Shown here one piece after another: positions 1 through 64,000 of a stretch of DNA of 64,000 nt (the first letter of the stretch is position 1; each line of letters starts with the position of its first letter). The stretch comes from Eledone cirrhosa (Eukaryota): the NCBI GenBank assembly GCA_964016885.1, contig OZ024741.1, positions 78,802,001-78,866,000 on the forward strand, given 5' to 3'. Below the pieces are notes generated by a model. The model was not told the DNA's origin. It did no database searches and saw only the letters and a list, made by a program, of their open reading frames with translations. The translations under genes and the position numbers were made by a program.

Positions 1-350
1 ATATACAAACCTTAACTTTACATTATTTTTCTCTTCGTTAATTTTCAAATTCTTTTAATTTATACATTATCTTCCAACGGTTTTTCAACCTCTCTATGTA
101 AAACAATATATTTCTCTCAGTTATAAAAGCTATCTCTCTCTCTCTATCACCCATCTCTCCGCCTATCTCATCCTTCCTCATTATACTCCTCCCTCTCCAC
201 TTTTTACTCTCATCTTCTCCTCTTTTTCACCCCCCCCCCCTCAAAAAATATTTTCCCCAATATCACACATCAATCTAAAACTACTTTTCATATGTTGATT
301 TAAAACTGCACTATCCACAAGTGTTTTTTAACCTTCATATCATGTCTTCC

Positions 351-419
351 TATTTTATCTGATGAAAACAAATATTATTGCATGACGATATTTGTTTTTG
401 AAATGCGCATAATAAAATA
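351..419 (+). ncRNA. Type I hammerhead ribozyme at the end of a C/T-rich Penelope-like 3' remnant
   Basis: Stem I TATTTTAT(351-358)/ATAAAATA(412-419); CTGATGA 359-365; stem II AAACAAATAT/ATATTTGTTT; GAAA 400-403; palindromic stem III ATGCGCAT; AUA triplet; (TA)n follows at 451. Confidence 0.75.
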
Positions 420-447
420 CATGGAACTCTTTTAACCATCTTTTGTT

Positions 448-541
<94 letters not shown>

Positions 542-649
542 TGCCATAATCTTTTAAGTGGTTCGGGTCTTAAATCTGGCCTTGGTTAATAGCCATAACT
601 TTGTTCATGTTATTGACGTATATTTAAACAATGGTGGATAAAACTTCCA

Positions 650-1723
650 CAATGACAACGTCTTACAGGATACTTTAAAGCAGGGGTGTGCAACAGGCGG
701 TCCGCGGGCCACAATCCGGCCTGCCAGACTAATCAGAGTGGCTCGCGATGACCGTTTTTAAATGTTACCTTGTAGGCTTATTTATAATTTTTTTCGTAAC
801 CGTAATACAATATTTTGTTAGTTGACCTATACTAAAGGGCTTCACTGATATGGTTATGTGTGTTATAATTTCCCAGGTTATGGAAAGAAGTTGTGGTGAA
901 TCTTTGGAATAGTGCTTAATAAATATTAATGGCCCTAATAATTGTTCCAATATTCAAAAGTAGCTCGCCAATGGAATGTCTTGCACACCCCTGCTTTAAA
1001 GCAAGGGTTTCAAACTCTGATTGAAAAGGGCCATTACGTCCTGGGTGACAGGTATAACAAGCCAAAAGTGAAACGTGTGTGTTTGTATAGGGGTAGCGTG
1101 GTTCCCATCAGTTATAATGCTAATCTGCAATATGGCTGCAAATTATTATTATTTTTTTGTCTAAACGAATACGCATATGATGTTCAGTGGAATATATGAA
1201 TTAGTACAAAATGTAGAGGGATGGATTTTCCGTTTCAAATTTTCCTTTATTCTCCTGCGGGCCATAGGAAAGTAGTTTGCGAACCGCGTGATCGATCACG
1301 CGGTTCGCAAACTACTTTCCTATGGCCCGCAGGAGAATAAAGGAAAATTTGAAACGGAAAATCTGTCCCTCTACATTTTGTACTAATTCATTCCATTGGC
1401 GAGCTACTTTTGAATATTGGAACAATTATTAGGGCCATTAATATTTATTAAGCACTATTCCAAAGATTCACCACAACTTCTTTCCATAACATGGAACTGG
1501 GAAATTATAACACACATAACCATATCAGTGAAGCCCTTTAGTATAGGTCAACTAACAAAATATTGTATTACGGTTACGAAAAAAATTATAAATAAGCCTA
1601 CAAGGTAAAATTTAAAAACGGTTATCGCGAGCCACTCTGATTAGTCTGGCAGGCCGGATTGTGGCCCGCGGACCGCCTGTTGCACACCCCTGCTTTAAAG
1701 TATCCTGTAAGACGTTGTCATTG
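650..1723. repeat. Inverted duplication (arms 650-978 / 1389-1723) enclosing a 196-bp palindrome (1196-1391)
   Basis: Direct reverse-complement match; mirror ORFs 765-950(-) and 1417-1608(+); palindrome centre GTGATC|GATCAC at 1293/1294. Confidence 0.9.
681..993. mobile_element. hAT-superfamily MITE
   Basis: TIRs CAGGGGTGTGCAA / TTGCACACCCCTG; 8-bp TSD CTTTAAAG at 673-680 and 994-1001. Confidence 0.85.
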
Positions 1724-2461
1724 ATTCGCCTACCACAATGTTCGATTTGTCAAGCTATTTAAATGTATGTTATTACTCTAAGGCCATATCTTATCGAGTG
1801 CTTTGCTAACTCATCATTTCATATAAGTAGGCCGAATTTACTTGCAAACCACCAGAGATTCGATTTTACTGATTTCCAATTATATTATTCTCCTAGATTT
1901 AATAATTAACTAATTAATTTAATTAGACAATTCTGTTGATTGGTTAATTATTTGTGTTTGTTTTATAACATCTAGTTGAAAGCTTATCATGATAATTAGC
2001 GGAAATTAAAATATTTCCTTTCGCTAACATTTTGAATGACCCGCCTAAAACCGGGGGTTATTTCCCTTGCCGGAATTAACACGGGATAGCTATAGATACG
2101 ATAAGCCGCATCTAGCAGCAACATATAATTTATCACTCCGGTCCTAGGCAGAACGAAAAACCTGTTGATAAACTGAATCCTCCGTTCGATCACCAATACC
2201 ATGAGCTTGCCATTCACGTAAGTCTGATATTTGATTTCGGATTCAAAGAAACACTTTAAACGATTGATCGTTTGATTTGTCCAGGTGTACTGTTCTCAAC
2301 CTGATTAGTTCTATCGTTACTTTGGTATATATTGTGTGTTAGATTCGCCTACCACAATGTTCTATTTGTCAAGCTATTTAAACGTATGTTATTACTCTAA
2401 GGCCATATCTTATCGAGTGCTTTGCTAACTCATCATTTCATATAAGTAGGCCGAATTTACT

Positions 2462-2465
<4 letters not shown>
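1723..2465. repeat. Non-coding segment bounded by 124-bp direct repeats (1723-1846, 2342-2465)
   Basis: Near-identical GATTCGCCTACC...TTTACTTGCA copies; ends in (TA)n. Confidence 0.8.
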
Positions 2466-2516
<51 letters not shown>

Positions 2517-2697
2517 CCATAAGGTTGAGATGCAATTTGGGCAATATTGGGCTGCGCTTTCTAGCAACCAGCCCACTCGCCGTAAGCAACCAATCACATT
2601 CTCTTTGACTTGACCACTGCCACGTCACAGTTCTTAGCCATTTTGAATTCCTTTCTGGCGGAGATCACTTAAGAAAATTCTTTGTCCAAATGAGTTT

Positions 2698-2778
2698 GTT
2701 TCCTGATGAGTTCGAAGCTCAAGATGATATCCTTAATAGGATATTTCCGAAAGCGAACGGAACCCTAGGGTAGAAACG
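2698..2778 (+). ncRNA. Type I hammerhead ribozyme
   Basis: Stem I GTTTC/GAAAC; CTGATGA 2703-2709; stem II GTTCG/CGAAC; GAAA 2760-2763; palindromic stem III ACCCTAGGGT; GUA triplet. Confidence 0.7.
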
Positions 2779-2807
2779 TAATCCTGGTATGTGTATATGC
2801 ATTTTTC

Positions 2808-3069
2808 TTCTAACTTTAATTTTATACCTAATTGTGTATGGTTGACTTTATATTTAATCGATTTCCACGTGCTGTTGAAATGTTGGGTAAATATTCTATG
2901 GCGGTTGGTCGCGAAGAGATTGCTGTCGTTTATTTATCTACTATTTCTTCATAGGTGCCTTTTAATTTTATAGCCTGGTCTAATTGACTTTTTGTGTGGT
3001 TAATTATGCTAATTGGGAGAGGAAATGGTGTATATATATTATCAAATGATTCTATGGACATACTTTATA

Positions 3070-3070
<1 letters not shown>
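2808..3070 (-). repeat. Dispersed repeat, probable Penelope RT fragment; second copy at ~27518-27775
   Basis: Clear nucleotide similarity between the two loci, both bounded by (TA)n; PLE assignment is tentative. Confidence 0.45.
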
Positions 3071-3111
<41 letters not shown>

Positions 3112-3515
3112 TCTCGGATCTCGAATATTCGTCGTCAGCCCGCATATTAATCTTTCAAATTTTTCCAACCCCTCCGCTTATTAAATTTTGCTAATCTATC
3201 TGGTAGCGTTCCTGCAACAATTGATTTTCTTTATACATTAAAAAAACATTATACATGATAAAAAAAGTGCATTACTAGCAATCCCATAACATTATAAAGG
3301 AAATAGGATAGGTTGGGGTCTCAGTATGTAAATTAAACGACTATTTCTGGTTTTTAAAAAAATCAACAGAGACAACCTAGACAAATTACCGATTTTACAC
3401 CCAACCTGCCCCGGCTTATTCCACCCCTCCCACTTATTTCAACTCACCCGCTTATTCCATCCCCATATAATTTGGGTACCGAAAGTATACACACAGACAC
3501 ATATATACATATTTA

Positions 3516-3682
3516 TATATTATAAAGAGTCGGGACCCGACGGTTGGAACTAGCTGTTGAAACGGCAAGAACTCAGCCGTCGGTTCCCGACTCTTTATAA
3601 TATAACCATACTCTACTACCACAAGTATCGCGTACTCTGTTGAGTAATGGTTTAACCAGTTTCAAACTGCTTCCATCCTGAT
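3516..3682. mobile_element. Penelope terminal remnant with short foldback
   Basis: Hairpin TATAAAGAGTCGGGA...TCCCGACTCTTTATA; 3' half of a hammerhead (GAAA CGGC..GCCG TC); then CTCTACTACCACAAGTAT, similar to the terminus of the 29-39 kb element. Confidence 0.55.
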
Positions 3683-3684
3683 TT

Positions 3685-3806
<122 letters not shown>

Positions 3807-3899
3807 TTACATGACTCCGGAGTAACCAAGCCAACCTGCGCACTTTGTCGAGTGCTCCAATCTGCATACTGAGGTATTGGTATACAACCAACATATACT

Positions 3900-3949
<50 letters not shown>

Positions 3950-3951
<2 letters not shown>

Positions 3952-6660
3952 GAAAGCAGAAAATTGCTTATTGTAATCCAGTTTCTTGGACGGTTTCCAA
4001 CGTACGGTTAGGGGTAACTCGACAAGTTAGTAAGAATGTGGTTAGTAAATCACGTTCAATCTTGGAGTATAAAGAATAAAAGAGAAAACACAAGTAAGCA
4101 TTAAAAAAAGGATTTTATCCAGGCATTTACGACCGTTTTATTAGTAAGCGCAACCTTATATCGCTATACTGCAAATAGCAGCCACTCGATAATAACTGTT
4201 ATTCACCTCCAAATTTTCAAATAATGAATAAGTTACTTGTAAAACGTTCTTAATATATAAAAGATACATTTTTTAAAAATCGTATTTACTAGTATAGAGA
4301 GAGAGGAAGGGGGAGAATAATTAGGAAGTAGAGGGACAAACGGAAATGGAGGGAGGGGTAAAGATGGAAGGATTCCTCGATCAGTTTTGATTCGTAGACT
4401 TGATGTCAATTTACAGTGTAGGAAGTTAAAGAGAATTAGATTGTTTATAGTGGGAGAGAGAGAGAGAGGGGGGGGAGAGATAGAGAGATAAATATATATA
4501 TATAAGAAAGGGGGAAGAGAAAAAAGAACAAAAGAGAACAAAAAAAGGGAGAGAAGAAAAGAAGAAAACGAAAAAAGAGAAAAGGAATGAAGGAGGAGAG
4601 AGGGACATAAGTATTGGTTACTGTGGGTAATTAAAGGGGTTAGATTCAATAAGGGGGTAGAAAGTCTAAGTATATGCAGTTTGTCAGGTGGTAGTAGGAG
4701 GTTAAGGGTTCGATTTGCACTTGTAGTGCGAAAATCTTTCTTTAAGTCTATGGTTGCAATAAATTGATCTTTCGATTTTATTGTTGAGTAAACTTATTCT
4801 TCGAACTCAAAATGTGGAGCAGTTCAAACTCACATAACCGACAGATTCTCATACCGCTCCGATATGCAGGTGCGTTCGATAATTTCTTCCACTTCAGGGT
4901 GTATTGATGGTTACTTTCCCTCAGTTGCCAGGTCTTGTTCACAAGGGTAGTTACATAACGATGCTGGGAATGTTTCCTTGCGTAACGATGTGTATACCAA
5001 TGAGCTTTAAATGTATTCCCAGTCGCTCCGATGTAATACCATTTCTGGTTGTCTGATTCGACCGTGCATTAGTAAACCAGGTTAGACTGCATACATTCAT
5101 TATGCAATGGACAGGTTTCAGGTAGGTGGCAATTACAATTCTTGTCATGGGCAACTTTGGTATTATTGGTGGGCTGCGATGCCTGTACAAGTGTGTTACC
5201 TTTTGTTTGCCTTCTAGTGGGTAGTTGTGTATTAGATATTCTGTTGTGTTCGATGGTAATTGTATAGTTATTGTTATAAATTTGTGTTCCGGTGTTGTTA
5301 CGTATCTTTTTAGCGTTAAGCATCTTAATGTGTGCCTCTATGTTTGGTGCAGTGGAGTAGGATAGTCTGATAGATTTAGTGTTAAGGATTTTGCTGTATC
5401 TATGTGGATCTGGAAAGTGCTTATTTATTATTCTAAAGAAGGTAGAGGTAGGTTGATACCAATAGAGGTGTTAAATATGGGGTTATACCAAATATATTTT
5501 CTACTGCGTGACCTGTTTGATTTTGATGTATTTCTATTTTCAGTATAATTGGTAGTTCTATGCGTAAATGCGTGTGTGCGTGTATTTCTGGAGTTTGTGT
5601 TATGCCTATTCGTGTGTGCTTTGCAGAAGCTTTCATCTATATATTCTACTTTATCTTGGTGGCCTGCCTTATCTAGTGCAGTATTGTAGTACTCTGCGTG
5701 TTCCTCGAAGATTTGTCGGTTAGATGAGAGGCGCGAGATCCTAAGGGGTATGCTGGACTTAATTATGGAGAGAACGGACTTAATTATGAGAGAACGGACT
5801 TAATTATGGAGAGTGGGTGGTTCGAATTACAGTTGATGTATGCTAAGTTTTCATTATTCTTGTGAAAAGGTCTTATAAGTCCCGTATTTAGGTTAAGCGT
5901 CGCGTCTAGAAAGTTAACTATTTTAGTGCTATATTCATACGTTATGCCAAGGCCTAGTTTCCCGAGAGTCTTTCTAATATTCTTGCGCGGTCTTTCTATG
6001 CTCTGGTTATTTAGGTTCTTAACTAGAAGAAGGGCGTCGTCTCTGGAGATTCCACCGTGAACGTTGCTAAATTCCCTATGTAAACTATGGGCTATGTAAA
6101 TACCTACTAAATCCGTGGCCTGAGCCGAGTCATTAGCCCCCATCGTGATGTCAAAGTTATCTAATCTATCCTTACGTTCCCAATAGGCGTTTTCAAATTT
6201 AATTATTGTTTTCCTAGCAGCTAATATAATTTTTATCTCGTCGTCTGTCAGGTCAGAATTGGCTTTGGCGAATGCTAAGGCTTTATCCAAGGTATTGGGT
6301 GATATAGAGGAGTAATAGTCGTTAATGTCAAATTGTATAAACTTAGATACTTTTTTGTTAGCTATACTGTTAAACCATTTAATTGTTTCACTACTGTTAC
6401 CCCATAGTTTAATTACTAGTTTATTTTTCATTTGTGTTATTACTCTGTCTAATATATGTTTACTAATTTTCCCAATGTCTGATTTGGTCAGGCATATAAG
6501 TCTATCCTCTATTCCTAGATGTTTGACTATATTGTGTGCCTCGGTGTTGATGTTTATCAGTGCCGTCTCGTTAGTTTTTCTGTATTTTCTATGTAATTCC
6601 TTCCGTATGAAGCTATTGTATGTATAATATCCATCGTATACACATTTGAGGTTTTGTCCA
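3950..6660 (-). mobile_element. Degenerate 5'-truncated Penelope-like (Naiad-like) element, RT + GIY-YIG
   Basis: ORF 5784-6660 has TKSDIGKISK, FIQFDINDYYSSI, FDITMGANDSAQ, GGISRDD, VNFLD, NSNHP; downstream CNC..CPL..C..NLVY and YYIG motifs broken by stops; C/T-rich 3' UTR. Confidence 0.85.
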
Positions 6661-6665
6661 CTTTG

Positions 6666-6797
<132 letters not shown>

Positions 6798-6915
6798 GTG
6801 TCTGTGAGTGCAGCAAATGTATCCGTGGATAGGGATAAAGAAAAAGAAAAAAGTGCTCAGTCTAGTGCAAGGGAGCTGATTTAGTATTTATTTATGTTCA
6901 TACACGTAAGATGTA

Positions 6916-7028
6916 TTGCCCTACCTTAGGTTTCAAGGTCCAGTTATGGTTATTAGTGCAGATAGTACACGGTGGTGCAGAATGCGTGGAGGAGCGATCG
7001 AAAATCTGACCTCTTTCATCAGGTGCAA
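6916..7028 (-). ncRNA. Hammerhead ribozyme, slightly degenerate
   Basis: Minus strand: TTGCAC CTGATGA ..AGGTC..GACCT T GAAA CCTAAGG TA GGGCAA; one stem I mismatch. Confidence 0.55.
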
Positions 7029-7492
7029 GCACACGTTTAAAAGAAATACCGTATATATCAGACAGAAATGTAAAAAAAGAAATACCTCAATTTCTCCCCC
7101 GAATCTTAACTTCTCGAACTACTAAAGATTATCCTCTTCTCAGATAGAGTGATCGTGTCTGAGAAGTTTGAATAATTCAAGTATTATTTTCTACAACTGA
7201 AAAGAAAACTTGGAGCTGCTTCTAATAATGATGTTTTATTACAAAGTGTTGAACCATTGAAGATCTGTTGTTAAATCATTGTTGTACCGTATTACACGAA
7301 AACGTTTTCAGAAAAATAACTTCTTTCACAAGAGTTAACACATTGAATAAAGAGAATAATATATAAAATATATCAACACAATAAGAATCCGGTTCAATCT
7401 TCAACAATAGTCAAACAGTTGAACCAAGTTTCTGAAATAGAGACGTGGAGTTAATAAAACATTTATTTCTAGATTATTCAAGCAAAGGTAAA

Positions 7493-7606
7493 GGCGCATG
7501 GCTTATAAGTTAGTGTGTTAGACTCACAATTTTAAGGTCGTGGATTCAATTCCTTGACTTAGCAGTGCGTTGTTAACTTGAGCAAGACACCACATTTCTC
7601 GTTGCT
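7493..7606 (+). mobile_element. tRNA-derived CORE-type SINE fragment
   Basis: A-box-like TGGCTTATAAGTT, B-box-like GGATTCAATTCC, then CORE-like CTTGAGCAAGACAC. Confidence 0.6.
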
Positions 7607-8003
7607 TTTCATTATAGGACTGTGGACCCTATCATAAAAATACCCGAGAATCATCCCATAGGTTGCATCCATAGGAGTTAGCTGTGAATTTCATTTAATT
7701 TTATTCAGGCCAAACTGAATTCAACATCATTTTAAAAATAAACAGGTATTTCTATAAGAGTAGTATAAAATGGAAAATACATTCTTGTAAAAAAGAAAAC
7801 AAAATCTTGCTGATAGTAGGTATAAATGAGTGAAGCAACTACAAGGTAATCGTGCCACTGGCGCTGATTATTAAATTTTGATTATGAATAAACAAAAATT
7901 CAATAAAATAAATTGAATAATTAAATTTGAACAAAAGTTAACACACTTTAGGAAAATATCGATTTATCAGGTGTCTTATCTTTATACACACATACATATG
8001 TAT

Positions 8004-8073
<70 letters not shown>

Positions 8074-8274
8074 CACTCATATAGATCAAAAGATAAAACA
8101 CCTGAAAAAAAAAATCAATATTTTCAGCTAGTGTTGACTTCTGTTGAAATCTAATTACACATACATGCATACACATATGCACATTTATATGAGTAGATAT
8201 ATGCATATAGATACATATAATCTATATGCATATATATATGCATATATATATATATACGTGTATGTGTGTGTTGA

Positions 8275-8327
<53 letters not shown>

Positions 8328-8699
8328 GTATACATATTTGAACGCGCATGCACATACACACATTCACGCAGTCACATCTGATTCAATTTTAGGATTCGCC
8401 TCATATCAATGTGAAGAAAGCATCAAAGGCAATAGAATATTAGTCATACATAAATACACATGACGCCTAGAGTGTAAACACAGCTGCACAGTTATGCTTT
8501 AGTATATTAAGTATGACATACCCCACCTCGGAGTCTTTCCCTCAGCCATATTGCTTATATCCATAATCAGTGTCACTATATACTTTCTATTTCTTTATAT
8601 ACTGGTAACTCTCGGTTTTGTCAAGTGAGATAAATATGCTTCACCAAAGAGGTCTGATAAGAACGAAACATGTCCCTTATTTTAACCAAATTGCTTTAA

Positions 8700-9720
8700 A
8701 GACCAGATCCACTCCAATCTACATTTTATACGTTATCCAAAAATTTCAATGAATTGAGCCAATTGGAGTTATCTCCCATACTTGCTGTTTTTATATATAA
8801 ACAAGCCGAGGGAGGGGAGATTTTTTGTTAATAGTTTTCTTCATATTTTCTGGTTGTTTTCCAAATCTATTATTCATGTTTCTAATATTTCATGGGCTCA
8901 TCTTCAGAATGTTGAGATATTGGCATGCTTTGCTGCCTCTTTATTGTGGGTAGAGCTTATGAAGACATTTACATATTTATTTTAGCATTGAGCTGTGTTA
9001 TGAGTATTGCTTCCCTCATTAATCCTCTTTTTGGGGGTATTCTATAGTCTATTAATATGTTTTCCAATAATCTTTTTCTATATAGTTTTTGTTTTGAGTT
9101 GTGTTATATAGTGCATTGCAATTACTTTTTGTTGAATCTACTTTGTGAGCCTGTGGGAAAATTCCTATTTATAATATAACATTTGAAGTTATAGTGTTTA
9201 CAACCCTCGCGAATTCATAAACCACATTGGTTTTTAATAGTCTTTTCGCATGTTTACATGTTTGTGATTTGTTACTTATAAGGTTTTCAATTAAAGTATT
9301 TTTGGAGTATATTATGGCCTGATGTAATGCCTTTTGGGCTATGTTTTATAAGACGTTTAATAATGAGTTCATTTATTCTACAGTTAGTATGTATTTGGTT
9401 CAAGCAATTCACTTCAGGTGTAGTTGATATAATTTTTTTTTAATAGGTGTGGTATCTGATATATTTGTTTCGTAGTATTTATTCTTGTATTGTTTTGTGT
9501 TGGTCTATTAGTTTATTAGAATAGCCGTTGTTGCTTTATTCTGTTCGTGTTCGCTTTATTCTGTTGATTTCTTCAGCTGGAATTTCGTTTGTGGGGGAGA
9601 ATATTTATGATGTTCTAAGTAGAAGTTTATCCGTCGACATTCTGTAATTGCGTAAATATTCGGCGTCTCCATGTAAATGTATCATTTTTGTTATCACCTT
9701 TACACAGCTTTGGTCATTTA
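8700..9720 (-). mobile_element. Highly decayed retroelement fragment, possibly Penelope-like C-terminal region
   Basis: Lys/Asn-rich broken minus-strand reading with Cys pairs; no clean motif. Confidence 0.3.
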
Positions 9721-10000
9721 GGTCGCCTTACCAGGCTTAACATTAACTTAAGACTTGGAGAACGAGTGGCTTTTCTTCTCAGAACTTTTCGAAGAATATG
9801 TGCTATCCCTAAAAGTACTGATTTCTGAAGAGTACTCAGCTCCTACTTTGTGTCAACCTGGCACCTGAGGCAAAATTTGATAATAGTCACATTTTAGAAT
9901 CAATTGTCATTCAAGTGATGCCACAGGGGTACAAGCAACAGTAAATTTGGGAAAGAAGCAGAATTCAAAGGAAGTTTCCAATAATAATAATAATAATAAT

Positions 10001-12230
10001 GTTTCCCCATTTTGTAAGGTTTCTCAAGTAATCGGTTGCTGGATGCAGCACGTTATTGGCCTCAGATCAGCCCCTGATCTCAGAGGCTCAATATATCGTG
10101 TAGGATTCTGGAACTGCTCGTGATGGTAGAATTTGGGCCTATGAAGTCGGGTATCCCAAGGCTTTTGAGGAAACACATTTAGGGACCGTATTTCACGCCC
10201 CAATAACGATAGGCATGACTTCTATCTCTGCAAGATTTGCATACTTATTGATCTTCAATAGCAATCAGAGTCCAATTTTTAGGGAGTGGGGGTTGTTTTT
10301 TCAACAATATCAGGATGGTTGTGTTGGACTTTGTTTGTGGTCTTGATCTCAAAGTCTCAAAATATCTCTACTCCCTCCCTTAATTTGCAGGATTCATGAG
10401 GAGTATGTTCGTATCACTGACATCGCGTTTCTATGTTGTATTTTTGCACAACTCCCAGTGGACTATCTTTTCTATAAGATCATGTCGGATTTTATAACGT
10501 CTTTTTGCTAATTGCTCACATCCACTAGCAATATGTGCCACAGACACGTCTACTTTATGACATACTTTGCAGAGTGGGGAGAAATTTTATCCATCAATGT
10601 TAGCTCGTACCCAATTGGTTCTGAGTGCCTGGTCTTGTACGACAGTAATAATAACCTCAGTGCTCTTTTTAACACGACATGACCTAACCCTAAAACCAAG
10701 ATATAGGATCAGCAATGTCTTTAACGGCAGCTAAAAATTTGCCATGGAGAGACTTTTCTTTCCATGCCTGTTCTTGTTTGTCTCTAAAGGCTTTGTTGTA
10801 TGCTTTCATACATTGACTTTCTGTTATAAAGTCTTCCTTCAGAACTTTTCTTCAGTTAATATCAGGTAGACCTACAAGCTGTTGGTCTCACTACATACAC
10901 ATTGTCAACCGAAATTAAACCTCTCCCACCTTCCCTTCTGTTAAGGTACTGTCTTGCAATATTTTCCTTTGGCTGTAAGCACTCATTGCACGTTAAGATC
11001 TTATGAGTGCGTCTATCAAATCTTTCAAGGTTTTGTTTCGTCCAATCAACTATTCCAGCACTACTTCACTACTCCCAAAGCCTATTGTTTTATTCCAGAT
11101 GTTACATTTACTGCATACAGATTTGACTTGGAAAATGTTCTCACTCTCCTGATGTACCCTTTTTCAATATTTACTTTCATTTCGCCTGTTCTGATTCCCG
11201 CAACAAGCCCAAGTATATGTAATCTGTTTCTTCAATAGATGGTTTATAGGCATGGGCTCTTTCGCCATGTAATATCCACAATTTATTTCTCTAAGAACAA
11301 GAGTAAGAGGAATCACTAATATGATAAACAACACTAGTGATAATGAGTCACCTTGGAAATAAACCTCGTTCGATGCGAACTTCTTCTAGAACTTCTTTAT
11401 CAGATGAACATTCTCTTCTCCATTGCTCCATGCTATTGAACAGCATTTCTTTCGTGTTATCTGCAACACCTTCAAGTTTGAGGGCTTCCTTTAACCAAGA
11501 GTGGATGGACCATGTCGTAGGCTTCCTTGTAATCTATGGAAGCCATTGCCAAGTTCTTTTTCTTTCTTTTATAGTTCCTTATCAATTAACCACTAGTCCT
11601 TTATTCCCCTGGACCCTCTTTCTGCTCATTTGGGAGATTCGCCTCTTCGAGATGTTTGTATATATTGTTTCCAATAATCTCAATCAACAGTTTCTAAATG
11701 ATTGGCAGGCATGATATTGATCGGTAATTGGCAGCCACAATTCCCTTTACTTTGTCTTTCATTTTAAGGACTGTTCGACACTTGGTCCTTCGGTTTGGGA
11801 CCTCTCCTAACTGCAAGCACTTGTTCAAGCGCTTGGTTATTCTATCATGCATGTTGCTCCTTTTCTTGTACCAGAATCCTTGGAGGCCATCAGGGCCAGG
11901 TGCCATCACTAGAGTAAATGCTGATGTTATCTTGTTTCATATTCTGGTTCAGTTGATATCACCCAGAAGAAGTTATTCCTCAGATGTTGTTCCAAAATTC
12001 AATTGCCTCAACGAGGATTAGGAAGCACGTTCTCCGTTTTGCATTTACCAACGAGTTGTTTATAAAACTGAGAAGTGTTTGATTGAAAAAGCTTATTTTG
12101 ATAGAATTGCTGTTATTGATTTTCAAAATTCCGAATCTTCAGACAGCCACATGGTATTTTTGTCTTAAGTTGACTGATCATACCATTATTGTCTACAGTT
12201 TCAAGATCATATTTTTTGTTCAAGAAACGA
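10001..12230 (-). mobile_element. Degenerate R4/Dong-clade non-LTR retrotransposon (RT + CCHC + restriction-like endonuclease)
   Basis: APGPDGLQGFWYK..NYRSISCLP (11694-11909); QNKLFQSNTSQFYKQL; CKVC..VAHIASGC..RHD; HPDI; ends at (TAA)n 9980-10000, the known Dong-type target/tail. Confidence 0.75.
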
Positions 12231-12239
12231 CCCCATTAC

Positions 12240-12990
12240 CAAAAGTAATGTAATTGCTGGAGGTCATAGAATTTCTTCTGAAGAAAGCAACCAAAACATA
12301 ACAATAACCAGCCTGAACAACTGGACACTGAAGTAAGCTACTTAAACTCATAAATACAAGGAGACGAACATGAAAGTGAATCTCCACCAGAATATTTCCC
12401 AATAAATGGAGATGAAGTCACAAAAGAAAAAAAAAATCACATAATTGAGGCAGGAAACGGAGCCAGGGACATAGGATTGTATGACAGGTAATAGCTACCA
12501 AAAATCCAATCCACACAGTCTAACACGAAAATCTTTGATTCTTATAATGCCGCACTACAAGAATACCTTAGTGTCAATGGCCACCAAGATATAAGTACGC
12601 TAAACTACATTATATACGCAACAGGACTAGCTGTAACTGAAAAATTAAAGATAAACTTAAAGAAGAAAAACAATCGTAAGAGGCATAAAGAGCCTACCGG
12701 GAAAGTAAAAATAAAGAAGGAAATAGAGGTACTGAGAAGTGACATTTCTGTTCTTTATGAAATGTCAAACGGAGTTGTAATGACTACCTTGAAATCCAGA
12801 AAAGTAAAAAGAAATACAAAATAACAGACACGCACAACATAAAATAATAAAAACATTGGAGCAAAAAGTGAAATCACGAAGGTGAAGGCGGTATGAAAAA
12901 AAAAAAAAAAAAAGATTTTATAGGCAAAACAAGATGGAAGAGATGCCAAAATGTTATATAGAGAAATAGGAAAAGAATAACGACAATGCC
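12240..12990 (+). mobile_element. R4/Dong N-terminal ORF fragment from a different copy, opposite orientation
   Basis: LNYIIYATGLAVTEKL, KIKKEIEVLRSDISVL and FYRQNK motifs on the + strand. Confidence 0.55.
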
Positions 12991-13029
12991 TACTGTGACT
13001 ACAGATATTAATCAAGGAATGGCTATTTC

Positions 13030-13182
13030 CGGCGGTATTTGCGAAATTCTGATCCTTACTAGCCTCATCCCGTAGTAGAGTAATGATGAAACGCAAAGTT
13101 AACCTCGGCGGGATTTGAACTCAGGCTGTAAAGGGGTGTAACTCTACGCCGCAAAAACGTCCGATACTGCCAATCCACCGCT
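13030..13182 (-). mobile_element. tRNA-derived SINE fragment
   Basis: B box GAGTTCAAATCC followed by GCCGAGGTTAACTTTGC on the minus strand. Confidence 0.6.
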
Positions 13183-13332
13183 CTTTTAATCCAATAATAC
13201 GATACATTATTGTCCGACGTAACGTATTTTGTATCGTTTCGCTAGGGGTTTTTATGTTTACGATGACGTTGTTTCTACCAGTGCTCTTCTACTTCCTTTT
13301 CGGAGAAAGTGATCTTCGAAAAAGAACTGTTC

Positions 13333-13501
13333 GTGGGTCGGACGCCATGCTTTGCAGCAAAGAGTTACGGCCCTTTATGATTTGAGTTCAAATCCTGCCG
13401 AAGTTAACTTTGCCTTTCATCCTTATGGGGTCGATAAAATAAAGTACCAGTAATGCACTGAGAAAATTGGTGGCCTTGTGCCAAAAGTAAAAACAATTAT
13501 T
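13333..13501 (+). mobile_element. tRNA-derived SINE with Nin/Deu-like central domain
   Basis: B box GAGTTCAAATCC; TTGCCTTTCATCCTTATGGGGTCGATAAAATAAAGTACCAG; tail GGCCTTGTGCCAAAAGTAAAAACAATTAT. Confidence 0.7.
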
Positions 13502-14121
<620 letters not shown>

Positions 14122-14411
14122 ATAATAATAATAATAATAATAATAATAGTAATAATAATAATAGTAATGTTTTCTTTATTAACCACAAGGGTTTACATAA
14201 AGTAGACATTAAGGACAGTACAGGACAATACAGGACGGTACAAATGGGCATTTCTGCGTGTAAAAAAACAGAGGATGTAATAAAATAACAAAGAAAAATT
14301 CCCCAATAGGGGGGAGACTTCCGAGGGACATTTGTGGAGAAAGCGTATTAAAAGACCACAGTGACACTGACCACCAGGGCAAGTGCCCTCTCCCAGTTTT
14401 CCACCTTTAAT

Positions 14412-17400
14412 TTACAGACACATACTCAGAGTAGGCCCATTCACTCGGGCCATACTTGCTTCTCTCACCCATCTTTCAACAAAATGCTTGGAAGAGAGCA
14501 CTCCCCTCTTTACCCTGATTTTCCTTTTCAAATGAAATTTGAAAAAGTTAATCAGTGCATCACCGAAGAGGTAAGTGCTCGTCTTCAGCCCTTTCAAACG
14601 TGTCCACCATACTATCTCTTTCGCCATGGCCACCAGACAGATAAAAACTGCCTGCCCTTCCCGGCTAAAGGAAGAGGGCGGGGCAATCCTCATGATGGAC
14701 TCAGCTGATAGCTGGATCCGTCCTACACGTGACAGCAGGTGTTCGACATAAACCCACAAGTCAGCAATGCTCGGACACTGGACGAGTGCGTGCAGGACGG
14801 TTTCGTCGCCCTGCGCGCATCTCGGACATGCCCGGCTGACGGCACCTCCATGCCTGTAGAGTTTATCCCGAACTGGCAAAGCTCCCCGGTAGCACTGCCA
14901 GGCCAGGGATTTCTGGAAGTTGTCCATAGGCCCCGGCCCGAGAGTCCTTCGGAAGAGATTGGCTAGTTGATTTTCGTCGACGCCTAGAGTTTCTCCAAGT
15001 ACGTCGTCGCTCTTCCCCTCCACTAATCCTCTATAGAACGCCAAGGTGGAGTTTCCACCGATCACATTGCCCGATTGGTCGAAGGCTGTGAGCGCCTGAA
15101 GATATTCCAGTCTCCAAGCGCTCCCTCTCGGTCTTCGCTTGACCCAGGACTGCAGCTCCGTCTAGGAGACGAGCTGGGGAAAGACGTGTCTAGCAAACGG
15201 CGACCACACCTGATCACCGTCGAGGAAGAGGTGGAGATGTCGTAGCCTGAGCGCGTGTCTGCGCATCATCAGCCACGGCAAGCCCAGCCCTCCACGTAGC
15301 GGGTGTTGACAGCAGATGGACCGCCTGACCATCGGAGCGCGTCCCTTCCACAAAAAGCGAAAGAGCAAACGCTCCAGCGCAGTCAGGCGGGGCTTAGGAC
15401 AAGGTACGACGGTCAGGCGGTAGTAGATGACGGACGCGATGTACGCGTTAGCCACCTCCGCTCGACCTTTCAAGGATAGCTTCCACTCGGCCCATTTCTG
15501 GTTGAGAGAAGCCACCCTGCTCGTCACCTCGTCCCAGTTTTTGTCCGTCTGGAGGTCCGGACCGAACCAGACCCCCTAGCAATTTAACCGGTCCGTCTGT
15601 CCAGCGCCCGACGACGCTGTTGGACGGCATGGACCTGCCTCTCCAGGTGCCGAGCTGCAGTCCCACTGACTTTTCCTGGTTGATCATTGCTCCTGTCACC
15701 GCTTCGTATTCTCTTAGTGTTGTGCCGATCGCCTCGATGTGTTTCGCGTTCGACACCACTACGGTGACATCGTCCGCATATGCTGACACGGATCTTCCGC
15801 ACCCTAGTTCGCGCGGGACCCCCCTCGACGTCTCCAGTTTGTGCAGTAATGGCTCGAGAGTCAATAAGTACAAGAGGGACGAGAGGGACATCCTTGGCGG
15901 ACCGAGCGCATGATGTTGAACCGTTCCGAAAAGTGACCGTTCACTCTCACCACAGAGCAGATGTCGCTGTGAATGGCACCGATCCAGCCTCTGAAGATGT
16001 GCCCAAAGCCAGCTGACCTCAGGACTGCCGCTAGGTAACGATGGTCGACCCTATCGAAAGCTTTCGACTGATCTAAATTGATCAAGGACCCACCCGTGCC
16101 AGGTTCCCTAGCTACCCTCTCTACGATGTATCGCATGAGGTGGAGGTTGTTGCGGATGGATCTGTCGGGAATGGCGCATGTCTGCGCCTCTCCCACCAGA
16201 CCACCAACGACAAGCGCCAACCTCTTTGCTAGCACCTTGGCCAAAATCTTGAACTCTGTATTTAGCAGAGTTATGGGCCTGAAATTATCTATGTTATCCC
16301 CCTTGTTCGGATCCTTTCTCAGCAGCGCCACAGTTCCTCGGCTCACAGAACTGGGAATTCTCCCGTTCTGTTGCCAGTTGCAGTAGACGTCCGCCAAGAG
16401 GCCTCCGAACAAGTCTGAAATCTGTACGTAAAGTTCATAGGGCAAACCATTCAAACCAGGCGATTTACCCCTTGTGCAGCCAGTCATTTCCTACCGTACT
16501 TCAGCGGCTGTTATCGGCTTTTCGCAACACTCCGCCTCAGTGGCCGAGAGCCGCGGCAGTCCTTCGAGGTAGACACTAAAGTCCATCCCACGATCCGGCC
16601 CGCCGCTGCCCCCGAACAGCTGGGCGAAATGTCGATGGAAAGCTTCTCACATTTGCCCGGGATCGAGTAGCATGCGCCCGTCGTGATCCACCAAAGACCG
16701 GATCGTGGATTTGTTGCCACGACGCGCTTCCGCCACTCGGGCCCATTGAACGGCTTTCGTCTCCCCGTGTCTGAGAGCACGCACCCTAGCTCTGACAACG
16801 TAGCCTTCGTGCTTTGCATTGAAGAATTGGTCAAGGGCCATTTTCGCCGCAAGTACGTCGGTGGTGATGCCTTTCCTAAGCGCCTCGTCTAATTTTCTAA
16901 CCAGTTCTCCCTCTGCTCTATTTTTCTCTATTGCTAAAGCCTTACTAAACCTAATGGACTCTATTCTAATCGCTAATTTCAGAGCAAACACCACTTGTTG
17001 TTGACGATGGCCCCCGTCAACGCCCGCTTAACTAGTTCGCTAATCCGGTCTCTGTAGGCCTTGCGCGTTGGTAAGGATGCGTTTAGCTTCCAGTAGCCGG
17101 GCCCTCGTCTATGAAGCCTATCTAAGTCAAGCACACAGATCACGAATTTGTGGTCCGTGCAGCTGACTAGCTTGAATTGTGGACAGCCTATGCTAGACCT
17201 ATCTATTTACCTACAAAATACTCCATCTAGATATGATCTGGATGACCCTATGCGGTTTGTCCAATTCCACATTGGCACATTCGGGAAATCTAATCGGTAC
17301 CTGTCAAACAGTTCAAAACGCCTGAGCAGGTTGGTGAGGCTCTTGCACCCTCCTCCCATATTCGCTAATCCCACACAGTCCCAGCGTGCATCTAAGATCC

Positions 17401-17830
17401 CGTTCCAGTCGCCCACTAACACTAGAGAGCGGGACGTTCCAAGAAAGGTCTCCAGACGCCGGAAGAAATCAGGCCGCCCTGCTCCTGTCGGGGCATAGAC
17501 GGCCACTAGCCTGAAAGCTTTCCCGTCTCAGCTGGTCACGTCCAGCACCACCAACTTACCTTCTGGGCCCAGGAAGATGGCCCGTATGGCGAGATCCAAA
17601 CCTCTCCGAAAAAGCACAGCAACTCCTCCTCCAGATCCCGGACGGCTGGGAGATGCGTACACATCGTAGCCGCCGAAGATCGGTGCGAAGGCCCGTGGTT
17701 CGGAGATTCTGGTCTCGCTGATGGCCACTACATCTATGTTTAGTGACCTGAGGTCGTTGATCAGGTGGCCCTGCTTCCATGACGACCCCAAGCCACTCGC
17801 ATTTATGCTGCCTATTCTGAGTGAGGTCAT
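14412..17830 (-). pseudogene. ORF2: APE endonuclease + RT + zf-RVT, frameshifted
   Basis: IGSINASGL, AISET, GDWN, DHK; KSPGLNG, FRPITLLNTEFKILAK, LDQSKAFDRV, VRQGCP, AYADD; CPRC..ETVLHALVQC. Confidence 0.9.
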
Positions 17831-17863
17831 GTTGAAAAGGAGTGGAAAAGATGGGAAAGACCA

Positions 17864-19836
17864 CTTACCTTACTTCTCGTAGGGGAAGGACGGTTTTTCC
17901 ATCCTTTTCACTGCTTGTGACCTCCTCAGGAAGGATGTCCTTATAAATCCTCCTGGAGAGTGCTTGTCGGAAGCCTTTGGGGAATTTTTGTCTTAGTGTC
18001 GTGTACGTTTTCTGTGTGACGCGAGTGATTTGTATGTGTGGAGATGGTGTGAATTTTGGGTTGTTGTGTAGTCTTTTTCTGTGATGTTGGTGTTGTGTTG
18101 GATGTAGTGTAATAATTGGTTGTTGTTCAAATTTAATGCTGTGTAGTGTGTATCGTTTTGGTTGTTTTGTTTTGTTTACGTTTGTTGTGGGTTTGTTTCT
18201 GTTTCGCTTTTTGGTGACTTTTGTGGTGTTGGTGATGGTGGTGTTGGGGTTAATGATGGTGTTTGTGTTTGTGGTGATGGGGTTGGTGATGCTGGTGTGG
18301 ATGGTGGCATAGCTGTCCTAACTTTTTTGTTTGATAGTTTATTTGTTTCCCTCTGTATTTTGTTTTTGGAGGGGGAAGGAAGACGATTTTTTCTTTTTTG
18401 GTTTCTTTTTCTTTTTTTCATTTTTCCTGATACCGTTTCCCACTCTTCGTCGTCACAATCTGTCTCCAGTTGCGATAGGTGGGGGAGTGGAAAATCCTCC
18501 ACAGGCGTTGGTTTTGGTTGTGGCATGGTGGATGGTGTAGGCGCTGGTGCTAATTCTGGCGCGTTGGGTGGTGGTGGTGTTGGCTTTGCTACTGTTTCTG
18601 GGGTTGTTGCTGTTACAGTTGCTTCTGTTGTTGCTGCTACCATTGTTGCTGCCATTTCTGCTGCTGATGGTGTTGATGGTTGAGTCACTGGGGTGGGTAA
18701 GAGAGGTGGCCTCAACCTTTTAGCCTGAGGGCAGAAAGCCCTTAGGTGGGTTCCTTCACCACAAACGACACACCTAGGCCTTCTGCCCTCGACGATTACG
18801 GTGAGGTGGCTGCCGTCAGTGAGGTCTATTACCTCTGGGATCTCTTCAATGCTTTTTTGGTCCGCTTGGATCAGGAGCTCCATCCCAGATCCGGACCAGT
18901 TCTCCTGCTTTTCTTTCGCTATTTCGATTATCTTGTTGTTGGCCTCGATGCCGGAGAGGACGGCAGCCATTAGCCAGGGAATTTCGATGGCCGGTGGAAC
19001 GTGGGTCACCCTGATCTTCACGAGTCTCTGGCCACAATACCTTAGGACGAGTGCGAAGTCGTCACTTCTTAATGGGGCCATGGAGTGTTCCCTGGCCTCC
19101 TGTGGTGTTCCAAAGAACACGTCCACGGTTCCATATTTCTGCCCACGTCTGATGTGGTTTTTTTTTGCCCACACATGTCCCAAATCTTTTTTGATCTGGG
19201 ACTCGGATGGTCGTTTCACTCGGCGTAATTTTATTTTAATCGTCCGATAAGACACGGTGCATAGGCGCCGATGCTCCATTTTATTGTGTGTGTGTGGGGG
19301 TGTGGGTGGGGTGTGTGGGTGTGGCTGACCCTGTACTCATCTTTCTTTACCATTCTCTTGGCCTCATCTAATTCATCCTGAGTTACCTCGATTGTTTCGC
19401 ATTTCTTGGCTGCTTTGGCAAACGACACTTTTGCGGTGGTGTTGATGTTTTTGTTGTTATTCTCATTGTTGTTGTTGCTGTTGTTGTTATTGTTATTTTT
19501 ATTATTGTTATTTTCAGTTGTGGTGGTGGTGGCGTCAGTGTTGTTCGGTGTGGAAGAGTCGATTCTGGGTGAATCTATTTCGATGTCACGAGATAATAAT
19601 TTATTTTTTTCTTTTGTTTCTGTTGTCGCTGTGGTGGTGGTGGGGGTGGCGGCTTTAACACCTGCAGTTTTTGGTAATGGCGGGAAATGAATGTCTGCAT
19701 GAGACAAATTTAAATTATTGCTAATGCTTATATTTTTAGTGTTGGGAAACGTAGTAATATTTACAATGGTGGTGTTGGTGTGAGGTGTTAGTTTGTGAGG
19801 AAGGCTGTCAGCCTGGTGTAGCTGTGAGTCGTCCAT
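17864..19836 (-). pseudogene. ORF1: Asn/Thr-rich protein with CCHC knuckle, frameshifted
   Basis: EGRRPRCVVCGEGTHLRAFC in ORF 18176-19279. Confidence 0.8.
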
Positions 19837-20041
19837 GATTTTTTCAAAGAAATTTTTTGTTTGATAATTATAAAAGTTTAAAATTTGGGCTGAATCTTTT
19901 TGAGTGTCCTTTTCCGAAACAATATATGTGAAATTATAAACACTTAACAACATAAAGTTTCCATAAATGGCAATTTGAAACAACTGAAAACAACAAACCT
20001 TTGCGGAGCTCACAATAATACGATTTCTTACGTAGGTCGCC

Positions 20042-20089
<48 letters not shown>

Positions 20090-20090
<1 letters not shown>

Positions 20091-23000
20091 GTTTCTTTAT
20101 TGGCCACAAGGGCTGACACGAAGAAAAACATTAGAGACGGCACAGAACAGTACAGGACGATACAAAGTGGGTTTTGGTCGTGTAAACAGGTTATAACAAA
20201 ATCGGGCTAGAGATCCCAAAAAATTCAAACAACCAAAATTCCCCCAAGAAGGGGGAAACCTCCGAGGGTCACTCGTGGTGAAAACCACACAAAAGACCAC
20301 GGCCACCCTGACCACTTTTCCCACTCCTCAGTCTACAGGCGTATACTCAGAGCGGGGCCGTTCACTCGGACCAGATTCGCCACTTTCACCCACCTTTCAA
20401 TAAACTTACTAGAAGACAGCACTTGCCTCTCCACCCTGATTTTCCTCTTCAAGTGAAACTTTAAAAAGTTAATCAGGGATTGGCCGGAGAAGAAAGTGTC
20501 CGTCTTCAACACTTTCAATCTTATCCACCACACAATCTCTTTCGTCATGGCCACCAGTCAGATGAAAACTGCCTGCCCTCCCTCCTCTTTAAAGGAGGAT
20601 GGCGGAGCTATCTGCACAATGGACTCAGTCGATAATCGGATCCGTCTTACACGCGACAGTGGCTGTTCGACAAATCAGCAATGCTCGGGCACTGAACGAG
20701 TGCGTGCAGGACGGTTTCGACGCCCTGCTCGCATCTCGGACAGGCTCGGCTGACAGCATCTCCGTGTCTGTAGACCTTATCCCGAACCGGCAACGCTCCC
20801 CGGTAGCACTGCCAGGCCAGGGATTTCTGGAAGTTGTCCATAGGCCCCGGTTTGAAAGTTCTCTTGAAGAGAACGAACAGCTGATCGTCTTCAACGCCCA
20901 GGGTCTCCCCGAGAACGTCGGGGCTCTTTCCCTCCACTAGCCCTCTATAGAACGCTGAGGTGGATGTTCCACCGATACTAGTGCCCAGCCGGTAGAGGGC
21001 GTTGAACGCTTGGAGACATTGCAGCTTCCAAGCGCTATCCCTCGGTCTTTTCCTGATCCAGGACTGCAGCCCCGTCAAGGAGACGAGCTGGGGGAAAAGC
21101 GCGTCTGGCAAACGGCGACAACACCTGTTCACCGTCAAGGAAGCACCAGAGATGTCGCAGCCTCAGCGCATGTTTGTGCATCATCAACCACCGCATGCCT
21201 AGTCCTCCACGCAACAGGTGTTCACAAAAAATGGATCTTCTGACAATGGGAGCAAGTTCCTTTCACAAAAAGCGGAAGAGAAGGCGCTCCATTTTGGTCA
21301 GAGTTGGGCGGGGCAAGGTACGACGGTCAGGCGGTATCAGATGACGGACGCTATGTACGCATTCTCCACCTCCGCCCGACCTTTCAGCGACAGCCTCCTC
21401 TCGGCCCATTTCTGGGTGAGAGAGGCCACCCTGCTCGTCACTTCGCTCCAGTTTTTCTCCATCTGGAGGTCCGGACCGAACCAGACCCCGAGCAATTTAA
21501 CCGGACCTTCTATCCAGCGCCCCACGACGCTATTGGACGGCATGGACTTGCCTCTCCAGGTGCCGAGTTGCAAGCCCATCGACTTTTCCTGGTTTATCTT
21601 TGCTCCTGTCACCGCTTCGTATTCCTTGAGAGCGGTGCCGAGCATCTGGACATGTTTGGTGCTCGACACCACCACGGTGACGTCGTTAGCGTAAGCTGAC
21701 ACGGATCTCTTGCATCCGAGTTCGCGTGGGACCCCCCTCATCGTCTCCAATTTGTGTAGTAAAGGCTCTAGGGCCAGTACGTACAAGAGGGACGAGAGGG
21801 GGCAACCCTGGCGGACAGCGCATGATGCTGAAAAGCTGCGACAGGTGACAATTCACCCTCACAATCGAGCTGATGTCGCTGTGCATCGCAGCGATCCAGC
21901 CCCTAAAAACGGGACCGCCTCGAGGACCGCAGCCAGGTACCGATGGTCGACCCTATCAAATGCTTTAGATTGATTCAAGTTGATCAGGGCCCCACCCGTG
22001 CCAGGTTCCTTAACTACCCTTTCTATGATGTATCGCATGAGATGCACAATGCTCCCGTTCTGCTGCCAGTTGCAGTAGACATCTGCCAAGAAGTCGCCGA
22101 ACAAGTCTAGCATATACGCATAAAGCTCGTAGGGCAGACAATCCAAACCTGGCGATTTACCCCTCGTGCAGTCAGACATCGCTTCCCGTATTTCACCTGC
22201 TGTTATCGGCTTCTCGCAGCACTGCGCTGCGGTCGTCGGGAGCCGCGGCAGTCCGTCGAGGTATGCACCGAAGTTCATACTCCTATCCGGCCCGCCGGCG
22301 CTCCCGAACAATTGAGAAAAGTGCTGTTGAAAAGCCGCACACATCTGCTCGGGTTCGAGCAACATGCGCCCGTTTTGATCAGGCAAAGACCAAATTGTGG
22401 ACTTGTTGCCACGTCGCGCCTCCACCACCCGGGCCCATTGAACGGCTTTCGTCCCTCGTGTCTTAGAGCACACGTTCTAGCTCTGACAACGCAACCTTCG
22501 TGCTTTGCGTTGAAGAATTGGTCGATTGCCAATCTCGCCGCAAGCACGTCGGTTGCGATGCCTGTCCTAAACGCCTAACTAACTCTCCCTCTACTCTATT
22601 TTCCTCTATCACTACTCTTTTGCTAAACCTTATCAATTCTACTCTAATAGCCCTTTTCAGGGTAAACCACCACCTGTTGTTGACGATCGCACCCGTCAAC
22701 GCACGCTTAACTAATTCGCTAATCCGGTCTCTGTAAGCTTTCCGCGCCGGGAACGACGCGTTCAGCTTCCAGTAGCCGGGCCCTTGCCTATGGAGTCTAT
22801 CTAAATCAACTTCACAGATCACAAATTTGTGGTCCGTGTAGTCGACTACTTTAAATTGTGGACAACCTACACTAGCCTTATCTGTTTCCCTACAGAATAC
22901 TCTATCTAAATACGATCTGGATGACCCGATATGGTTTGCCCATGTCCACATTGGCACATTCGGATAATCCAGTCTATACCTGTCAGACAGTTCAAAACGT

Positions 23001-25722
23001 CTGAGCAGGTTGTTGAGGCTTTTACACCCTCCTGCCCTGTCTACTAGCCCTACATAATCCCAGCGTGCATCCAAGATACCGTTCCAGTGGCCAACTAACA
23101 CTAAAGAGCGGGACGTTCCAAGAAAGGTCTCTAGACGTCTGAAGAAATATGGCCGTCCTGCCCCTGTTGGGGCGTAGACGGCTACTAGCCTGAAAGCATT
23201 GCCTTCGCTGCCGGTCACGTCCAGCACCACCGACTTACCTTCTGGGTCCAGGAAGAAGGCCCGTATGGCGAGATCCAAGCCTCTCCGAAAAAGCACGGCA
23301 ACCCCTCCCGCCGTTCCTGGACGGCTGGTAGAAGCGTATACATCGTGGCCGCCGAAGATCGGTGCGAAAGCTCGTGCTTCGGAGATTCTGGTCTCGTTGA
23401 TGGCCATCACATCTATGTTTAGTGACCTGAGGACGTTGAGCAGGTGACCCTGCTTCCAAGATGACCCTAGGCCACGTACATTTATACTGCCTATTCTAGG
23501 TACGGCCATGTTGGATCAGAAACGGGGTAAGTGAGAAAGGATCATTTACCTTGATCGTGTGGTGAAGGGACAGTAGAACCGTCCCATCGGCTGGTCATGA
23601 GTGTTTCCAAGAGGATGTCGGTGTATATCCTCTTGGTAACCGGCCCTCTGAAGTATCCAACTGCGTTGGGGAATTTTTGCTTTAAAAGTTTGTAATGTTC
23701 TATTGAGATTTCAATGATGGTTATGTTTGTTGGGAGAGTTCTTGGTGTTAGTGGGGTGTAGTAGTTTTTTTTGTGATGTCTGTGTGCTGATGTCTGTATG
23801 AGTTCTTTATTTGCCATGTTTATGGTTGTGTACTTTTTGGGTAAGAGGGTGATTTTGTTGCTGTTTTCTTGTTGCTGTTGTTTGTGTGTGTTTTGTTGTG
23901 TGTGTTAGTGTTTTTGGTGATGCTGGTGGTGGTGTGGTTGTTGGTGGTGGTGATGCTTGTGGTGGTGATAGTGATGGTGGTAGTGTTGCTGCAAGTCTCC
24001 TTGCAGCCTTTACCCCTCTTTGTCTGCCTTCGCTTTTGGAGGGTGAAGCTAAGAGTTTTTTTGTTTTTTGTTTTTTGTGGCAGACCGTTTGCCACTTCCC
24101 TCCCGCCTCATACTCCATGTCGGATTCCGTTGCGTCTGGGAGGGGTATAAGCTCCATTGCTGTTGGTGGTGGTAGTGGAGCCCGCTCCGGCGATTTTACC
24201 GCCGGCGTTACTGCGACTGTTGATGTTGCTGCCACTGTTGCCGCTGCTTTAGTTGTCCGTGGCCTTGGTATGGATGCCACGGACGTTGCCACCCTACTCA
24301 TCATGGAAGGGTCTTCTGCCTCTGTTGCCTGCCCAGCTCTTGGTAGCAGCGGATCAGGCGTCGGAAGGCGTGGGGCCCTCTTCTTGGATGTCTTCTGCGA
24401 GCAGAAGACCCTGAGGTGACCCTTCCGCCCACAGAGATAGCACTTTGGGCGCCTTCCTTCCACGTTTATAGGGAGTTGGAGCCCTTCTTCGAGGTCTATG
24501 AGGTCTGGGTTGGCCTCGATGCACTCTTGGTCAGTCTGTATTAGCATCTGCATGCCTATTCCTGACCAATTCTCTCTTCCCATTCTCTGTATTTGCAGTA
24601 TGGTGGTCTTCTCGATTCCAGCCAGTACAGACACGGCCAGCCAAGGTATGGTACGTCGGGCGGGGCCTGGGTCACTTTGACCCTCACAATTTTCTGCCCG
24701 CAGTAAGAGGGCACCAAGAGTATCTCCTCACTCTTTAGGGTTTCCAAAGAGTGAGACTTCGCCTCTTGGGGGGGGGGGTGAAAAGTACGTCTACTGTGGC
24801 GTAATTTTTGCCTCGGGTGATGTGGGTTTTGCGCGCCCAGACGCACCCCAATGCCTTTTAGATTTGAGCCTCTGTGGTTCTCTCCACCCGATGTGACATT
24901 TTGCTTACGGTGCGGTAAGTCACCGTGCGCAGTTGCTGGTCTTTGAAGAAATCGGGTGGAGGTTTCAGGGAAACTCTGTTGTCGTTTCTCGACACCATGG
25001 CTCTTGCGACTGCCATCTCCTCCTTCGTGACTAGCACTGTCTCTATATTTCGGGCACACCTGCGAAAGCAGTGGCCCCTTTTTCAGCGGCACCATTATTG
25101 CTGCCGCTACTGTTGCTACAGGTCTTGTTATTGGTGCTGTTGCTACTGCTACAAATGGTGTTGTTGGTGTTGTTGCTGTTATCACTGTTGTAGTTGGTCG
25201 TGTTTTTGGTGCCACCGTTGTTGTTTTCGGTGCAATTTGTATTGTTGCTATTGGTGTTGTCGTTGTTTATTTTCTTGTTACTGGTGTTAATATCGTTGTT
25301 GCATTTGTTGTCTTTTTTTTCTGTTGTCTGTATTTTGGTTGACGCTGTTATTGTTGTAGTTGGTGTGGTAATTTTTTCAAAATTAGGGTTCTCAGTGTTG
25401 TCTTTGTTCACGTTGTTTGTGGTGGTCTCTGTTGTAACAATTTTTGTAACCCTGCTCTCAACTTTTACGCCATTGTCAGACAACAGCAGACATATTGCTG
25501 GGGGCGTGGCTCAGCCATGTTTTTTTTTAAACAACTTTTTTTTTTAAAGTAAAATGTTCAAATATTTGGGCCAAAAGGCCCAAATATTTTACTTTCCCCT
25601 TCACAGGGCAAAGCCTAAGGGCTTATATCCCTTACACAACAAGAAATATTTAACAACAAATAATTTTAACAGGCAAATAAAGCGACTTACTGGGAGCGAG
25701 CAAAAAGCGTCCGAACAGACCG
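20090..25722 (-). mobile_element. Full-length, inactivated L1/Tx1-clade retrotransposon #2
   Basis: ORF1 ~25518-23542 (RRPKCYLCGRKGHLRVFC); ORF2 23509-20333 (APE 22463-23509, RT with internal deletion near 22050, zf-RVT); (AAT)n on both sides. Confidence 0.92.
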
Positions 25723-25745
25723 ATAATAATAATAATAATAATAAT

Positions 25746-25922
25746 TGTTTCTATTTTTGGCACAAGGGCAGCAATTATCCAAGTGCATTACTGGTGCTTT
25801 ACTTTGTCGATCCCGTAAGAATGAAAGGCAAAGTAACCTCGGCGGTATTTGAAATCAGACCGTAAAGAGACGTAACTCTATGCTGCAAAGCATGGCGTCC
25901 GACCCTCTACCGATACTGCCAA
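25746..25922 (-). mobile_element. tRNA-derived SINE, same family as 13333-13501
   Basis: B-box-like GATTTCAAATAC, TTGCCTTTCATTCTTACGGGATCGAC, tail GCCCTTGTGCCAAAAATAGAAAC(ATT)n. Confidence 0.7.
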
Positions 25923-26797
25923 TAACAATAATCTACTTTCTTTTGTCTGATGATTTTTCACACAGCAGCTGTTTTTCTGCCAGTATTCTTTACCGTCTCT
26001 TTTGATGACTTCAATACCTCAGAACCCGAAGAAGTCGCCTCAAAAACCTCTGGCCCGGGAGGCGCTAGCACTGTCACACTTCCTGTGGGTAGTTCGGGTT
26101 CCTCCTAATTTGTAAGATTGTTTTTAGACACCTCATATTCCAAGTTGATAAGCATAAGGTTGTATCATTACCAATATTTTTTTTTATCTTGACACCATCA
26201 CTGGGTGGATTGCTGGGCTTTGATACACTCCATCTTGCATTATAATTTCTGGGTTTTAAAATCAGAGTGATCCTTCTCCTAGACCAACTGCCACCTAAGG
26301 CTGACGAGTTTTATTTACCCAGAGTAACTGATTTTAAGGTACCAGTAACTCGACTTGTATTAGTACAAAGAGCACACATCTTTGAAGCGTTGGTATATGA
26401 TCTGGAATTTTCGAGAATTTCCCATTTTATTGTACCAGAAATACTTCTGATTTTTAATTCCCAGGCATATTTCTCTGTAGCTGTCTTCATTTCAAGCTGT
26501 CTGAAAGTCGAGACATGTTAGTAAAAGATTTGTTTAAACTTGTCTTGCACCTTACCCACATATTTTTTACAGGTCACTGCTTGGCTAGTATTTACGGGTG
26601 TAACTTCGGCCTCATATACTATAGGCTTAATGTTACAATTCTATTTCAGGGGGTCATTCTTCCTTTCTCTTGGTTCTCCACTATTCTTTTTCTTTCTTGA
26701 AGTTAATAACTTCAGAGTTGTAAGAGGTCTCGTCTTTTCGATACCCTGAGATGAAAACTGCTGCTATGCATGCATACATACACACATGACTAATATA

Positions 26798-27445
26798 TAT
26801 ATAAGTATGTATACGAACATACATATATGTATACAGACGTACAGTAGTATGTATATACATACATACATGCACACATATATATATGTACGTATGGGTTTAC
26901 CGAACATTTATTATTATGCTCGGTTTGTTTGTAAACAAACAGCCCGAATTTTTAGGCGTACAGTGTTCGGCAACCATCGTTGCCCTTTTTTTCAACACTG
27001 ACAAAGGAACGATGAACTAGTTTCTAGCTTATTAGCTGTCATCAGCACCGTATACCTTCCTGTCAGTCGATTGAACGTTTGAAAGTATATACTTTCCTTA
27101 TGCATATTAACGGCTGAGCAGCCTAATTTGCATATCGAGTGAGTTAGTCGGCTGAGCGTACCGAAAACGATAGAAACGATAGAAACGATAGAAACGATAG
27201 AAACGATAGAAACTAGAAACTAGTTCATCGTTCCTTTGTCAGTGTTGAACAAAAAGGCAACGATGGTTGCCGAACACTGTACGGCTAAAAATTCGGGCTG
27301 TTTGTTTACAAACAAACCGAGCATTATAAATAAATGTACGGTAAACCCATACGTACATATATATATATATATGTGTGCATGTATGTATGTACATACATAC
27401 TGTACGTCTGTATACATATATGTATGTACGTATACATACTTATAT
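26798..27445. repeat. Inverted repeat (~230-bp arms 26798-27027 / 27213-27445), non-autonomous Penelope-type structure
   Basis: Reverse-complement match; hammerhead overlapping the left arm end; (AAACGATAG)x5 at the right junction. Confidence 0.8.
27010..27050 (-). ncRNA. Minimal type I hammerhead ribozyme
   Basis: Minus strand: CGGTG CTGATGA C AGCT AATA AGCT A GAAA CTAG TT CATCG; palindromic stem III ACTAGT. Confidence 0.65.
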
Positions 27446-28333
27446 TTAAGTATCAGCCGTACTAAGAGTGAGAAATGAAATTTCATTTTTTCCATTTATA
27501 TATATATATATATATATTCTAAGTTTAAATTTACACCTAATTGTGTATGGTTGACGGTATATTTAGTCAGTTTCTACATGCTGTTGAAATGTTGGATAAA
27601 TACTCTATCGGAGCCACCGTGAAGAGGCTGCTTTCGGTTATTTGTCGGAAATTTCTTCATAGAAGCCTTTATTCTTATAGCTTGGTCTAATTGATTTTTT
27701 ATATGGTTAATTATGCTAATTGGGAGAGGAAATGGTATATATTTTATCTAATAATTCTAAGGACATGATTTATGATATATATATATATATATATATATTT
27801 CGTTTCTGAATTTGTTTAGCAAGATTCTTTATCTGAAATCGTGTGTTGAAACCGATATTGTTATACTTTGGGAGGGTCATGTTGCCAATAAGAAACACAC
27901 GCACCAGTTGCTTTCACTTCAATTTATTATAATAAATTTATAATAAATTTATAAATTTATAAATTTCTGGTTGGTTGGTTGGTTCCACAACCAGATAATT
28001 GTTTATATATTGTCATAGTTCTTTCGTCACACACTCTGTGACCTCTTCAGTGACTGGGGATTCCTTTCTTTGTTTCTGTACCTCTCCTTTGTTCTGTCCT
28101 ACGCCATTTTGTTTCTGTGTGTGTGTTGTGTGCTCAGTCTGCGCATGCGCCACATCCGGGTGTCTGTGTGTTTATGTTCATTTATTTATTTGTTTATTTA
28201 CATGTTACTGGTTGGTTGTTTGTTCTATGTGTGTGTGTGTGTTTTCATTTTGTCCTTAATTGTAAGTTGTGATGTTGCTGTTCCACTCATATTTTCTATT
28301 TAATTTTGGTTGTAATTCTTTTATGTTTATTAA

Positions 28334-28998
28334 GACCAGAAAACTAACAGAAGAAATGACAGGTAGCTATGTGCAGACCCTTCTGAGGTTCCAAGAGTAA
28401 TGCACATACAATTTCCTGCAAGTGTTATGGTTTGGGGTGTTGTTAGCAATGAAGGAGATGTGATGCCTCCTCACTTTTTTCCACAAGGTCTCAGGATAAA
28501 TGCTGCTGCGTATATTGAGGTTCTGGAAAAAGTTGTTAAGCCTTGGATCAACAGTGTATCCAATGGAAAGCCTTATGTCTTTCAACAAGATTCTGCACAA
28601 GGCTCAAATGACACAAGAATGGATGGCCGACAATTTGCATGATCACATCACCCCCAACATTTGGCCTCCTAATTCTCCAGATATCAATCCACTGGACTAC
28701 TATGTATGAGGCATCGTTGAGAAAAAAGTCAATGAACACCCTCATAGCACCAAAGATTCTTTGAAAGCCGCCATAATTCGAGTCATGTCCGATATGAACA
28801 AAGACAACTTAATCCGAGCTTGCAAACGATTTCGACCCCGTTTAGAGGCAGTTATTGACGCTTATGGGGGTTCTATTGAATGCAATTATTAAATTGATAA
28901 TTTAGCTTTATTTTTATAAGAATACAGTTTTTTTCCTGTTATTATATAAGTGTTTTGTTTAAACCATAAATCTGTCCTCAAATACCGTCCGCACCCTG
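28334..28998 (+). mobile_element. 3' half of a DD37D (maT) Tc1/mariner transposon
   Basis: SVMVWGVVS, FQQDSA, WPPNSPDINPLDY; right TIR CTCAAATACCGTCCGCACCCTG+TA; highly similar to 45678-46917. Confidence 0.85.
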
Positions 28999-29036
28999 TA
29001 TATATATATATATATATATATATAGGAACCAGTAAG

Positions 29037-29130
29037 ACCCCGACAGCTGAGCTCAAGCCGTTTCGACGGCTAATTCTGGACTAAATGAACATTTATCCTG
29101 GTATTTAAATAGCCGATCTTCTCAAGGGGT
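29037..29130 (-). ncRNA. Hammerhead ribozyme, UUGAGAA core variant (copy A)
   Basis: ACCCC TTGAGAA GA(T)CGGCTA...TAGCCGTC GAAA CGGCT..AGCTG TC GGGGT. Confidence 0.75.
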
Positions 29131-30228
29131 AATTCCATATATGGTCAAAGTGATTGTCAAAAATCAGTAGTAATTCTGTGGTTGCAAATTAGTAGGGGAG
29201 ATGGTGGCTAAACCTGCCAGTAGGAGAAAGAGGGGAGGGGGTGGAGTAGACCCAATCAAGCGTTGGTAGTGCCAGCTACAGCTGGGCATGAGGTCAAAGA
29301 AGATACAGGGGAGGGGGAGGGGGAGGAAGTCGGAACGGTAGGTAGAACAATGGGGGGTAAAAATAGGAAAGAAAAAATACTGAGAGTGAAGAAAAGCAAA
29401 TAAGTGTAAAGAAAAAATTAAATTCTACGACCTAGGTGTCAGGCTATTGTAAGGCGAGAATAAAAAAAAGAAAGAAAGAAAGAAGTAAATAAATAAATAA
29501 AAAAATAAATAAGGAAATAAGTAAAAGAACTAGGTGGGACGAATTAGGCAAGGACCCTTTTAAGAGGTATAAGTACGTAAATGATACGGTGACTGGTCAA
29601 CAAAAGGGGCCAAAATACTAAAGAGACTACCACGAAATAAACAATAAAGGTTTCCATCCCGGGCCAGCAACGACCCAGTGCAGCAAAGTGAACTTGTACG
29701 ACATAATAATTCTGAGTCCCGGGAAAAATATATACTAATGCTAACTCTAAAAGATCTAAAACAAGCTACATGAAAGTTCGTACGAAATAAAGGTAGAATA
29801 CGGAGAAATAAGTTCAGAATCCACCCCGCCCAGAAGAAAAGCGAAGCAAGAAATACTGAAACGAAAAAATAAGGCATAAGTGCCACTAAGAAATATAGAG
29901 GGCACAGAGAATAGTGGGAGCGGTCGGAAAAGGGGGGCAAGTATCCGGGGTCTAAGCCAACTGCTATAAAGGGCGGAGTCCGCCAAATCTATCAAAGACT
30001 AGGGGAGGGGGGAGTGGGGGTACTAAGGCTACATGGGGCCAAAGGGCAGCCTCGGGTGGGCGAGAAAAGACGCCGACAAAGGAGAAGAGCTGGGGTAGAA
30101 GGACAAAGGAGAGAGGGGGGAAGGAAATAAAGGATGCGATAAAAGAATACAAAGAAGATCTTACGTCTTCCTTGGCAAGCAGGGGTTACCCATTGCAAAA
30201 TCGGCAACTGGGGTGTTATAGCCCTAGT

Positions 30229-32382
30229 CTACCCCCCCGGGTCATTATGGGGTTTGAGGGCGAGGTAAGTCCTACGCAATCTATGTTTACATGCAGTAAC
30301 CAGTTCATCTTTCTTGTTTAGGAGTTGGTCCGTCGAAAACAGCATTTGTAAAGTTTCCTCCGAGCATAAATTGCACGGACGGCGTCCTCCCGTGTAAGAA
30401 TTGGCTCTGGACAGTAATCTCCAAGTGAGATCATAGGTGATGTTGTTGTCCTTGAGGTCCCATATGTGGCCCGAAAGTGTAGTGGCGTGACGCCGGGCCG
30501 GGTTTCGGAAGGTATGTCTATGTTGGTATAGCCGGGTCTTGAAGTCACATGCGGTAAGTCCTATATAGGCTTTGTTGGAGGTATCCGTCCTCACGTTGCA
30601 CTGGTAGATCACATTACGGTCTCTGCATCTATTGTCGAGTGGGCAAATAGATCTATCCGGGCAGTTACACCTCCTGGTCGGTTCTCCACTGCTATTTAGG
30701 TTATTTCTGCCATCGGGGTTGAGTTTTTTGTTGTTAGAGGAGACGATGTTTTGTGCGAAGTTTGGTGTAGTGCTGTAAGAGAGTTTGATGGTATTTTTGT
30801 TAATTATGTTGTGGTAGCGGTGTTGTAATGGGAAGTGTTTTTCAATGAGCCTAAAGAATAGTTTCCCGATGGGAGTAGTCACCTCTGCGTTGTGGGGAGG
30901 ATTGAACCATGTTACATTGCGTGAGCGGCGGTGTCTCCTGCTGGTTCCGCTAATGGGATCTGGACAGTAGGATATTTCCTCCCGGAAACCACTCCACTTG
31001 AGGGCCTGGTTGTAATAAGGCGCATGTTCATCGAATATCCGCTCATTAGCTGACAAACGGGATATGCGAAGGGAGATGTTTTTGACCAGGTTGTTTGTGA
31101 TGTTCCTAGGATGGTTTGATCGGCGGTGGATGTAGTGCAGATTGTCATTAGGTTTCCTGTATGGGTAGTACAGGTCGTTTTCGAGGTCGAGGGTTACGTC
31201 CAGGAAGTTTACTCGGGTCAGGGACGTTTGTAGGGTTATTTTAAATCCCCAGTCGCGGAAGAATCTGATTAATTGTTTCCGGACCCGATCTGTACTACTG
31301 GGGTTGTACCCTTTAAGGGTAAGGAGCCCATCATCACGGTACAATCCACCACCGAATACAGGAAACATATCAGTGAGTTTGGCTATTAGGAATAATCCTA
31401 TAAGATCAGTGACCTCCGCCGAATCCGTGGCGCCCATGCTGACGTCGAAGGGTGAGTCGGGAGCTCTTTTTATCCATTTAGAGTCGTCAAAGAGTAAGAC
31501 TGTCTTCCTGGCGTGGAGGATGATTTTTCTTTCCTGGTCGGTGATGGGCACGAGTGTTTCGGCGAAGTCCAAGGCGGCAGTAAGTAGCGGTAAGGTGATT
31601 GAAGCATAGTAGCTCTCTATGTCGAACTGTATGAATTTAGTTTCTCGTTTATCCTCCATATTGCTGAACCAGGAGATTACTTCCTGGGTGTTGATCCATA
31701 GGCTAAGTCGGGTGTGTTGCTTGACTTTTGGTATCACGCGGTCTAGGATTTTTTTGCTGATTCTCCCTATGTCGGACTTCGTTGGGTTAATAAGCCTGAT
31801 GGAGGGTTTACGGTCAAAATCGGATTTATGGTCCTTCAGTGTGAAGTATGGTGTCCGTGGGTCTAGAGGTTCCGTGCGGTCGGCGACCCCGAGGCTGGAG
31901 GTGATTTGTTGTCCATCTCGATTTATGTCCTCGATGCAAGAGTGGTTGGCCTTTTTATAGGTGGAGTTTAGGCTGCTCTTGATCAGTGTGTGGTATCTGT
32001 CAGGGTTGACAAAGTATAGGTTCCCAGTTTTATCCGAATGCACCATGATGTCATTTGTGTTATCATACTCTGTTAAGTTGCTACGGAGTTTTTGTAGGAA
32101 TCGGTTGTGTCTGGGTTTAAATTTAATGTTCTTGACCAGTTGGAAGAGGTCATTCTCGAAGGGTGCGAGCAAGGGGTTCAGGGGCGGAGATTTGTAGGTA
32201 ATAAATCCGAATCTCTCCTTGGTGCCGAAGTCTTGGTTGTCGCAATATCTGTCATAGAAAAAAGTTCTCCATCTAAGTCTTTTCGCAAATAGATCAATTT
32301 TTTGCGTGAGCATCCGAAGGTAAAGTTTTTTCGGTGGGATTGGGATGTTCTTGGTAGAGAAGTCAATGTTGTGTTTTCGCAT
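30229..32382 (-). CDS. Intact Penelope-like polyprotein: RT + Zn-binding linker + GIY-YIG endonuclease (~717 aa from MRKHNID)
   Basis: FSTKNIP, SDKTGNLY, FDIESYYASI, MGATDSAE, LYRDDGL, VNFLDV; CNC..CPL..C; NVIY..KAYIGLT..FKTR; CNLC..E..NKK..CKH; no stops. Confidence 0.93.
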   Translation of the reverse strand: MRKHNIDFSTKNIPIPPKKLYLRMLTQKIDLFAKRLRWRTFFYDRYCDNQDFGTKERFGFITYKSPPLNPLLAPFENDLFQLVKNIKFKPRHNRFLQKLRSNLTEYDNTNDIMVHSDKTGNLYFVNPDRYHTLIKSSLNSTYKKANHSCIEDINRDGQQITSSLGVADRTEPLDPRTPYFTLKDHKSDFDRKPSIRLINPTKSDIGRISKKILDRVIPKVKQHTRLSLWINTQEVISWFSNMEDKRETKFIQFDIESYYASITLPLLTAALDFAETLVPITDQERKIILHARKTVLLFDDSKWIKRAPDSPFDVSMGATDSAEVTDLIGLFLIAKLTDMFPVFGGGLYRDDGLLTLKGYNPSSTDRVRKQLIRFFRDWGFKITLQTSLTRVNFLDVTLDLENDLYYPYRKPNDNLHYIHRRSNHPRNITNNLVKNISLRISRLSANERIFDEHAPYYNQALKWSGFREEISYCPDPISGTSRRHRRSRNVTWFNPPHNAEVTTPIGKLFFRLIEKHFPLQHRYHNIINKNTIKLSYSTTPNFAQNIVSSNNKKLNPDGRNNLNSSGEPTRRCNCPDRSICPLDNRCRDRNVIYQCNVRTDTSNKAYIGLTACDFKTRLYQHRHTFRNPARRHATTLSGHIWDLKDNNITYDLTWRLLSRANSYTGGRRPCNLCSEETLQMLFSTDQLLNKKDELVTACKHRLRRTYLALKPHNDPGG

Positions 32383-32567
32383 GGTGCGGGTGAAATGAAT
32401 TGAGCTTAGCGGAAAAGTCTGGATACGGCGTGGTAGGGTCGGAAAGTGCTCTACTACGGGAGTAGGAGCTAGATAACGAAGGAAATGTGGTAAGGAACCA
32501 GGTGGACCATAACGCACCAAAGTACTCAATACTTGAGGTAGTAGAGTGGGTAATAGGAACCAGTAAA

Positions 32568-32661
32568 ACCCCGACAGCTGAGCTCAAGCCGTTTCGACGG
32601 CTAATTCTGGACTAAATGAACATTTATCCTGGTATTTAAATAGCCGATCTTCTCAAGGGGT
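32568..32661 (-). ncRNA. Hammerhead ribozyme, UUGAGAA core variant (copy B)
   Basis: Same fold as 29037-29130, 3531 bp away. Confidence 0.75.
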
Positions 32662-33765
32662 AATTCCATATATGGTCAAAGTGATTGTCAAAAATCAGTA
32701 GTAATTCTGTGGTTGCAAATTAGTAGGGGAGATGGTGGCTAAACCTGCCAGTAGGAGAAAGAGGGGAGGGGGTGGAGTAGACCCAATCAAGCGTTGGTAG
32801 TGCCAGCTACAGCTGGGCATGAGGTCAAAGAAGATACAGGGGAGGGGGAGGGGGAGGGGGAGGAAGTCGGAACGGTAGGTAGAACAATGGGGGGTAAAAA
32901 TAGGAAAGAAAAAATACTGAGAGTGAAGAAAAGCAAATAAGTGTAAAGAAAAAATTAAATTCTACGACCTAGGTGTCAGGCTATTGTAAGGCGAGAATAA
33001 AATAAAGAAAGAAAGAAAGAAGTAAATAAATAAATAAAAAAATAAATAAGGAAATAAGTAAAAGAACTAGGTGGGACGAATTAGGCAAGGACCCTTTTAA
33101 GAGGTATAAGTACGTAAATGATACGGTGACTGGTCAACAAAAGGGGCCAAAATACTAAAGAGACTACCACGAAATAAACAATAAAGGTTTCCATCCCGGG
33201 CCAGCAACGACCCAGTGCAGCAAAGTGAACTTGTACGACATAATAATTCTGAGTCCCGGGAAAAATATATACTAATGCTAACTCTAAAAGATCTAAAACA
33301 AGCTACATGAAAGTTCGTACGAAATAAAGGTAGAATACGGAGAAATAAGTTCAGAATCCACCCCGCCCAGAAGAAAAGCGAAGCAAGAAATACTGAAACG
33401 AAAAAATAAGGCATAAGTGCCACTAAGAAATATAGAGGGCACAGAGAATAGTGGGAGCGGTCGGAAAAGGGGGGCAAGTATCCGGGGTCTAAGCCAACTG
33501 CTATAAAGGGCGGAGTCCGCCAAATCTATCAAAGACTAGGGGAGGGGGGAGTGGGGGTACTAAGGCTGCATGGGGCCAAAGGGCAGCCTCGGGTGGGCGA
33601 GAAAAGACGCCGACAAAGGAGAAGAGCTGGGGTAGAAGGACAAAGGAGAGAGGGGGGAAGGAAATAAAGGATGCGATAAAAGAATACAAAGAAGACCTTA
33701 CGTCTTCCTTGGCAAGCAGGGGTTACCCATTGCAAAATCGGCAACTGGGGTGTTATAGCCCTAGT

Positions 33766-35496
33766 CTACCCCCCCGGGTCATTATGGGGTTTGAGGGCGA
33801 GGTAAGTCCTACGCAATCTATGTTTACATGCAGTAACCAGTTCATCTTTCTTGTTTAGGAGTTGGTCCGTCGAAAACAGCATTTGTAAAGTTTCCTCCGA
33901 GCATAAATTGCACGGACGGCGTCCTCCCGTGTAAGAATTGGCTCTGGACAGTAATCTCCAAGTGAGATCATAGGTGATGTTGTTGTCCTTGAGGTCCCAT
34001 ATGTGGCCCGAAAGTGTAGTGGCGTGACGCCGGGCCGGGTTTCGGAAGGTATGTCTATGTTGGTATAGCCGGGTCTTGAAGTCACATGCGGTAAGTCCTA
34101 TATAGGCTTTGTTGGAGGTATCCGTCCTCACGTTGCACTGGTAGATCACATTACGGTCTCTGCATCTATTGTCGAGTGGGCAAATAGATCTATCCGGGCA
34201 GTTACACCTCCTGGTCGGTTCTCCACTGCTATTTAGGTTATTTCTGCCATCGGGGTTGAGTTTTTTGTTGTTAGAGGAGACGATGTTTTGTGCGAAGTTT
34301 GGTGTAGTGCTGTAAGAGAGTTTGATGGTATTTTTGTTAATTATGTTGTGGTAGCGGTGTTGTAATGGGAAGTGTTTTTCAATGAGCCTAAAGAATAGTT
34401 TCCCGATGGGAGTAGTCACCTCTGCGTTGTGGGGAGGATTGAACCATGTTACATTGCGTGAGCGGCGGTGTCTCCTGCTGGTTCCGCTAATGGGATCTGG
34501 ACAGTAGGATATTTCCTCCCGGAAACCACTCCACTTGAGGGCCTGGTTGTAATAAGGCGCATGTTCATCGAATATCCGCTCATTAGCTGACAAACGGGAT
34601 ATGCGGAGGGAGATGTTTTTGACCAGGTTGTTTGTGATGTTCCTAGGATGGTTTGATCGGCGGTGGATGTAGTGCAGATTGTCATTAGGTTTCCTGTATG
34701 GGTAGTACAGGTCGTTTTCGAGGTCGAGGGTTACGTCCAGGAAGTTTACTCGGGTCAGGGACGTTTGTAGGGTTATTTTAAATCCCCAGTCGCGGAAGAA
34801 TCTGATTAATTGTTTCCGGACCCGATCTGTACTACTGGGGTTGTACCCTTTAAGGGTAAGGAGCCCATCATCACGGTACAATCCACCACCGAATACAGGA
34901 AACATATCAGTGAGTTTGGCTATTAGGAATAATCCTATAAGATCAGTGACCTCCGCCGAATCCGTGGCGCCCATGCTGACGTCGAAGGGTGAGTCGGGAG
35001 CTCTTTTTATCCATTTAGAGTCGTCAAAGAGTAAGACTGTCTTCCTGGCGTGGAGGATGATTTTTCTTTCCTGGTCGGTGATGGGCACGAGTGTTTCGGC
35101 GAAGTCCAAGGCGGCAGTAAGTAGCGGTAAGGTGATTGAAGCATAGTAGCTCTCTATGTCGAACTGTATGAATTTAGTTTCTCGTTTATCCTCCATATTG
35201 CTGAACCAGGAGATTACTTCCTGGGTGTTGATCCATAGGCTAAGTCGGGTGTGTTGCTTGACTTTTGGTATCACGCGGTCTAGGATTTTTTTGCTGATTC
35301 TCCCTATGTCGGACTTCGTTGGGTTAATAAGCCTGATGGAGGGTTTACGGTCAAAATCGGATTTATGGTCCTTCAGTGTGAAGTATGGTGTCCGTGGGTC
35401 TAGAGGTTCCGTGCGGTCGGCGACCCCGAGGCTGGAGGTGATTTGTTGTCCATCTCGATTTATGTCCTCGATGCAAGAGTGGTTGGCCTTTTTATA
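33766..35496 (-). pseudogene. 5'-truncated copy B of the Penelope ORF
   Basis: Same protein from YKKANHSC onward; upstream METFIVYF comes from a fused UTR fragment. Confidence 0.9.
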
Positions 35497-35773
35497 AGAG
35501 ACTACCACGAAATAAACAATAAAGGTTTCCATCCCGGGCCAGCAACGACCCAGTGCAGCAAAGTGAACTTGTACGACATAATAATTCTGAGTCCCGGGAA
35601 AAATATATACTAATGCTAACTCTAAAAGATCTAAAACAAGCTACATGAAAGTTCGTACGAAATAAAGGTAGAATACGGAGAAATAAGTTCAGAATCCACC
35701 CCGCCCAGAAGAAAAGCGAAGCAAGAAATACTGAAACGAAAAAATAAGGCATAAGTGCCACTAAGAAACAGAC

Positions 35774-37550
35774 CAGATACCACACACTGATCAGGAGCAG
35801 CCTAAACTCCACCTATAAAAAGGCCAACCACTCTTGCATCGAGGACATAAATCGAGATGGACAACAAATCACCTCCAGCCTCGGGGTCGCCGACCGCACG
35901 GAACCTCTAGACCCACGGACACCATACTTCACACTGAAGGACCATAAATCCGATTTTGACCGTAAACCCTCCATCAGGCTTATTAACCCAACGAAGTCCG
36001 ACATAGGGAGAATCAGCAAAAAAATCCTAGACCGCGTGATACCAAAAGTCAAGCAACACACCCGACTTAGCCTATGGATCAACACCCAGGAAGTAATCTC
36101 CTGGTTCAGCAATATGGAGGATAAACGAGAAACTAAATTCATACAGTTCGACATAGAGAGCTACTATGCTTCAATCACCTTACCGCTACTTACTGCCGCC
36201 TTGGACTTCGCCGAAACACTCGTGCCCATCACCGACCAGGAAAGAAAAATCATCCTCCACGCCAGGAAGACAGTCTTACTCTTTGACGACTCTAAATGGA
36301 TAAAAAGAGCTCCCGACTCACCCTTCGACGTCAGCATGGGCGCCACGGATTCGGCGGAGGTCACTGATCTTATAGGATTATTCCTAATAGCCAAACTCAC
36401 TGATATGTTTCCTGTATTCGGTGGTGGATTGTACCGTGATGATGGGCTCCTTACCCTTAAAGGGTACAACCCCAGTAGTACAGATCGGGTCCGGAAACAA
36501 TTAATCAGATTCTTCCGCGACTGGGGATTTAAAATAACCCTACAAACGTCCCTGACCCGAGTAAACTTCCTGGACGTAACCCTCGACCTCGAAAACGACC
36601 TGTACTACCCATACAGGAAACCTAATGACAATCTGCACTACATCCACCGCCGATCAAACCATCCTAGGAACATCACAAACAACCTGGTCAAAAACATCTC
36701 CCTCCGCATATCCCGTTTGTCAGCTAATGAGCGGATATTCGATGAACATGCGCCTTATTACAACCAGGCCCTCAAGTGGAGTGGTTTCCGGGAGGAAATA
36801 TCCTACTGTCCAGATCCCATTAGCGGAACCAGCAGGAGACACCGCCGCTCACGCAATGTAACATGGTTCAATCCTCCCCACAACGCAGAGGTGACTACTC
36901 CCATCGGGAAACTATTCTTTAGGCTCATTGAAAAACACTTCCCATTACAACACCGCTACCACAACATAATTAACAAAAATACCATCAAACTCTCTTACAG
37001 CACTACACCAAACTTCGCACAAAACATCGTCTCCTCTAACAACAAAAAACTCAACCCCGATGGCAGAAATAACCTAAATAGCAGTGGAGAACCGACCAGG
37101 AGGTGTAACTGCCCGGATAGATCTATTTGCCCACTCGACAATAGATGCAGAGACCGTAATGTGATCTACCAGTGCAACGTGAGGACGGATACCTCCAACA
37201 AAGCCTATATAGGACTTACCGCATGTGACTTCAAGACCCGGCTATACCAACATAGACATACCTTCCGAAACCCGGCCCGGCGTCACGCCACTACACTTTC
37301 GGGCCACATATGGGACCTCAAGGACAACAACATCACCTATGATCTCACTTGGAGATTACTGTCCAGAGCCAATTCTTACACGGGAGGACGCCGTCCGTGC
37401 AATTTATGCTCGGAGGAAACTTTACAAATGCTGTTTTCGACGGACCAACTCCTAAACAAGAAAGATGAACTGGTTACTGCATGTAAACATAGATTGCGTA
37501 GGACTTACCTCGCCCTCAAACCCCATAATGACCCGGGGGGGGTAGACTAG
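35774..37550 (+). pseudogene. 5'-truncated inverted copy C of the Penelope ORF
   Basis: Same RT/GIY-YIG protein; one extra G in the terminal G-run extends it to GGVD*. Confidence 0.9.
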
Positions 37551-38643
37551 GGCTATAACACCCCAGTTGCCGATTTTGCAATGGGTAACCCCTGCTTGCC
37601 AAGGAAGACGTAAGATCTTCTTTGTATTCTTTTATCGCATCCTTTATTTCCTTCCCCCCTCTCTCCTTTGTCCTTCTACCCCAGCTCTTCTCCTTTGTCG
37701 GCGTCTTTTCTCGCCCACCCGAGGCTGCCCTTTGGCCCCATGTAGCCTTAGTACCCCCACTCCCCCCTCCCCTAGTCTTTGATAGATTTGGCGGACTCCG
37801 CCCTTTATAGCAGTTGGCTTAGACCCCGGATACTTGCCCCCCTTTTCCGACCGCTCCCACTATTCTCTGTGCCCTCTATATTTCTTAGTGGCACTTATGC
37901 CTTATTTTTTCGTTTCAGTATTTCTTGCTTCGCTTTTCTTCTGGGCGGGGTGGATTCTGAACTTATTTCTCCGTATTCTACCTTTATTTCGTACGAACTT
38001 TCATGTAGCTTGTTTTAGATCTTTTAGAGTTAGCATTAGTATATATTTTTCCCGGGACTCAGAATTATTATGTCGTACAAGTTCACTTTGCTGCACTGGG
38101 TCGTTGCTGGCCCGGGATGGAAACCTTTATTGTTTATTTCGTGGTAGTCTCTTTAGTATTTTGGCCCCTTTTGTTGACCAGTCACCGTATCATTTACGTA
38201 CTTATACCTCTTAAAAGGGTCCTTGCCTAATTCGTCCCACCTAGTTCTTTTACTTATTTCCTTATTTATTTTTTTATTTATTTATTTACTTCTTTCTTTC
38301 TTTCTTTATTTTATTCTCGCCTAACAATAGCCTGACACCTAGGTCGTAGAATTTAATTTTTTCTTTACACTTATTTGCTTTTCTTCACTCTCAGTATTTT
38401 TTCTTTCCTATTTTTACCCCCCATTGTTCTACCTACCGTTCCGACTTCCTCCCCCTCCCCCTCCCCTGTATCTTCTTTGACCTCATGCCCAGCTGTAGCT
38501 GGCACTACCAACGCTTGATTGGGTCTACTCCACCCCCTCCCCTCTTTCTCCTACTGGCAGGTTTAGCCACCATCTCCCCTACTAATTTGCAACCACAGAA
38601 TTACTACTGATTTTTGACAATCACTTTGACCATATATGGAATT

Positions 38644-38737
38644 ACCCCTTGAGAAGATCGGCTATTTAAATACCAGGATAAATGTTCATTTAGTCCAGAA
38701 TTAGCCGTCGAAACGGCTTGAGCTCAGCTGTCGGGGT
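38644..38737 (+). ncRNA. Hammerhead ribozyme, UUGAGAA core variant (copy C)
   Basis: Stem I 38644-48/38733-37; TTGAGAA 38649-55; GAAA 38710-13; GUC 38730-32. Confidence 0.75.
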
Positions 38738-38828
38738 CTTACTGGTTCCTATTACCCACTCTACTACCTCAAGTATTGAGTACTTTGGTGCGTTATGGTC
38801 CACCTGGTTCCTTACCACATTTCCTTCG

Positions 38829-38879
<51 letters not shown>

Positions 38880-38905
38880 TAGTTCCACAACTGTTAGTTC
38901 ACCAT

Positions 38906-38948
38906 ACCGAGAACAATTGTTTCATCTTATTAAGATCATCAGCTCGGT
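38906..38948 (-). ncRNA. Minimal type I hammerhead ribozyme
   Basis: Minus strand: ACCGAG CTGATGA TCTTA A TAAGA T GAAA CAATTG TT CTCGGT. Confidence 0.7.
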
Positions 38949-39054
38949 CTAAATGAAGTTGTACAGTAAAGGAAAAACAACTGTACGAATACGCATGTGC
39001 AGAAACAGACACTTCTGCTGAGGGAGGTAAACCCACAATAGATTGATGTAAGGG

Positions 39055-39121
<67 letters not shown>

Positions 39122-39966
39122 CATATGTGTGTATGTGTGTGAGTGTGTGTATTATGTATATATCTAAAAAAGATATGTGTGTGTGTGTGTGTATGTGTGT
39201 GTGTGTGAGGTTAGGTCAGGTCTATGCATGCTACTGGTGCCATGTAGTCCAGTACAACCTGTTTAATGGTCGGGCAGTCGGCGACTAAACCGGTTCCTCC
39301 TCCTGGTCTGACGAGGAGGGTAAGTAGAAACCCAGCAGCACAAAAACAAGAGTTGTCAAAGCGCTGATGAATTCAAAGGTATGTAGGGCCATTTAACCCT
39401 TTAACTACATACCGTCACGGTAGACAGACGTTTTGGGCCGACGTCCAAAAGTTTAATAGCCTTTGATCTTTGCGTCAGAGCGACCCTGGTTGAAATTAAT
39501 GGCATTTTCTAAGGACAGATGTATTCCTGTCACCTCTTGACAACTTCCACCTCAGCCACCACACCTACCAGACCACAATGCTGGCATCAACTAATAATGT
39601 GACAATCAGGGACCATCTGCTATATATATAACAGCAAATTAGCAGGCTGTCCCCGAATCAAATTGGTCCTCTATTTTTTTTTCTATTTTTCTATCTTCTA
39701 TTCTCTGTTTGGGTTCAACGTAATCCTGTTACATAATTCTGCAAATAACACCTGATGAAATCGCTTAGTCTAGCATTATAATCGGATGATAGGGCTGGGC
39801 CATTGAAATATGTATACTGCTTTCGCGGGATTAAAATTAAATTCTAAAGTAAATTTTCCAGTCAGGCCTTCTGTTGTTTTAGTATATATATAAAGCGCAC
39901 ACTTCGTCCGTTCCCATGTCGATTCAACTTGGATTGCCTTGGAAACATAACCTTATTATGTAACAA

Positions 39967-40040
39967 GCTGTCTGATGATGTCACGACATTCGCACACAGA
40001 ACAGTGTGGCCAGTGTCGTCATTGAAATATATATCACAGC
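39967..40040 (+). ncRNA. Type I hammerhead ribozyme with long stem II
   Basis: GCTGT CTGATGA TG..ACGACATT..AGTGTCGT CA TT GAAA TATATA TC ACAGC. Confidence 0.75.
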
Positions 40041-40168
40041 ATTATTATTAAAGGACTTGAACATCTGAAACTACTTCGCTTTTACTTATTCGATATTTAC
40101 TCCGTCACTCCTATGTGGAAAAAGTACGTTGAGTGCATGAATTGAATTGCATCAATGTTTACCCTAAG

Positions 40169-40213
<45 letters not shown>

Positions 40214-40631
40214 GGAAGTACGGCATATTCGAAGCTCAAGCCGCAGCTAAGCCGACGAATGCATTCAGAAGTGTAGCCAAGCTCTCGACAAGGTATAAAA
40301 CCTCAGAGTAATAACATACAGTTTAAAGGGCTTTGTAAATTGAAGATAGCGATCGGTAATTCAGCCGCGGGGTCCCTAGCAACGAAAGAACTGACTCGCG
40401 AGAAAAAATACATACATATATACAGATTTTTTCATGTGTTTATTTTATATATATATGTCAGTCAATTTCTAGTTGATATAAAATGGTCGGATCTATTCAT
40501 TGGAATCTTTGAGCTTATTCTACGGTGGATATGGCGCATGTCTCGGACATGACTCCCTTTATTTAATTTAATTACATTAATTTTGTATATATATATATAT
40601 ATATATATAGGTTTTTTTCCCCCATATTTTC

Positions 40632-40712
40632 CCTATTACCCACTCTACTACCCTAAGTATTGAGTACTCTGGTGCGTTATGGTCCATCTGGTTCCTTACC
40701 ACACCTCCTTCA
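40632..40712 (+). mobile_element. Short terminal fragment related to the 29-39 kb Penelope element
   Basis: CCTATTACCCACTCTACTACCCTAAGTATTGAGTACTCTGGTGCGTTATGGTCCATCTGGTTCCTTACCAC matches 38748-38818; lies between (TA)n tracts. Confidence 0.75.
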
Positions 40713-40715
40713 TTG

Positions 40716-40750
<35 letters not shown>

Positions 40751-42357
40751 AAGTTGTATAGGTATGTATATACACGTGTATGTGTGTTAGTGTGTTATTG
40801 TCTGGGTTTTAACATTCCTAAACCACTAGACACAAAAAGGAGAGCTATAAACATTTTACAAAAACATATTTCTCCATTATGCAACAATACTTATTCAACA
40901 CTAAACTGCTGCAAGGATGACAAAAATAACAGAACTGTTCATAACATTTCAAAATTTATTTCGACTTTACAATGTGATTTATTCATTGGTTTTGTGGGTA
41001 GAAGTATTTATTTATATATTTTTATTTGTTATTTTTTATAGTTTTTATTGAGGTGGGTGGCTATGTTTTAGTCGCTCTTCTTTATTCTCCTGTTTTGTAT
41101 TTCTGCTGCTGCTGCATCATCATCATCATCATGATCCCCTTCTTTTTCTTTTTTATTCCTCCTTCTACTTCTACTACTACTTTTTAGTGTTCTTCTAAGT
41201 GTTTTTTTTCTATATCTTCCTCTCTCCCTTTCTATTGTTCTCCCTTCTCATTCTCCACAATCCTCCGCCACCACCTCTTCCTCTTCCCCAATACCCCCTC
41301 TTCTCTTCCTTCACTTCCTCCTCCTCCACCACCACCCACCACCACCACTACTTCTTCTTAAACATCCCCACCTCCCTCCTCCACCACCTCCACCACCGCT
41401 CTTTCTTCTTCCACATCCACATCTCCCTCTTCCTCCACCACCATCACCACCACCACCACCTCCACCACGTCCTCTTCTTCCACACCTCCATCACCCACCA
41501 CTACCACTACTACCACTACTACCTACCATGTTTACATCATGCAACATTTGCATAAAATGTCCACCAACAATGCAAATGTCCACCATCATACACAATCTCT
41601 CTAAAACTATACTAACCCAACAATAGTCTTGGCTTATTTCAAACTCATTCTTTATTTCATTCATTATTTCTATCTTTTTCTCTTTATTTCATTACATCTT
41701 TCTTTTATTACATCTTTCTTTTTTCCTTCTTTCATGTTTTCTTTGTTTCTTTCTTTACTCATTCTTCACTCTTTCCTTTCTTTTCCCTTTCCTTCTTGCT
41801 TTCTTTCATTCATGCCTTGTTTTTCTCTTCATATTTCCCCCATATTTTTCTTTCATTCTTTCTTTATGACTATTATTTTTTTTATTTCGTTTCTTTCTTT
41901 CTTCTCTTTCTTTCTTCTCTTTCTTTTGGGACGTAATTTTTATTTTGTCTTTCTTTTAGGATGTCTTCATTTCTTTTATTCTTTCACACGTCTTCTCTCA
42001 TGTGGTTGACTTATCTTTCTTTTCTCACTCGAGTTCAATAAAACAAGTACCAGACATGTTATTGGGATCAATAAATCGACCAAGAACCATTGATAGTAGT
42101 GTCTTAGTTTGGCCAGAGTTGAATGATTGGAACTAATAAAAGAGAAAAGGTGTATACATATGTATCCAGAGTAGTATCTACATATAATGGAAGATGTTTG
42201 TTTTATTTAGCTTGCGTGTGTGCCAGACACTCATTATTCTGCTCGATGCTGCATATTTAATTTTTCTCGTTGGCAATCTCGTTGGCAATCACGTTAGCAA
42301 TCACACTTAACAAATACTAAATTCCTTCTGATACAACTATCTACTCATATATATATA

Positions 42358-45327
42358 TTTCAAAAAACGAGACAATCACTTGATCACCTATAGATCGGGG
42401 GAACACACAAGCCAGGTAGATTATATCCTTACCAGGAGACGTGACAGTGTCTGTTGTAAACACTAAATCCCTCCCCCATGAAGAATGCACCTCTCAACAT
42501 AGACTCATAATTAGTGACCTCATAGTCAGGACGAGACGTACTCGACAACAGAAGAGGACTATCATCAGGAGAAAAATATGGAAGTTAAATGACCCCACAG
42601 CCAGTAATAAATTTAAAAGCATATTACTTGATGCTTTTGATAGTAAGGAAGAGCAATTAGAGTCGTACAATATAGAGGAACAGTGGGAATTCCTGAAAGC
42701 TAACCTACTGAAGGCGACAGATGATGAAACCTGTGGCTGGAGCAGACCTATAGGCAGGAGGAGAGTAACTTGGTGGTGAAACAGTAAGGTGGATGGGTCA
42801 ATCAAGGCCAAAAAGCAGGCTTGGAAAGCTTGGTGGGACGGGGGAAGTAGAGAAGACTATCAAGTGGCGAGGAGGGAAGCTAGGAGACAAGTGTACTTCG
42901 CAAGAAGGGAAGCAGAGGAAAGAAAGTTCAAGCATGTTCTACAACGCGAGGACCAAAAACGTGAGGTGTTCAGGATTGCTAGGCAATGTGACAAGGAAAA
43001 CAGTGATATTGTCGGGGAGAAGTGTGTCCTTAATGATGATGGTGTACTTGCCATCACTGACGCTGATAAGAAGGTAGCTTGGAAGTGTCACTACGAAAAG
43101 CTACTAAATGAGGAGAATAATTGGGAGAAAGACAGTCTCCCCCACATCGATCCAATAGAGGGACCAGCAGGGCAAGTTGAAGGTAGCATAATAAGTAAGG
43201 CGATCAAAGACATGAAGACGGGCAAGGCGGCCGGGCCTTCGGAAATAGTCGCTGAAATGCTGAAAGCATCTGGAACGGTGGGACACACTATGGTCACCCG
43301 GATAGTAAACCAAGTCATACAGAATGGGGTCGTTCCGAAGGACTGGCGCAGCAGCATCATCATTAACTGCTACAAGGGTAAAGGTGATGCCCTAGATAGG
43401 GGAAACTATAGAGGCATTAAATTAATTGACCAGGTCATGAAGGTCACAGAAAAAGTAATAGCGCAACTAATCAGAGAGCGAATTGATCTAGACGAAAGGC
43501 AGTTCGGGTTTGTGTCAGGTAAAAGTACAACAGGCGCTCTCTTCATTGTACGACAACTACAGAAGTACCTAGCTAAAAGTAAACCCCTATACTTAGCCTT
43601 TGTTGACTTGGAGAAAGCCTTTGACAGAGTACCCCGCTCAATTATCTGGTGGGCCCTTAGAAAACTAGGTGTTGATGAATGGCTTGTGAGAGCTATATAA
43701 GCCATGTATAAAGAAACAGTCAGCAAGGTTAGAATTAACAACGAATATAGTGAAGAGTTTAGCGTAAAAGTTGGTGTTCATCAGGGCTCCGTCCTTAGCC
43801 CCCTATTATTTATTATTGCCCTTCGGGCTATAACAGAGGAGTTCAAGACCGGCTGCCCATGGGAACTCCTATATCCAGATGATCTAAAGCTCATAGCTGA
43901 ATCAATGGCTGAACTAGAGAAGAAATTCCAAACATGGAAGCATGGCCTAGAATCAAAAGGCCTTAAAGTTAACTTGTCTAAGACTAAAGTTCTAGTTTGT
44001 AGGAAGGAAAATAGGGCACCGGTCCCATCTGGGAAATGGCCATGCTCAGTGTGTAGGAAAGGAGTAGGCAGAAACACCATTTTATGTCCCAAATGCAAAG
44101 TATGGGTGCATAAAAGATGTAGTGGGATCACAGGTAAGCTAAATAAGAATATAGATTTTATATGTGGCCGGTGCTCTGGTGCAATAAGTAGCAGCAAGCG
44201 CCCACAGAATACTAGCTCATTCCATTGCACAGATGGTTCTATAGAAATAGTGGACAGCTTCCGTTACCTGGGTGACAAAATCAGTGCTCTGAAAGTACAG
44301 TAGCTAGAGTCAGAACGGGATGGAAAAAGTTCAGAGAGCTTATACCACTACTGGCCGCTAAAGAGTTCTCTCTAAAAATGAAAGGCAGGCTTTATGATGC
44401 CTGCATACGAACAGCAATGTTACATGGCAGTGAGACCTGGGCATTGTGTGCAGAGGATATACGCAGACTGGAGAGAAACGAAGCTTGCATGCTCCGCTGG
44501 ATGTGTAATAGTAATATACGTGAACGGCAAAGCATAAACGAACTAAGGGAGAAATTAGGAATAAGAGGGATCAGATGTTGTTTACTCGAGAGAAGACTAC
44601 GTTGGTACGGTCACGTGATGCGCATGAAAGACGACAGCTGTATAAAAAAGTGCAGGGCGATAAAAATAGACGGTAGCCACGGAGTAGGCAGACTCAGAAA
44701 AACCTGGGACGACTTGATAAATTCCGACCTCACACACTTACACCTCTCCAAGACAATGTCACTGGACCGAGATCTTTGGCGCTACACAGTTATACAGAAG
44801 ACCCGCCTTGCCTAAGTACAAAGCGAAACCTACAGTCAGTAGGCACCTCTAACAAAATACACCTCCGTCCCACTACCCCCCCTTAAATGTGAAGTTATGT
44901 TGGTACCACAACATCCAGTCCGAAACAAATGAGGTCGTGTAGGTGTCACGACAAAAAAAACACACAGTCCACGCTGTAATGTGGCCGTGTAGGTAACACG
45001 GTAAAAACCTCCCAGTACACACTGTAAACGTGGTTGATGTTGGGAAGGGCACCCAGCCGTAGAAAATCCGCCAGACGTGTAGGTGTCACGACAAAAAAAC
45101 ACACAGTCTACGCTGTAATGTGGCCGTGTAGGTAACACGGTAAAAACCTCCCAGTCCACACTGTAAACGTGGTTGGTGTTAGGAAGGGCATCCTGCCGCA
45201 GAAAACCCGCCAGACAGTCCTATAAGAGCAGGATAACCAATCTTGCCTCAAGTGGGAAAACTCCCGTCCAAACCCATGCAAGCGTGGAAGATGGACGTTA
45301 AACGACGATGATGATGATGATGATGAT
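42358..45327 (+). mobile_element. 5'-truncated RTE-clade LINE (APE C-terminus + RT with PHD insertion), several stops
   Basis: SQVDYIL, SQHRLII; GKAAGP, NYRGIKL, QFGF, FVDLEKAFDRV, GVHQGSVLSPLLF, YPDD, FRYLG, MLHGSETW, RLRWYGHV; tail GGACGTTAAACGAC(GAT)n; TA-rich flanks. Confidence 0.92.
44937..45214 (+). repeat. ~140-bp tandem duplication in the RTE 3' UTR
   Basis: Two copies of CGTGTAGGTGTCACGAC...GGAAGGGCA..GCCG.AGAAAA.CCGCCAGA. Confidence 0.85.
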
Positions 45328-45474
45328 ATATATATATATTAGAAAGTGAGGTTTTTTTTACAAAAGGAAAAATAACCGAGGTGTCCTACACGAGTGAAAG
45401 TATAAAGAAAAAAAGATGAAATCGAAAATGCAACTGGAGTCTTATTTAAAAATATATATATATATTTATTTGGT

Positions 45475-45514
45475 TCCTTTACCGGTTTCGCAGTTCTTCT
45501 GCTTTTCAAAAGTA
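45475..45514 (-). ncRNA. Minimal hammerhead-like fold with UUGAAAA core
   Basis: Minus strand: TACTT TTGAAAA GCAG AAGAA CTGC GAAA CCGG TA AAGGA; stem I short. Confidence 0.5.
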
Positions 45515-45642
45515 GAGTTGAGATGGAGGGTCTGTGGTTTTTCATATATTTATATATATATATATAGTTTAATAAATGAACAGAGAATAAAAAACAGAGA
45601 AGCAGTACAAATGATATGGTTTTTAGTTTCCCGCTTGAAAGT

Positions 45643-45677
<35 letters not shown>

Positions 45678-45680
<3 letters not shown>

Positions 45681-46911
45681 GTTGCGGACGATATTTGAGG
45701 ACACATGTATTTTTAGTCATTATTTAATTAGACTCATTTTTATTCAACTTCAATTTCAGAAAATAACAATGAAAATAACTATGCTTACTAATGAAATGAA
45801 AAGGCATGTTGTGATTTAGAAATTTCTCGTTTTCTGAAAGTTACAAGATCTTTTGTCCACAAGATTCGGTGTGAGTTAGAGAAAGAAGATGGAAGCGTAT
45901 CAAAACGATGGACCTATATCAAAACGTAAAACACATTTCAAATGCTCTGATTCTATCAGGACACCTGAATTTATTCAGGAAGTTAAGCAAAACATTGATG
46001 ACAATCTAGGAAAATCAATGAGGTCAATTGCAAAAATTTTGGTGTGTCAGAAAAAACAATCAGAAATGTTGTGCATGAAGACATCAGCTACGTGATGATG
46101 AGAGGTCAATTCATGTCAGAAAAAAACAAAAGAAAAGCATTTAATCAGATCCACAAGACTTTTAAACAAACTTAAAAATCCACCAGAAGATGGTGTGATT
46201 TGGTTTTCCTCAGATGAGAAAAACATTGGCCAGGACCAGAAAACTAACAGAAGAAATGACAGATGGCTATGTGCAGACCCTTCTGAGGTTCCAAGAGTAA
46301 TGCACACAAGATTTCCTGCAAGTGTCATGGTTTTAGGTGTTGTTAGCAATGAAGGACATGTGATGCCTCCTCACTTTTTTCCACAAGGCCTTAGGGTGAA
46401 TCCTGCTGCGTATATTGAGGTTCTGGAAAAAGTTGTTAAGCCTTGAATCAACAGTGTATGCAATGGAAGGCCTTATGTCTTTCAACAAGACTCTGCACCA
46501 TCACACAAGGCTCAAATGACACAATAATGGATGGCCGACAATTTGCATGATCACATCACCCCCAACATTTGGCCTCCTAATTCTCCAGATCTCAATCCAC
46601 TGGACTACTATGTAAGGAACACCATTGAGAAAAATGTCAATGAAGACCCCCATAGTACCAAAGATTCTTTGAAAGCCGCCATAATTCGAGTCATGTCCGA
46701 TATGAACAAGGACCACTTAATCCGAGCTTGCAAACGATTTCGACCCCGTTTAGAGGCAGTTATTGATGTTTATGGCGGTTTTATTGAATAAAATTATTAA
46801 ATTGCTAATTTAGCTTTATGTTTATGTTATTTTTATAAGAATACAGTTTTTTTCTGTTATTATATAAGCGTTTTTTTTTTAACCATAAATCTGTACTCAA
46901 ATACCGCCCGC

Positions 46912-46917
<6 letters not shown>
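45678..46917 (+). mobile_element. Full-span, inactivated DD37D (maT) Tc1/mariner transposon
   Basis: TIRs CAGGTTGCGGACGATATTTGAG / CTCAAATACCGCCCGCACCCT in TA context; WFSSDEK, FQQDSAPSH, SPDLNPLDY with 37 residues between 2nd and 3rd D. Confidence 0.9.
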
Positions 46918-46972
<55 letters not shown>

Positions 46973-46999
46973 CATATGATCAAATCATGGTGCACCATG

Positions 47000-48640
47000 T
47001 TATAAGCTTTCTGCTAATTCCAAACGTTCACAGCCAGTCTTCAATAGCAGACCACCTGCGAGATATTTATCTCTTAACTGTACCACTTATTGTCCAGCAA
47101 CTGTCCTACTTTAACGACTAGGCTCACTTTAAGACTTTATTATACAACGTGCCCTTCTCTTTTCCATGTGGTCGAGTATCATTTAAAGAAAATTTAAATT
47201 CTATTTCTAGCTGGTTGTGTCACTCCGTAAAGGCTTTTTCGTTTACTGCTGCATTCCTGTGTAAACGCTGCTTTAAACAAGTAATTGGTCTATTCTTTGA
47301 TCTATCTCATTCGAGTTTTTGATTCCATTACGATCTAAATAAAGCTAGAATTCATTCTTCCATTGCAAGATACTTACTAGAATCTAAAGAGAATTTTAAT
47401 TAATCTACCAGTATTTATAGATACTATTAATATTTGACACTGGTGATTTTCTTCCCTAATTTCTATGAGAATGTCGAATATCTATTATATATTCTAATAA
47501 TGAATTATTTCAACTTACTTGGTTTGGGAGTTTTCATCTTTTGCATGGTAACTCAGAATTCTCTTTGCAATTTATCATTTATAATAGACATCCATAGTAG
47601 AATTGGTGATGTGGTTTTTCTTCACAAATTATCGCCCAAAATATTTTTGCAGCTTGCCAGCTTTGTTGTATATAGCACGTTGGTATTGTAGTTTTATCCT
47701 CCCCACCAAAGCTAGCTGAGAAATTTCTTTGCAAATCCACAGCTATACTGTCTATCCTTAACGAAGTTTGTACTATGGTTTTCTCTACATATATGTTCAC
47801 TAATAACTTATTTGCAAATTATCGAATATATTGCCTATCCTATAGTAGAACAACATCTGTGCAACTAGTCATCTATCATGTTCTTCTGGTATTGTGATTT
47901 CCTCTTCACACAAATGTTAGCCAAGAATTTCTTTACCACTAATCTATAGTAAAGTTGTTACTGTGGATTTTCTCTTCCCATATGGTAGTCCAGGGTGTCA
48001 TTAATTTATCTACATTTGGTCGGTTAATAAAACCACAGTGTTTGCTAAAATCAGGTTAAATTCGAATTAGTTCTCTAGCTAATGTTTATATCTCCTCATT
48101 GCATGCATAATTCTTATATTAACTAATTATACCTTTGGAGTTGTCACCCCATTACCATAATCAAATCTGATTAACACAAGTCATTGACGCTATATTCTCT
48201 TTTCACTCCAAGAAGAATTATAATTAAATTGTTTTTTCGCTCACTACATTAAGTAAGTTAGCACACACTCAACTATTGTGATTCATACTTTTGACGCCCC
48301 TAGGTAATTTCTCGCAAACCTCTTGACTACTTGAAATCATTGGTTTCCTGGTGTAGACCACTTATGAATGTTTAAATGAACGAAAAGTTATCCTTACTGT
48401 TTTAAAGATGTCTTTATTAAATTCTCTAACACTCATTTTCTGTACCTTAGTTTACCAAATCACTTCTTATTTATTCAAATTCTTTCACTGTTAATAGTTG
48501 CAGTCTGTAGCTATTCTTAGTATTCACAAATTTCCAAATTTCTTCGTAGTTTCTTTACATTCCATTCCTAAATCTACATATTGCATTTACTGTCCTGGCA
48601 ATAAACTATCTCTAAAAAATCGTTATTCTATTACTTACTA
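47000..48640 (-). mobile_element. Very old non-LTR (possibly RTE-like) remnant
   Basis: Only faint motif traces on the minus strand. Confidence 0.25.
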
Positions 48641-48659
48641 ACTTTCTTCTTCTTCTTCT

Positions 48660-48711
<52 letters not shown>

Positions 48712-48732
48712 ACTAGTACAAATAATAATGAT

Positions 48733-51700
48733 TTCATTTATTGGCCACAAGGGCCGTCATAGACTGAGACAGTGGGGGTTTACATATACAACGGGTAAAC
48801 AATAATAACAATAACAAAATACCGATCTTCACTATGGACTCGGCCGATAGCTGGATCCGTTCTACACGCGACAATAGCTGTTCGACATAACTCCACAAGT
48901 CAGTAATGCACGGACACTGGACGAGTGCGTGCAGAACGGTTTCGTCGTTCTGCGCGCATCTCGGGCAGGTCCGTCTGACAGCACTTCCGTGCCTGTAGAG
49001 TTTATCTCGAACGGGCAGTGCCCCCCCCCCCCCCCCGGTAGCACGGTAGCACTGCCAAGCGATGGATTTTTGGAAATTATCCATCGTCCCTGGTTCGAAA
49101 GTCCTCCGGAACAGACTGGTTAGTTACACTTCGTCGACGCCCAGAGCCTCTCCGAGTGCGTCGTTGCACTTTCCCCACCACTAATCCTCTATAGAACTCG
49201 AGAGTGGAAGTTCCACTGACCGCATTGCCCACCTGATAGAGGGCAGTGAGTGCCTGGCAACATTCCAGATGCCAGTCACCCAGTATCGGTCTTTCTTGAC
49301 CCAGGACTGCAGCTCGGTCCAAGAGACGAGCTGCGGAAAGGCCCGTCTGACAAACGGCGACCACACCTGTTCACCGTTTAAGCGTATCTGCGCATCATTA
49401 GCTACGGCATGCCCAGCCCTCCACGTAGAAGGTGCTGGAAGCAGATGGACCGCCTCACCAACGGAACCTGACCCCTTCACAAGAATTTGAAAAGGAGCCG
49501 GTCCAGGTTTGCGAGGGACAACGGTCAGGCGGTAGTAGATGACGGACGCGATGTGCGCGTTCGCTACCTCTGCCCGACCTTTCAGTGATAGCTTTCTCGC
49601 AGCCCATTTCTGGGTGAGACTGGCTATCCTGCCCGCCACTTCGTCCCAATTCTTATCCACTTGCAGGTCTGGCCCGAACCAAACCCCGAGTAACTTTACC
49701 GGTCCGTCCGTCCAGGCTAACGACGCTGTTGGACGGTATGGACTTGCCTCTCCAGGTGCCGAATTGCAAGCCCACCGACTTTTCCGGGTTGAGTTTTGCT
49801 CCCGTCAACCTTTCATATTCCTCCAATAAGTTGCCGAAAACATCAATTTCTGAGGTGTCCGACACCATCACGGTGATGCCGTCCGCATAAGCCGACACAG
49901 CCTTTCCGCGTCCTGGTTCGAGCGGGATGCCTTGCAACAGCTCCAGTTTCCGCAGTAAAGGCTCGAGAGTCAATACGTACAGTAGGGAGGAGAGAGGGCA
50001 CCCTTGACGGACCGATCGGGAGATCTGAAACGGTTCCGAGAGGTGGCCCTTAACTTTGACCACTGAGAAGATGCCGCTGTGCATTGCAGCGATCCAGCTT
50101 CTGAAGACGCGATCGAAGCCAGCTGCCTTGAGGACAACCTCCAGGTACCGATGGTCGACTCTATCGATTGATCTAAATTGATCAGATCCCCACCGAAGCC
50201 AGGTTTACACCCTACCCTCTCTATGATGTATCGCATCAGATGGAGGTTCTCGTGTATGGACCTGGTTGGGATTGCGCAAGTTTGCGCCTCCCCAACCAAA
50301 TCCTCGACGACAAGCGCCAACCTCTTCTCTAACACCTTGGCCAAATTCTTAAACTCTGTTGTTGAGCAGAGTTATGGTCCTGAAATTGTCTAATGTGTCC
50401 CTCTTGTTCTCGTCTTTCCTTATTAGCGTCACTACGCCCCGGCTCACAGAACTGGGAATACTCCTGTTCTGCTGCCAGTTGCAGTAGAGTTGCGGCAAGC
50501 CATCGAGGTAGGGACTAAAGTCCGCCTCCGTATCTGACTTGCCACTTCCCCCGAACAACCGAACAAAATGTTGGCGAAAGACCTCACACATCCGCTTGGA
50601 ATCGCTCAGCTCGTGTCCGTCTCGGTCCGTCAAAGACCGAATCGTGGTTTTATTACCACGCTGCGCCTCTGCCACGCGGTCCCATCGAACAGGTTTGGTT
50701 CCCTCGTTTCTCAGAGCACGCGACTTAGCTCTGACAATGCAACCTTCGTGTTTCGCATTGGAGAAATGATCTAATGCCATTCTCGCCGCTGGCACGTCTG
50801 TTACAATGCCACTACAAATAGCCTCGTCTAACTTATCTACCAACTCCCCCTCCTTTCTATTTTTCTCTAACGCTACTTCTTTGCTAAACCCTATCAACAT
50901 TACTCTAATCTCTGTTTTGAGTGCCCCCCCCACCATCTATTGTTGACGACTCCCCCTGTCAACTTTTTCTTAACTAAATTGTTGATCCGGTCCCTGTAAG
51001 CCTTACGTGCCGGAAATGACATGTTCAGCTTCCAGTAACCAGGTCCTAACCTACGCGTCTTATCTAGGTCGACTATACAGATCACAAACTTGTGATCTGA
51101 ATAGGCGACCCTTTTAAAACGTGGACAGCTTACACTATTTCTGTCTATTTTCCTAATGAACAACCTGTCTATATACGATCTAGAAGACCCTATGCAGTTG
51201 GTCCAGGTCCACACTGGCGCATTAGGGAAATCTAGTCGGTACCTGTCAGACAGTTGGAACTGGTTGATCAGGTACTTGAGGCTTTTGCACCCCCGCTCCT
51301 ATCGGATACTCCCACACAGTCCCAGCGTGTGTCTAAGATGCCGTTCCAAGGGTGCTGTTCCAGTCCCCCTCTAACAGTAAAGGGCGAGACGTACCCAGAA
51401 AGGCTTCCAGGCGTCTAAAGAAGTCCGTCCGTCCTGCCCCAGTAGGGGCGTAGACAGCCAGTCTAAAGGCACCACCTTTCCTATTGTTCTCGTCCAGGAC
51501 CACCAACTTACCGTCCGGGTCCTGGAAGATCGACCTTACCTCGAGATCCAGGCCTTTCCTAAACAGCACGGCCACCCCACCTCCCATTCCCGGCCGACTA
51601 ACAGTTGCGAAGATCTGATAGTCGTCGAAAATGGGGGATAGTCCGCGCGTGTCGGAAATCCTAGTCTCGCTGACGGCAATTACATCCTGAAGTCGTTGAA

Positions 51701-52705
51701 CAGGTGACCCTGCTTCCAGGGCGACCCTAGGCTACGAACATTCAAACTTCCTACTTTTAATATGACCATGTTGGCAGGCTAAAAGTGAGAGGAAAGGTTT
51801 ACTTACCTCCCGGAGTCTTGTGGAGGTCGGGTGGTTCGACCTCCATAGTTGGTGGGGTTTCTTTTAGGAACCCCCTTTAAAAGTCTCGATGTGGGTTTCA
51901 CGTTCAGGGTTCCCATGTCCCGAGGAAAGCTCTCTTGAATTCTTTGTAGGAATCGAGCGACATTCGCACCAGAAACAAATCTTCTGGCAGGCGAAATGTG
52001 CTTGATTAAAAAATCTCCCCCTCTATTTGGATTTCTTCGCTTCGTGCTACGAGGACCATCAATTTCTCGTTGGCCCTTCTGACAAGCACGAAGTTTTTTA
52101 TGTTATGTTGGTGCGGTTTTATTTGTTTGCGTTTAGGTAACTGTGGTGGAGGTGGTTTTGTTGGTGTTGTTTCGGATGCGCCCGCGTTTGTTGTGGGTGT
52201 GGTGTCTACAATTTCAGATGTCTGTGTGTTTATTTGTTCTTGTGTGTGTTTAGGTTGTTTGTGCTTGGGGGATTGTGGTGATGGTGATGGTGTTGGTGGT
52301 GTTGGTGTTGTTGTTGGTGTTGTTGGGGAAGTGTTTGCGTGGGATATCTGGATATTTTGTTGTGGGTGTTTTGTACTTTGTAGGGGCTTTTTCTTAGTGT
52401 GTTTTCTTTTTTTTTTCTTTTTTTTTGGGGGGGGGGTTTCCTTCATCTTCTCTACTGGAAGATGAGGGGGTCTGGGACTGTAAGTGTGTCTGTGTCTGTG
52501 TGTGTTTATGTGTTTGTCCCTGTATGTATTTTGGGGGGAAGAGAGCTTTCCTCGCCCCCCCCCCCCCGGATGGCCAATGCTGGTGGTGGCGTTTCCGTGG
52601 GTGTTGTTGCTGGTGGTTTTGTCGGTGTTGGTGTTGGTGGTGGTCCTCGCCCTGGCGTCGGCAGCAGTGGATACCTTCGATCCCTTGCACCTTTCAGCAG
52701 TTGAA
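48733..52705 (-). mobile_element. 5'-truncated L1/Tx1 element #3
   Basis: ORF1 C-terminal part; ORF2 from 51769 with APE, RT (VRQGCPLS, AYADG) and zf-RVT; deletion near 48817; AATAAA + ATT tail. Confidence 0.88.
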
Positions 52706-52719
52706 GACCCGAGAGTGCC

Positions 52720-53315
52720 ACCAAACTCTCCTCCTCTCTATGTCTATCACACAAACTCTCTTTTAATCCTCCTCTCTGTATCTACTAAAACCAAACTCCA
52801 CCCCTTTCTGTATCTACTACGACACCGTCTCTCTTATCCTACTCTCTATATCTAAAACTAATACACTCTCTCACTCTCTATAAATATCTATACTTATCTC
52901 TCCCAAACCCCTCTGTATATCAATCACACCCCCTAAATTCTCACCCTCTCTATATCTACTACACGGAACGCTCTTCCAATCCCCCTCTCTATATCAATTA
53001 ACATCAAACTCTCCCCCTCCCTATATCTACTACACGGAACTCTCTTTCAATCTCCCTCTCTATATCAATAAACATCAAATTACCCCCTCTCTATATCTAC
53101 CATACAACACCCTCTCTCATTCCCTCTCACTCTATCTATCAGTACCAAAATCTCACCCTCACTATATCTATCAACACTTCTTCCCCTCTGTATATCTGCT
53201 ACACGGAACTATCTTCAAATTCTTCTCTCTATATCAATAAACATCAATCGCTCCCCCTCTCTATATCTAATATACAACACCCTCTCCCAATCTTCCTCTC
53301 TATATCAATTACCAC
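52720..53315. repeat. Degenerate C/T-rich minisatellite
   Basis: Recurrent CCCTCTCTATATC(T/A)A..., CTACACGGAAC and AACATCAAA units; resumes at 59047-59100. Confidence 0.75.
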
Positions 53316-56300
53316 TTGATATAGACGTGAATTACTTCGCTCCGGATTTTTACGGATTATTGTCAAAAAAACAGTTCATTGCTCAATTTAATAGCATTGT
53401 TTAGTTTAACCCCTTGCCTGGGCCTTCAGACGTTGAGTCAACTAATTTTCGCCCTTTCTGGGGCGAAATTTTCATTTTCATCTCAAAACTGTGTAGACTT
53501 GGTAGTCAGCAATGGATGCCATTTCAACCTCGCACACTGTCGTGAGTGCCACGCCCACTAAGAAAAGTGGTGGAGGGAAGGGAGGAGTACAAAGCTTGCA
53601 GCCCCCCCCTCGCATTATCGAAAAACGTTGAAAATATTGAAACCACGAAACCAAACCCGGTAAATAATACCAGCACCAACAACAAGAACAATGACAATAA
53701 CACCACAACCAACAACTGCAACAATAGCAACACCAAGAAAAACATGAACAATATTACCAACAGTGACAACAACAGCAGCAACAAAAAAGACAACAACACC
53801 AAAACAACGTTCGCACAAACTGCAAAAAAAAACGAATTATACACGCCAATTGACATAACAAATGCTAAACAACTACTACAAGACGCAAAACAATTCGTGA
53901 CTTTTGGCGAAAACGGTGCTTTTAGCATCAATTCTCCACAGGAATTACGTAGAGAGGCTGTCCTGAAAACTGTGGTTTTCAGGACAATATCGAACGAAAC
54001 AAGAAAACCAGCTCAATTATCACAAAATGAAATTGAGCTGGTTCTAAAAGATGCAATGAAGGACATAACCTTCATACTAAAAGGTAAACTGTTTGGTAGC
54101 ATTTTGGTGCTAATGAACAACCAGTCAACAGCACAAAAATACTCGGTATCACCCATTGTATCCCCCCGCTTCACCTTTTTCCCCCGCATACAGGGGAAAA
54201 AGGACACAAAGAACAAAAATAATGAGTATCACACCAAATGTAAATATTTGGTGGATACTATGTGGAATCATTGACTTTGATGAAGACAAGATAATTTCAA
54301 TAGGAAAGTCCTCCGGAGGTGTATTTGGTGGGACCAGCGTAGAAGTTCTGGTGCAAATGAGCCCAGAACGAATAGCGAATATCCCACAACGCGTGCCTCT
54401 GGACGGGCTAACTTATATAAACATTTCAGTGGAGGGAAGGCGGCCGTCATGTTACCACTGCTTAAGCAGGGGTCACCTGAGGGCTGCCTGTCCTCAATTA
54501 ACGAGTAAAAAAAAAAGGCTCTTCTGCCAACCCCGAACACAACAACACAACCACCACCACCACCACCACCACCACCACCACCACTACCACCACCACAACA
54601 ACAACAACAACCACAACAACACGGAAAAATAACAACAAAAAACACTGTTCCACCCAACCCCTCCCCACCTAAAACAAATACAAAAGCAACCACAACAAAA
54701 CCCCAAAATATACCCGTCCCCAACAACACGGAAGAGGACTCCGTATCAACATCACCCAGTGACAACGAGGGAGAACACTTTCAACAGGTGAAAAGGAAAA
54801 AAAAAAGGCACCACATTAACAAAAATGCTACAAACAGACAACCACCAGCACAAACATCACAAACAAAAAAACCCACCCCTCCCCAAAACATAACACATAC
54901 TACAAAACGCAAACACGCACAAGAACAACAAACAAAAACAAACACAACGCAACAAAAACTCTATACATACATTAACAAGAACAATAAAACTTTGATGAAA
55001 GCAATAGAAAATAACCCTTCGGTGGAAACCGAAGGGATCACTTTCACCTACGCAGCGAACAAACCGCACCTAATGATGATTAGGGTCCCAACGGAAACCT
55101 ATGTAACTTTGAAAAAGAACCATCCAATGCATGTGGGGACCAACTGCACCAAACCACTTAACCACGTCCTATTGAGATGTTTACCCACCCCCACACCAGA
55201 CACCCACACGCCACCAAACACCCTAATCCCACCACACACTGATGTCCTCACCCCACCACAAACCACCACCCCACCAAACAACCCTTCCAACACCCCCATG
55301 GAAATTGTGCAGCCTGGTCCCCAGGAGACGAAGAGATAAGTAATTTCCTTTCCTCTTCTTTTTACCTCTTCAGCACCAACATGGCCAATATAAGAGTTGG
55401 ATGTGTGAATGCACGCGGCCTGGGGATGTCCTGGAAACAGGGCAAACTCTTAAATGACCTCAGGTCACACAGAGTGGATGTAATGGTTATTTGCGAGTCA
55501 AGGATCAGCAGCGAGCGCCAACTGGCCCCCATCTTCGACGACTTTGAGATCTACGCATCTCTCTGTCAGCCGAGGGGTGGGGGTGGGGTTGTCGTTCTGC
55601 TGCGAAAATACCTGGGTCTTGCCACACAGAAGGTACACCTGGACCCGGAGGGTCGACTGGTGGTTTTAGACGTCAGCAGTGGTGAAGGTGGAGCTTTCAG
55701 GCTGGTGGCAGCGTATGCCCCATCGGGGACACCGCGACCGGACTTCTTCCGACGCCTGGAGAATTTCCTGGAAACGTCTCGCTCCTTGCTTTTAGTGGGG
55801 GACTGGAATGGTATCCTGGATGTACGTTGGGACCATGTAGGGGCATGTCCCGTTAGAGGGGGGTGTAACAGCCTCAAACGATTAATCGGCCGATTTGATC
55901 TGGCCGATAGATATCGACTAGATTTTCCGACTGTGCCACTGTGGACGTGGACTAATCGTAGCGGAACATCTAGGTCGTACCTAGATAGGTTCCTAGTTAG
56001 AAATAAGGATAGGGACATATTAAGCTGTCCACGAATGTTCATGGTTGACTATTCGGATCACAAGTTGGTGACCGGAGTGGTCAACCTTGATATAACTCAT
56101 AGACAGGGACCCGGTTACTGGAAGCTAAACTTGTCTTTACCGACAAACAAAGCTTACAGTAAGCGGATTAGCACACTAGTTAAGCAGCGTTTGACGGGGG
56201 CAATTGTCAACAGCAAGTGGTGGGGCTCTCTCAAGAGAGAAATTAGAATAGAATCGATAGGTTTTAGTCGGGAATTAGCATCAAATAGGAATAGAACTGA

Positions 56301-59046
56301 AAGGGAATTAATAAATAGAGTAGAAGAGGCGATTAGGAGTGGCAACGTGACCGGCGTGCTGGCGTCAAGAACGGCCCTATACCAGTTCTTTGATGCGAAG
56401 CACGAGGGCTGCGTTGTCAGGAGTAAAATACGTGCTCTGGGTAACGAGTGAGCCAAAGCTGTTAGCTGGGCCCGAGTGACAGAGGCAAAAAGTGGCAACA
56501 AGTCCACGATTCCGTCTTTGAAGGACCAGGATGGACGCGTGATCCTTGAACCTGAGCGGATGAACGCGGCCTTTCAACGGCGCTTTGCACGACTGTTCGG
56601 GAGGGGCGGCGGGCCGAGTGGGGCCATGGATTTCGGTCCATACCTCGACGGTCTGGCGCGGCTCTCGGACTGTGAGGCGAAGTCCTGCGATAGGCCGATT
56701 TCAGCCGCTGAAATAGGGGAAGCGCTGAGCCAATGCAGCAAACGCAAATCTCCGGGTCTCGATGGTCTACCATACGAACTTTAGTAGCGATGCCGGGCTT
56801 GTTCTCCGGTCTCCTCGAGGCGGTCTACTGCAACTGGCAACAGAACGGGAGAATTCCCAGTTCTGTGACCAAGGGCGTAGTCACGCTGGTGAGGAAGGAC
56901 GAGAACAAGGGGGATGACATAGATAACTCCAGGCCCATAACTCTGCTAAACACAGAGTTAAAGATTTTGGCCAAAGTGTTAGCGAAGAGGTTGGCACTTG
57001 TCATCGGGAACCTGGTGGGAGAAGCGCAGACATGCGCAATCCCGTCCAGGTCCATACACGACAACCTCCACCTCATGCGATACATCGTAGAGAGGGTAGG
57101 GAACAAACCCGGCTTTGGTGGGGCCCTGATCAACTTGGATCAATCTAAGGCGTTCGATAGGGTTGACCATCGGTACCTGGATGCGGTGCCAGCGGTGGCA
57201 GGCTTCGGACCCGTTTTCAGGGGCTGGATTGCTGCAATGCACAGCAGCAACACCTGCTCGAGGGTCAAGGTGAACGGCTACCTCTCGGAGCCGTTCCAAA
57301 TCACGCGATCCATCCGACAGGGATGCCCTCTCTCCTCCCTCGTGTATGTGCTGGCTCTCGACCCACTACTGCGGAAGCTGGAGCTGTTGCAGGGCATCCT
57401 CTTGGAACCGGGATTGCGGAAAGCGGTGTCGGCCTACGCCGATGACGTGACAGTAATGGTGTCGTGCGCCTCGGAAATCGGGCAGATCGGCACCTTACTG
57501 GAAAAATATGAAAGGTTCACAGGAGCCAAGCTGAACCGGGACAAGTCTGTCGGTTTGCAACTCGGAACGTGGAGGGACAAAACGATGCCCTCCGACGGCA
57601 TCGTCGGACGCTGGACGGAGGGACCGGTGAAGCTGCTCGGGGTCTGGTTCGGACCGGACCTCCAGGTGGAGAAAAACTGGGACGAGGTAACGGGCAAGGT
57701 GTTTGCACTCGCCCAGAAGTGGGCCGAGTGCAAACTATCTCTGAAAGATCGAGCGGAGGTGGTGAACGCTTATATAGCGTCCGTCATCTACTACCGCTTG
57801 ACCGTCGTGCCTTGCCCAGAGAAAACACTCGCCAAAATGGAGCGCGCGCTCTTCCGATTTCTTTGGAAGAAGCGGGCTCCTTTGGTGAGAAGATCCAACT
57901 GCTGTCAACACCCTTCGAACGGAGGGTTGGGGATGCCGTGGCTGACGCGCGTAGACACGCATTAAGGCTACGGCACCTCCAGGTATTCCTCACCGGTCAG
58001 CCAGTGTGGGCCCTGTTTGTGAGGCGAGCCTTTCCGAGACTCGTCTCACTCACCGAGCTGCAATCCTGGGTCAAGCAAAGACCGAGAAAAGTGGGCGACT
58101 GGCACATTGAATGTGCCCAGGCGTTCACGGCCCTCTGGCAAGCGGATCCGGCAATCAGTGGAGACTCAACCTCAACATTCTATAGAGGGTTGGTGCGCAG
58201 CAAGTGCGACGACGCTCTCGGAGAGGCTCTGGGCATGGAGGAAGATGAGCTGGCCAGTCTGTTCGGTAGGACGTTTGGCCCGGGACCGATAGACAACTTC
58301 CAAAAGTCCCTGGCTTGGCAATGTTACCGAGGAGCTCTACCCGTTGGGGAGAAGCTCTACAGACACGGGCGCCCGGGTAGGGACCCCTCGAAGAAGATTT
58401 GTCCGAGATGCGTGCGTGACGAGGAAACCGTCGCACACGCATTCGTACACTGCCCGGGCGTTGCTGACCTGTGGGGCTATGTGGAACGACTACTGTCGCG
58501 GGTGGGACCAACCCGGTTGACCACCGAGAACATTGTCACAATCAAACCGCCTCCCCTTTCAAAAACGAAGGAGAGGCGGTTTTTCTCTGTGTGATAGCTA
58601 TGGCGAAAGAAGTTGTATGGTGGACAAGGTTGAAAGGGCTGAGCACAGACACCTTTCTCTCCGGCTAACAACTGGTCTTTTTTTTCAAGTACCACTTTAG
58701 AAGAAGGATCAGAATGGAGAGAGAGGTGCTCTACCCCAGCAAGTTTTATGAAAGGTGGGTGAAAGTAGCGATAATGGCCCGAGTGAATGGGCCTTCTCTA
58801 TATATCAGCCTGTAGGTGAGGGAGGAGAAGAATGAGAAGAGGAAGGAAGCACCCGCTCTTTGTGCTCCTGAAGAGGAGGGTTGCACATTTTTTCGGGGGT
58901 GTGTGCGACCCATGTCCCTATTGAGGACATCGATTGTTAAATTTAATTTGTTATATGTTTTTTGCACGTCCTTTTAAATGTATGTAAACTCCCCCCTTTG
59001 TATTTGTCCCAATCTTTGATGCCCTGGTGGCAAATAAATAGAAATT
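53316..59046 (+). mobile_element. Full-length, inactivated L1/Tx1 element #4 with 15-bp TSD
   Basis: TSD TATATCAATTACCAC at 53301-53315 and 59047-59061; ORF1 ~53512-55339 (RRPSCYHCLSRGHLRAAC); ORF2 55381-58815 (APE, RT AYADD, zf-RVT) with a few stops/frameshifts. Confidence 0.93.
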
Positions 59047-59199
59047 TATATCAATTACCACCAAACTCTCCCCCTCTCTATATTTATCTCTCCCATCTCA
59101 CATATACAAATAGAAATGTGGTAGTTTGGGGACAAAAATATAATTATTTGGGCGGGAATGGGCATGCCCCCCCCCCCGTTTAACCACCCCTGAAAAACC

Positions 59200-59880
59200 T
59201 CAGATTACTTTATCCCATTCAGTATCGCTAGTTCCACTGCTTTTATCCATCTTTCATAAAACACACTAGAAGGTCGTACCTCCCTCTCTACCCCTCATTT
59301 TCCTTTTCATATTGTACCTGAAAAACTTGATGAGGACTTGACCAGAGAGAAAGATTCCTACCCTCAATACTTTTTGATTAGTCCATGATACAGCTTCATT
59401 CGCTATAGCTACCAAACATCGTAACACTTGTCGCGTTTCCTTTTTAAATGAAGGTGGTGAGTCGATTATCACTAGAGACTCGGCTGAAAATCGGATCTGT
59501 CTTACACGTGACTAAGCTTAGAAGTCTGCATTGCATATACTCTGGGTGATAGCTTGCAAGATGGTTTCATCACCCTGCGTGTTTTTCAAGACAAGCATAG
59601 CTATTAGTAGTTCTGTGTCTGCATAGTTTGTTTCTAACTTGTGATCCAATGCAGCACTGCAATTCCAGGAATGTTTGGAAGTTTTCTATAATTTCCGATA
59701 TGAAAGACACCCCAAACAGTCTCTTCAGACCATCCTCGTCGACGCACGGAATCGCTTCCAAACCATCATAACTTCCACTAACCCTATAGAAAGCAAAGGG
59801 AGACAACTGGATAGAGAGCTCAATATCAAACAGAGAGATGATATACCAATAGCCAAACAGCAGATTCTAGGAAAGGACCG
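59200..59880 (-). mobile_element. Old L1/Tx1 ORF2 3' fragment
   Basis: IENFQTFLELQC..VRNKLCRH; CLVAIANEAVSWT..FLSGQVLIKFF. Confidence 0.7.
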
Positions 59881-59899
59881 TCAACTACAAGAAGGCGTT

Positions 59900-61260
59900 T
59901 GACAGCAAGCCACACTCCTGGATAGAAAACAGCTTCTACAACTACAGAATCTGACCAAAAATTAGTAAATTCTTAACGGAGCGCGAACATGAAGTTCTAG
60001 AAGACCATCTTCAATCTTCATCATGCAGAGTAATCGTTAAAATCAAAGTCAGTCAACAACACTAAGAGTTCTCACTATCACCATTGGACTTCTGCCATCT
60101 GCTACCGTCTCCTAGTAATCTACTGAATATCAGCTGCTACGTGTGTCACTCCCAGAATGGCAAATTGAACTACCTGTTCTACATTGACGGTAACCAGCAA
60201 AAGGGTTTTTTCACCATCGTAGAAATAGAATTTGGTGTCGACAAGTGTGCCAAAGCCACATTCAAGAAAGGAAAACCCATTAAGACATTCAGACCTAAAT
60301 CTTAACATGGCACTGCGACCAAGGAGCTAAACCAAGATGGTACGAACAAATATCAAGGAGTGAACAAAGAAGGTGACATATAAGACTCAGCCATGGAGAA
60401 GAAGTTCTGGATAGAATACTACTGGAAAATATGTTTAGTACTAAAAGGTTAACTAAATAGTTTAAAACTTTTAACACCCTAACAATAGCTATAGTGAGAT
60501 GCAACCTCAATATCATCAACTGGAAAATAAACGGCTTCGAGAGACTGGACGCCAAGACAATAATCTGACTATAGAGAAAATGTACGATTCGGAAACGGAT
60601 ATAGACCGGTTGTATTACAAAGAACTACAGGTAGTCCATACCTATTTCGACTCAAATTTCGCCTTCAAGGCTAATATTATTGGGCTGGACGCATACCTAA
60701 TAAAAACAGGTAACACTTCCTCCGATTTCTAAAACACAAGATTCAGTTCATCGAGAAAGAAGTTACCCAATTCAAGAGACCGACGCTGCAGGAACTTCAC
60801 TAAAAGGCCCCTACACACCTAAAAATATATGTGGCTATCGTCCAAATGAAACGAGTGAAGCAAACAACGAAGCACTCTGTCCAGTTGCAACTGTAGAAAA
60901 TCGGAGAAGACAAGCTGGTGTATGGAAAATAGTCAAAAAGAATGCAAAGGGAAGACGTGGGCCACCCAAAGACACACCAATAATTAAGGAGCATCGGACT
61001 GAAAGCAGAGACGAAAGGCATGAGAGTTGCTTCACAAAACCAAAATAATTCGACTAGATCATATCCCAATCGCATTATCAAGGATGGAGCAAACTCAAAA
61101 TATAGGCTGTGAGGAAAATACGAAAAAAAAACATCGACCACATTATCTGTGAGTGCTCGGAACTGACAAAAATCGAATACATCCATAGTAAGGCAAGTTA
61201 TAAGAAGAAGGCGACTGAGAAGTGGTACGACCATTAACCAAACACAGTTCGTCATCCTCT
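59900..61260 (+). mobile_element. Degenerate R4/Dong-like RT and C-terminal fragment
   Basis: LNYLFYID, EFGVDKCAK, DIDRLY and a decayed CCHC region (RL..IDHII) near 61100-61170. Confidence 0.6.
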
Positions 61261-62396
61261 GGGTTATGCTTATCTACACTGTAATACTTTAGAAAGATGT
61301 TTTTTTTCCAATTTTCTTTTATTAGCTTAATCAGTGTATCAAAGACACAGTTTATGACCCTTTTCATTGCTCCCAAGAAAGTTGAGAGGAGGGGAGGAGG
61401 TTAGCCTTAGACCAGTGACCTGTTCTGAATACTTACAACAGTGAGGACGGCGCTAAATGCATCCAAGAGCCAGTTAGCTGTATTAAAGCGGAGCGTTTAA
61501 ACCTATAATATTTGAGGGGGAAGGGTTATTTCCAAAACAAGGTTTGAATGAACTGGTCTTCTTTAAAACAGCGCATTTAAAATATATTAGTTAAGGTAGA
61601 TTTTATTTGTGACAAAGATCAGTTTGTATTCGTTCAATGTCGTGGTTGTTCCTTGATTATATTATACATACTATTTCATATTTCTTAATATTCATGGAAG
61701 GATTATCTAGTGACATTTAAGTTAGCATACTTGATTTGCTATGTAAAGTGTCTATTCTGTTTTAATTTAGTATTTCGATCCACTCTTCAATGATGGTGTT
61801 GTCTGTCTTCTTCAACAATACATTGTTTATTTAACCTCATATTTCAATTGCTAAGAGATTGCAAATATAGAATGAATTCAACTCAATATGTGAGATGAAA
61901 TTGAAATGTTATAAGGTCGAGTTTCCCTCTGTACATTGTCAATAACGTATTCCGTTAGTAAGAAGAGGCAGATAGTTTTCCTATGTCTAGTGGTAATAAA
62001 AAAAATAGATAAAGTGAGTGGCGAAATTAAGGAGTTGAGACAGACATTTTCTGTTCGGCTGAGTCGCCCTTAACTTCTTTTGAACAGAAAAGTAAAGTAA
62101 AAGAGTTGCTAACCTCCAGTAAAAGTGATGGGTGAGAGTGGTGAGCAAAGTGTGGATTTTCATTTGTAATTTCATAACAGAGAGAAATCACTTGCTTTAT
62201 TTAATGTTGAAGGGTATAGATTTATAGGCTCACCTACTTTGTCCTTTCATGACATTCATATTATATAATAATAAAACGCAATTGTTATGTAACAACTACT
62301 TAGTGCTAGAATTGTCTGGGAAATAGCAATTTAATATCTTACTCTCTACCTATTTCTCTCACTACAATCTTGACAAGAATGTTAGCACCCGAACAG

Positions 62397-62397
62397 C

Positions 62398-62484
<87 letters not shown>

Positions 62485-62485
62485 A

Positions 62486-62529
<44 letters not shown>
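62397..62529. repeat. (TATC)n microsatellite
   Basis: Direct observation. Confidence 0.95.
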
Positions 62530-62530
62530 G

Positions 62531-64000
62531 CCTGACGCGTGAAACATCGCCGGTAACCTTTTTTGTTAATTTCTATGCAAAAAACTGAACTAATTGTTTG
62601 AAAAAACACATCATTTTGTAGATTAACCCCCAAACTGAATTGTCAGCTGGGTGGTAATCCCATTTTCGCCTCTTTAGCGGCGACAATTTAATTTAAAAAT
62701 TGTTTTAAAATATCAAATTTTGCCAACTATAAAACATGAATAGCTCGGAAAGAACGCTAGAGAACGTCGACAGAGAAAAGAGAGGTAAAGAGGTAGATAT
62801 TAACGTTATATCTGCTTCTGCTACTATGGACGTCGCCATAGATACGACTGTCAACAAAGAGAAAAAAATATTACCACTTGAAGATTTTAAAATTTCTACC
62901 GTCGAAGCGGAGAAAAATAACAATAACACACAGAAAAACACAGGAATTAAACCTATTAACATACATACACATGAAAAAGACAACATCAACAACTCCACAG
63001 ATACATCTACACATAAAGTTTCACCTAGTCAAGGGACTGAGATTTCCAACACCGAGGCTAACAACGATAACAACAACAACAACAACAACAACAGCAACAC
63101 CACACAAAAAAATGTCTTTCGCTGAAACAGTGAACAAAAAACAAGATTTTATAAATCTTGACATCTCCAATGCAAGAGATATGCTCCAGCAAGGGAGAAA
63201 ATTTGTAACTTTCGAAGATAAAAGTGGGTTTAGAATTAACTCACCCCTCGAAATAAAAGAAGAGACAGTTCGGAGGACAGTGACCTTTAGGACTGTCTCC
63301 AACACAACGAGAAAGCCGATATTTGTTAGTCAAGGAGATATAGAAACTACCTTGAGGGAAATTCTAGCAAATATTGACTTTCTCCAACGAGGAAAACAGT
63401 ACGGAAGAGTTTCCGTACTGTTTAAAAGCGAGGCACTCGCCCAAAAACATTCTGTGACACCAATGGTGTCAAAAGCATTCACCTTTTCCCCTACGTACAT
63501 GGGAAAAAGGACACAAAAAATATGAATAAAAAATATACCACCAAACGTTAACATCTGGTGGATCTTGGCTGGCTTCGTAGAGCCAGAGATTGCTATGATT
63601 CTTTCGATACGAAAGACTATTAGACAAAGGTGGGCGGGTACTGATTTTGAGATTCTGATGCAAATGAGGCCGGAGAGAATCTCCAAAATACTCGAAAAAA
63701 TCGTCATCGACGACAACAACAACAAAATAAACATTTCGGTAGAAGGGCGGAAATTTCATTGCTTTCGCTGTGGTAGCACAGCACACCTAAAAGCTTCCTG
63801 TCCTTCACAAACACACCACAACAACATCATTAAAAAAAACACTATTGCCAACACCAACACCAAAACAACCACCACCACAAGTACAACAACAGACGAAACG
63901 AGCAAACACATCAAAACAGCCACTCAACCAACAACAACAGAAAAAACACAGAAACACCCCTGAAAAACACAGCCCAACCCATCCCTCTCCATCAAACACT
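62531..64000 (+). mobile_element. 5' part of L1/Tx1 element #5 (ORF1 from 62736, frameshifted), runs off window
   Basis: GACGCGTG start; ORF1 similar to #4 (FVTF..INSP.E..TV.FRT; PNVNIWWIL; EGRKFHCFRCGSTAHLKASC). Confidence 0.85.

Follow-up and report, generated by a model that had tools for sequence, protein, structure and literature searches.

A two-armed Penelope-like insertion in Eledone cirrhosa and a candidate re-ligated RNA circle as its template

A Penelope-like insertion of 9.8 kb occupies positions 29025-38832 of a 64,000-nt stretch of Eledone cirrhosa contig OZ024741.1 (hereafter the window) and consists of two opposed arms, one of which is formed by a tandem of the copies A and B. 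From the sequences of this insertion and its relatives we lean, with some reserve, towards the view that the element is an autonomous animal retrotransposon whose replication passes through a protein-coding RNA circle of 3.5 kb, cut by a ribozyme and re-ligated, that this circle is copied by a two-headed reverse transcriptase (RT)-endonuclease from two fixed sites, one to either side of a DNA break, and that cut, tailed and re-joined states of the RNA have left fossils in the genome that can be counted. The mechanism of tandem and inverted insertion by Penelope-like elements (PLEs) and the role of their hammerheads are described as unresolved in the available text of PMC8557442 and PMC11167929. 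The present family offers exact coordinates for the cut site, the two start sites and the unit length, along with more than ten thousand fresh events; three tests based on sequence favour a circular template and discriminate among published models. If true, the mechanism would join PLEs, retrozymes and viroid-like RNA processing, account for the regeneration of tandem sources each generation and provide an RT capable of inserting from both break ends with a single RNA.

Architecture and identity of the element

The features of the insertion are collected in Table 1. A sequence-only reading of the region had described a 1.8-mer, and this description is confirmed: copy B runs into copy A without a scar in the assembly sequence and covers monomer nucleotides 614-3531, which brings the tandem to 1.83 units. 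The cut-to-cut span proposed there (32572 to 29042, with ~190 nt of 5' UTR, an intact ORF and ~1.19 kb of 3' UTR) is likewise correct, the 3531-nt monomer being composed of a 190-nt 5' UTR, a 717-codon ORF and a 1187-nt 3' UTR. Both outer ends extend past the predicted cut as had been claimed, by 17 nt in A and 100 nt in C, each with a TAT that overlaps the (TA)n target. The boundary placed at 35496 has to be moved to 38832, as the insertion continues through piece D, which likely arose by a template jump, then a short filler and the inverted arm C. To the right of the insertion lies a (TG)n stretch.

Table 1 Features of the insertion (window positions; + and - refer to the forward and reverse strand)
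Feature	Position	Strand	Remarks
Left (TA)n target	28999..29024	none	last TAT (29022-29024) common to element +18..+20
Terminal type-I hammerhead, copy A	29025..29136	-	MFE fold; predicted cut 29042/29041
Parts of copy A hammerhead	stem I 5' strand 29136-29126; core UUGAGAA 29125-29119; GAAA 29064-29061; GUC 29044-29042	-	
Copy A, cut-to-cut monomer	29042..32572	-	3531 nt
Intact ORF in copy A	30229..32382	-	717 aa
Internal hammerhead, B-to-A junction	32556..32667	-	predicted cut 32573/32572
Copy B, 5'-truncated upstream unit	32573..35496	-	monomer nt 614-3531 plus 6-nt insertion
Piece D, 3' UTR	35496..35768	-	273 bp; monomer 2680-2952; 1-nt overlap with B
Filler at inversion junction	35769..35773	none	5 nt
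Copy C, inverted arm	35774..38732	+	monomer 574-3531; ORF 5'-truncated; one extra G at ORF end
Hammerhead of arm C	38638..38749	+	predicted cut 38732/38733
Long end (tail) of arm C	38733..38832	+	+1..+100 of 5' UTR; last TAT common to target
Right (TA)n target	38830..38875	none	

Copies A and B differ by five substitutions and the 6-nt insertion in 2.9 kb, and A and C by four substitutions and a gap. That A and B are not identical speaks against a false assembly duplication of the tandem. The hammerhead at the B-to-A junction carries one private change, at +6 within the stem I bulge, and the short end (+17) of copy A retains the whole predicted ribozyme. With two complete predicted ribozymes around an intact ORF, copy A could release a monomer; a sequence search of the assembly found no descendant of this locus. 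Four DNA sequencing runs gave no record spanning the locus; in an independent RAD run, loose TA ends were present at both start sites (2756 and 912 reads).

By its motifs the element is placed as a young Hydra-type Penelope-like retrotransposon. The structure predicted for the 717-aa protein (pLDDT 91) has a telomerase-like fold and its four best Foldseek matches are all telomerase RTs (E values 3.5e-8 to 9.7e-8, TM scores 0.30-0.33), while a Pfam search of the ORF and a PDB profile and sequence search gave no match. RT motifs are found at 117 (DKT, in place of DKG) and 348 (YRDD), followed by a CxCX5C linker (CNCPDRSIC, 572), CxxC (CNLC, 670) and CxH (CKH, 698). The motifs of a C-terminal GIY-YIG-type domain (VIY at 591 and YIG at 606) were assigned by eye and by regular expression in this protein, on which Pfam is silent; the homologue P0001 passes the Pfam GIY-YIG model. 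A motif scan of the 717 residues detected no GxKF/Y and a regular-expression search no CX2-5CxxC. Homology searches identified 2074 homologues among 7996 scored candidates. A Naiad identity was considered first and set aside, as the nuclease motifs sit C-terminally.

The DKT, CxCX5C, CxxC and CxH motifs are those that Craig et al. (2021), in the available text of PMC8557442, assign to the Hydra clade, with which the element also shares a single ORF encoding an RT plus a putative GIY-YIG-type domain at the C terminus, insertion into (TA)n, a hammerhead, a partial tandem (pLTR) with an inverted 5'-truncated copy, and a tail at one end; the single ORF, tandem, inverted copy and one-sided tail are hallmarks of PLEs. 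By the descriptions and motifs given in that text, there are also differences. The monomer measures 3531 nt, whereas the listed families are mostly shorter than 3 kb; RWR at position 37 is a conservative variant of the Hydra-clade RWK; the tail is 80 nt instead of 30-40; and the hammerhead has a U3-A8 core and a long branched stem II, in contrast to the canonical cores in four rows of the supplement. A U3-A8 core in a PLE is reported in the accessible part of PMC4209133.

The predicted hammerhead and a probable footprint of cutting

In its MFE structure the repeat junction adopts the three-way junction of a type-I hammerhead, with the core UUGAGAA/GAAA/GUC, although the fold reaches a z-score of only -0.34, and searches of Rfam at the gathering and E-value thresholds returned no hammerhead match. 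In older copies, variants in stem III preserve pairing.

A footprint of cutting was sought in the ends of arms genome-wide. With matched patterns, 269 arms stop at +1, the predicted cut, compared to 29 at the control position +7, and each of the 30 inspected rows at +1 was a true stop. A second control at -7 gave 189 stops, near the number at +1, but is confounded by stem repeats, which appear to have templated about 79 of its first 100 listed rows. A looser search, from which 20 of 50 rows were set aside as ambiguous, placed 29 of 60 arm ends at +1 and two to eight at each of +2 to +8, as judged by eye. Among the first 50 of 256 listed palindromic mini-insertions, also scored by eye, about 17 show filler where two arms meet that both stop at the cut (a further base could be included in two of them) and about 11 are blunt CCCC-GGGG joints, which are ambiguous.

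Multi-nucleotide filler lies exactly in the scissile bond in nine rows from eight loci and in one further locus with AC plus A29, compared to none of 13 at a control bond; extra G residues in a G-run, which make up 79 of 98 rows with inserts at the cut site, were set aside as uninformative. At the nine cut-site loci the filler is A-rich in seven and AC plus A29 in one. In six of the seven two-armed filler loci the end of the opposite arm lies between +6 and +1, and the seventh (L182) has the same TAAAA on both arms. The stops and the filler at the predicted cut indicate that the ribozyme likely cuts in vivo and that jumps over the cut leave scars. We infer that RNA is cut in vivo, is primed at the same two sites and yields run-off or scarred jumps. 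Cut linear RNA cannot give a seamless continuation, and seamless crossings are abundant: one 24-mer spanning the cut has 10,833 exact matches in the 3.0-Gb genome. Many of these matches sit in small two-armed insertions.

Paired ends and shared alleles

Family samples were assembled from best hits and are not random. Three queries supplied, around their best hits, 74 regions with lengths up to 10 kb; together with 16 shorter loci and the window itself, these were analysed as 82 regions. Among 72 insertions with both ends, 61 pair a short end (+14 to +26, nearly all +20) with a long end (+85 to +103, nearly all +100); one is long/long, one short/short, and nine were left unclassed by the aligner. 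Of the 61 paired insertions, 47 were retrieved with queries that are neutral as to the ends and 14 with one ending at +100; another 15 mini-insertions, picked solely by their inner junction, show this pairing in all 15 cases. Arms exceeding one unit start from either end (19 short, 18 long). The genome-wide check of endpoints and of insertions longer than one unit that the sequence-only reading had proposed yielded, in these best-hit samples, two fixed ends and many arms of more than one unit. Arrays reach up to 4.5 units, and near-identical junctions are present in 39 others among the best 40 of 1515 candidates; the seamless junction is therefore not special to this locus.

Both start sites are TAT and overlap the target. 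The monomer carries 70 TAT, five of them in its first 200 nt, and the only ones used are at +18-20 and +98-100, one per end; target overlap alone does not select the start site. The earlier proposal of internal priming by TA microhomology is accordingly upheld as to internal priming and fails as to TA being the sole determinant of the site. The fold of the 5' UTR (z -0.24, not significant) contains no structure that accounts for the two start sites. The further claim that a cut linear monomer cannot template the outer ends is contradicted by the position of these ends, which lie at its 5' end, and by mini-insertions of ~120 bp, whose arms stop at +1. We infer that a single template was primed twice, once at either side of a break. 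Published work already describes one-sided tails and a pair of internal start sites; the strict pairing of one long with one short end was not found in the passages of the literature searched, and the supplements of PMC11167929 (Fig. S2, genomic ends) and the figure supplements of PMC8557442 may show it.

Units of one insertion share alleles. At this locus A, B and C together carry 1215T, 1577T and 3071T, a trio present in one of 30 insertions. The 24-mer containing 1215T occurs exactly three times in 3.0 Gb, in A, B and C; that containing 1577T is also found at 10 other places, and 3071T lies within a low-complexity tract that was masked in later analyses. An additional allele, 3122T, is present in A and B and absent from C, which counts against a single template. 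Of 40 informative insertions across the family, 24 have tandem units with at least one private allele in common, and polymorphic sites shared between insertions gave 7902 homogeneous and 83 mixed within-insertion calls. On the opposing side, an upstream unit has its own downstream partner as strict nearest neighbour in only 16 of 38 tandems, with 10 ties and 12 closer to another locus, although its distance to that partner is below the median in all 38. The arms of one insertion (L036) differ at lineage marker 445, and a search for source-daughter pairs gave 445T in this same insertion as the single candidate marker.

Sharing is similar near the cut (-200 to +100; nine shared and 17 single alleles) and in the body (35 and 45; Fisher p=0.50). 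Private alleles are shared at -11, -28, -47, -64, +37 and +94, where the tail contributes two shared alleles only. Were the template a linear, end-redundant transcript, one would expect a zone near the cut in which the upstream copies and the downstream ones form distinct lineages; its absence here speaks against this template.

A candidate circular template and its alternatives

We think it fairly probable that the three copies go back to one template sequence, an RNA circle of 3531 nt formed by re-ligation of a hammerhead-cut monomer, which two RTs copied from two fixed starts (+17/20 and +97/100). Cut templates leave stops or scars, yet all three crossings of the cut at this locus are seamless and one haplotype recurs over 1.83 units, so that a re-ligated circle would be the simplest template. 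The sequence-only reading had proposed copying of more than one unit from a circle or an uncut multimer; continuity of the template across the cut is supported, and the sharing of private alleles favours a circle over an ordinary uncut multimer. In the proposed sequence of events, a tandem source would be transcribed through both ribozymes, and the transcript would be cut after GUC, as predicted by the fold and suggested by the genomic run-off footprint. A host ligase, likely of RtcB type, would then seal the cut ends. The element protein, which probably acts as a dimer, would nick both strands of (TA)n, and each target 3' end would anneal to UAU at one of the two sites, consistent with the observed paired ends and TAT overlap. 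Both RTs would cross the cut seamlessly, one proceeding for 1.83 rounds (A and B) before jumping to D and the other for 0.84 round (C), and the two cDNA ends would finally be joined head-to-head and repaired.

Single haplotypes and seamless crossings would also be expected from an uncut homogeneous RNA multimer, made from a one-unit DNA circle or by RNA-to-RNA amplification, with cutting as a side reaction. We regard this as unlikely, if worth taking seriously. The DNA circle would arise by recombination between repeats and undergo rolling transcription, and oligomers from circles are proposed in the available text of PMC6765202. Moreover, Naiad PLEs, which lack canonical hammerheads, also build tandems of this kind (PMC8557442, in the part available). 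Against the circle itself, ribozyme-dead RNA of PAc, a Poseidon element of the green anole, inserts as well in vitro (accessible text of PMC11167929); because of these two cases a circle may not be obligatory across PLEs. However, a multimer of this kind requires an extra DNA circle or an RNA replicase, neither of which was observed, and it leaves unexplained why the short end retains precisely a complete ribozyme and why cut ends are joined by filler, identical on both arms in L182. Somewhat more doubtful is a linear read-through RNA with terminal redundancy, on which the RT switches between units by homology, as in LTR-like strand transfer, or makes precise end-to-end jumps on a cut monomer. 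RT jumps are indeed frequent here (piece D, L160 and L178) and a review, in its available part, reports that PLE transcription starts within the upstream pLTR, but a redundant zone should give separate upstream and downstream lineages, in conflict with the private alleles shared at -11, +37 and +94. Jumps over the cut, for their part, are scarred and have a run-off partner arm, whereas the crossings at this locus are scarless.

That a mixed tandem was read through and later homogenised by gene conversion or unequal crossover, or was duplicated in assembly, appears improbable. Long arrays do show period-2 allele patterns (L065 and L067), which fit later duplication at the DNA level; the full units of L058 share alleles that are missing upstream, and of the sites covered by three units nine have an allele in two of the three. 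Sharing by all three is more frequent (23 sites, with 50 single), A, B and C retain their own differences beside the shared alleles, and unequal crossover alone cannot produce a truncated copy of 0.83 unit. The inverted arm, finally, could stem from self-priming or fold-back of one cDNA in place of a second priming, as proposed for rotifer PLEs in the available text of PMC3846280. One fold-back route geometrically fits 48 of the 61 paired insertions and palindromic junctions are common; nevertheless, 13 of the 61, this locus included, are incompatible with either arm folding back on the other, and the ends are strictly one long and one short, which makes fold-back highly improbable.

The idea of a circle is not new, and neither is internal initiation at two sites, proposed for uncut RNA (PMC11167929). 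Cervera and de la Pena (2014; PMC4209133) invoked cutting, ligation and more-than-unit reverse transcription for tandems; in the available text their model is a proposal that carries no in vivo or genomic test, and the allele sharing and run-off counts given here are such tests. The closest experimental parallel described is PAc (Frangieh et al. 2024), for which the accessible part of PMC11167929 reports two internal RT starts that delimit the tail, downstream of the ribozyme cut, cutting and extension of both target strands and a predicted dimer, all of which recur in the model proposed here. For PAc that text describes an uncut RNA template, no target homology, no difference between strands in start site and no reads ending at the cut. 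In contrast, the present element overlaps its target by TAT, uses strictly one of the two sites at each end, has genomic run-off stops at the cut and repeats a single haplotype over more than one unit. Type-I hammerhead tandems are shared with animal non-LTR retrozymes, which in the available text of PMC7229834 and bioRxiv 10.64898/2026.07.22.740005 form circles by northern blot and RNase R and are thought to be mobilised by PLEs; ligation of their ends by RtcB in vitro is reported in PMC7229834. According to the same two sources, the retrozyme unit is small (170-400 nt) and non-coding, whereas that of the present element spans 3.5 kb, contains an intact ORF and is autonomous by its predicted protein.

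Mini-insertions and arrays of the main family

Genome-wide, the main Penelope-like element (PLE) family has left many ~180-bp two-armed mini-insertions, whose arms end about 27–45 nt past the predicted hammerhead cut and which are likely the commonest product of the family. The arm stops coincide with the stem II/III hairpins. At locus L182 (G000:C7:18516347) the cut is followed on both arms by identical filler, TAAAA, which would be expected if the RNA template already contained it, or if one arm copied the other.

In four-unit arrays (L065+L045+L046+L066 and L067+L062+L063) alleles alternate every second unit (843T; 1316G, 3221A; monomer numbering), which would reflect either a dimer template or DNA duplication of a two-unit block. 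A 55-bp ORF piece (monomer 1714–1771) is repeated head-to-tail in ~65 copies at L063-L064 (G000:C1 ~91.489–91.493 Mb), where an array of 4.5 units has its inversion junction; the run may have arisen by RT slipping many times over, or it may be a new satellite.

Related elements

The stem I 3' strands differ in the four listed sister-family copies while the GUC-GGGG cut context is kept, and these families are often stacked within the same TA runs. Two (TA)n runs flank the sister-family tail piece in the window. The decayed second PLE shows 39% identity to the 717-aa protein of the main element over 304 aligned positions.

Repeats related to the main PLE and other repeats in the window
Feature	Position	Details
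Tail-only piece, sister family	40634-40714	81 bp, 91% identical, about +17..+97 past the cut
Sister-family copies (fetched loci)	L050:9527-9707; L123:2946-3107; L129:3722-3902; L134:735-848	85-90% identical
Decayed second PLE	5784-6761	same type as main element
Long near-perfect palindromes, two	650-1723; 26911-27329	arms 96-99%
Repeat ending in (TA)n, two copies	28334-29024; 46234-46943	91% identical
LINE copies, several	~14.1-25.8 kb; 48.7-52 kb; 53.7-58.8 kb; 43.2-44.3 kb	AP-endonuclease + RVT_1 domains

Other repeats in the window

The main PLE is inserted in the TA run that terminates the (TA)n-ended repeat, which we take to resemble a Tc1/mariner end; a Pfam search with this repeat gave no match. 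The two palindromes are possibly foldback DNA transposons or MITEs. Some LINE copies have (AAT)n ends, and the copy at 43–44 kb contains a PHD finger.
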